Shown here in pieces: positions 1 through 64,000 of a stretch of DNA of 64,000 nucleotides. This stretch comes from Bigelowiella natans CCMP2755. Lineage: Eukaryota; Protista; Cercozoa. The notes below the pieces were generated by a model. The model was not told the origin of the DNA and ran no database searches. It worked only from the letters and a program-made list of their open reading frames with translations. Positions within the stretch are counted from its first letter, which is position 1. Each line of letters opens with the position of its first letter. The DNA lies in assembly GCA_000320545.1 (NCBI GenBank), contig ADNK01000041.1, positions 1 through 64,000 of the forward strand, in the 5' to 3' direction. Both the position numbers and the translations under genes were made by a program.

Positions 1-115
1 GATCGGAGTTCGGACGATGATGGTCAATCGTCATAACTCCTCACATGGCCTGAGGATTGATATGAAGGGCATTTGCGACCGCGTGAGAGCCATTCCTGGG
101 GTATGTACGTAAACT

Positions 116-174
<59 letters not shown>

Positions 175-1070
175 CATTCTTTTTTGTGCGGTTGAGTGTA
201 AAAGAAGCAAGATTCTTTTAAATGATCGTCACCATTCATTCGCATTTCATTGTTGATAATTATTATCTTCTTCTTCCCCCCCCCCTCCCTTCATTCAGGC
301 AAATCTAGGCCGTTACGAACGTAATCTATGGCCTCAGAGGCGGGAACTGATGTAATATAAATCGACGTGCATATGAGCACATATGTATACGCGTGTATTT
401 AAGTATTTTGTGTGTGTTCAAAGAGGCTATCTGACACATCACATGCACGTTATTCAAGTATTAATTTATCTCTTCCACCGTTCTTTCTTGCCTTGTCGGT
501 CGTCCTCTCTCTCTCCCCCCCCCCCCATGTCTCTTTTTATATAGGTATATTAAACGGCGAGTTGGAATGGGTAGGTCATCGAATAATATCGTAGAGGAGG
601 AAGAGGAGGAGGAGGAGCTGGGATGATGAGGACGATGCTCTTTTACCGGCAAAGAGCTAATTCCTCCTTCCCCATTCCACCACCATAACCTCCTCCTCCT
701 CGTCCTCCTCCTCCTACCGCTGCTACTAGTAGTAGTGCGCTGCACTCGCTGCTTTAACAATAGAGGGTCTTTGCTGTCAGCTGTAGCTAGCCATGATTGA
801 TGGGAGAGTTGTATTTGTTCTTGAATGCGAGCTGTTATAGCTATTGCTGCTGTTGTTGTATTGTCGTCGCCATCACCATCATCATATCATCATCATCATC
901 ATCATCATCACCATCGTTAATGATTAGTCATCATCATCTATAACGACGAGCTGCTGTTATTTCCAGGGGTGTGTGTCGATGCTGCGGGTGGGTACGACTC
1001 CGACGACTCCGATGGCGCTCCAGGTGATAGGAATGAAAAGAACTTTCATCTGAAACAGCGATTCTGCACC

Positions 1071-1106
<36 letters not shown>

Positions 1107-1370
1107 GAGAGAGAGACGGGTTGGAGGGGGGCACCCAAAGATGTACGACTATATATTAATATTGAATGATATAATTTCGGATGTGTCCTCTACCGAGAGA
1201 GCGTATTGACCCCAATTTCCACCGATCTTTGTTTTTCTTAGAGGGGGGCAAGCTGATGAGAATGAACATCGTTACAGCGCACGAAACCAGTAGTACACCC
1301 GAATATGATTGCACTTACCGTTTGCCATATTCTGAAAATACCACACACACAAACATATAAATGTATATAT

Positions 1371-1413
<43 letters not shown>

Positions 1414-2247
1414 ATGTGTGTGTGTGTGTGTGTGTGCACTCACGCCCTTTGCGAATATAACCACACTATATATTATGAATAGGGGTCTCCTGTGGAGATG
1501 TCGTCGATCTGAGGATAAGCCAAGGTCGCCACCACTCCTACCGCAATCATGCTGCCGTCGTTGTCTAAGTAGTAGCAAAACTGGTACAAGCACGGGAGGA
1601 TGTGCTACTACTGCAACGATTGCTCTTGATAGATTTCATTTTCTCCTTATAATGAAGGATGATTTCTATTCCCTCTGCTGCACAAATAATGTCACACAGG
1701 GAACCGTCGTTGTATGGTCGTGCTGTGTGATGACGACCAAGTGCGCGTCGAGCCTACACCTTGCGAGGATGGAAATAAGAATCATGGTGAGAGGATCGTC
1801 ATCATCTTCATAATGGCTTCTATGTTCCTTCCCATCTCACTCCCCCCCCCCCCCCCCCCCGGGGGGGGTCTTTTTCTCTCTCATTCTCCCTCTCTACCTA
1901 TAGTCTATACGCACGTGTTGTAATGGAAGTAAATATATACGTCTAACACGTATACATAATATATATATATATATATATATATATCAAATGTTTCATGTTT
2001 GCTGTCTCCCAGGTGATGACGATGATGAGGACGAAGATGAAGATGACAACGAAGGTAGAGTTGCGCAGCTAGGTGATACTGCCTTGTGCTTGTAAGATCG
2101 AGCCGCAACCAACAGTCGTCGTTGGGGCTCTCATCTTATGCAAAGCGAGCTCGGTTTGCGTGCGTATGCGTGATGACATGATGATGATTCTCAGGAGGAG
2201 GAGGAGGAGGAGAACACGGTGATGACGATGACGACGACGATGATGAT

Positions 2248-2322
<75 letters not shown>

Positions 2323-2649
2323 CCCCCCCCCCCCACAACAGCAACAACGCACGACGCGACATGACACGACCTTACACTACACAACACAAACAAGGATACA
2401 CCCATGATGCAAAGCCTGACTCGGACGACGATGACCTAGCATACGCAGCGAGGATGAGGCGCATTGGCGGTGTTGCGGGAGCCCGAGGGCGTGGAGGGGT
2501 GTACGTTAACTCACGTGTTCGCATCACTGTCTCGCCTCTCATCGAATGGCGGCAAATGCTTGGTAGTAGTAGCAGTAGTAGTAGTAGTGGTAGTAGTAGT
2601 AGTAGTAGTAGTAGGGATATGGTATTGTTCCAGTAGTATTGTTGTAGTT

Positions 2650-2683
<34 letters not shown>

Positions 2684-3600
2684 GGGTGACAATGGAGATG
2701 ATAAAATGAAGATGATGGTGGTGGCGATAATGATGAAGATGGTGATGACGGTGGTGCCAACATATGTTCATCTCTTCTTCCTCCTCCTCCTCCTCCTCCT
2801 CCTCCTCCTACAGGAGAGGTGTTCCGAACTGTCAGGCAGCTCTACTGGCTTCGATTCACGCACACAAACACGTGTGATACCGTCGCTCGGAGGAGGAATA
2901 GGAAGGGGGGGGGCGATGGGAAGACGGAGTCATCGTCGTCGTCGTCGTCGTCAGCATCGAGTTTCCCGCTTGCCGCGTTCCAAGAGCGCCTCATTGCCTC
3001 AAACTTCCGCCAGCCTATGCTGCAGATGTAAGTTGTAGACATGATGACGAGGAAGATGATGTGGCAGCCGATTATGTTTAATATGGCCTCCCCCCCCCCA
3101 CCCTCTTTCTTTCTTTCTTTCTTTCTTTCTGTTCTCCGTCTCTCGCAGGTACATGCAGGAGGTGCTTCCTCGCGTGCGGTGCAAGAGAGAGTGGGTCGAC
3201 CTGCTGGAGAACATGATGAATAACCTGCCCAACAGTCACGTGGACGTCATCTCGGTTGATTCGTGTAGCATGATAGAATGATGATGATGATGATACTAAA
3301 AAATGCTAGAAACGGTAATGATGAGCACATCTCGATATTAGGGGGGCATTATCCTACCCAGATTTTAATTTTTCCTTCATTTACCCAGCAGCGCGCTGCA
3401 TGATGTTCCTTTACTAAATTATCTTTTCAAACGAAGCGCTTGATTTAAATCAACACACAACTACAACAACAACAACAAATCTAGGCAGGAATCCCAGATG
3501 GCACGGCAGAGGCACCCCCCCAGCTGGCCACCACTACCGGTTATTTCCAAACGTTTTTATCTAGCCGCTGTAAAAATGCAGTTGAGTATAATTATATATG

Positions 3601-3642
<42 letters not shown>

Positions 3643-3946
3643 GAGAGAGAGAAGGAGGGAAAAAAGGGGGGAAGATTCTTTACTTGCATATTGGGGAGGA
3701 TACGCCTTCTTTCTCGTAACACCGAGTCGTAATAATGCTCTCTCAGCAAAACAAGGCCTTCTGGGCGGAACGTTCAAGTGGGATGATGCAAAGCACGGTG
3801 ATGATGACGACGATGATGATGAAGATGAGGATGATGATGAAGATGACGCCATGTCCAGATTGATCATCGTGACGCATTTTCCTGCAATGTGACGCTTTGA
3901 TTGTCACATGTCGCTGTGTTCAGCGAGCAGCCTTGACGATCCCATA

Positions 3947-4019
<73 letters not shown>

Positions 4020-4121
4020 TTGGGATGTCTCGGCCCCAAAGGATATCGAGTCATGAGCGTGGTTAGAGGAGACGAATGGAGCGATAAGGTAACACAACAG
4101 AAGCTGAAACCCCACACATCC

Positions 4122-4162
<41 letters not shown>

Positions 4163-4452
4163 CAATATCTGGGATATATGCACAATGAAAAGCTTCCCTA
4201 TTTGAAGAAACACGGTGTGATTGATGACGGCAGGTGGGGGGTCCTCTGACAAGACTGGGCCTAGACGTGAGGAAGGTAATTGTGGCGTGTGTTTGTTAAC
4301 CATCGGTGTGCTATTCGTGTTGTTATCATGAACAGCGCATCGGCACACCACTTCCAACCTCTTGATTCAAGCAGCGTACATGCAAAATAATAATGCACAT
4401 ACCTACATATATCAGGGAGATCTCATCGTTTCGCTCAATAGGAAGCTGCTAT

Positions 4453-4497
<45 letters not shown>

Positions 4498-4841
4498 TTC
4501 TTTATTCTTTTTTTTGGCTGGTCTTCGCGCTTGTTTTCCTTGTAAGCGTCCTTGCGCGACAACAACCCTATGATGTATACGGCTTGCATGTTTGCATCCT
4601 CCTCTTCCTCCTATTATTACTTGCATTATGACCTCCTCATCGCTAATTTTCTGCTGCTGCTGCTGCTGCTCACTGATCTCGTAGGGGAGAGGGCAAGAGG
4701 GGTGGATTTTCACGGTAAATGATACATGAATGAATCTGGAAGGGGAGGGGCACGGTTGAATGAGTCAATTCCCATATTTTAAAGGACTCTATTGGAGTTA
4801 GATTTTGTGCTGATGTTTGCTACTCTTCTTTGCGTCTTTGC

Positions 4842-4885
<44 letters not shown>

Positions 4886-5200
4886 CCCTCTCTCACTCAC
4901 TCTACTGAGTCTCTCTCTCTCTCTCTCTCTCTCTTGTTGTGTGTGTATATATATGTGTGTGTGTATATATGTGTGTGTGTGTTTGTGTGTGTGTGTGTGC
5001 TGAAGAAGTGGCTACCATCAACGCCTCTGTGCTATTACCCCCGTTGTTTGCCCTGACCCTATAATAATAACCGGTAGAATGCTTGCTGGGTGTGCTGGGA
5101 GGGAGGTGCTGCTAACGGTAGTGGAGAAGGATCCCAGCTACGAATGCTTGGAGTATCACATCTCCTCTGACCTACCCAAAGGGCAAAGAAGAGGAGGTGA

Positions 5201-5239
<39 letters not shown>

Positions 5240-5266
5240 GTCTTCCTCTAGTATATGTTTGTATGT

Positions 5267-5303
<37 letters not shown>

Positions 5304-6065
5304 TTTATCCGTATGTGTAAAGGCAAGATCACGAGCGACGATGATTCATCTTCTTTCGGGATGATGGAGCTCTCCGGAAATGGTAATGCTGTTGCTGCTG
5401 CTGCTGCTTTGCCATGTATCGATGGGCTACTTCATACTCGAAATGGAGGATCGCTTACAAGCCTTGTATGCGACGTAGTAACCACCGAATCCTATTTACT
5501 ATTTTTTATCCAGACAACGCTCCTTCCAAGTCAAAGCTCTCCAAATCTCAGCGCAAGAGGCAAGACACAACTGCTTCGCTAATATTTGTCTGCTTGCAAG
5601 AAATGCTTTTCGTCACGATGATGACGACGAGTGGAAAGAAGGGCGACGGGGGAGCTTATAGCCTACTGCTGCTGCTGCTGCTGCTGCTGTATATTCTCAA
5701 TCAGGCTCAAGAAGAAAAAGGCGAAGATGGCCGCTAAGGCTGCGGAGGAGGAAGGGAAGAGCTCGGCCGCGATTAGCAAATCTGGTCAGTATATATATAT
5801 GCCCAGCTGCAACACGTGCGGCTGAATCGATCGTAGGAGTAGCAAAGGCCTTTTGTACATGCTGTTTGCTCCTATTCCTTGCGTGTTGGTTTTCCTTTGC
5901 TTTCCATTATTTTCTTCCCGAGTCTGATCAGTCGTTTCTATCTCGTGGCTCCTTCATGCCTATCCTCTTCCTTCCTTCGGTGCTGCAGGCAACGGCGGGG
6001 GTGTCGCCCAACGCAGCGTGATGAGCGAATCGAAGCGATTTATACATCTGCACAAGACCAAAGAA

Positions 6066-6105
<40 letters not shown>

Positions 6106-6517
6106 GTCTCGCCCCCCTCCCACTTTCCCTTTCTCTGCAAGAAAGTCAAACAGCATAGCTACTGTTACGACTCTATTTCTGTACCGCACAATGCCCCTGT
6201 CTAGAGCCGAAGTAGCGCTGTCGTAATCGTGATTATCATCATCATTAGTATCATCATCATCATCGTCATCACCATCATCAGCTGAGCTTACCCCCCCCCT
6301 CCCCCTTAATGTAAAAGGTATGCGGACTGTACGAGTACAGTGCGTGTCCTCCGAGGAGGACATTGATATAAGGTGCTTTTGCTCCTGCCTTTTTGCACTA
6401 GACGCACAAAGAAGAAGATGAAGAAGAAGAAAGAGGAGGAGGAGACGGGCAGCTTGACAAAATCAGCAGAGATAGCATACGTGTTCATTGAGTGTGAATA
6501 AGACGCGTGAGTAACAA

Positions 6518-6549
<32 letters not shown>

Positions 6550-7832
6550 CCAAGCATATCATCTATTTACGCTATACAAAAGAGTCATCTCTGTATAAAT
6601 CCCACCAAAGCAGCGCGTAATTGAGAATGTAACATCTCTCCGTAAGATATCGTGACTGGGTGAGGCTGGCCACGCAGCATGTCCACACCGAGAGTGCAGG
6701 TAATAATTACGAAAGACAATGACGACAACGACGCTGTGGCGGGAGAACGTTTCACACAACATGCTAAAAACATGCTCGCAGTAGTACTAGTAGTGGTAGT
6801 GTTTGTAGTGGTTGTATTTGTAGTAGTAGTAGTAGTGTGAACTAGATGTCGCAGCCTAGTTTTCCTCTTCATCTGTGTGTATGAGCATAATGATGGGAGT
6901 CATAAACGCTCTGGGAGGAGGAGTAGGAGGAGGAGGAGGAGGAGGAGGAGGATGAGAGGGACATATTGCAATACTGCACGCATGCACATTCCCTCTTCTG
7001 TAGGCAAGCTGGGGTATGTTCATGTGTCTGAGATGGAAAAGAAAGGATTTGCGGATTTCATCCGAAGCTACTCCGTCGAAAGCGAACGGTATTTTCCACC
7101 CACCCCCTCCCTTTTCTTTACATGCAGAAGTATACAAGTGAGTACACCGGTGTTATCTTTACTCAGAGACGGCATCATCCTTGATCTGAGAGGCAATGCT
7201 GGAGGGTGAGAAGGCGAAATCTAATAGTAGAACGCGCAGCTGCTATTCCTATACTTGCTGATATATACCTGATAATTTGATAATTGAAGGAAAAGCGTAG
7301 CTGAAATCTCCTTGCTTCCCCTCCATCACCATCCCCTCCCTCCCTCCCTCCCTCCCTCCCTCTCTTATGAGTGCCAGTTGTTGAGAAAACTACAATGTTT
7401 CCCCTCATCAGAAACTGCTCCCCTCTCATGCTCGACGCTCTGTCAAGGAAGGTGTGGCATCTCCCTCTAAGGAAAGAAGGGGAGGGGCGAGAGACGAAAG
7501 GAGTAGTAGGAGTAGTGACAGCGGCGCATCGAATCCGTACTCACGCTATGCTTCCTTTTTGATCAAAGGCGCTCGGGGTTCACATGCCTCGCCATGGCCA
7601 TGCAACGAGCTTCCCCCCGCAGCTGCCTGGGAGACGACAGGTGCGGTGCCGTATTTCGCTATAATCCATGCTGATCCATGGTTCAAACATTATGTTTGTG
7701 TGTTGTGTGTGTATGTGTGTTTTATAGGTTATTGTGGCCCTCATCAACGAGGACACGTGCAGCGATGGCGAGGGTGCGGCATATACCAGCAAGCATTGTT
7801 AATAGATAGCCTGCGGATATACGCGTGTGCGT

Positions 7833-7870
<38 letters not shown>

Positions 7871-8813
7871 ATGTAAATGTTCTCTAAAAATATGTGTAAT
7901 TTATACTGTTTTCCCAGGTCTTGCTCACTCCCTGAAAGAGCTGAAAATCGCTACGTGCGGCCCTACTAATTTTGCATCATGATGCACGAGCTTGGCGCTG
8001 CGCCTCTGGTGTCCACCGCACTGACAATTCATATCCCCGTTCTCCCGCAGGATAATGGGTACTCGAACGTGGGGAGGCGTTATCGTGACAGCGGACGTAA
8101 GGCCTCTAAGCAGCTACATCTACGATATGTCTTGTAGTGTCTTCTCTGTCGTCATCACCGCCTCATCATCTCATCATGGCCACCATTATTATTCACCAGA
8201 GCGTGGAGCTGGTAGATGGCACTTCGATCGGCCTGCCAACAGAGGGGTTCTATCTGAAAGGAGCTGCTCTTGGTAATGATAATAGGCTCAACGCTCATCA
8301 ATTCACTTAATCCACCAATCCATCAATCCACCAATCATCGACCCAACAATGTCCGGAGATCAGAGAAAGTCCGCAACGACGACGAACGCTCCTGCATGAG
8401 ATTCGAGCTGCGTATTCTCTCGTTAGATTGACATTTACTCACAAGTCCGTTCTTGCTGCTGCTCTGCTCCGCTCCATTGTCGCATGTGCTTATCATTTCT
8501 AGGGCTGGAAAACTTTGGTGTCTCCCCGCACATCGTCGTAGAGGACCCACCGTTCTTGGTCACCACCCCAAAAAGGAAAGGAGGGGTGAAACCATCGATG
8601 CGGGAGGGGGCCTCGTTGACGGGATATGGGCCGCCGAGAGGTCCCTCACAGGACCCACAGCTCTCAGCAGCTATTGGGGAGGCCATGTCGCAGCTCGTTG
8701 CCAAGACGAATAAGAAGAACGAGAGGCGGGAGAATGAAAAAGTCGAAATAGACGATTTTGCATCCCTTGAAACAGCAGCAATTGGAAGCTCGAGACAGCA
8801 GCATGAAAAGTAG
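1..8813 (+). CDS. tri: Tricorn protease homolog (peptidase S41, C1-PDZ-C2 region), >25 exons, 5' end outside window
   Basis: Spliced exons give IDMKGICDRVRAIPG (2-100); RVRITVSPLIEWRQMLG/EVFRTVRQLYW (ends 2562, resumes 2814); YMQEVLPRVRCKREWVDLLENMMNNLPNSHVDV (~3149-3253); PDZ-like KQGLLGGTFKWDD/GYRVMSVVRGDEWSDK/VGGPLTRLGLDVRK/GDLIVSLN; YRDWVR; KLGYVHVSEM; DGIILDLRGNAGG; ALINEDTCSDGE; IMGTRTWGGV; GLENFGVSPH...DPQLSAAI; stop at 8811-8813. Motif order matches tricorn. Confidence 0.9.
2563..2760 (+). repeat. Compound intronic microsatellite (GTA)n/(GAT)n, representative of dozens of (TA)n, (TG)n, (TC)n, (CAT)n, (TAG)n, (GAG)n tracts
   Basis: Directly visible; such tracts lie mostly within introns throughout the window. 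Confidence 0.95.
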
Positions 8814-9622
8814 TGATTATATACATGGGAAGAGACCGAGCCATGACCTACGTTTAATGCAGGTGGCCAGTAGTATGCGTGGAAATGTAAACATCATCTT
8901 ATCATACATCATAGTAGTAAAGCATAGCCAAATCTGCATGCAGTGCAGCCCACATTCACCGGCGGGGCACATCTGCCTGTACATACTGCGAAATATCGCA
9001 CACTGCGCTTGCAAGTTAAGGCTCACGCCCGCCGCATTATTCGGTTCCTCGTTTGCATGTCATATAAGCGCTGTGCTTTGGCCGCTGCTTTCCATAGCTA
9101 CATTGGGATGGCTGTTGAAATTTTTGAAGCTATACATTACGTCCGTCGCATATGCTACACAACACTGAAGTAGACCTACTGCTACTAGCGACAGCCGCAT
9201 AACACCATTTTGTACACAATTCGCTACAACGTTTAATTTGGTACGTATCGCGCAGGCGCATTGCCCATCCAGACTGCACTTCACAGGCGGGCGCTCACTC
9301 ATTACGTGCAGACGTAACTGTCCGGTATAAGTTTAAGTATATAACGTTATGACATTTTAAATTTATTGGATGAATATAGGTTTCATCATCAAGAACGATG
9401 GCACATGTTTTTGAAGCGTAATATATACTAAGGCCGCAATGGTTGAAAATAACCTGGTCGAGGTACTTTCTACTCAGCGATACGACACTCGTCATGGCTG
9501 CTACTCCATATCTTCCTGCGCTGGGTTTTTGATTAACGGGTTCTGACAGAAATCACAATAAATGCTGAAAAGGCCAAGAAAGGATTTAATGGTGGAGGTT
9601 GAGGATGGGCTACACGCAGCAG

Positions 9623-10347
9623 TTAACAACGACGACTACCAACTCTCGCAACCTGCAAAACGTGTCGGCGCTCCTGGCAAAGCGCGCAGCACGGACAGAA
9701 TAAATGCACTTGACAATCGTACTTTGATGCCTGTGAGCGCATTCGAGAAAAACACGTAGAAGGAAGTCAGGTGAGACCGGCTAATAAAATGCTTATCAAA
9801 TTGGACCCCGCTTTCACAATCCGTTCCCTCCTCATTTGTCAGCAATATATATATATATATATAAATATATATATATGTAATTAGTCTCCTTCTTTTATAA
9901 TGAAGTGCGCTACTGCTGCGATCATGATCAAGACAAGTGGTTGGTAGGGAAGGTGGTGGTTGGAGGGGATGGTGGGAGGGGCAGTAATGAATGACCGGAA
10001 GGCCAAACTTTCTTCTGAACGCAGCCCTTCGAACCGGTGCTATGCACGGGTAGCAACAGCAGTACCTACATCATAATTCCCCGTAATAATAATACAAACT
10101 ATAAAAGGGTGTCCAAGTGTTTGTGTTTCACGATCGGTTCCATGAGTGGCCGCAGCATGGCTTGTTGATATAGACGCACACGGGGACGATGAGAAACATT
10201 ACATGAAGAGCTCGCAATTATAGTCGTGATGGAGAGTCTCTGCAGAGTTTTCAGCAGCTGTTTTTATATTGGGGTAATTCATTATTAATGATGAATTGAT
10301 GATACACTGAAGGAAGCTGACATTTAGCTATTCAGGGTTAATTTCTC

Positions 10348-10383
<36 letters not shown>

Positions 10384-11264
10384 CCCCCCCCCGCTGATGC
10401 TCCCACCATCGTCTAAGAATAAGCAGATAGTATACCAACGCAACAAGGGCAGAAGAAAACTTTTACTGCCAGTCCAGGGCGGTTGCAGCACGCCCAGAGA
10501 GAGTCTATGAACGACGTCGTAATAAGTTTTATGATGATGGCGACAGGAATGAATCAAAGAAGCATTTTCAGAGCATCACCCTCAAATTCCACTGGGCCTT
10601 TTTTCACTAAATTTTTGTTTTCATCATCCTTCTGGAAATACTGGTATGCAGCACCGCCTGATTCGTAGTAAAGGGGAGGTCATCGTATTTGTGTGCGTCG
10701 CGCATGCATGCATGTGTGGAGGAGGATCAAGTTTGTGGGAATATAAAAGGATGGAGGATGATGACCAACTTACTTACCCGGATTTGCAGCTGATCCAGTA
10801 GGCATCTGGCAAAGTAGAATCAACAAATCTCAGTTATGATTGAAAGGCTGATAACGGCCACAAGCTTTTGACAAGAGTCAACGTTATCCGAACGACGACA
10901 GCTATTATTGATTTTTTTTATGTAACTTCGGATATTACCCCCCCCCCCCCCCCCCCAAGATTCCACCCCCGCCCACACATGACAGCCTAGCAACAACAAA
11001 AAGAGATGTTAGTCTACCGTACGATCGAACGGAATGGAGGAAGCACGAACACCCTAGATCTAATCCGTCGCAGAATCTATATCTTGGACGGCGACGACGA
11101 CGACGAACACAACAGGCGAATTCGGCACAGCGTCAATGTATCTCGGATGAATATGTTAAAAAATACAGGTCATTATTCGCCCAAACGAGACAGATTCATT
11201 CCGCTGCCTATCCCCGTCATGTCGCGCGTGAAGAAACCGCTGGCTCGCACTGCTGATTGATCAT
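9623..11264 (-). CDS. PLAC8-family cysteine-rich protein (multi-exon)
   Basis: Spliced minus-strand exons: DSLWACCNRPGLAVKVFFCPCCV, YCCCYPCIAPVRRAAFRRKFGLP, DCQVHLFCPCCALCQERR; stop at 9623-9625. Start (MINQQCEPA at 11264) is tentative. Confidence 0.85.
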
Positions 11265-11455
11265 CGAAAGAATGGTGAGTCGCTATTTAGAAAGAAATAG
11301 GTAAAAATTACGACGCGATTTTACCGAAATATCACCTCTGCGGAAAGGCGAGTAGGATATGTGTCACTGTCTAGTCGCAGGAAGAGTTTGTGGGTTATTT
11401 TGGTTCAATTTAGTTTTTATTCGCATTCGTTCTTCGCAGACTCGAGAGGGACAAA
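11265..11455. promoter_or_regulatory. Putative bidirectional promoter PLAC8/RMND5
   Basis: About 190 bp between divergent start codons; A/T tracts with CG words (gattttaccgaaat). Confidence 0.55.
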
Positions 11456-12166
11456 ATGGCTTCCGACTCGGCTCCTGAGGCCCTTCTGGAGCAGATGTTC
11501 AAAGAATGCCAAGCCGTGGCCGCCACTCACCAAAAAACGTATGATTGAAGGAAAGAAAGAAATTCTTATCCAATTTCCCCCACTCGTTTTCCCTCGCAAA
11601 TAGGGAGTGGAAAGAGAGAGAAAATTTTTCCGATGTCGTCGGTGAGAAGGGGTAGAAAAGGCAACATTGCCAGTTGGCAAACCTGGCTCTTCTTGACTTT
11701 GAACCGAAAATGGTCATGAACAATAATGATCTACTAGGTACACAAATGGGTTGCTCGTAGTGAACGGCATGATAAATCGACTAGAGAAGGCCTTAGGAAA
11801 AGCAACGAAGAGGCCGTTGACGCTTGATAAATCCGAGAAGCTGTGCGATTCCCTTCTAGATGGCAAGCCCCACATCAAGTACCTATACTAAAAACTACAT
11901 TTTTTTTGGTTTTTCATTGACACAGTCAAAAAACATGGTTCCTCAATTTACCTTAAATCCCTGCTAATATTGTCTGATATGTAACTCCAAGCTCGGTGTG
12001 GTCGATATAATCGTTATTCCTTCTCAGGTTGGCCCGAGAGTTTAAAGAATTGTACGGATCTGTTCAGCAACTTGGTAGAACAATCGATCGAAATTTGAAA
12101 CGTGCATCCGATGCGTTCGAAAACCAAACTGAAGGGGTCAGGGGCCAAGTCAACAGCAGCAGTAGT

Positions 12167-12197
<31 letters not shown>

Positions 12198-13571
12198 CCT
12201 GCAAATTACAAAGTGCGGCTGGCCCGTCTTTCTCCTCGAAAGAACTTGCCCGAGTGATAATTCATTCGTTGATGCGGAGGGGGAAATTTGAAACTGCGGA
12301 TTTGGTGGCGCGAGAGCTGAAGCTTGACGGCTCACGCATTGTTCCAACAGCGACAAGGAAGGCCTTCGAGCACATGCACCACTGCCGCCTCGCGCTTGAG
12401 AAGAAAAATATCGTCCCCGTGCTCGAGTGGACACAACAACAGCAAGAACTTCTAGAAAAGGACGATTCTTCGACGACCACAACGACGATGACGATGTCCA
12501 CAGCATGTACCTCGAGCAGCTCAGAGAAGGAGGGGGGGGGTAACGACTCACGCACTCACCTGATGCGCTCTAGGATAAGAGACCTTAAATTCCAACTTCT
12601 TAGACTTCGTTACCTGCAGTTAGTGCAGGAAGACATACGCAACCCCACGGCATCGTCCTCGTCATCGTCATCGTCATCGTCGCAGCAAGCACAACGCAAT
12701 AATACCCCTGCAGCCTCACACGCCAACGGCAACGGATCCTCCCCCTCCTCGTCCAGTATCGCCAATTCTTCTTCCCCTTTACCTTCATCCACCGCTACTT
12801 CTGCCATGAGCAGTAAGCTGCATGTTTCCAACGGAAGTAGTAATAGTAGTAGTAGTAGTAGTAGTAGCAGCAGTCGTTGTCGTCGTCGTAATAGTAGTAG
12901 CTTCTCCAAGCCTATAGCGTTTGCTCGACGATGGTTTGTTGAGTTTGCTCGTGATCGACAGAGAGATATTGAGAGACTAGCAGGGGCTCTGCTCTTCGCG
13001 AGCGATATCCCAAATTCCCCTTACCGAGACCTGTACTCGGATGAGGCTTGGCAGGTACTCAGAGCTGCTGGCTGCTACCAATCTCATCACCACCACTAAA
13101 TTACCCACCATGCATCTCTCTCTCCACAAACACACACACACACACAAGCTGCACACTATTTTATCATGTCGGTCGTCATTTAAGGGTATTTATGTTAATG
13201 CCCGTCTGAGGTGGTGATCTATTCGCCTCGTCTCTACTTTCTTAATCGGTTGCGTTTTTCCCCCGTTTGATCTTCGACTACTCTCCCTTGTTGTTGTCCT
13301 CCTTTCTTTCCTTCAAAAGAACGTGATGCAGCACTTCGAATCGACCTTCTGCAGAGCTCACGGCTTTGCAGGGAGAGACCCTCTCATGGTAGCAACATTG
13401 GCCAGCGACATCGCTCTTCCAAAGCGCGCCAAATATACTGCAGTCGTTCGGCGTTCCAGCGGCACGTCTCTGCTTGATAGAAAGGATGATGCGCTGCCAG
13501 AAATAAACTTGGGGAAGAAGATGCAGTTTCATTCCACGTTTGTTTGCCCCATATCGAAGGTGTCTTTTTTT

Positions 13572-13640
<69 letters not shown>

Positions 13641-13872
13641 GTACAAGATTTTATATGTCGCTTGTGCCATGGTTGATGTCGTTGGTGTTACCTTACCTTA
13701 TCAAAAGGAACTCGCGACGCAATCAAATCCCCCCGTGCTCCTTACCTGCGGTCATGCGATATCTCGGGATGCAATGCTCAAGATGACTAGAACAAGGCGG
13801 AGCAACCTTATAAAATGCCCCACATGTCCGGTTGAGAGCAATGTGTCCAATGTGACAACAATGATCTTCTGA
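11456..13872 (+). CDS. RMND5: RMND5/GID2 RING E3 ligase subunit of the CTLH complex
   Basis: LisH (ELARVIIHSLMRRGKFETADLVARE), CTLH (ALEKKNIVPVLEW), CRA region, and C-terminal RING FHSTFVCPISKE...NPPVLLTCGHAISRDA...KCPTCP; start MASDSAPE at 11456. Confidence 0.9.
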
Positions 13873-14049
13873 CTCACCCAATCGCGGTTTATGCGCATAT
13901 TGCACTGGAAACTCGAACGTTGTAGATACGTGATTAAATCCTTTCCCGGGTTGTCAGAAAAGCTAGCGACAAACAAACGCCATCTTGCAACATAAATTAT
14001 ATGGTGCAAAGGTGATTCCTGCGTCATCAATGGTGCCGCCATTATGTGT

Positions 14050-14640
14050 CGCATGCATAATCAGTCAACAGTTTCAACCTGCACCTAGTGCAAGGCTAGA
14101 AGGTTCGGCGGTGGGTTGATGCCTGTCGTTGCGCTGCACGTTATGTCGTACCGGCCTTACATGCATGTGCTTTGCTCGAATACGCACTAGATGCTAGAGA
14201 CACAATATCATGTGACACTTAGAAGTAATGATAAATAAGCTAGTAAGGCCTCAGATGGCCTTTCTATCCTAGCATGTTGCACAGCTCATATTTGCGCTGC
14301 ACATGCAACAGCGTACACGGCTAGACGATAATTACCAGCATGCTGCTTTAGTACGACTAATAGCGCAGCACATCTAGATAGCTAAGTGTAGCATGCTAGC
14401 ATGCTAGCATAGCAAGCTAGCAAGAAGTTAGCAATTTCTATCAACATACAATTGTGACATCATTATTTTATCAGCATCCATCGCTGTGTTTCGTCATTAC
14501 ACATTGTATCTAGATGTCTAGATGTGACAGCTTATTGTGTGACTTCATTCTAACTCGAATCGTTGCTTTTTCTATGATGTACAGTCAGTACATAGTGGTA
14601 ATACCTCGATTTAGTCGCTAGCAGCTCGCTATGATACGCC
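14050..14640. other. Convergent-gene spacer with CTAG/CATG/TGCA palindrome-rich composition
   Basis: About 14 CTAG by hand count in ~550 bp; GCATGCTAGCATGC at 14391-14404. Confidence 0.75.
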
Positions 14641-14667
14641 TTCCTCTTGCCCTTGGCCACAAACACG

Positions 14668-14963
14668 CTACATGAAGGAGGCTGGCATTAGGCTGGGGAG
14701 CGCGCCGCTCATCCGTGGACTTTTGCGGTCGTCGCTACCAGAATCAGATACCTGCAGGAATGAATGAATGAAGGCGGACCGCAGCACATACCGAGAGTAG
14801 TCTTTGGCGCTCATTGGTTGCGTACGCAGTACATCGCATTGATGTGCGAAGAAAGCATCGGTTATCCTCCACCAGCATGATGCGTACTACTTCTTGAGTG
14901 AAAAAGTCATAGAGATTAAGCTATTACCTGTTTGGTTGCATCAACTCTGAGAGACCAGCCTAT

Positions 14964-15031
<68 letters not shown>

Positions 15032-15087
15032 ATGAATATCTGTACTGTGCATCCATTGATAATGCATTCATTTTCTGAAGCATTCTT

Positions 15088-15118
<31 letters not shown>

Positions 15119-15409
15119 AGAATTTCCATTTTGTCGAACCGCCGCATGGTAGAATACTCACACACACACACTCTGATAACAACAGCACACCTGTAGCAGA
15201 CCACGTGAATGGCGTCCAAAGCCATTCGGAGGAAACCCCGGCCTGCGCACAACACAACACAGCAAATGAACGGTGCAAGCAAGCGCAAGCATGATGCGAC
15301 GCGACGATTGTCCTTCGATGATATTGAATATTATATGATTTGAGTCGGTCGTTGCACCTACGCATCAGGACAACAACCAGCGCCCACGCCAATATATTCA
15401 TCTCTTTTT

Positions 15410-15482
<73 letters not shown>

Positions 15483-15973
15483 TCTATGAGACGGATGGGA
15501 TGATAGCAATAGCGATGATGACGAATAGTGACGACGGTCAAGAATGGCTGAACCTGCCGCGTATGTACCTCTTTAAGTATCTGCACGATGCCTGCTCTCA
15601 CGTCGTGGTCGGCGGTGATGTTGCTTACAGGGCCAAGAGAGCCATCCTCTATGACAACGCACAAACATAGCAAGGACAGAAATCGTCATTCCTTACACAT
15701 GTTGATTCTGGAGAGGAAGGACAACTCTACAACGACACACGCACACACACACGAGCACAACGCATTTATGACGATGAGCAATCGCTTCTAGCCGTTGGGG
15801 TTCCTTCGCTGTCCTGGTATGTATGTCGGCATCATCATCGTCACCTTCCTCTGGGGAGAAATCGATTTGGGTTTTCCCGGTGTTCATCTCGACCACGGTG
15901 TGGTTTAGAATCTGCCCGGTGGCGTATCGTGAGAGAGAATGAATACATACATAAAGAAAATAAATAAATCAAT

Positions 15974-16041
<68 letters not shown>

Positions 16042-16482
16042 GTGCGTGTGCGTGTGTGCGTGTGTGTGTGATACATACCCGCTTGCAGGCCTTGATGATG
16101 GCGATTTGCCGGCTGTGGCTTTCTATGCGGTGCTCCAAATCCTGTGTGAATCTTCGCGTTGTCATCACCGCCATCATCGCCGCCCCCGTCGCGCGCGTGT
16201 GTACGACGTGCCAGAACGGCATAATAGAGCACGGCAGAGAGCAGCAGCACCCACAAAATCGCAACGCAAACACAGACTGAGAATGCTATCATCGAGTAGA
16301 TCAATGGAAGAGAGAAAGAGAGAAAGAGAGAGAGAGGGAGAGAGAGGTGATGCGACAAACAACATTTCCACACACACCCCAACCACCATCCTCCATTTCA
16401 ATCTTCATGCTGGTACACCTATACATTGTTTCTTCTTCGATAACAAAGTGCTGCTACCTAGCCACCACCACCACTTTCACGA

Positions 16483-16514
<32 letters not shown>

Positions 16515-16912
16515 CAACAACTATTACTACCGATTAAGCAATTCCCCTTGTCGAGAAGCAATGAAGCCCAATGCAGGAGCCTACATCAAGACATTAGGAT
16601 GTAAAATGAAGTTCTTATCATCACCACTACTATCACTATCATCATCACCATCATCATCATCATCATCATTATCACGCTACACGGCAGCATCGCAAACGAG
16701 CGGCCTATTCCGATTGCTAATTGTTTTCGCTGATGGCTGCTGTCATTGCTCTCTCGCGCGGCGCAGACCTCATACTTGACAGTCGCTGGAGGAGCATCGA
16801 TTTGGAAGAAGCTCAGGTCCCTTTGGAAGAGAGGCAAGGGGGGTGTAGATCAAAGAGGAGGAGAGTTTGATGTGAAAGCAGTGCGCAAGGGAAAGGAGAG
16901 TATCTATAAGCT

Positions 16913-16943
<31 letters not shown>

Positions 16944-17539
16944 TCTATATATTCTATTATATATTACAAGCAGACCAACATACATGTACCTTATTTTCGC
17001 TGTATTATTATTACTACTACTACTACAACTGCTACTACTACTGCTGTTGTTGATACTACCGCATGAGAGCCTCTCGAGACACGGATGGGGGTACTGTGAC
17101 CTGCAGAGAGCAGCGATTTGAGAAGACGAAGACGAAGAAGAAGAAGAAGAAGAAGAAGAAGAAGAAGAAGAAGAAGAAGGAGGAGGAGGAGGAGACTTAA
17201 CGATGACCATCATACAGCATACTCATCATCACTCTCGTTAAATACACCTGTCCGTCTCGGAGCCAGTCGAGTACATAGGAAAACCGCTCAGGGGATCGAT
17301 CGACGAAGAAGACGGGGGGGGGCGAGAGAGAGGAGGACGATGAGGAGGAGGAGGAGGAGGAGGAGCTTATCATTGATGCCTTGGCCTGGAGAAGGAGCGT
17401 TGCAAGAAGACATCTTGGGTATTGCTGCAAGATCGACGTGCTCACCTATGATGTATAATTCATTCTTGATATACTTTCAGCCACGACAAGCGGCAGCAAG
17501 CTTTTTCCTATTGTGGAGAAGAATCTCCCCGAGTGCTGC

Positions 17540-17582
<43 letters not shown>

Positions 17583-17897
17583 CGCACACACATGCATGGA
17601 TGCAGGCAGCGCGAGCGGCTCAGTGACGGCACGCGAATGACTCACCTCGAAGATTCGGCCTCCGACATTTATCTTCGCCTGTCGCAGTTGTTGGAACGCA
17701 TACATGGTTTATATAATTGCATAGAGTGTATACATCACGACGACGTGTTTGTTTTATGTTGTGTGGCAAGTATTCTCTCCTCCGCTCTTGACCATCCTCA
17801 CGGCATGTGCCCCTACCGTCTCCGGCCCCCGCCTTTTTGGCGGTAGCACTTGTTGTGTTGTCATTGACGTCGTAGTAGCAGCCATAACTTGGCTGTA

Positions 17898-17938
<41 letters not shown>

Positions 17939-18080
17939 TTACATTTTCGTGTAGTTGTGATGATGGATGGGCCATTGCATGCTATCACTGAACTTATCAT
18001 CGCAGATGTAGTTAGTTTTGATGGTTTGAAGTGGTAGTAAGTAGTACCATTTTTATGAACATCATCATTATGCTAGTATG

Positions 18081-18113
<33 letters not shown>

Positions 18114-18573
18114 AGTAATCGAAGCTGCTGCTTCTATAACGATGATAAACGATGATGGTGATAATGATGGTGATTATGATGAGACTACTTGAGCTTAGAG
18201 TGAAGGGAGATTGTATTGGGCAGCTTGGGAGAGGGGGGGATTGAGCTGCCGCTGCTGGCAGAAGTGAGAGGCGGTTGCGGTGATGGAGGGCCACGTGCTG
18301 CCATTGAAGAAGACGAAGAAGTTCCTATCATCCCGGCGCTAGCGAGTATCTTCATTTGTTGTTGTGGCAAGTAGAAACAGGAAAGAGGAAGGGGAGAGGT
18401 TTATGCAAGAAGCATGATTTCGAGCTGCTTTATCTGAACAACAAGGCTGCAGGCTCTTCATCAAGAGGGGTGCTCAGACTCCCAGCCTCCTCCCTCTAAT
18501 CTTTGATGCTAGCACTATTTTCAACTCTCCCTACCACCCTCCTCCTCCTCCTCCTCCTCCTCCTCCTCCTCCT

Positions 18574-18612
<39 letters not shown>

Positions 18613-18970
18613 TGCTGCTGCTACTACCTCTGGGGTGAGAGCCCCGGCCTCAAGCAAGATACGTGCTATCTCAGAATACCCTCCCTGATTGTGAAGATCC
18701 GCACTCAATCATATAAGTGACTCTGGTAAGAAAGTGGGTGTAGGAATGAAGAATCATCATGCTACTTTCCATTATCATCATCATCATTATTATCATTATC
18801 ATTATCATTATCATCGTCATATTATCATCACTACAATCACCACCACCAGCAGCAGCAGCACTCACCTCTAATGCTGCCTGGATTGCGGTGCGGCCAGAGC
18901 GCTTGTTCTGCCTATCGAGCTCAGCCCCCCTTTCTATCAGGAGCTGATGATGATGATGATATTGATGATA

Positions 18971-19038
<68 letters not shown>

Positions 19039-19416
19039 TGTCCCCTCGTATCCTTGCTTTGTGCGTGATGATAAACAACCTCAACAATGGCCAAATGGCC
19101 ATGCTTTGCAGCCCAGTAAAGAGGGGCAGGCCTGAATAAAAGAAGAGGATAGAGAAGGATGGGGAGGAGGGGGGAGGCCGGAGAGGTAGCGAAGGACAGA
19201 GGGAGAGAGCGGAATCTTTTAGTACGGGGATTATGCTGCTGCAGCATCATCTGTGCTACTGCTTCTAGGACTCACTCATCGATTGTAGACATGGCGATGT
19301 TGGGGTCTGCTCCAGCGTCCAAGAGCGCCTGAAGACGAAAAGGAGGAGGAGGAGGAGGAGGAGAAACAGAAAGGGAGAGAAAGATTATTGGAAATTCGTA
19401 ACAACTAGAACGTCTA

Positions 19417-19460
<44 letters not shown>

Positions 19461-20458
19461 TTTATTTATTTATTTATATCGATTCGAGATGTGTTCCCAT
19501 ATGCATGGTGGTAGATGGTAGCAAGATGGATTTATTTCACAAACTTTTACACAACGCACACACACACACACACACACAAACACGCACACAAATGTATACA
19601 ATATATGTAGATCCATTCGTCAGCAAGAATGTACCTTCGCGACTTGGAAATGGCCTTGGATACACGCTTGTGACAACGGCGTGCAACCCTTCATCATCAT
19701 CATCAGCAGCATCATCATTATTATCATTATCACCAGTCAAATAACAACCCAACAACACAAATGCATTTCTGAAGTGCGTATTTGGCGCGAAATGGTGAGG
19801 ACTGCTGCTGCTATGAGAAAGGACGAGAGGATGAACGTGTGAAGGTGAAACCGTAGCAGACCTCCTTTGATCTCCAGTCTACATCCGCACCGCTAGAGAT
19901 TAGTATAGAAACGACATCGGGCTTTCCCATCTCTGCCGCGACCTGCAACCATCATCATCATCATCATCATCATCATCGTCGTCACCATCATTGTAGGTGA
20001 TAGTGCTTGTTGTGGTGGTGTATCGGGGGAGGTATGTACGTCTATATAGCATCGTGTTTGTATGTGTGTGTTTAGTTGCTCTGGCATTGACTGTTCTGCG
20101 TGCTCGCGCAATCATTCACCCCACGCACACTCAATACGAAGGGGGCGGAGCAGGAGGAGGAGGGGGAGGAAGAAGCAGATCTACCAGAAGCGGTGTGACG
20201 TTCGAGTCTTGCGTCGCCTGATGGTCAAGTGTGGTGGTAGTGGGTGATGATGATGATGATGATGATGGATGATGATGATGATGATTGCTCAATGTTGTGT
20301 CTGCTTTCATGCCTCCCTACCTGATCGACGTTTGGAGCTTCATCAGCGAGCAGCTTGACCACCTGTATTGGTTGGACGGAAAGTCGGGGTGAGGGGGGAG
20401 GCGAATCTGACCATATTCTTCTACACCTTGAGCAACACAAACACATACGCATACATAC

Positions 20459-20502
<44 letters not shown>

Positions 20503-20696
20503 GTATCATCATCTCCTACTACTTCTACTACTACTTCTACTACTACTACTACCACTGCTACCTCGACGTTGCCTCTTTGCGATGCGACAAACAGGGCTGT
20601 GGCATGACTAACACTCGGTATCCTATACGTCGCACTTGCTCCTGACTCGAGAAGGAGCTTTACAACATCGGCATGTCCCATCTTTTAATGCACGAG

Positions 20697-20741
<45 letters not shown>

Positions 20742-21194
20742 TCGTTATTGAGCATTGACGATTATGCTGGACAATATGATGACACATTCGCACCTAGAAG
20801 CTAGTACCAGCAGCAGCAGCAGCAACAACAACACAGCACAGAGCATCGCCACCAGACCGCACCCACTGACCGTCTTCACCTCTCACCACGCCATTCACTG
20901 CAAGTACAACCTGTGCTGCGACATACAACGGCGTCACGCCATTGAGAAGTAACTCATTCGGATTCGCCCCGAACTTCAATAGCCTGTTTGTTATGACGGG
21001 AAAATGATGATGATGGCACCGGGAAAGTGGTGGATTGGACAAGGACTAGGCTCGACAGTAGTAGACCAAAGCAGACACTCTCTCAGGGCATAACTTTCCG
21101 AGGAAAGTGAATAAGCGATAATACCTCTTCACTATTGCAAGGTGACCGTACTGCGCGGCCACATGCAACGGCGTCGCGCCCATCTCTGCGAGTG

Positions 21195-21240
<46 letters not shown>

Positions 21241-21561
21241 AAAGAATTTATAATTAAATGAAAGATATGATTGGCCGAAGTGTGAGAGCAACATGTGGTG
21301 GTGGTGGAAGCTGGTCTGCATCACATCCTCCAGCGTCCAGTCTCACAGCATGCATATGTAGTGCCAACCGAACAAATACATGGGAACGCAACATGACTGT
21401 CAATCTCCGATTTTTTCTGGAATCGACGACTTGTCGCAATGCGGAGATCTGCCCCATTCCTCAGCAAGAGCTCTGCCGCGTCATCGTGTCCCATCTACAC
21501 GTAGAATAGGATGGATTCTGTTCCCCGTGTGTGTGCGTTGAGGTGTTTGGGGGGGGGCAGG

Positions 21562-21606
<45 letters not shown>

Positions 21607-22923
21607 ACCAGTGAAGATTACATCCCTGTAGCTACCTGACAAGTCACAAAAAGTGGGCGTCGCATGTTGCTCTTGTGCTTTGTTCACATTCGCTCCTGAT
21701 GATAGATTACCGAGTCATGGTAACCCAAATCAGCGCTTCCTCTATCTCCGCCTTCTTCTCCCCCCCCCCCCCCCCCTCTCTCGTAACCCCGATATCCTAA
21801 GCAATTGATATTTGTGGAGGGGATAGCACCTCTGCTGAGTAGGAGTTGGATCGTCGTCGTCTGTCCTTCACAAGCTGCGCAATAGAGGGCTGCGGCGGAA
21901 GAAGAAGAAGGCCCGCATGAGTTGTTCACATTACATGTATATCTGTGCTAGTACAAGCACGGGCATTTATCATTTCTGGTGGTCGACCTGTTCTTCCGTG
22001 GGGATCCGAGCCATCAACAGGACTACCCATCATCAAGGAGCGATTTGCCGCAGCAATATCCCCACGACCTAATGGCGGCGGAAAGTGGTGAATTGATGGT
22101 ATCAGTGAGCTCCGGCATGCCATGAATGCAGCGGCGTATTGGCAATGGTTAAAGAGTTGTTCTTCTAGTTTCTTTTGGATTTCATTAGGAGTGTTGTCCG
22201 ATATACTTGCAGCGACGAGTAGAGGCATCTCAGGGCCCGCGTGTCGTACATTCCACCTCTTTACGACATGAGTCTTTCCACTGCATTCAACTCGAATTTC
22301 TCCTGTACTTGCCACTGACACGTATGGGGTAGCGGTGTGGTCACATACAACACACGCAAGCTCAATAAGATATACACAGATTATGGGCGAATTGCGGCGA
22401 CAGAAAAATTAACACTCACGTACTCTACTCATAGACCAACTTAGTCTCAGCATTTTGCATACAAACAAGGATGTATTTATGGCTGGCTGACGGGCAGCCG
22501 AGGCAGCAACTTACGTTGTTCCCGCTTACTATCTTCAGCAGGTAGCAATCGACATATGTGGAATGCGCTGGAGTTGCCAGATAGACGCGCATAAACGAAA
22601 TCGATGAACGGGTGGTCGCCATTGGGACCAGCGAGCGATCCTGTGGCAGCTCGAAGAATGCGCCCAGAAACTTTGAAAGGCAACGTGATAAGCTTCGCCG
22701 GCGTCTTGACCAGGTCTATAGGCGCTCCTAGCTGTGACTGGTGGCGGTGTTGGAGCAGCAGCTGCTCGTACTTTCGAGGTCGCGTGTCATACGAATTGGA
22801 GTTTTTATAGGCAATGAATGCGGAGAGGAGGGCTAGCGCTACTGAAACCTTAAGGAGTATCGCTACTCCGATAACCCCGCGACGTCTCCTGAACTTCAGT
22901 TCCCGTGTCAACACCCCGGGCAT
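14668..22923 (-). CDS. Ankyrin-repeat + KCTD/T1-type BTB protein with N-terminal hydrophobic leader (many exons)
   Basis: About 9 ankyrin repeats (GATPLHVAAQYGHLAIVKRLLKFGANPN, GVTPLYVAAQMGHADVVKLLLESGA, PLYWAAKHGHLAIVE); BTB motifs KINVGGRIFEV (~17670), FFVDRSPERFSYVLDWLRDG (~17250-17310), DLSFFQI; leader RRRRGVIGVAILLKVSVALALLSAFIAY. Last-exon frame uncertain (stop at 14668 or 14709). Confidence 0.75.
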
Positions 22924-23472
22924 GTCACATACAGTGGGAGGTGGTTCGACAGGAGGAGAGAGGGCAGCGGGAGACTGAGTCTTTGGCAGGTCGAAGAGAT
23001 AGAAAAAATATGTCGGCAGAATTTCTAAATACAAATACTTTTATTTGAATAAAACTTATTTCGTTCCCATCAGGGCTGAGAATATTTTTAAAATGGTCGA
23101 ATTTTTAACCCCAAACTTTCCTTCCCAAACCGCGGTTTTCGGAACTTCCGAACTTTGGCGGGAAGCTCTGCTGATTCGAGTTATAAGGTCTCTTGGAGTC
23201 TCTGAAGAGGCAAGCTACTTTAATAACCGGGGATTATTGGATTTACACGGATAGTAACGGGAGATAATCGATTGAAGTGTCGCAGATATTTCGGAACAAA
23301 ACTTCGGAAATTTTGCTGTGAAGACACCGTGCAAAAGCCGCGGTGCGACAGTAAATACCTAGGATTTTATACATTGCGACAGGATGATATGTTGTTTTTA
23401 CATCCAATTTGTCCTGCATTTTCCTCAGTTTCTAGACCTAGAAAATATCGCCACCCACATCCCATAACAACA
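22924..23472. promoter_or_regulatory. Putative bidirectional promoter ankyrin-BTB/SUCL beta
   Basis: Divergent starts ~550 bp apart; repeated TTCGGAA/TTCCGAA words. Confidence 0.55.
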
Positions 23473-26400
23473 ATGTGGAGCAGGCTGTTGAAGAACGCGC
23501 TCCCCAGCACCCGTTCCCCTTCCGTGAAGGGGATTCGATCCTTCTCCGCCCTCTCCCAGCCCTCCATAGCATCATTTCGGCATCCTTTTATCCAGTCGCA
23601 AGCTCGAGGCTTGGCTCCACGGGTAGTCCTCTAATGGCTTAATATATTTTCCGCGCAGGGAGGTTTTTGAATGACATAAATAACGAATTTTGGCCCATTT
23701 GGATTATTTTCTGGTTTGGATGGAACCTGATCTTATTGTCCCCGCAGAAATGCAGCGCTCGTGGCAGTATTTTCGGATCCAATGCCAGGACAGGCGAACA
23801 GGTAAAAATTTCAAATCCATGTGATTGAGCGCGCCAGAAGTACCCATGTTGTATTTTTATTCAGAAAAGAAACTACAACGTCCACGAATGCGATGCTCAA
23901 GCTATTATGGCTAAACACGGTGTTTGTCACTACACCCCCACGTCACCGTCTTCATTCATTCTGCTTCTTTGACTTACAATACAATATATTGCTTAAATCC
24001 CCCATTTTACTTACTAATTCACGATTCGTCGCTCAGGTGTTGCTGTGGCTAAAGGAGCTCCAGCGACGTCAGCAAAGGACGCAGCAGCCGTGGCAGAAAA
24101 GCTCTCCTCTGAAGGTGGTGTAAATAATGGCATCACATATAGCAACTCAGGGGACTCAAATACCTCTTGTCACTTGAGAGCAGCCGTTTTCCTATTTGAA
24201 GGAGGAGAATTTTTGAGAATCAGTTAATTTGTTTCAGCATTTTTGTATGTAAATGTTCAGGTGTAAAGGACTACGTGGTAAAAGCGCAGGTCCTCGCTGG
24301 TGGACGAGGAAAGGTAACAGAGAGAAAGAGAGGCATCTGGAAGAGAGAGAGAGAGAGAGAGGCACAAATATACCTGCTCACCAAAGTATTTGGTGATTAA
24401 CCTGTAATATCCTCTTTCTCATCTTGTTTTTACTACTGTGGCAATCAATAAATGCAGGGCTCTTTCCTGAATGGATTCAAAGGGGGAGTCCATCTGTGCT
24501 CTGAGATCGAAGAGGTTGAGGACCTTGCCTCGAAAATGCTTGGCCAACGCCTGGTAGGACTGCTATTTTCTAACATATTTGTGTACAGCTATATCCATAC
24601 TAAGAAGTACTCGGTCGATTGCATCTGCATTATTCTAACATTGTTAATTTGCTGTCGCTATTGGCCCTGATGCTCCTTTTTTTCTCGATTCTTCATCCTG
24701 AGAGCATAAAACCACCTTTGCATTTTCTCCTCATGGCAGGTTACGAAGCAGACGGGGCCGGAAGGAAAGCCTTGCAACAAGGTGATCGATAAGGAGCTTT
24801 CGAGCACGCAAGAAACGCAGATCAATATAGAATTCGGGGCAGGGAGAGGAATATATTTCCTGAATTCTTACCCTGTGCCTTATTTTATTTATCTTCTTAT
24901 CATTTTCCTCTTCCCTGTTCTCGCTGTCAGGTTTTCGTTACTGAGAGGTTGTTCCTCCGCAAGGAAACCTACTTTGCAATCCTCATGGACAGGTACTTCA
25001 CCCTTTGCCCCTCTGTCCTTTCTCTCCATGAATCTCTACGTTTGCACGTCATATAGGGCATCTGGAGGGCCAATGATGGTAGCAAGCTCTGAAGGCGGCA
25101 TGGATATCGAAGGGGTATGTATAAACTAACTGCGATAACATATGTGTAAAGAATAAATGAGAATAAATGAAGGCTTGGTGCTGAAAATTAGAAGAGTAGG
25201 AGAAGAAGAAGAGTATTAAGAAGAGTCAACGTTAAACCGTCACGTCATATTGAAACGTACCTCGGAAATGCACATCCTGCAAACAACACTTACGTAAAGT
25301 GTGTGTGTGTGTGTGTGTGTTGTGTGCGTATGATCGTGCAGGTTGCTGCTGAGACTCCTGAGCTGATTCACAACCTCCCCGTGTCCTTGGAGAAAGGCCC
25401 GAATAAAGAAGACCTCAAGGTGGGATTTGATGCTGATGAGTTTAGTGACTCCTAGCCAGTACTACAAGTACAGATATTGATATCGATGTAAGCATTCATT
25501 TCAAATCGGCGGTACGCTTGCTACCGGTCTTGTTTGTGGTGGCTTCGTTTTAGGGGGGCGGGGGGAGTGGGGGGGATAGCGATGGTAGTATTGTAATACA
25601 ATACAACTATGAGAGAACCGCCATTACTACTACTGCTGCTGCTGTGATGACTCGCAACTGACAGCAGGAACAACAACAACTCCTTCTCCTCCTCCCTCCT
25701 TAGGAACTGGCCACGAAGATGGGTTTCCCCCACGAAGAGGAAAATGCCCAGGCCGTTGAGATCATGGAGAAGCTCTATGGACTCTTTGTGGAAAATGATG
25801 CTACTCTCATCGAGGTACTACGTACGTAGTACGTACCACTACTACTACTCCTTTTACTACCACTAGATTGATAGATGATTGTGTGCTGACGTGAGCAAGC
25901 TGTTTGTGTGGTGGGTAGTATCGTCGAATTCAAGATTTGTTTCATGTTATCGATCGCTGGGTGACATTTTTGAAACTCTTTTCCCGTTCTAGGTGAATCC
26001 CCTCGGCCAGTCGCACGACGGAACGGTGAGAACAGCACGGAGTAGAGGAGGGGGGGGGGGGGGGGGGGGCCCCTCCCCTTCCCCTTTTTCATCCCCTCCC
26101 CCCCCCTAGGGAAACAGTAGTGGGGGGGAAATAATCCTCCCCCCTTTCGTAATAAAAAATACCCCCGGTGATTATCCGCAGGTCTACTGTTTAGATGCCA
26201 GCTCACTTCGACGACACGCAGCGTAATAGCGACATGCCTGATCCAAATAACCGCTGCCAATATGTAACTTACGTGTCTACCTTTCTACCCATCCAGATAC
26301 CGGCAGAAGGAGACCTTCGCTTTGCGTGACGAATCCCAAGAAGATCCTAGGGAAGTAGAAGCGGAGAGGAGCGATCTGAATTACATCGGCCTCGATGGCA

Positions 26401-26545
26401 ACATTGGCTGCTTAGTCAACGGTAGGGCCAAATAGTTGTAAGTAGCAGTAGAGTCATAGCTGAATCTCTTATGGGAGAAACCACATTCACATCCGCATCA
26501 TCATGCTCTCCTCCCCCGCTGAATATCAAATCCATCAATCTCTTC

Positions 26546-26577
<32 letters not shown>

Positions 26578-27906
26578 TATCATCATCTTTATCACCTCCG
26601 TCACTTCTTCATCATTGGCCATCCTACCTGATCATCTCTCTGCTTATTGTAGGAGCGGGGCTTGCAATGGCGACCATGGACGTCATCAAACTCAATGGGG
26701 GCGACCCTGCCAATTTCCTTGACCTTGGGGGAGGGGCAAATGTCGACCAGGTAGACAACATTTCGCAGCAGCAGTGAGAGTGAGAAACCTGCTGCAGTGG
26801 CTTCTGTGCTTTGCCAATCGATTCGGGGCTTTGCACGTCGCTCTTGAGAGATGGTGATGAGCGAGATGATGTAGATGATGGGAATGATGTTACTGTTGAT
26901 GATGGAGATGAAGATGCTCGCAGCCTTCTCAGTAATGCTGTACCTGTGCGAGATACTGATTGAACAGTTGCTTGTCGCAGGCTTTTTCTTCCTGTCATCA
27001 TTGTAGTTATCATCATCTTATCATCATCATAATCACCATTATCACCATTGCCTCATCCAAGGTAACGGCTGCTTTCAAGCTTCTCAATGACGACCAGAAG
27101 GTCATGGCCATCCTCGTCAATATCTTTGGCGGAATAATGCGCTGCGACATCATTGCCCTCGGAATCATCAAGGCTGCCACAGAGCTCGGTGAGGAAGCTT
27201 GTGATTCGTGCTCATGTTTGAGTTGTTTTGTTGAATAGTTGATTTTTTTGCTGTCGTGTACTTGGGATGCGGTGCATGCGCTGCTCCGACTTGATTAGTT
27301 GGGATTCAAACGTCATTCCTCCTGATCATAACTTGGGTGATCATCGGCGAAATATCTGTCTCTAAGCACCCCTTCCCCTTCCCCCTTCCCCAGGTTTACA
27401 AAAGCCTATCGTCATTCGTCTTGCAGGAACACAGGTACGGCAGTCATAACTAGCAAGATAATGACCAACACCGGGTTGTCCTGCGACGACACCTACAAAC
27501 AATGACAAAACACTCTCTTCAATGGCTGCACAGGTCGAAGAGGCGCGGAAGCTGATCGATGAGTCTGGCCTCCGTATGCTGACCACAGATGACTTGCAAG
27601 AAGCGGTAATAATTGCTAATATGATGCAAGAGAGATGATGATTGGGAGCATGGAGATATTATACACATTATTGTAATAGCAGATGATGATGGTATGCTAG
27701 TGAAATAATATCGAAGTTAAAAGACATCTTCTCCTTATTTAGCTGTGTCACATGACAGCCTCATTCTCTGTTGCTTTGACAATTTCATGAAAAACGATTT
27801 TGACTGTTTGCTTTTGCTCATTAGGCTCAGCGTGCAGTGAGGGTTGCTGAAATTGCAAAGCTGGCTAAAGAAGCACACCTCAGCGTTAAATTCGACCTCC
27901 CACTTT

Positions 27907-27908
<2 letters not shown>
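23473..27908 (+). CDS. SUCLA2: Succinyl-CoA ligase beta subunit, mitochondrial (probably ADP-forming)
   Basis: Presequence [15 protein letters not shown]; [75 protein letters not shown]; C-terminus [14 protein letters not shown] resembles the SUCLA2 type. Confidence 0.95.
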
Positions 27909-27945
<37 letters not shown>

Positions 27946-28327
27946 TACATATACTTGGTGATAATGTTTACCAATAATAGTAAAAATAATATTAATAAAA
28001 ATCATTTGGAACCTGAACACTAGCTCGGAATCATGGTAAGCATATGCGAGCAAGCCGAATAGAATCACAATTGCAGTATGCAATCACCATGCCGTCCATT
28101 CCCGAACTCCACTTCCCGAACTCCACTTGCTGTCTACAAGGCTGGTTAAACGTATCATGATGGTGATAATGATGGTGGTAGTATCTTGCATAGTTTTCCT
28201 TCGTTCACGTTCAAATTATACATAAAGTTGTGGTGCATATTTCAACTGCCATTGCGTAATGATGCGAGAGCACAAACCCTGCTTTTACTATATTGCACTT
28301 TGCGGGTATCGCCTTCGATTCTACAAC

Positions 28328-28425
28328 AGCGCATTATAAGGCTGCTATGAGACGGATGTAATGATATGATCAAATCTTTTCAATGGCCATCGTATATCCT
28401 AATACAAAGCTGCCGCTACAGCGCT
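28328..28425 (+). repeat. Dispersed ~100-bp element, copy 1
   Basis: Shares exact ATGAGACGGATGTAATGA (28347-28364) and collinear flanks with 56784-56878. Confidence 0.7.
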
Positions 28426-29099
28426 CAAATTGTTATAAGACTGTTGTTTATGCTTGCGTATCAGGCTATAGCTACATTGTAAATCGCAATATATGTGTGC
28501 TATATGTACATACATGCTAGTGCTATCTAGAGACACGATATGTGGCTAATATTTTTCATAATGCGTAATATGACAATGCGTCGTACGCTAGCTATGGGTT
28601 ACGCTAATCGTAGCGATGCAGCGCTACATATGGCTACGTAAATGGCAGTGATAGCAGTACATTGCTTTGGCTTGTTTCACACTGAGATTGACATCTAGCA
28701 CGGCTATAACTAGATCTAGAGATGAAGCTAGGGTGATGATACCAAACTATCATGAAGATTTTGATTATTTGTTCATTTCTGTCTCATTCGCCAAGCGCAT
28801 GCACTAGTCTAGTAAGTAGCACGGGCGCTAGCTAGGTACGATACATGCATCACATCATGCATCATGCATGACGCCGATAATGAAGATGAATCTGTTGCGG
28901 GGAAACCATTTTTTCATTTAATGTCACCATGAAAACCTGGACGTGGTTAAGTTTCATCACTCGTTCATGTTTATCGGTGTGGTGCTGTGGCATTTTTTCT
29001 TCTCCAATCGATCATATGATGGCTCAGCCTGTACATGATGAATCCAAACGCCATCACCTATCTAAGTGTTGACTAGCCATGTTATTGAGCTGCTGACTG

Positions 29100-29702
29100 T
29101 CAAGTCGCATGTTGACCGTGATTAATTTCGGTGATCCTTACTAACGTAACCATAGACCGATGTCCCTTCGTTCTTTTGCTGGATGCCTTCCTTCGCCTTT
29201 TCTTGAACACGCGTATCTTTCGCGTTTGAGTCTGCTCCTCCACCACCGCGCACACTTTAGTTCCAGGAATAAATGGTTTCCCGATTACGGTATGATTTTC
29301 ACTTGCCAGCAACATGATGTTATCAAACACGACTTCCTGCCCAACGTTCGCCTCACCCATGTAATCTAGCATCAGGAGATCATCCTCAACAACCTTGTAC
29401 TGCTTGCCTCCATGCTCAAATACTGCAAAGAACATATTTTTGTCGGTGCTGTTTGCGTTGACATGGTCATACGTAACGGCATCCTGCTGCGTCTGCCCGA
29501 GATCTGTGGCCGCTGGTGTGTTTTCGCTATTGAGTGCTTGCGGTATCGTGGAGACGAACTTCCGCGTAGATATCAAATTTAGAGTGTCAGACTTGGATAC
29601 GGGAAGCTTTGATGTGTAGTTGCTGGCTCGACGATGGAAGGAGGCCCTTGCTGTGTTGACCAACTGGCGATACCGGCCACGGCAACAGCGCACAAACGCC
29701 AT
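29100..29702 (-). CDS. MRPL21: Mitochondrial ribosomal protein bL21m (single exon)
   Basis: FAVFEHGGKQYKVVEDD...IGKPFI...KIRVFKKRRRKAS...GHRSMVTLVRITEI; Arg-rich presequence. Confidence 0.92.
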   Translation of the reverse strand: MAFVRCCRGRYRQLVNTARASFHRRASNYTSKLPVSKSDTLNLISTRKFVSTIPQALNSENTPAATDLGQTQQDAVTYDHVNANSTDKNMFFAVFEHGGKQYKVVEDDLLMLDYMGEANVGQEVVFDNIMLLASENHTVIGKPFIPGTKVCAVVEEQTQTRKIRVFKKRRRKASSKRTKGHRSMVTLVRITEINHGQHAT

Positions 29703-29880
29703 CTTCCAGGGGTGTGTTCTGTTTTTTGTGAAAACCTTCCGATTTACACAATTGCGACAATAAAATAATAATAAAATGAACGCGAAATAGCCTACCTTTT
29801 CACACAGCCGCCGCCCCTGTCGTAATGGGTAATTAAGTTCATCTCAAGGAATTAGAGGTGGGAAGGACGCCATTTCTTCC
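29703..29880. promoter_or_regulatory. Putative bidirectional promoter bL21m/metallophosphoesterase
   Basis: Divergent starts ~180 bp apart. Confidence 0.5.
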
Positions 29881-32150
29881 ATGCAGGTAAACTCCGAATC
29901 CAAGAGTTAATAGGCAATAGTATATCATTATGAACGTTCGCGCACTTTCGACTTGTCGTGGACATCGCACTTCTCGATAAGAATGAGGGGAAGTAGTTCT
30001 CCTTGTTCCTTCGGAGCTTTCGTGATGTTGGCGAATCATTACTTTAGGTTCTGGGACATAAGAGCCTTGGAACGAAGGGTAAACCCCTTCGAATTTTGCA
30101 GATAACGGACACGCATCTGTTCCCCAAAGGTCAGAATCAGTCTCAAGCTCTCGTAATTCGAAGTAGCGAGTCTCTCTCTCAATACAATCGCCGGTAATAT
30201 TCTGTACAGGCGTCTCTACGTTTAAAACCCCAACCCGCGTGGTGAACTTGAAGGAAGAAAAGTATGGAAACGAAGTTGCGCATAGAATGCTCAAGAAATT
30301 CGTGGACGAGGTATATTTCTCAACATTTTCCTCTTGCAATTCAGTGCGTCAGGTTAGATTGTTTTGCTTTTAACTATAGGTTGATCCACACTTGGTAATC
30401 TTCACGGGTGATATTATTGATGGCAGGCCTTTCGGAGAGCACAAAAGGTTTTGTTCGACTGATTTAAGTCTAAACTGATGGATGCACTAAGTGAATTCGC
30501 TATGACAACAGAAACGATTGGCTGGATACCTTTCAAAACTTTATCCAGCCTCTAATCGATGCTAAAGTACACTGGACGTTCACGCCGGGTCTCTAACACG
30601 TGTTAGATGCAGCTTCCAGCTCTCATGCTATATCTATCGATTTAGGAAATCACGACGACGATGGGGCTCCATACGAAAGGAAGGAACTTCTAAAGATTTT
30701 TTCACTTCCCTACTCAATCTCTAAAGTGGGATGAACGGATTTTCCACCCAAGCATGAAGAAAGTATGATGCTTATATTTATCCAGGGAGCAAAGACATTC
30801 AATCATACTATCACAGTGGGGCCTGACAAGGAGGACTGCGTGCGATTGTGGCTATTTGACTCCGGAGAGAACCACCCAAAGTAAATAATACTTATACGAT
30901 CTTGTACCGACATACTCCGTCACTTTAATTATTGAACAATTTATAGATTTAAGTACACCTCCTTTGATCTTGCATCCGTTTCGGCATACTCGACAATATC
31001 TGAAAAGGTAGCAATGTTTCGAATGCCAGAAAAGCAATTGCCCCTCACTGAGACAATACGTTTCAGTTGCATGAGAGTGGAGAAAATGTCTTAGGACTTG
31101 CATTCTTCCATATTCCGCTTCCAGAGGTACGCATGTTATGTTGAGAACCAAAAAACCGAAAGATCCACAAAGATTCACTCTATGTAGTACGGATACGTCA
31201 AACCTGTCAAGGGTACTTTGGGTCTCTTCGACGCTGCTAGACACAAGGGAATTGTTCCTAAAATTGCCAAAATAGCACCATGGCTCGTAAAATTAATCGG
31301 ACAGCATCGTGTGGTAGGGTCTTCAATGTTAGATTCCGGTAAAGCAATTATACTTCTTTGCTGTTGCATACAGAGGTGAATCATATCATTTGTTCTGTCA
31401 GGATTGTTCAACGCCATGGCAAAAAATAAGAACATTGTAGCAACATTCTGTGGGCACGACCACTACAATGATGCCGGTGTGTAAATGATGCATAGTTCGT
31501 CGGTCTCCAGGACTGAGTTGATAATACTAGTATGCTTGAATTGAAGAAATATATACCATGCTTGCAGTAATGAGACGGGAAGGAATTTTTCTCTGCTACG
31601 GACGCGTTTCGTCAAGGACACCTCCGATGTATCTTGCAAATCGTTTTCCTTCTGTCTGCCACCGAAGTCTAATGATCAGATGCATGTTAACGTTTGTTAG
31701 TGACTGGGAAGGAGATGGTGGTGAATTGCCATTTCAACTTGGTGCCCGTGTGGTGGAAATAGAAACCAAAAAGGGTGATGGTTCACAGCAAAAATTCTCC
31801 ACATGGATTCAAGGTTATATATATGCATTTTGGACAAAACTTCATTGTTCATATCCACGAGCGTGCCGATTTTAGTTTATTTGAACAGCTTTGTGTACTG
31901 CAAAGGTGTGCATTTGATCTAATTATTTTTTACTGTTTCAGGAGAAGGAAATGGAATAGAAGAAGATAGCCATCTTGTTTTGTATCCTTACAAAGAAATT
32001 TCTCCATCTATTTGTGCAAAATGCATAAATGCTCTCTTTTCACCGTATGTTGTACATTTCTTGTTGATAGTTCTACTGCTTTTGTACATTCTTTTGTATC
32101 CTGAATACCGAGAATTAACAGAAGAGGAAATCCAGTCGAAGCAGAATTAG
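29881..32150 (+). CDS. Calcineurin-like metallophosphoesterase (DCR2/PAP29-like) with C-terminal transmembrane segment
   Basis: Short-intron gene: LRILQITDTH, LVIFTGDIIDG, FTPGNHD, LWLFDSG, LAFFHIPL, FCGHDHYND, LCYGR, GARVVEI; TM VVHFLLIVLLLLYILLY; stop at 32148-32150. Start is tentative. Confidence 0.88.
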
Positions 32151-32749
32151 AAGTATAATTATTAGACCTTGTTTATGTTTGCAGTGTGTATCAACTTGTC
32201 AATCAACACCTAGATATTACATTCACATGAAGAGGTGCGTAGCGCATAGCACATAGCTAGATAGCACCGTAGTCATAATTCAGCATCGCGTTCTCAAATA
32301 AGCTCGCATACGCGTGGTTTGACCAATAAGTTGTGCCATAGCTAGCTAGATAGATGCATCTCTAGATCTGCATCATCGATCAAATTCATAGCTACGTACA
32401 TGCACGTTGTCATGATGCTATCACACACGATTGTGACACACATGCATCATCTGCTACACTCTGTGCATTGTTGCATGGCTAGATTGCACGTACATGTGCA
32501 GCCTATAGACTGCGCTAGCTGTAGCTTCCCAGCATGCACCGCCAGGAAATGATTGTGCTTTGTTGCAAGCATGCTAGCATGTATTGCATGATAACGGTAC
32601 GTGTCTGCGTAGCTTGTGCTCCGAAAACACACAACACTACGCAGTCTCAATCCGTTCGGTTAAACATCGTTCACAAAGAAGATTCGTTGATAATGCTGAA
32701 GTTCTCAACTCTAATTGCATCAAACACGAGCAGCGCAACCAAATCGAAT

Positions 32750-33539
<790 letters not shown>

Positions 33540-34112
33540 GGTTTATTCTACAGCAGGCCAAGTTTTTAACCACGATGGGACCCTAACCCCTTTGAGAATG
33601 GAAGCCTCGTAGAGCAACTAAACCGATAACGCCGTCTATCTTGAGGAAAGTCAACGCAGGATACAAGACGCAAGTAAATAATATCCTGTAAATTTGTCCA
33701 CCACATTTACTCCGGAGAATTTACACACCGCGATGGTCCCAATTTCACCGAAATCCGGGAATATTCAAAAATCGGAAAATCTCAAAATCCCGAATGTATC
33801 TCGAGTGGAATCCCGCCCTGAATCCCCACATTACATCCTCGCACCGTAGATGATAAAATGCAGGATAATTATAATTAACGGCATGAATCTTCCGCGCATT
33901 TTGAAATGAAAAACCTGTCAACCCAGAGTACATCGAGAATACATCCTGCTCGTTTTGACTAAGATCGTTTCTTTAGCTGGCGTGAAGACTATCGATGCAA
34001 TAACTACAACATCTTAAACATAGCATACATTTATTAGGTAAATGATTGGAATATCTTTTGTCTATTATTTGAGGAGCAGCTTGTCACTTCCGAACTCGCC
34101 GCCCTCCACGTA
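33540..34112. promoter_or_regulatory. Putative bidirectional promoter ubiquitin-P1/CSP41
   Basis: Divergent starts; cluster aatttcaccgaaatccgggaatattcaaaaatcggaaaatctcaaaatcccgaa. Confidence 0.55.
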
Positions 34113-34992
34113 ATGGCTACGCGCAAGCCCTGCATTGCGATCCAGGGCTGCGTCCAGTGGTTCTTGCTATCATCGGTGTTGGTTTTAGCTTCGTTGACAG
34201 CCCTGAAAGCGAACGAGAGGAAAGGATTGCTTGCCTTGACGCCCCAGAGATGCTCCAGTGTTTCAACGCCAACAGGGGAACGACACACAACCCGACAATT
34301 TTCCCGGCAATCCCGATTGCACAGGAAACTTGGTGTAATCGGTTTTCCCAAGTCGACAGGGAATATGAGGAGACAAATAGGGTCTTCGCATCGTCTTGGG
34401 CCAAGGGCGAGCGCTGCTGAGGCTCCTACTAGTGCTGTTGATGCGAAACGAGTTCTCATAGCAAGCGATAACCTTGGAGATCTCGGCAGCGCAAGTGTTA
34501 TGGCAGCCAATTACCTTGCTATGGAATTTTATACAAAGTACGTACCACTAACTTTTATCCCTGAACACAGAGGTCACACCAAAACGCAAACACACACAAA
34601 CACACACAAACACACACAGACACACACACACACACACACACAAACACAAACACAAACACACACATTGATTGCACATGTTTTTAACCATCAATATTCACGC
34701 CGTCGCCATTAATGCCACCAGGGGTCACGAGGTGGTGATGGTTGCTTTTGGTGATGCTAATGCAACCCTCGAGCGCTTGCCGAGTGAGAATAGGAAGAAT
34801 CACGCGAGCCGAAAGGAGGCTACACTATTTTTTAACGTCGATACTAACAGCACCGCATCCCTTGGGGAGCAGTTTGTGGAAGGCGGTGCCCCCACCTCGT
34901 TCGATATTGTCATCGATATGTCAAATGTCGCTGCTCAAACGAAGCAGATTCTAGAACTGCAGCAAGTACAGGAGGCGGAGGTTACCACACAT

Positions 34993-35035
<43 letters not shown>

Positions 35036-35617
35036 CCTCGCCACAAGGACTCAAAATCACGCTCGTGGACACATGCAGCAAATATTTCTGCCTTTTATTT
35101 GTCTGATATGTTAACGTATGCACGCAATTGATCAGCAAGTAGTCTATATCTCGTCGGATCTCGTCTATGGGCCTTACCTGAACGTAAAGTCACCTAAGAG
35201 CTTAGTTATCATGCCGCATATTCATATCACGTTTATTACCAATATTAGTAATTGTGGTATCATCATCACTAGTGGCTGTGTCTAACGTCGAAGTTTTAGC
35301 TTCTGTTTCAATCATCACCATTATCCAACACCATTCAACATCATCACTGCTCGTCTTAATTGGTATCATCATCTTTCTCATCAAAAGGCATGATCATTAT
35401 CATTAATTGTCATTAGGGTCCTTGCAGTGAGCAGCGCCCGACAAATCCTTGCACCGAGAGTGCGGATGAGAAGGCAGAGGGAGAGGCAGCCGTCATGGTG
35501 CAGCAAAATGAGGTGCGGGAAGAAGAATCAGGGCGCCCATGGACCATCATCAGACCGGGGTATGGTGGAGAGTAAATGAATGTAGTAGGGGATTATAAAC
35601 AAGTTCTCATATGAGAT

Positions 35618-35665
<48 letters not shown>

Positions 35666-35995
35666 GCAACTCAATGCAGGCGGATAATAGCCCCTGGCAG
35701 CGAGAAGAGCTTGGAAAACTGGTTCTTTCTTCGACATGATAAAGGTGGCGCGGATACAAACTCCATCAGCATGCTGATGCAGCAACACTAGTCGGCGTAC
35801 GTATGGCTTCCATCCATGTGACTTGTTGGTGTTCGTTGCGGTTGAAGACCGAGATCGTTCCCTTGTACTACCATATCACCACTAGTGCTGCTATTGCTGC
35901 TCTTGGCATTGCAATTGCTGCGTTTTGAGTGAAGATATCTGATAGTACCGACGATGATTCCCACATGATAATATGCCACCATATATATATATATG

Positions 35996-36044
<49 letters not shown>

Positions 36045-37316
36045 TCAGAAAAGCAAATCTGCATCCCGGGCCACGGCCAATATCTGCTTGGGGTTGTGCA
36101 TATAGCAGGTGTGGAGAATGTCAATGTTGCTGTTGGTGGTGGTGGTGATGATGGGGCTGAAGGAGAACACGACGCGCCTCTCGCAAAGTAGCATAAAGCA
36201 GCAGTAAAACGTTGCTTACAATTCTCGCATGCGTCGTGTAGTCCTGATCGTTTATCTCTCTTTCTCCTCTGGCTCTTTTCTTCCCGCCCCCCCTACCCTC
36301 CGCTGTCTTCCTAGATCTAATATCTGGGGTCATGGCTGCCGTTGGTAGCAGCAACGCGATTGGACAAGTGTTCAATATGCACAGCAATGATCCCATCTCC
36401 TTCGACGGCCTCGCCCTGGAGACGGTACTAGTGCAGTGAGCGGAGTAGCAGTGGGTTGATGTGTAAAACCAGCTGTATTTTGTGTATCTCGTCACCGAAG
36501 AACGTGGCTAGTGTCCAGTCGCACCATCGTCATTCCCACCCCGTCGTCCTCTCACCCCCACCATGATCATGCCAAACATCCTTAGGCAAGGATCTTTGAG
36601 CGTGAGGTTGAGTCGGATGACCTCGTTCACTATGATGAGAGCCAATTCACGTGGGTGCTTCGACGGCGCCACCAGTGAGTACTAGTCCAGTCCTAGACCT
36701 GCCGCACTGCCCTGCTGCAAACGCAATGAAAGCAGCAGCCGCAGAGAGGGGGGGGTAGATACGGTTGGGTATGGGAATGAGAAAGAAAAAAAGAGAGAGA
36801 GATACTTATTTCTGTTTTGACAAAGCAAAGGGGTTTTAACAATAGCGCAGCAGCAGCAGCAGCATTGCTATTGCTACGAGAATGCAGATGCTCGGCGTTG
36901 TCGTAAAATCCGTCGTGTCTATGTCCCACTGATTGCTCGTTGAAACCAATAACAGATTCCCAGTGAAACCCATCGGGCACGTAATTCCGACTGTAGATAA
37001 GGCTAAGACGCTCTTAGATTGGAGCCCGAGGTAGAAGTGTAGAGACAGCAACAACGGCAGAGCTAGAAGCCATAATTGTGCGTGGCTAGTAGGAATTAGC
37101 GGGTGGGTAGGGGAGCAAGGAAGGAATGAGATGCGGAGAAGACAGTGCTAGATGTGAGATTTATGATGGTTCTTCTTCTCATCAGGTACAACACAAGCGA
37201 AGCACTGAGGAACTCTCACAAGATGCACTACAATGAGATGTACGTAACAACATAACCAACCCCCTTCTGAGAGGAAGTAAAGCCTCCCTGGAACATCTCA
37301 AAGCAGATGAATATAA

Positions 37317-37359
<43 letters not shown>

Positions 37360-37734
37360 CGTATTAATGTTGAGCGATATTGGAAACACTGATGACAGCG
37401 ACACAGCTGATGGAAGCCATCTGTATTTCTGCATGGTATTAAATCATTCTTTCGCCCATCTATACGCAGCAAGGCAGCCATTGCTTCCATTGTCACCCCA
37501 CTCTTATTTTTTATCATTCAATTCACGGATGGGATGTTGTGCATTCAAGGTCGATCGAGGACGAGCTGCCAGAGCTGGATTACGAACTGGACGAGATGAT
37601 CCTGGAAAACCCGCACAAACAGCTACAAATTGCATGGTAGAGGGGGAGGAGGAGGAAGAACCATTGCTGCGCCGCCATGCATGCCAACTAGTGTGTTTGT
37701 GTGTTTGTGTGTTGTGTGTGTGTTGTGTTTGTGT

Positions 37735-37770
<36 letters not shown>

Positions 37771-37914
37771 TGTGTTCGTGTTTATACGCGTGTGATTTTA
37801 TATCGAATATGTTCTTCACTCGAAAGGTCGTATCCGCACATAAACTTCAACCGGCCGCTTGGAGCGGAAGATGCGGATGTGGCAGACACCGGGAACAAAT
37901 GGGACTGGGAATAA
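34113..37914 (+). CDS. CSP41-like chloroplast stem-loop-binding protein (extended SDR fold) with bipartite plastid leader
   Basis: Signal-like FLLSSVLVLASLTA then Arg/Ser-rich transit-like region; KRVLIA...GHEVVMV, FDIVID, VYISSDLVY, ENWFFLR, ICIPGHGQYLLGVVHIADL, AIGQVFN, ISFDGLA, FPVKP...VDKAKTLLDWSP, DYELDEMIL; stop at 37912-37914. Confidence 0.8.
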
Positions 37915-38642
37915 GTGCGACGGTGGGTGCACATCCTAGATCTATTACCAATGGCTTGGAAACATATATACCCGTACCATGGTATAATGGGTGCGCTGCA
38001 TGCCGCACATGTGGAGCACTGATTATGCATTGTTGTTGCGTTACGCCAGCGCATTGTCCGTGTTTACGACTTAATGATTTTTTTCAGTTCCACTGTATAT
38101 ATTGACACACACTCTCCCCGGCTTGCACTGCTAAACTTTGGTTCGGCCTATGCATTCTCTGATGTCATAGTGCTATCGCGATCATACTGCACTGCTTAGC
38201 ATCGGCTACTGCTGTACGTGGCCTGCGATGTCATGTTATAATGTGTTGTGTGCAATCGTGCTTGTTTAGATGTCCGGCACAAAGAACATCGTGAAATTGC
38301 TGTGACGCATGCAGCGTGCATAGCATGTACGTATGCCAATAGGTGCGGCTCCAATCGAAGCGGGAGATCCATGTGCGTAATAAGCGGTCACCTTGGAATG
38401 GTGTTAACTACACAATGGCAAACATGCGTCACACACAAGCACATATGCACCGCGACTACGTACAAAGCACGAAAAAATGTACAAGGGTTGTCATAAGATA
38501 AGTAAATATACTACGTGGCCTAATGCGCATGCACTATATCGGAGTTTGTTCGAAGCCGAGCATACTTTAAGACTGATGGAATGCCACATTACCCATAATT
38601 GTGGGTAGAACGGTTCTATATTTCCCTTTATTATTACTCAAC

Positions 38643-38863
38643 TTAGGAAGAGAAGAAAGCCAATGCCTCCTTAGCTACTAAATCAGGATACTCCACGAAG
38701 TTCCTCTGGGCTCCAGGAGTTGCAATTAAAGGCACGCCTCTGATGAAGGTATAGGGAGCATGTACAAAGACAACATAGGAAGAACCATCCGCTTATTACT
38801 TTCTTGGACCAGTATGCTATTCAAGCGCTTTTGTGCTCTCTCCCCCCCCCCCCCCCCCCCCAC

Positions 38864-38919
<56 letters not shown>

Positions 38920-39577
38920 CCCTTTCTCGCTCACACGTCGCACTCACCTCTCAGTGAGAAAGTCGAGGTCCCGTTCAAAGGCTTCTTGCTCCTTTGCGCC
39001 AACACACACAGCGAGGCGTACTGGAACTCCGCTTTCATATGCAGATGCGGCATCCTCTCGACGGGGGTATGGGTCTGTTCTTCCCACCAGAAACGCACAC
39101 TTACCCCATCGTTCCCCCTCAGCTGCGAACTGACGGTTTACCTTCATGGTGACAGTAATGATTATGGCGATCATGGTGGTGATAGATCCACGACTACAGA
39201 GATGATGGACCAATATGCATCAGAATCTGCGTTGCTAATCATTTTACTAGCAATGGAGTAGCCGCAGCATGAGAAAGCTTACTACCTCCACGGCCTCGGG
39301 GGTGACATTGGACGGATCTTCGAATACGTGGCTAAACGCGCACACAGACGCAAAAATACACGGCATGCTTTTTATCAGATCGGTGAACGATGAAGATATA
39401 TTCGGCTCTCGCTATCGAGGTGTACGAATGCTATCCTGAACGTAAATCGTCGGCACAGGTCCTCTATTACTTCTATGTCAAACCAAGCTTCGAGAAACGC
39501 AGAAAAAGCGTAAGAATTAGAGCCGTGGCGCGGAACATAATTCTTGCGTCCTTCTTACTGGGAAGAAATTCCAATTG

Positions 39578-39612
<35 letters not shown>

Positions 39613-40997
39613 CAGCGACGCCCGCTCCGCTGGCACCTCCAAAACGCAACACGTTCATCAAGTACCTGAGCATGGCCTTCTTGATCGATCCTTCCGAGCA
39701 TTGTGAGGCGTGCACAGCGCTCCCCACTGGGTCGGGCAACTTGTACGCTGCCGCAATTCCTACATAGGAGGAAGAAGAGTGCGAGACAAACAACAATGAT
39801 GACGTATCTGAGTGTATCGCTGTAGAGAGCACTCGAACAGCTCACCATCTTCCTCGTACTCTTCCTTTCATCGCAGTATCATCAGCTAGGTTAGTCGGGT
39901 GTTTACCTCCGCAGAGCCCATCAATCAGCAACGGAACGACAGCATTCTCCTTTATGAGGAAAGTCAATTGTAAGATCACTGCCCTCCTTATTATTATTAT
40001 CATCTATCGCCGCGACTTCGTTAGAATTCATAGAGTGTATGAGGAAAGGGAACAGGTTTCATTCTCTCTTTTTGGACCCGCTTACATGTTGACGACAAGT
40101 TGGTCAGGGTCTTTCACTGCGAGGGAAGGAAAGGACAATGATGGACCCCAATCTGTCGATGTGGTTTGTATGAGGCGGTACCTTGTTCTTCATCTTCACT
40201 GTTGTGAGAGGGCCACGATATGTCGGGTTGAGAAGGAACACGTTTCGAATCATCTCAGGGTGCTGCTTAGCTGCATCGAGTACATAGAACCCCGCATGTC
40301 CGGCACTAACAATATTGATGGCAGCTCCATTGTACTCACTGTTCAGATGGCTGAAAAACTTTGCCAGAAATTCACGAAAGAATTCTGGCTCGTAAGCGTC
40401 GAGGTCGAGCAGCGCTGCATCATTTAGTCCATAGCCCGGGAGCTCCGTCAGGATGGGTATAATCTCGGGGGATCCTTCCGGGGCATTTATTGTCATCGAA
40501 GCGGCTAGATCTGCAAATGTAGCTCGAGAAGGAACGAACGAAGGGGTGGCGAGGAAGAGCGTTGGAACTGCTTCACCGCGCTTGGTCGCCACACTTTCAT
40601 ATGTGTCGTACGATATGAGGACCCGCCGTCCTCCAACCATCGTCTCAAAGCTTTTCCGCGTTCCTTCCGCGGACCCAAGAGGAGATTTCCGAATCTCAGT
40701 GTCGTGAACGTTGTCAGGGGCCACCGCCAGCGTGGAGCCCACTACGAGCGAACTTGTCCTGCTTCTTCGCTCGGGATGATGACGGCGGCCGCTTACCGTA
40801 CTAACGCGGCAGGGAGACACATAAGATGCAGAACGTGCAGCGGTCCTTGAAGAAAGGATAGTTGGTAGATTTACAGAGCAAGCCCCGCTGATGAGGAGAA
40901 TGGCTGTGGCGAGACCTACAAGCGCTATGCTTTTGGCATGCCAAAGCGTCGATCTTCGTCGCTTCGGTGTATGGAATGGCGCTGCCGATGTGATCAT
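38643..40997 (-). CDS. Alpha/beta-hydrolase-fold protein with bipartite plastid leader
   Basis: Leader IALVGLATAILLISGA plus Ser/Arg-rich stretch; ELPGYG, IVSAGHAGFYVL, LLNPTYRGPL, AFLVGRTDP, last exon GVPLIATPGAQRNFVEYPDLVAKEALAFF; stop at 38643-38645. Confidence 0.78.
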
Positions 40998-41474
40998 GAT
41001 TCAGAAGTATCTCCCCCGTACGAAACAAGAACACGTCCTTCCGGTAATCACGCACTGAGTATTGGCTACGTCGAGTCCTAAGCAGGTTCTGTGAGTATGG
41101 CAGCCTCGGGAAGGTCGGAGCGAGTTAGATCTAAAATCCACAGAAGGATGAGGAAATGGAGGAGAATGCAGGCAGTTTTAAACCTAAAAAGGACAGAGAA
41201 TGCATGATTTCAGATATTACCGCTTGAAATTCCTCTTTGCCACACGTTTGACTACCGCAGCAATGGGTGGCAGGGATTAGTTCATCTGAGGAAGCAGACA
41301 GTTATAAATATGTACGGAATATATCTTAAAAAACTACACACATGATCATCGTTCAAAATTAAAGTACTGAATATGGATCCAAGCGGTTTCCCAACCTACC
41401 TGCAGATATTCTAAGGGCGTAATTCGTACCAGAAGGCTGCTATTTCGTGAAATTTACGCAGACTTTTCGAATCA

Positions 41475-41634
41475 TACGACATGGAGAAAATGTTGTCGTA
41501 CCCCAGAAATCAAGAGTGAGTTTGCTCTGTCGACGTGCCCTGCAGCCGGTAAGATTCAAAGGTCGCTCCCCCCCTTAACTCTGTCCGTTCTCGCAAGGAC
41601 AGTGTCTCGCCTTACGAGAGAGAAAAGGGGGGCG
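41475..41634. ncRNA. Candidate structured RNA element (three-way junction plus hairpins), family unknown
   Basis: Hand-paired stems: TACGACA/TGTCGTA (41475-41500), CGCTCCCCCCCTT/AAGGGGGGCG (41564-41634), CTGTCC/GGACAG (41581-41602), TCTCG/CGAGA (41605-41619). No family match recognised. Confidence 0.3.
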
Positions 41635-41919
41635 TATGGGAACAGATTCTCTCCGTTCTAAGTTTTTATTGTCCTTGCTTTTGAGCTGCGCCACACCTTG
41701 TCTTTCTTCCCGATGTAAACCCCCCCCTTTTCCTTCCAAAACAATAATGATTTTTCAAAATCTACAGGGTCTACAATTTAGCCCGAAGTTGCTCTCCACC
41801 AAACTTGCGAGCCAAATTGCAGAATTTTCCCCTCAATTTTTCCTTTTAACTAAATTTGTTAGCCACACCACACGATGAACAATCCGGGTTGCTTGTTGGT
41901 ATTAGACCGAGGATTCAAA

Positions 41920-45390
<3,471 letters not shown>

Positions 45391-45999
45391 AGCAATGGGC
45401 GACAGCATGTTAGCCAATTGTGACGACAGTCGTAGCAGAGTTGTGATATCTTCGCCGTAACGATGTCAGCAGAAGGGAGAGCGAAATGAGCTAGACGCTC
45501 TTTGGAAAAAGTCAAGTCATTAGTCTCACAGCGCTCGCATGCTGCATGGCAGAATTGACGTTTGTGCTATAAGAGATATGAGCCCCACATCTTGTTATTC
45601 AATGTATGACCGATTTGCATGGCGCTGTGCAGGATGTAGAGTGTTAGTAGTGCTTTGATAAGGCGCTCATGCAACAACAAAGTCGCGCTTTAGCTTCGCA
45701 ACGAATCGAACGGCCGGCTAGCTAGCTAGGTAGCTTGCTAACCAGGCGCCAACGATGCTGTGATACGTATCCGTGCATTTTTGCATAGATAAGGCAGACG
45801 ACGTGCTTTTCTAGATTCGTTTGCATGTGTGATGGGCTAGATCGAAAGACAGATGTGCAAGCAAGTAGCATGCGCAGCAGTGTGCGTTGCTAGATTATGA
45901 AAGTATACAGATGTACACGGTGGGCATGCATGCAAGGGGTTGATGAGCAGAAGTCAGCCAATCTAGCAATCGAGCTTCGGGTTATTCTGCCATCGTCCA

Positions 46000-47805
46000 T
46001 TATCTTCTGCGAGCCTTTCTCCTTGCAGCTCCCCTTCTAGTGTTCCCACCCCGTCTGCTTCTTGAAGCACCCCCTCTTGCACGTGCGGCTCTCTTTTGTG
46101 GCTTTAGATTCGAGGCCATGAGCTTGTCCACATCCTTCCCCACCTGATAGATAAGATAATAAGTATATATAGATATGCAAGCAGGCGGGTCAGCATCATG
46201 GACGAAATCAGCGTTAATACTGCCCACCTTCGCCTCGACAGTAGCATCACGGATCCAACTCTTGCTCATGAAGTTTTTCTCTACCACTAGATCGAAATCA
46301 ACATGTCTAGCAATCGCGCGTTTCCGTCCCAGCTCTGCCTTTTTATTGCCCCGAAACTTCTTAAAGTTAAACAAGCCTCCCCCCCCCTTTTTTTTATCTT
46401 CTTCTTCTTCTTCTTCTTCTTCTTCTTCTTCTTGTCCCTTCTCCTTCGGGCACTCGGAGGAACCCGAAGGGTGTCGTTGGATGGCTGCACCGTGGCGAAC
46501 AATCAGCTGGTCCTCGTGAATAACATTGTTTCTGCGAGTGTAAATTTTGTGTAAAAAGAGATGTCAGATGAAGAATGAATGCCAAATTCTGAGCAAAGCA
46601 CTACAAACCAAGAGAGGGTTTACTTTACCGAGAATCTAGCTTTCGATCTTCAGTTTCATTCGGCTTTGACGAGGGTGCATCCTCAAGTTTCACTTGTCCA
46701 TTACTCCCCTCCTCCAATTTCATACCTGCTGCTGCTAATTCCGAATTGATGATCCTTTTTGACTTAAAATCCTCCTCAACAAAGTCAAAGATTATCTCGC
46801 TTATTCTTGGAATTCTGCGAACTAAATCTTTCCTTCGTTTTACGCTACATCGCAGCGACTCAATATTGACTTTTCCATCAGATTTCACGTTGTCTGCATT
46901 TTTCCTTTTTAGGCTTTTCCAATATTTACCCTCTGCTCCAACCCCAGCGACGTTTTCTTCGCCATCCCGGTTGTTGTTATTGTTGATGTTGTTGCTACTG
47001 CTCCTTCTAGGTTTGGCCACAGAGAGATTATCATCCACTGAGCCCTTGATACCATCAGCGAAGACCAAATCTTCTTTCTCCTTTTTCACTCTATCATTTC
47101 CCCTATCATTCATCACAACGACTTCGTCGGTCACTTCTTTCATTTCAATTTCATCATTCCTTTCCCAAACAGAGCCAGAAGCCTCTTCTCCTCCGTCTCC
47201 CCCTCGACGTCGTGTAGGATCCGTTGCGGATGCTGTTCCTCTGCGGGCGGCTCTACGACGCCTTTTATTATTAGTTCTGCCATGCCTTCTCGGCTCCACA
47301 CTTCTTTGAGAGTTGGTTTCTGCCCTAATGCTTTTCTCTCTTCCATTCTGGTCTTCTCCGTTGACATCGTCTAAGTTCCATTCTAATTTTGGCTGTTCGT
47401 CCTGTACCTTCTCCACCTCCTCCTCCTCCTCTTCCTCCTCCTTCTTCTCCTCGAAAAGGCCGGCGGAGGATTGGAGTGACAGCATTTCATGCAGCTCCTG
47501 TTCTTGCGTGTTCCTTTGCTGATTTGTACGACAACATAGATTGATATAATTAGAAGGACCGAAGTCTGTGGCAGCGCGGCTTTAACCCATGTTTAGTCAC
47601 GAAACTGACCTTCGTCGGTGCTTTGGGATTGAATAATAATGCCGAATCTTCGTTCAAATCCGAATCAGACGGGGGTCTGAAGATGCTCTTCTGATCGAAG
47701 AAATGCTCCTCTTTAATAGGAGTCCCAGAGAGAATAGCTGAGGGTGAAGGGAAATCATATATGGCGATCTCTACACACAAGGGTTAGACTTATGGTCTGG
47801 GCTTG

Positions 47806-47843
<38 letters not shown>

Positions 47844-49455
47844 ATACTACTACTACCGGAGGGAATGATGTTTGGAGGGTGAAAAGCAACATCGGCTATA
47901 GATTCCCATACGTCCGCTGGAAACAGCGATTTGAACGACTCCCCTGTATTGGTTATAACGAAACCAAATATTAGAACAGCATGCGGTGCGTCATCCCAAG
48001 TTTGCGAGCCCAACTTGGTTTTCCATCGTTGGGAGAGTGATTGATGACTGCGAAGGGCGGCACCGAGCTCCAGAATACCTGAGCCTGGGAGGGTGTAGAC
48101 GGATTTAGTCTGAGAGTCACTGCTTTTGAGCATACTACTACCTCCCCTCCTGTTAGAAGGTGCACTTTCGCTTTGGCACGACGAGCTAAGAAAACTCTGG
48201 TGTCTTTTTCGAACTGGTCCTGCGTACAGTTTAACCAGATGAACGCTCTGTCCTCAAAAAGAGACCCGCGGTATCGCCTTTGGAACTCCCCCTCTCTGCA
48301 GATCGATTACAGGAAAAGCAGTACTGATGAGGAGGCAAGAGTGCAGACTGATGAAGAAATAAGTGGTGTGTACTGGGATTGCGAAAAGCTCATTGCGGAA
48401 ACAGTGGGTCCCTCTGGTATGGGATGGTACATCTTGGCGTCCGAGGAGGGAATAGCTTGACCCAGTTTTGCGAAATCCTGTTGGAAAAACATGGTTTCAG
48501 ACCGAAGTAGGCTCTATCTGCGTTTAACTTTCGGAGCTCTTCGACCTCTAGCCATCGTAAATTGACGATCGGAACCCCTCCGACTAGCGCCATGAGAACC
48601 TGTGGAGACGCAGCTTAGTGGATGTTCGAAGTAAAATTCTCTTAAATTGGCACCTTGTGGGTGGGAATAAGCTTCGGTGTAATCAGATGCGTACATTCCT
48701 GAGCCCATGATTTTAGTATCTGAGCACCTAAAAGAAATTGGTGTGTGAAAACACGGCGACATAAAGACTCAATCAAGAATATAGAGCGGTACCTACGAAA
48801 CGCGCGCGGGTCTCGAGTGTCCTACGATCCTCAGTTGCAATTCTGCTGAAGCAGAAGACCAAGGGCTTCTTTTCCAATCTAAATTGTGTGCTTTTCTTTT
48901 TCACTCCGAAGGTAATGATATCTCCTTCTGCAACCTTTGTAAGTCGTACATTAAAATGGCAAAAGGTTAGCGTGCTCATCAGCTATGTTATCTTTTGAAG
49001 AAGACCTTGGTGGCCACACCCTTCTTCGCCCTTACTTCACCAACCCATGTTCCGTGCCGAGATCTACTCAGAATAATCATTAAAACTTCTCTCGTCATGA
49101 AAGCACGCGATCGACGACCTGTCCGTGAGCGTTACAGGCAGGTGCGGATCCACATAAGGGGAGTGAGGAAGTGCCAACTCAAATTCACAATGTTTTCGTG
49201 AGATTTTGTTGTCAGTCAGTCGCAGTGTCGACCCTAACAATGATTAAATCGAACAGTAAGTAGGGGAGAACACCCGGCTGTTGAGGTTTGCTCTCACCCT
49301 GATTCCGACCAACGGTCCTCGTGCTTCCTCCGAAGAGTAACACTGCGCGAAGAATTCAAGAGATTAGGACATATAAAAAGGATCTTTGCATCAAGATCAT
49401 ATCGAAACGTACACGGAGTTCCTCCCCCCTCGTCCATGGGAGCAAGAATCCACAT
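46000..49455 (-). CDS. NBS1: NBS1/nibrin (MRN complex): FHA + BRCT + C-terminal Mre11-binding motif
   Basis: MWILAP start; FHA motifs TVGR, ISRKHC, SRHGTWV, GDIITFG; BRCT CTHLI...VLMALVGGVPIVNLRWL; long charged low-complexity region; C-terminal FNFKKFR. Confidence 0.8.
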
Positions 49456-49697
49456 GCAGAGAGTTACGGGGGCAGGGCAAGCCCTTCCCGCGAAATTGTT
49501 GCTTTTTGATCGCTTCTTCTTCTTCTTCGAGTTGTGGTTTTTAGTTTCCCAATTCCCGAGAATTCCGTATCCTTTTCTGCATTGCGACAAGGAAATTATT
49601 CAGAACCAGGAGGAAAATAGCACTACCGCAAGATCCACGTGCCGACAATCCCCACCACCAACCACTACGAACGAAGGATTAACACTTCCGCAACTAC
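49456..49697. promoter_or_regulatory. Putative bidirectional promoter NBS1/Deg
   Basis: Divergent starts ~240 bp apart; aattcccgagaattccg. Confidence 0.55.
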
Positions 49698-50919
49698 ATG
49701 TGGGCTGGCCAAGCAGCTAAATCCCTTTTCGGACATCTGAGGCGACGTGGCCACGTTCTTCTCCAATCCAGGGCCTTGGTTGCAGCACCTGTCGGAGCGT
49801 TCGCGCTCGGGGCGGCGCTCTGGCAGTCGTGGTCCCCTTCAAACGCGGAGCCACATTATCCGGAAGAAAGGCGCACGGTGCAGCTCTTTAAAGACGCACG
49901 GAATTCAGTAGTATCCATCACAAACCTTTCAAAAGTTCCAAATTCCTTCTTCAGCGACGATGTGAAGGTAGAAGCCATAGGTGTCGGGAGCGGTTTCGTG
50001 TGGGACTCCTCGGGCCACGTGATAACGAATCACCACGTTGTGGAGAATAGTGTAGGAGTGCGAATTATGCTTCCTGATGGGGAGCAATGCCTCGGGAAAG
50101 TCGTGGGGGTTGATGAGGCGACTGATCTGGCGGTGATCCAAATTCCAGAATCCTGCTGCAACAAAGTGAAGCCAATAAAGTTCGATGAAAACCAGACCGT
50201 GGAAGTCGGTCAAAGCACGTATGCCATTGGGTATGTCACCACTAATACCTCCACAACCTTCCTCTCATCTGTGTGTCAAACACGATGGATGCATTTGTAG
50301 GTATCCTTTCGGGCTCGACCAGACCTTGACCGCAGGGTTGGTGAGCGGTGTTGGAAGACAGATGCCAGGCAAGCCACTAATCTTCGATGTCATTCAGACT
50401 GATGCGGCTGTGAACCCCGGGTCTTCCGGAGGGCCTCTTGTAGACTCTAAAGGTCAACTTATTGGGGTCAACGCTGCAATGCTCACAACGAATGGTGGAT
50501 CCTTCAGCGGCGTGGGCTATGCGATTCCTCATCAGCAGGTGAAAAAGGTGGTAGAGAGCCTAATAAAACACGGCCGCGTTATACGCCCAGCTCTCGGTAT
50601 CACGATCGCTCCAGAACGAGTCTTGGCGCACTTTGGAGAGAAAGGAGTCCTCGTTTTCGAAGTAATTCACGGCAAAGCTGCGTGGAGGGCAGGTCTGAAT
50701 CCAACATTCAAGCTCAGGGGGGGTGAAGTGCGGGTTGGGGACGCCATAGTAGCGATTGATGGACGGAAGATTGAGTCTTCGAAGGATCTCTTCATGACTT
50801 TAGACGATTTAAATGTCGGGGATAACATAACTGTTGGACTCAAGTCGTTTGACCACGCGAGCGGCAAGTTCAAGCATAGCAGGAATGTGAAGATTACTCT
50901 GCAAGCGAAGGAACAATAA
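49698..50919 (+). CDS. Deg/HtrA serine protease (trypsin domain + one PDZ), intron 50231-50300
   Basis: GSGFVWD, ITNHHVV (His), TDLAV (Asp), AIG/YPFGLDQTLTAG, IQTDAAVNPGSSGGPL (Ser); PDZ RPALGI...GDAIVAIDG. Confidence 0.93.
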
Positions 50920-51049
50920 TTTAATGATGCGGAAACTGGTTATGTATGTCTCATCATGTATGGCAATAGGAAGCGTAATTTCCAAGCCAAGGGGGAGCCT
51001 CAATTTCGCACAGCAACACAGCAATGCAATAGGCTACTCGGGTCAAACA

Positions 51050-51910
51050 CTGTAGCACTTTTTACAAGGATGTTGATCCTAGCACAAAATCTCACATTGT
51101 TAGTGCGCCAGCTCATATATACACATCTGATGCCATGTCTAGTAAGCTATCTAGCTAGTTGAATTGCCGATCGCATGTCTAGATATTGTGCCACGGCTAT
51201 ACGTGCACATCTGCATGTAAAGCGACTGTGCATTCTAGTACTACGTGTGCAAATGATTGAACGATGTATGGCACGGTACGTGCAATCATGTGTGTGTCAT
51301 AAGCAATGCTGATAGACGCTATTGTCTCGCGCGTGCATCATACATCTTATTGTCGTCACCTACAATTAGCACGTGGCCGTGCACATCGCTAGATCGCTGC
51401 ATGCTAGCGTTAGCGTACACTAGTACATAAGCGATGCCACCTTAGGATGACCATTAAAAATATTTAATCATATCCTTACATCCGTCCCATATAAGCGATA
51501 ACAAACATGGTCATTGCTCGTCACGTCTAGACGTTCACATCTACATGCATGAAGCGTGGCCACAGTGACTAACAACTTGTGCATTCATATGCACAATGTG
51601 AATGTTCGTACAGTCCAGCAGTCCATGTCTTAATGTGCTTAACAGAGATGTCTAGCTAGACGGATGTGTTCGTCGGCAAAAACCACTCACACCATGCTAG
51701 CATGTAAGCCATGCGATGTTACGCAATGAATTGCGCTTGTTGTGCTATAAAAACTAGAATTATCTTTATAGTTGTTTATAATTTTGTTTTTTCAAATAAT
51801 CTGTTTTCTGCATTTTGCACTAATAGACCATGCTAGCATGCATGCGTATCTAGGGGTGCTGTCTGATCCAATCAATTACCAATCCTTTGACTCATGTTAG
51901 CATGGTCAGC
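51050..51910. other. Convergent-gene spacer with CTAG/CATG/TGCA palindrome-rich composition
   Basis: CATGCTAGCATG at 51693-51704 and 51829-51840; a variant near 51893; CTAGCTAG at ~51151 and ~51652. Confidence 0.75.
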
Positions 51911-51920
51911 GGATCTGTCA

Positions 51921-54900
51921 TCATACTCCAAGTAAAGACTGACCTTCAATAAGTCTCCGTAGCCTAAGAGAGCGACCCGAAATTCTATCATTCTGCTCAT
52001 TTTCATGCTCATCATTCCTCACATAAGAATGGTCGTTCTTTTTTCTTCCTACTTTTGCACCTGGCTTCTTCGTATCCTTTGCGTCTCCATTCCACGCATT
52101 TACGTCTATACCGTGAAGGGAGAGTCGTTTTTGCTTCTTTGGAGGAGCCAGGTGTGGGGAAGAATAAGGCAACGTCGTTTGGTTTAGCTGGCGATTGACC
52201 GCAAGAATGGCTTCAGGTATCGCCGGCCAATACATGCACCGATCTTGCCACGGTATCAGAATTGACGTCAGAAGGGACCTGAGGGCCTCAATGACTTTTG
52301 AGACTGAAGCAGAGAGAGGCACCATTTTCGACGATGCCTTCGTGGTGGCAAAGGTCATCGAGGACATCTTGCCGAATAGAAAGCTCTCTAGTTGGCCCAG
52401 CTTATCGGCGATAGGCGAAGACCCTGGGGGTTTTGTCTTAGGATGAGGAGAATGGCCTCGCTGCGTATCAACACGCGCATTCCAGCCATTATGAGAAGAA
52501 ATGGGCGATAGCGTTGTCCTCATCTCTTCATCCTGCCGGCTCATCATCAAAAAATGCCCCCTGCGCATTAGAGCGCCACGAATCAAAGTGAGATGCCTAA
52601 TCTGCGATTGAGACATGTTCCGCCCGGAGTAGTGCTTCCCCGTCTTCACCATAGCGCCAATTAGGTTGTTAACAGCTCTTACACCAACCCTCGTTCTGAC
52701 AAGGAGCTTGTCCCGCATCACCATCATCATCCTCTTCCGGTGTCCATCACCGTCGCCGGCATCATCAGTCGCCGTGAGGGGCCTCTCTTTCCTCGTTTCT
52801 ACAAAGGGCAAGGAATCCGCAGCTTCTAACATCCGCCGGAAGTAGGCTGCTTTGCCTTTTATCATTACCACAGACTCGTTGCTGCTCGTGATAGCTTCCT
52901 CTTGTTGCTGGCGAGAAATCTGAACCATGTCTATTGCAGAGACTTTGGTAGATTCTTCCACCTGATTCTGGAGCCACTCCAGCAGTGATCGAGGTAGTGA
53001 ATTAAGGACTTGACGAATGGCATTGCTCTGGGTGCTGTCGTCGTCATTTCCACGATCGTCATCATCGTCGTCACTATCACATTCCTGGCCTACTATCCCC
53101 TCCTTCTTCCTCCTTCCTCCGCCCCTCTTTCTTAGACGACACAGGCGAGAGAGAAATGCTTCCGCCTGCTTGGTCGAAATCGCCCGCCATTCTTCTAGGA
53201 GCCCCAAAGGAACGCAGGAACGCGCGGCAGCCGCGAGGGTCATTTCGTCCACGAATAAGGCTTGATTGCTACTCTCTCGGCCGCCGTAATGGCGGCGGTG
53301 CTCGCGATGATGGTCGTTACGAGAAAGCTCACGATAAAGGGAGAGAGCCTCGCGCCATTCATGATTGCGTTCCCGCATCTGTACCATGACCCCGAGCAAG
53401 TGTGCAGAAGACGAGGATGACGATGACTTCAACAGCGCCTCGGTCGCAGAGGGCCCCCGGCCATTCCTTTGCTGTTGCTGGACCTTGTCAAATAACATAA
53501 GCGCTGCCTCCCAATTGCCTGTGTGCGAATGTGCCTTGATGGCGTATGCAAGCGCGCCCGGGGCAAGGGGGATATGCTTCGCTTCCATGTCGTCGAGGAG
53601 CTTCACCGCGGCCGCCCAGCGATGTAGATTTACCAAAGCCTTGGTGATGGACGCATAGATCCGCGTATCTGGCAGCACGGCTCTCGAGTCCATTCGTCGC
53701 ACCAACCCCATCATAGCGTTCCAAGCATGCCCGGCTTCGAGAGCCTCCATTAAGGCACGAAACGTGTAGACCGTCGGCTTTAGCTGCTTTTGCATCATAC
53801 TCTCGAAGAGTGCCTGCGCTCGCATCCAAGCGTGTTGGCCCCTTTCTCTAGTGCTGGTGGCTTTTTTGTGGGTGGTGGGGAGAGGTGCGTATGAGAGCGC
53901 GCGAATCCCGTCTGTGAATGAGATGGAGTCGTGGCGAATCAACTTCTTTTCCATTCCTTCAAAGAGCGCAAAGGCGCGCTTCCACTGATGACTGTTACTT
54001 AGCGTGTTCATCATCGTACTGTACGTGACCTGCGTCTGACGTAATCCGCCTTCGCGTGGCATGTCGTAGTTGAAGAAGCGATACGCCATTTCCCACTCAC
54101 CCGCACGCGAGGCAGTCTTCATCAGAATGTTGAAGCTATTATGCCGTAATGAAACAACCACGCCACCGAACACACGAGTGAGTCAACAATTGTAGCAATG
54201 TGGATCAAGGAAGGAGGGACGGGAGGAGAAAGCATGGTACAAAAGCAAATTTCGATGTCTCAATACGAAGAATAGAACTTGTCACCTATAGTCCGTGACT
54301 GCGATGCGTTTCGCTCGCATCTCGTCCACGAGTTCCAGCGCACGTAGCCATTCTCCCTTCCGCTCACACCCAGCCAGCAGTGCATTATACGTGAACGAAT
54401 TGGCCCGAATTGAGCGTTCCATCATCCTCGAAAGAACATGTATAGCGGCTTCCATCCTTCCCTGGCGAGAGATGCTTGAAATGAGTCGCGTAAATTGCTG
54501 TGGAGTCGAGGCGGTCTGCTGGCGCGAAATCTCATAGGGTGTTAACCTCCCGTCATCTATTGTTAGGATGCGATTGATCTCGTCTCGAGCACTACCGCCG
54601 GCAACATCCTTGCCCCCAACTGCAGCACCGGCGATAGCTCCATTTGAGGCAAGTACCGCTCCTTCAATTAACTCCAACTTTTCCGGCTTGAGGCTGATTA
54701 CTTCCAGCCTTCTGTCACCCGTTCTCCCACTACTTCCGCGCCCATTGACGTGAACACGGATTCGACCGTCGGACAATACTCCGAGCACTTTACCAAACAT
54801 TCCATTGAGTCGCTTGAACCTCTTCAGACCGCACAGGCGAACCATTGCCCCAGGACGCGTCATCGCCTCCGAGCTTTCAAATTCGCCAGCACTGCCATCT

Positions 54901-55409
54901 TTGACACCATCCTCACTTTTCAATACCCCCCCAATCTTGGACCCAAATCTGAGAAGCTTGTCGCTGTTGTCTCGGCGACTGGAATCGTTCATCGCAGCCT
55001 CAATCTCGTGGAAATCGCCAACACCGAGTTCCTCCTCCTCCATGAGTTTCGCTGTTCTATTGGCAAGTGAAGCAAAGCTATCTTCGTCCCTTTCTATTTT
55101 CTTCTTGACCTTTCTTGCCTGCGAGGCAGCAAGTATGTTATCTTGGGAGGAGGTGACCAGCTTTCGCAGCGCATCATCCTCGTAGTCAGTCTCATCACTC
55201 TCGATATATCGGGTGGCAGAAGCGAGATGAGGAGCATTTGCCAGAGAGATGACTATGATGAAACTGCAGGAAAACGATAAAATGGAATCAGAAAGGTGAT
55301 CGATCAGTGGTCGATTCGAGACCGAATTCTGCCAGACCTTATCAAAGGAGCTCTGAACATTGGAAGCTTCATAGGCCCCCTTCCTGGCATGTCCAGCTCC
55401 ACGCATCAT
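51921..55409 (-). CDS. Pentatricopeptide-repeat (PPR) protein, intron 54285-54136
   Basis: 35-aa repeats such as FTYNALLAGCERKGEWLRALELVDEMRAKRI, VTYSTMMNTLSNSHQWKRAFALFEGME, YTFRALMEALEAGHAWNAMMGLVRRMDSRAVLPD; hydrophobic segment near the N-terminus. Start is tentative. Confidence 0.88.
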
Positions 55410-55868
55410 AGCCACCCGTCGAACAAAGCCTGCACACGTCCTCTCCAGAGGTATCCTCGCATGAGAATCGGGCAGAGCAGAGCCACGAGACGCGTGGGGA
55501 ACCCTAGCTGTAAAGAAAAACAGAATTGGTCGCAAATTCAAACAAGAAATATCTAAAATTATACTTAGGATAAAGCTTTATCCCATCGGACTGCCCGTTT
55601 CAGAGCGCAAAACGAAATTTGCATAGAATATTTCTCCAATGTTAAGATATTTTCCGCTTAGAAATAGGCCTGATGTGGATAGAGCACCATCCCCCGAAGC
55701 TCGAAGGTCGTTCTCTCGTTCTCGAAAATTCCGAAAATACCCTATTAAATGATTAATTGAGTTTTTTTTAGATGTCGTACTATTCTTACCACATATATTT
55801 TTCCTAGAATAGAATTCTCAGGAAAGTTGCATAATCTGAATAGAACAGAATAAGGGTCTCCAGACACG
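55410..55868. promoter_or_regulatory. Putative bidirectional promoter PPR/PPP1R11
   Basis: Divergent starts ~460 bp apart; tcgaaaattccgaaaat. Confidence 0.5.
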
Positions 55869-56344
55869 ATGGCTACGACCGCCTCTCGTTCTTCCCAATC
55901 CTGCTCCGGTGGATCCCAGGTTCTAACAACACATCCTTCCGCGCAGTCCATAACTACTCGACTAGTCCATAAGCTGCATCCTAAAGACAGCGGCAGCAAT
56001 GACAAGAAGGAGAGGAAGGTAAAAGGTATTTACAAGACACCTGGGGCTTTCGAGAAGGCAAAGGAGGAAAATGGGGGCAAGCAAGACAAGGGCATTGAAT
56101 GGACAAAGGACACTGTGGACAATGAGTTTCTGAATAAAAAGAGCTCCAAAAGTACGTTTATCAAACTTATGAGGACTACATATAATTTCTATATCTTTTA
56201 GGCTGCTGCATTTATCACAAGCCACGCCGCTTTGATGAGAGCGACAGTGATGAAAGCGACTACGAAAAGCCTCAGACATACAATCCTAACCAACCTCGCA
56301 GGTTATCAAATAGTCGTCACTGTTTGCATTATTCTGAGAGTTGA
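55869..56344 (+). CDS. PPP1R11: Protein phosphatase 1 inhibitor-3 (PPP1R11/Ypi1), intron 56152-56201
   Basis: [40 protein letters not shown]. The 3' end may have one more intron (stop then ~56363). Confidence 0.9.
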
Positions 56345-56628
56345 ATTTTGCAGCATAAAGTGAACCTCGATGAATCCAAGTTCCTCGCTCGAAGCCCCAT
56401 TCAAGAGGAATCTTGCAGGGAATGGTGTTATGGATCACCTGCACCAGTCTCTCATCTACTTAGTAAAATGAAAGTTATAAAATGTTTAGCGAAGGAGATT
56501 CATAAACTGCAAGTCAGAAGTCTAGCAACTGCCATGATGACGTACTGCTGCTGTTCCTAGCTTGGCCGATGGTTGCAACCTGACTTAGATTTCATGCTGC
56601 AGCAACATAGTATTTGCTCGCAATAGAC

Positions 56629-56675
<47 letters not shown>

Positions 56676-56783
56676 ATTGTTATATACGTCAAAATATATA
56701 TAAACAAATGTACGAATAATATCATATACGCGTATACATGCATGTGCATTGCAGCACATATACTAGAGATGTTCTGTTTTTTT

Positions 56784-56878
56784 AGCGCATCGCAGGCTTC
56801 ACATGAGACGGATGTAATGAAATGATTGCATTTCAATCATACCTAATGTATCTATGCAGAGCGGCGGCTACAGTGCTT
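56784..56878 (+). repeat. Dispersed ~100-bp element, copy 2
   Basis: Exact ATGAGACGGATGTAATGA at 56803-56820; flanks AGCGCAT..AGGCT, TTTCAAT and GCTACAG.GCT are shared with copy 1. Confidence 0.7.
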
Positions 56879-57479
56879 TATATATAGGCAAAGCTACGAT
56901 TCGAGCTGTGTGCGCCTGACGCTCTTTAGCTCTGCTAGAGTAAGTTAACTCTGTACAGGTCGAGAATCTCTAGATGATGCTTATATGCATGCATGATCTT
57001 ATGCTATTAAGACTAGCACTTGTACGTGTGATTGTGATGTTCTTGATGACGCACTGATATACTGACACCACTATCTAGCTAGGTAGACTGCGTGCAGCGC
57101 AGAGTAGGATGCGATAGGAGATGCTAGGATGGGCGGAGTGCTTATCTAGCTTTGCGCGCACGTTTAGACATAGCTAGAAAGTGCTGCGTACTCATCTAGT
57201 CCTGCTACTATTGTTGCTAGAAATGCTATCTATGATTCTGCTCGCTCTGCGCATAGCAAGAGGATAAAATGCATTACGCTGACCGCGCACACGCTAGCTT
57301 GGTTAGTTGATCAAGATCCAGGGATGGATGCATACAATGTTGTATAGTCGGGTTGCATACATCTAGAATGACATCAGACATCGTGGCGGGTAGCTTGGAT
57401 GGTATCTGTACCATTGTTACTTTAATTCACCTTTTGCCTCAGGCTATGAACACCTGCATGCGCTCTGAGCACGAAGACA

Positions 57480-57737
57480 CTAGGGCGACTCCGCCGAACT
57501 CGCGGTGGTTTCCGTCGTGCGCATTTTGGATTCACTTTCTAGGATCTCCGAAGGCGATCGAGGCTATTATTGCAAAAAATCATCCTGCTTAAACACGACT
57601 TCAAAGCGCGAAAAAAGAAGAGGAGTGCGATAGAGATCGTAAGAAGTGACTTACGGAGGATGGGGTCTGGTTGCCCTTAAACTCTGGTATTGGAATGCCA
57701 CTCTGTGAACAGCCACACAGGGATATACTCACACACA

Positions 57738-57774
<37 letters not shown>

Positions 57775-59344
57775 TCACTTTAGTAGCATTCTACAGCCCC
57801 CCTTGTGAAGATCCCCCCCCCCCTCCTCCCCTAATTCCACATCTTAAACTCATTACTCAAACCTGACGGAGTGTGTCTCCCATCTTCATTGTTAATAAAT
57901 GCACCTACAATCACACGTGAATCTATATAAACGCGTGTTTTCCCGTGCGATGAGTATTGTGCTTCAATGCGTGTAAAGTCACAGCACATATGCCATCTCG
58001 AGTGGTGGTCAAGGTGTTTGGATTTAACGAACCAGTTTGCTGGAGTATTTTTCCAACGCCTGCTCCATTGCGCCATTCACAACACTGGAAATATCCTGTA
58101 ATTTGGTAGACTTTATGCTTTGTATCTAGGCTGATAACTCACTTTTCAGTGCATGATGTTGCTTCTAGTGACTGGTCTTTTATCTCTCTCTCTCTCTCTC
58201 TCTCTCTTCTCCGTATGTGCATACGTGCATGCGCGTGTATTGTTGTAGGCTTATGTTGATTGATGTTTGTATGCATTTAAACGATTTTTCTGACGGTCGC
58301 CACGTGAGACTCCCCCCACTCACCGCTGCGTTGAGGTCACTCGTAGCCGTTGCTATCGAGGCTGAGGATGATCCAACAGGCTGCTGCCCATGCGATGATG
58401 ATGAATATCACAGATGAAAATCCCCAAAACTCAGGATATAATTACCGCATTGACCAAGTTGCACATTAGGATTTATAGCATTATAGCAAATAGTGAATAC
58501 ATCATCATGTTGTTACCGATGAGGCCAATGTGGACCGGCGTGTCAACTTATCTGGCGCGACGGTGGTTTGCAGTAGATCGAGCATGCCTCCCAGCTCATT
58601 CTCTATTGCTATGCCTGTCGTTTGTGGTGTTGGTTTTTTGGCGCATACACGTAGACGTACTCACACGTACTTACATGCATGTGTACAGAGAGATTGAAAG
58701 AGAGAGAGAGAGAACAATGAAAATTCTGCAACGCATGAAGTATTCTCACCTTCAAGTCGCCGAGACGATGGCGTACTTATCTGAGAACACAATAATACAG
58801 ATCTCATTGCCTTCCTGGTGGATGCACACAAGCAACTCTTTCCCCCCCCCTGCTTGTGCCAAAGTCCAGGAAGACAGCATTGCACTTTTCCGTGTGATTT
58901 GGTTGTGAGGAGTAAGTGATGGTGACAGTTGTTTCTTAACCTTCGAGTCGTTACTCGAGAGGCTTTCCGTACGGGGGGTAGAGACAGCGTTAGACTGAGG
59001 AGAATACTTGACACAAGAATCACACGAGGGTTAAATTTATATATTATATATGTGTGTGTTTGTATGTGTGTATGTGCTGCCCGTTAAAGCATATATTAAT
59101 TATTCCTCCCTCCGTTGGCAGTGTGCAGCCAAAAAGAGAAAGACCGATGATCTTCTGTCCTGTGGCCGCTGTACAAGACAGAAACCACCCGCGTTGGAGG
59201 GCATTGTGCGCATTGCCGTGAATTTTGCCGCACACTTCTGCTAAGTAGCAGCGTCCTACCGACTTGTGTCGTCGTCTATGACTAAGTGAAAGGTGATCGC
59301 AGCGCTATTTTTGTTCGGACATAAAGCTGCATGCTCGCCCCTAT

Positions 59345-59377
<33 letters not shown>

Positions 59378-59832
59378 CTCTCTGCCAAGAATCGGCGTCG
59401 GCTGAATGGTGCTCCCAGATTGCACGGTCACCGTGGAAACGCTGTAAGTAAGTAATTAAGTGTGTGTTCGTGAGTGTCTTCAGAGTGATTAGACAAGAGG
59501 GAGAGAGCGCATATGAAGAGCATTTTCCCAGTGTGCTAGTACGCTAATGGTGCGTGTGTTTGGTAGATTCTCCAATAATGAGCGCTTCTGGTAGTGTTGA
59601 TCGATGATCCAACTACTCCTACTACTACTACTACTACTACTACTACTCTACTTCTACTACTTCTTAGACAGGTGGGGTGTGGGTATATCTTTAGGAATAT
59701 TGGCCCCTGAGCCGGTTTGAGCAGTAGCAATGTTTGCCACGGAGTTCTTTTATGGTGACGCACAAAACACATACGCACATATCATATACGTGTGGGTTCA
59801 CCATACAGGGAGAGGGGGAAGGAGGGGGGGGG

Positions 59833-59865
<33 letters not shown>

Positions 59866-60640
59866 TAAGAAAGAGAAAGCAGGAGAGAGAAATCGTCTCA
59901 TTCAAACGTGTCAACGCGTGAGCATCATACAGCTAGGCCTTTGAAACGTACATACATTAATGTAAAAACACCTCTCTCGATTTTGCTTTCATTTTCATAA
60001 TTCGCCTACCTCATCGATGCTCTCTAAGGAAGCAGCTTTAAGCATGTGAAGCTGCGATCTCGACGCCGAGACTACAGGCATCAGAATCTGAAGGCTCTCT
60101 CGCAGCTGGTCAGCGAGATGACGGATATGCTGATGATGTGTAAGTGGAAGGGGGGGAGGGAGGAGACAAGTGGGAAGGAAGACAAAGAGAAAGAGAGAAT
60201 TGAAGCATAAGAAGCAGAAAGAACTTAAAAAAAATCACGACGATAGAGCATCAGCATTGCTCTTCCCGTTTGCCGTGATCACGGGACTATTCCTCCCCAC
60301 CACGACACTGGCACCAACCTGAACAGGGTTCTGCCGGATAGCCGCCACTTTATCCGGTGTGTATATCGTGAAGCTAACGCGGAAAAGAAGAAGGATTCGA
60401 TGGTCAACGTAACTGCTTCATGTATGCATACTCTCAGCATCAACATCTGCCTGCCTCGTTTGTCTCCAGAGCACATCATTCTCTCGCGCGTAAGCAGCAT
60501 GTGCGGAAGATGATGACCACAACGCAGCTGATGCATATACGTTTTTCCCTTCTAAAAACCATGCCTTCAGACGGGTTTTGTAAGATTTTGTTTTGATGCA
60601 AATGCCGTGTCTTGTGTCTAGGACAACTATTACTACTGCT

Positions 60641-60673
<33 letters not shown>

Positions 60674-62574
60674 TGACTCCTACTAAGACTGCTTTTACGA
60701 GTACGTACTGTGAAACGTCGCTCCCCACACTATCAGCCACGCTCGGAGCTGGGCGATGCTGTACTCGCTTTGCAGACGCGGGGATGGGGGGGGACACAGA
60801 AAGCGCCATGTGTGGTTCTGCCTTCGATTTGATTATTGCTGGTAGCAATGATCCAGCATTAGCATCCCTACTACCCTCCGCAGCTGGCTTGTTGTTGGCC
60901 TGCACAACAAGAAAGAAACAGGGGAGACGGAGACAGCAACATTCGTATAAATATGTAAAAATCGCTGTCTTTGGGCACGATGCTGCCGCTGCGCTGTTTT
61001 GTTTTGTTTTCATCCCCTTCCATCAGCCAACTCTCACAGTGATAAGAAGAACACTATTATCCCGCGACAGACAGGCCCACGATGATCCATGGCGAGAGTG
61101 CCGATGATGGATCTCACTGCTCATGTCGTCGCTTTTTAAGCGGCATCAAAGAGCTCACTCACTCACTCACTCACGACATCGTTGTTGTGCTATTCTATCA
61201 TCCCAAACCTTTGGACTGAGATCGCCGCCGTCTCCGTCTGTCAGGAAGGTCCCTGAAGGGATGAGGCAGTTTTAAGGGGGAGGCAAGGAATGGACGACAC
61301 AGAAGAGAGAAGAAGGTAGGATTCTATGCGATTTTCTTGTTCTAACGCTAATCCTACCTCCTGTCGCTTGAGGCTTCGCAGCGGCAGGGGCTTTGCTACT
61401 GGAAGTAGGAGGAGGAGGAAGAAGAGAGGGGGGGAGGACAAAATCGAAAACCATCAGCGAATTTGCTAGTAAATGACATGTATATATAGAATTGCATAGT
61501 TTGATTATGATTCGAACAGGAAACCTGTCGCCGCCTTCTTGGTCATTGTCGCCTCCATCCTCCTCCCCCTCCTTTCCGGCAGTTGCAGGTTTAAGCGGCT
61601 CTCTCATTGTGGAGAGATCTACGCCCATTCCAGCCAACTTCAATCGCAGCTCAGCCTCCTGGACACGCGCACACACGTTACACACATTACACACACACCC
61701 ACACACATAAACAATATCAACACTTAGCTACCACTTCGACATGAATCCTTTTTTTTAGTTTCTCATACCTTTTGGTCTGTTTCCTTCGATTCACGTACGA
61801 TATTACCTGCGCGTAAGATCCAAACTTACTAATACACAAGCACACCCGCCAAGGGGGGTAGGGGGCGACGGAGACGACGAAGCCATTGATAGGCTCTCAC
61901 CCCAGCAGAAGAGAAGAAAGAGGAGAGGGAGGGAGGAGGGAGGAGAGTGGACAGAATCATGTGAGAAAGCACAACCTGCTGCATCGGTCTTGCCATCAAC
62001 ATTGTCTCCGACTTGCCCCTGCTTGGCAGGCGTTGCGTCGCTTCTTTTCTGGGTCAATGCCCAGTCTGGGAGGCTGGATCGATCCTTTTCCAGAAGTCTA
62101 TTCACTGAGATTGTAGCAGGTCAACGCAGCATATATGAGATCAGATTCGAAATTGGAAGGCTAACAAAGGCGCGCGCCCGCGCGCGCAATTGTGTGGACT
62201 TTTGTGCCTGCATGCATGCGTGCAGAAACTCATTGTCTCCTCTCCCCCCCCCCCCCCTCGCCCTGAACTAACCATCCCACATCGGCGAATGAATGGACGC
62301 CGATGATAGCTGTGCGTAATACCTGGTGTGGGAGCACCGGTAGCAGCAGAAGAGCCAGCTACTGCAGGATCGTCCTGTTCTTTGAACACGTTGAAGTCGT
62401 CGCCAATGCCGAAGTCATCATCATCACCACCAACACCACCATCAGCGCTCTCTTGTTTGCTGCCTGTATCCAGCTTTGGCGGCGGAGAAGGGGGTTTCGC
62501 CCAGTCGGGCATTTCTATTTGCGCCGACGTACGAGGAAGGGGAGGGGGGGAGGGAGGGGAGGAAGAATGAGGAT

Positions 62575-62632
<58 letters not shown>

Positions 62633-63297
62633 GCAAATGGTAGGTGTTGGGGTAGCATATCGTTGTGAGTGCTAATTCTTCCATATCGGTGCTGAAGTAA
62701 GTATCATATCATTCAATCTTGCCACATCATCATCAAACTCATCCTCATGGCCACCTTCTTCGTCTTGCTTGAGTCTGTCTCTGAAACCGAAGCCCAGTGT
62801 GACGCCTGCTTTAGAGCTTGGCGGTGCGGCGTTTCCTCCTCCTCCTCCTCCTCTACTGGTATCGATTTTGACGGGCGTTGGAGCATCACCACCACCACTT
62901 GCAACAACCTGTTCCTGAAGGAAGACAGAGAAGGAGAGAAGAAGACAAACGAAGAGAAGAAGAGTATCAAAAGCAGAGGAGGAGTGAAGAGGTGTGGCCG
63001 CACATCATGACGTCATGGTGGCGGGGTGATGAAACTTCAGTTTTTCCTTTTGTGTGGTGATTAGGATGACGCAAGAGTCACGCTCATACGACGAGTGGAA
63101 GATCACATTGCGGACACGTGTTAAGGACGAAGGACCTTTTTGCTGGTCTCCTTCTTGCTGTCTATTGCTGGCTCGGCCCCGCCGCCGGCTGCTGTTGCGG
63201 CTCCTCCGCTCTTCTTCTGCTTACCAGCGGATTTCGATTCGATATCTTCTTCCACCACGTCGTTGTCACCGTCTTGTCGCGCAATTGAACATAGATG

Positions 63298-63335
<38 letters not shown>

Positions 63336-63797
63336 CGGTGAGAACATACAAACACATGTGAAGCTTCTCTCTCACAGACGATTACGTCCGAATCTAACAG
63401 TGCATTCATGATATGGTGATACGTGTTGGAAGGAGAGGAAGTACCTCCACGCTCTTTGCCACGCTGATCGTTTCCTAGCTTCCCAACGTGGACCTTTGGA
63501 GCTGCCGCCTCTACAATGTTCTTCTTTTTCTCTTCTTCGTCCTGCTTCTTCTTTGTTGCGGCCAGTGTCCCTGCTTCTTCGACGACACCGACAACGACGT
63601 TGTCACCCCCGCCATCGTTTGCTGACGCTGGAATAGCCATCCCGTCCCTTTTCTTCTTGTTGAGTTTCTCGAGAATCTTCTTGCGTCTCATTCTGGCGGC
63701 ATCCGAACCTATGTGTTTTGCCGGCCAGCAACAACAGCCGTATCATGTGTGTCCACGTGGATTGCCATTTGTGCGAGCATGCAAGCGCGTGGTTTTA

Positions 63798-63835
<38 letters not shown>

Positions 63836-64000
63836 CTTGAGTTTTTCTTTCCACAAGCAACCCATGTGAATAGCGCGCTCTCCGATGATGCAGGGCGTCA
63901 TCCAACTTTGTTTTTTTACGGGGCTTGTTGTTACTGCTATCAACCTAGCTACCATGATCGTTACCAGCTGACGCAGGCTCTTCTGGCTGGACGGGTACTA
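57480..64000 (-). CDS. Large multi-exon hypothetical protein, low-complexity/charged, 5' end outside window
   Basis: Minus-strand GT-AG exons, e.g. DAARMRRKKILEKLNKKK, IEMPDWAKPPSPPPK, EAELRLKLAGMGVDL; the last ones join in frame as DISSVVNGAMEQALEKYSSKL/VHLLTMKMGDTLRQ/SGIPIPEFKGNQTPSS/PRSPSEILES...ESP with stop at 57480-57482. No family recognised; it could be more than one gene. Confidence 0.6.

What the first reader, a model, noticed from the sequence alone, without database searches (positions are those of the whole stretch)
1..8813. Intron-rich eukaryotic tricorn protease with an intact catalytic tetrad
Seen: more than 25 short exons splice into the C-terminal half of a tricorn-like protease, which the ORF track does not show. 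Known: Thermoplasma tricorn (S41) is a hexameric peptidase acting downstream of the proteasome, with catalytic S745-H746, S965 and E1023, and the family is known from archaea and bacteria. Equivalent motifs are all present: NSHV (~3231-3242), TCSDGE (~7755-7772), GTRTWGG and LENFGV (~8505-8520). Inference: an old horizontal acquisition, fully domesticated with introns, giving this alga a prokaryote-type peptide-degradation system. I know of no characterised eukaryotic tricorn, but could not search.
Basis: partly seen in the sequence, partly recalled or inferred. Interest (0 to 1): 0.88.

Follow-up and report, generated by a model that had tools for sequence, protein, structure and literature searches.

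The report
Expressed tricorn-type protease gene in alga
The alga Bigelowiella natans carries and transcribes an intron-rich gene for a complete tricorn-type serine protease, an enzyme that textbooks assign to archaea and bacteria, and a few other marine protists have related genes.

Summary
Window 1-8813 (+) carries the C-terminal two thirds of one gene of Bigelowiella natans (JGI Bigna1). It has at least 27 short exons. From base 2814 on, 24 exons add up to 1824 nt (607 codons plus stop). This equals the length of spliced RNA contigs from three studies.

The product is a tricorn (S41B) protease homologue. It matches the Thermoplasma structure 1K32 at E 1.5e-30, and 1K32 is also its best fold match. 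The counterparts of Ser745-His746, Gly918, Ser965 and Glu1023 are all present.

The window starts at a contig end. The beta-propeller half lies on the neighbouring contig C3697, so the gene is full length.

The public gene model (298 aa) is truncated and skips one exon.

The gene is not unique to this alga. It groups (SH-aLRT 98) with six sequences from culture transcriptomes and ocean metagenomes, one of them split by a spliceosomal intron. A bacterial origin is likely, but the donor is unresolved and archaeal sequences were not in the tree.

B. natans also has TPPII, the supposed eukaryotic replacement of tricorn.

I found no paper on a eukaryotic tricorn, and no earlier finding of this scan mentions one.

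Verdict: a new member of a known kind, of moderate interest.

The parts
1..100 (+). Exon (start possibly beyond the contig end) encoding ...GLRIDMKGICDRVRAIPG. It corresponds to the stretch after the 7-bladed propeller. Donor GTATGT at 101.
   Evidence: Profile hit at positions 567-588; tblastn to 18 bacterial tricorns; sequence read. Not covered by the laid reads.
1700..1786 (+). Probable exon (...VLCDDDQVRVEPTPCEDGNKNH). Boundaries are tentative.
   Evidence: tblastn to the eukaryotic relative P0164 residues 683-727; AG at 1698-1699 and GTGAGA at 1787. No RNA was laid here.
2418..2562 (+). Exon ending ...SRVRITVSPLIEWRQML, the start of the C1 domain. The 5' boundary is uncertain. The donor G|GTAGT at 2563 joins to 2814.
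   Evidence: Profile positions 679-695; matches to P0164, L137 and L138; the joined sequence reads EWRQMLGEVFRTVRQLYW, against P0004 EWRQMLGEVARLQRDQFW.
2814..3027 (+). Exon: C1 domain with a low-complexity insert.
   Evidence: RNA contig piece 2813-3027 and joint 3027|3149 in three runs.
3149..3254 (+). Exon carrying NSH (3231-3239), the counterpart of Ser745-His746.
   Evidence: RNA piece 3149-3254. BLASTP to P0004 aligns SH with its TSH. P0004 TSH aligns with T. acidophilum S745-H746.
3485..4714 (+). Six PDZ-region exons: 3485-3539, 3747-3797, 4042-4088, 4234-4275, 4416-4453, 4685-4714.
   Evidence: Joints 3539|3747, 4088|4234, 4275|4416 and 4714|5078. This is the only six-exon chain found (of 496 open-frame chains of up to eight exons with the required 263 nt) that keeps exons 3747-3797 and 4416-4453, chosen from the depth per bin.
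5078..5784 (+). Exons 5078-5196, 5323-5382, 5514-5559 (GC donor) and 5705-5784: the end of the PDZ domain and a lysine-rich low-complexity linker.
   Evidence: RNA pieces 5077-5194 and 5703-5783; joint 5382|5514; 106 nt required between them.
5989..6699 (+). Exons 5989-6066, 6318-6372 and 6647-6699 (…MRTVRVQCVSSEEDIDIRYRDWVRLATQHVHTESAG). Exon 5989-6066 is absent from the public model.
   Evidence: 186 nt required between the anchored pieces. 5989-6066 is the only single 78-nt exon with an open frame. Supported by homology to the cDNA L133.
7004..7451 (+). Exons 7004-7088 (KLGYVHVSEMEKKGF...), 7167-7205 (DGIILDLRGNAGG, the oxyanion-hole glycines) and 7412-7451.
   Evidence: RNA piece 7002-7087; alignment to 1K32; G114 and G115 invariant in 36 sequences.
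7569..7640 (+). Exon ALGVHMPRHGHATSFPPQLPGRRQ, skipped by the public model P0001.
   Evidence: Transcript length requires 280 nt between 7088 and 8200, and the depth per bin fits. The relative P0002 has ALGGQFPRYGKPTPFPPNVPGTRQ at the same place.
7728..7773 (+). Exon VIVALINEDTCSDGE. The S at 7761-7763 is the nucleophile, the counterpart of Ser965.
   Evidence: Alignment to 1K32/1N6D; invariant S140 in A1.
7918..8272 (+). Exons 7918-7954, 8051-8096 (GTRTWGG) and 8200-8272.
   Evidence: RNA piece 8200-8273 and joint 8272|8503.
8503..8813 (+). Last exon: LENFGV (the E at 8508-8510 is the counterpart of Glu1023), a lineage-specific tail, and the stop at 8811-8813.
   Evidence: RNA piece 8502-8785; alignment to 1K32; invariant E198.

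Best explanation
Window 1-8813 (+) is the 3' two thirds of a single-copy, transcribed nuclear gene of Bigelowiella natans. It encodes a full-length tricorn-family (MEROPS S41B) serine peptidase of roughly 1,600-1,750 residues. The domain order is two N-terminal beta-propellers (on the neighbouring contig), then C1, PDZ and the C2 catalytic domain, lengthened by low-complexity inserts. Shown: the exon structure, the splicing, the intact reading frame, the homology and the conservation of the catalytic residues. Inferred: it works like Thermoplasma tricorn. That is, Ser (in TCSDGE) attacks the peptide bond with His (in NSH) as base, Ser and Glu (in LENFGV) support them, the NAGG glycines form the oxyanion hole, and the propellers gate access so that only oligopeptides are cut. 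It belongs to a small clade of protist genes whose nearest relatives are bacterial. The most likely origin is one old transfer from a bacterium into a eukaryote, followed by intron gain. It coexists with TPPII.
For: Organism: P0001 is named eukprot jgi/Bigna1/125832. Homology: P0001 against 1K32/1N6D tricorn E 1.5e-30, with Ser965 and Glu1023 aligned; Pfam Peptidase_S41 80 bits; an AF2 model of pLDDT 80 whose best PDB fold is 1K32, E 2.6e-14, ahead of all CtpA-type S41 enzymes. His746. Invariant S, E, GG and RTWGG in 36 sequences. Colinear exon hits. Splicing and expression: 19 runs of 6 studies hold about 20% of the words, as expected for the exons only; GT..AG joints and in-frame anchors; the model of 1824 nt equals the transcript length and has no internal stop. 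The transcript contig extends 3408 nt upstream of 2813. N-terminal exons on C3697 (YYRYPVLCGDLLVF, SISPDGKTLVF, DGRYLYFLSSRAF and others) are colinear with bacterial and protist relatives. Single copy. Clade of 7, SH-aLRT 98 among 140 rows. The relative on Tara scaffold L138 has a GT..AG intron inside the conserved VGYVH motif and passes Pfam Tricorn_C1, PDZ_Tricorn and PD40.
Against: No activity, assembly or location data exist. Only 7 of the 23 introns in 2814-8813 were printed as joints; the rest rest on length accounting, depth, splice signals, open frame and homology. Exons in 1-2562 and on C3697 rest on homology only, and the start codon is not fixed. Single exons do not reach Pfam thresholds for Tricorn_C1 or PDZ_Tricorn, and the joined protein was not searched. 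The His746 equivalence rests on a 28-residue pairwise alignment (E 2e-4) plus colinearity. The tree is a quick search on 219 columns, without archaeal sequences and with an unresolved sister group. The eukaryotic origin of four of the six clade partners is inferred from their sequence style, not from a named organism.
Confidence: 0.85

Rival explanations
1. The gene is not a bacterial import. It was inherited vertically from the archaeal ancestor of eukaryotes and lost in nearly all lineages.
For: The protist sequences form one group that is not nested inside any particular bacterial phylum, and its sister group is unsupported. Tricorn is ancient and widespread in prokaryotes (PMC1586193).
Against: It needs very many independent losses. 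No EukProt protein other than the B. natans model appeared in three database searches, although the length and word filters make this weak. The nearest clusters in the ESM Atlas are all bacterial. The best BLASTP partners are bacterial at 37-43% identity.
Confidence: 0.1
2. B. natans received the gene from its green-algal endosymbiont or from another alga (eukaryote-to-eukaryote transfer), not directly from a bacterium.
For: The clade includes very GC-rich (62-72%) intron-bearing contigs from ocean and other metagenomes and a second culture transcriptome. These are clearly different organisms from B. natans. Chlorarachniophyte nuclei are known mosaics of green and red algal genes (PMC4074131).
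Against: None of the partner sequences could be assigned to a taxon with the tools at hand. Branch lengths inside the clade are long.
Confidence: 0.25
3. The gene is a decaying relic or a non-catalytic tricorn-like protein, a scaffold or propeller protein without peptidase activity.
For: There are large low-complexity inserts in C1, between the PDZ and C2 domains, and in the tail. The N residue before SH and the C before SDGE differ from the usual T and G. An intron-retaining contig (8244-8531) is present in all three runs.
Against: The frame is open over 607 codons across 24 exons. Every catalytic and oxyanion residue is conserved, and the same positions are invariant in 36 homologues. The gene is expressed in six studies. 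The inserts lie at the same places in the clade partners, so they are old and tolerated.
Confidence: 0.07
4. The sequence is bacterial contamination of the assembly, or an ordinary CtpA/D1-processing S41 protease.
For: Bacterial-type domain set. Another S41 match exists elsewhere in the genome (C3177).
Against: 23 spliceosomal-type introns full of microsatellites; spliced transcripts; eukaryotic neighbours (a CTLH-domain ORF and an HtrA-like exon). Tricorn scores E 1e-30, against 5e-7 for the D1 protease. Propeller and C1 exons are present.
Confidence: 0.01

Closest known systems
Tricorn protease of Thermoplasma acidophilum (PDB 1K32, 1N6D-F; MEROPS S41B)
   Same: Same domain order (beta-propellers, C1, PDZ, C2). 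Counterparts of Ser745-His746, Gly918, Ser965-Asp966 and Glu1023, plus the GTRTWGG motif. Best sequence match and best fold match among solved structures.
   Different: Eukaryotic nuclear gene with dozens of introns. About 1.5 times longer because of low-complexity inserts: about 240 residues from the catalytic His to the RYRDW motif, my own count, against about 110. Only about 29-35% identity in C2. Hexamer or capsid formation, and the interaction with factors F1-F3, are unknown.
Bacterial tricorn homologues (for example Streptomyces Tri1, and many genomes annotated 'tricorn protease' or 'S41 family peptidase')
   Same: Nearest relatives by sequence (37-43% identity in C2) and same architecture (Pfam sets).
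   Different: Intronless, about 1,070-1,100 aa, without the lysine-, glycine- or acid-rich inserts. The protist sequences form their own group.
[quoted passage not shown]
   Same: Presumed role: a giant ATP-independent peptidase acting on oligopeptides after the proteasome (PMC2651629).
   Different: Unrelated fold (subtilisin-type S8). B. natans has its own TPPII gene on another contig (C3716), so the tricorn gene is an addition, not a replacement.
CtpA / D1 C-terminal processing protease and Prc (S41A)
   Same: Shares the S41 catalytic fold and a PDZ domain.
   Different: No propellers or C1 domain, a Ser-Lys dyad, and far weaker matches (E 5e-7 against 1.5e-30).

Membership tests
Tricorn protease (MEROPS S41B) | C-terminal Peptidase_S41 (C2) catalytic domain closest to tricorn rather than to CtpA/Prc | tested here: met
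   Pfam PF03572 80.2 bits. 1K32 E 1.5e-30 against D1 protease 5e-7. Best fold match is 1K32, E 2.6e-14.
Tricorn protease (MEROPS S41B) | Nucleophile Ser965 (with Asp966) in a G-S-D-G-type motif | tested here: met
   TCSDGE aligns with AGSDGD of 1N6D. S140 is invariant and D141 is at least 90% conserved in 36 sequences.
Tricorn protease (MEROPS S41B) | Ser745-His746 in the C1 domain | tested here: met
   NSH of exon 3149-3254 aligns with TSH of P0004 (E 2e-4), which aligns with S745-H746 of Thermoplasma. Profile hit at positions 720-755. This is a two-step, short alignment, and the exon alone finds nothing in the PDB.
Tricorn protease (MEROPS S41B) | Glu1023 in a G-V-E-N-x-G-V motif | tested here: met
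   GLENFGV aligns with GVENYGV. E198 is invariant.
Tricorn protease (MEROPS S41B) | Oxyanion-hole glycine (Gly918, NGGG) and the GTRTWGG motif | tested here: met
   NAGG and GTRTWGG align with 1K32. G114, G115 and RTWGG are invariant.
Tricorn protease (MEROPS S41B) | Pfam Tricorn_C1 and PDZ_Tricorn domains above gathering score | tested here: inconclusive
   Single exons are too short and give no hits. The joined protein has no reference and was not searched. The exons do hit the matching profile positions in order. The clade relative L138 passes both families (27.1 and 30.2 bits).
Tricorn protease (MEROPS S41B) | N-terminal 6- and 7-bladed beta-propellers | tested here: met
   Colinear exon matches on G000:C3697 (L135 +) to profile positions 28-512 and to protist relatives. 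The transcript contig extends 3408 nt upstream. The number of blades was not determined.
Tricorn protease (MEROPS S41B) | Arg131/Arg132 anchor for the substrate C-terminus | not tested
   The N-terminal exon model is too incomplete.
Tricorn protease (MEROPS S41B) | Homohexamer (and capsid) assembly; peptidase activity on oligopeptides; cooperation with the F1-F3 aminopeptidases | not testable with these tools
   M1 aminopeptidase genes exist in the genome, but they are universal in eukaryotes and say nothing about a partnership.
CtpA/Prc-type C-terminal processing proteases (S41A) | A PDZ domain plus S41 domain without propellers or C1, and closest similarity to CtpA/Prc | tested here: not met
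   Propeller and C1 exons are present. CtpA-type matches are 20 or more orders of magnitude weaker.

The most novel reading that the evidence does not exclude
A so far undescribed eukaryote-specific branch of giant tricorn proteases (about 1,600-1,750 aa, with shared lysine- or glycine-rich inserts between the PDZ and C2 domains) exists in several marine protist lineages. It works beside TPPII as a second self-compartmentalising peptidase, possibly in a particular compartment or condition. That would overturn the view that tricorn was lost at the origin of eukaryotes and functionally replaced by TPPII.
Probability: 0.3. Interest if true: 0.65.

Novelty: new member of a known kind. Interest (0 to 1): 0.45.

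Why it matters
The papers I could search treat tricorn as a prokaryotic post-proteasomal peptidase that the first eukaryote lost, with TPPII as its eukaryotic counterpart (PMC1586193, PMC2651629). Here an alga has both, and the tricorn gene is intact, spliced from dozens of exons, and shared with a handful of other protists. That gives a concrete eukaryotic system in which to ask what tricorn does that TPPII does not. It is also a clean example of a large bacterial-type gene fully converted to eukaryotic gene structure. On the practical side, the public B. natans model of this gene is badly truncated (298 of about 1,700 residues, and one further exon skipped).

Tried and rejected
- Pfam family scans of the whole genome for Peptidase_S41, Tricorn_C1 and PDZ_Tricorn, and a bacterial tricorn protein as query, did not find the locus because the exons are too short.
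- The last exon and the NSH exon, each alone against the PDB, gave only chance hits.
- PF26549 and PF26550 are not in the Pfam copy used for genome scans.
- I first took contig C3695 for the upstream neighbour. Its weak colinear hits turned out to be low-complexity noise. The true neighbour is the end of C3697.
- The look-up of encoding contigs has no record for P0001.
- The metagenome scan with P0001 gave one distant locus only.
- A search with a bacterial full-length query was flooded by 7,224 bacterial hits. A search with the Tara protist protein gave one close relative and no EukProt entry. Both were limited to the 8,000 candidates sharing most words, so they say little about other eukaryotes.
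- The ESM Atlas shows only bacterial clusters.
- The careful tree did not finish in two runs of 300 s, so only the quick tree is reported.
- A paper search with 'tricorn' as a word start mostly matched Phaeodactylum tricornutum.
- Joined step left out: I sent no joined spliced protein to any search tool. Exons were concatenated only inside scripts, to test frame and length.


Full report
**What is there**

The window is G000:C3696:1-64000 of a 91-Mb assembly. The existing protein model that matches the last exon at 100% is named eukprot jgi/Bigna1/125832 (aug1.1_g540). The organism is therefore Bigelowiella natans, as earlier notes of this scan also say. Window base 1 is contig base 1.

I fetched 60 full-length bacterial tricorn genes with the pattern for GTRTWGG. 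I compared them with the first 10 kb by tblastn, and compared a profile of 47 of them with every stop-to-stop frame of the first 9.3 kb. About 18 short + strand frames match in strictly increasing order of profile position, from 567 at base 32 to 1079 at base 8729. Chance cannot give that order.

**Transcripts**

Nineteen public runs from six studies hold about a fifth of the sampled words of 1-8813. That is what exons alone would give.

I laid one raw-read run and three contig runs on 2790-8785; the contig runs come from three studies. They contain the same spliced transcript contig (4,922, 2,010 and 4,562 nt). Seven joints are printed, all GT..AG: 3027|3149, 3539|3747, 4088|4234, 4275|4416, 4714|5078, 5382|5514 and 8272|8503.

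The anchored pieces 2813-3027, 3149-3254, 5077-5194, 5703-5783, 7002-7087 and 8200-8273 all fall in one reading frame of the contig.

For the stretches between anchors I enumerated exon chains with AG and GT/GC boundaries, an open frame and exactly the required length. I chose among them by depth per 200-nt bin and by homology.

The result is 24 exons from 2814 to 8813. They give 1824 nt, or 607 codons plus stop, with no internal stop. This is exactly the length the contig demands. The median exon is 53 nt, the median intron 145 nt, and one intron is GC-AG.

Only 7 of the 23 introns are directly printed joints. The others are constrained inference.

**The public model is defective**

P0001 (298 aa) starts inside the gene. 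It lacks exon 5989-6066 and exon 7569-7640 (ALGVHMPRHGHATSFPPQLPGRRQ). A related cDNA has ALGGQFPRYGKPTPFPPNVPGTRQ at the same place as the second.

**What it encodes**

- P0001 matches Thermoplasma tricorn (1K32, 1N6D) at E 1.5e-30. The next family, the D1-processing protease, scores 5e-7.
- In that alignment the S of TCSDGE is Ser965, the E of LENFGV is Glu1023, NAGG is the NGGG oxyanion loop, and GTRTWGG is conserved.
- The NSH of exon 3149-3254 aligns with the TSH of the metagenomic tricorn fragment P0004. That TSH aligns with Ser745-His746 of Thermoplasma.
- In an alignment of 36 homologues these Ser, Glu, Gly-Gly and RTWGG positions are invariant.
- An AlphaFold model built on that alignment has pLDDT 80. 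Its best solved match is 1K32 (E 2.6e-14), ahead of all CtpA-type enzymes.
- Pfam gives Peptidase_S41 at 80 bits for P0001.
- The C1 and PDZ exons are individually too short for Pfam. I did not send a joined protein to any search tool, because it has no reference. That test is left open.

**The rest of the gene**

The transcript contig runs 3408 nt upstream of base 2813, far more than the window holds.

The preceding contig by number, C3695, gave only low-complexity noise.

The end of C3697 (L135, + strand) carries colinear exons for profile positions 28-512: YYRYPVLCGDLLVF, NSHPSISPDGKTLVF, GGRVVYNCGPDLFLLD, GTLWEMAPFGGPAVE, SFADSCPSWDPDGRY and DGRYLYFLSSRAF. They also match two protist relatives in order.

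So the gene is full length, spans a sequence gap, and is probably about 1,600-1,750 codons long. The start codon is not settled. The first homologous exon has no in-frame ATG, and a possible upstream exon (MASASEARIRELEEELRRLK...) would give a charged N-terminus rather than a signal-peptide-like one. This is unverified.

The gene is single copy.

**Relatives**

Among proteins of 164-521 residues, the best hit besides the model itself is P0002, at 49% identity. It lies on a 1,162-nt intronless contig of JGI sample 3300017038 that continues the homology upstream, so it is a cDNA.

P0010 lies on a similar cDNA-like contig of sample 3300017341. That contig has a C1 domain (…AELGVSH…), a PDZ domain and a lysine-rich linker.

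P0041 is the last exon of a gene on Tara Oceans scaffolds. On L138 a 1,368-residue open frame ends at GQVG|GTGAGT. After 138 nt, at ...CCTCCAG, the sequence resumes with YVHM. Removing a canonical intron therefore restores the conserved VGYVH motif. That protein passes Pfam Tricorn_C1, PDZ_Tricorn and PD40.

In a tree of the C2 domain with 140 rows, P0001, P0002, P0003, P0010, P0034, P0036 and P0041 form one group (SH-aLRT 98). Its sister group is unresolved.

The B. natans gene and four relatives read by eye (P0003 and the sequences on L133, L138 and L142) have a long charged, low-complexity insert between the PDZ and C2 domains. Bacteria lack it.

I could not name the organisms. My belief that the two JGI samples are culture transcriptomes rests on memory of their numbering, not on a tool result. 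No archaeal sequence could be put in the tree.

**Origin**

The nearest non-clade sequences are bacterial, at 37-43% identity. All Atlas neighbours are bacterial. I saw no other EukProt entry, but the searches were blind to most full-length proteins.

One old bacterial transfer into a eukaryote, followed by intron gain and perhaps spread between algae, is the simplest reading. I put it at about 0.6. Transfer through an algal endosymbiont and vertical descent with massive loss both remain open.

**Function**

The catalytic machinery and the architecture argue for an active oligopeptidase of the tricorn type; I put this at about 0.8. Hexamer formation (about 0.4) and a post-proteasomal role (about 0.3) are guesses by analogy.

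B. natans also has a TPPII gene (C3716:86489-87284, E 1.7e-21) and several M1 aminopeptidase genes. The tricorn gene therefore adds to the usual eukaryotic set rather than replacing it.

**Known or new**

Papers in the library call tricorn prokaryotic, lost by the ancestral eukaryote, and call TPPII its eukaryotic counterpart (PMC1586193; PMC2651629). Seven searches found no paper on a eukaryotic tricorn; one of them mostly matched 'tricornutum'. The one fungal mention is a 42-kDa propeller-only protein (PMC12502532).

Domain databases may already list such eukaryotic entries, but I could not check that.

I rate it a new member of a known kind, of moderate interest.

Noticed in passing
G000:C3697:20266-30265 (L135) and window 1: Contig numbering runs against the gene's direction: the end of C3697, not C3695, precedes the start of C3696. 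The tricorn gene spans the gap between them.
   Followed up: yes
window 5560-5704: A GC-AG intron (donor GCAAGA) among 22 GT-AG introns of the same gene. It is required by the transcript length and by the 45-46 nt side of joint 5382|5514.
   Followed up: partly
window 8244-8531: A 288-nt contig that reads straight through the last intron is present in all three RNA contig runs, beside the spliced form. This is intron retention or pre-mRNA, and it is why the long transcript contigs break at 8273.
   Followed up: no
window 1-8800, introns: The introns are packed with (TC)n, (CA)n, (TA)n and triplet microsatellites. These produce many spurious non-GT-AG 'joints' and very high depth in some bins of the contig runs (for example 3296|4650 and 4671|5390).
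   Followed up: partly
window 50185-50916 (+): A 244-residue open frame with Trypsin_2 and PDZ domains, an exon of an HtrA/DegP-like serine protease. It explains the weak PDZ_Tricorn hit in the genome scan.
   Followed up: partly
window 12029-13096 (+): A 356-residue open frame with a CTLH/CRA domain, a typical eukaryotic gene about 3 kb downstream of the tricorn gene.
   Followed up: no
G000:C3716:86489-87284 (L143, L144): B. natans has a TPPII homologue (Pfam TPPII 82 and 47 bits in two exons), so it has both giant peptidases.
   Followed up: partly
G000:C3177:40418-40645 (L001): A second, unrelated Peptidase_S41 match (30.7 bits) in a 257-residue open frame, probably a CtpA-type protease.
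   Followed up: no
L137:897-1016: In a 70% GC metagenomic relative, the spacer that splits the tricorn-like gene consists largely of CCCTAA-like (telomere-type) repeats.
   Followed up: no
window 8390-8785, run X20: The few raw RNA reads (6% of the run was read) lie almost only at the 3' end, with first mates on the + strand, the same strand as the gene. That is the opposite of what most stranded libraries give. The library type is unknown.
   Followed up: no
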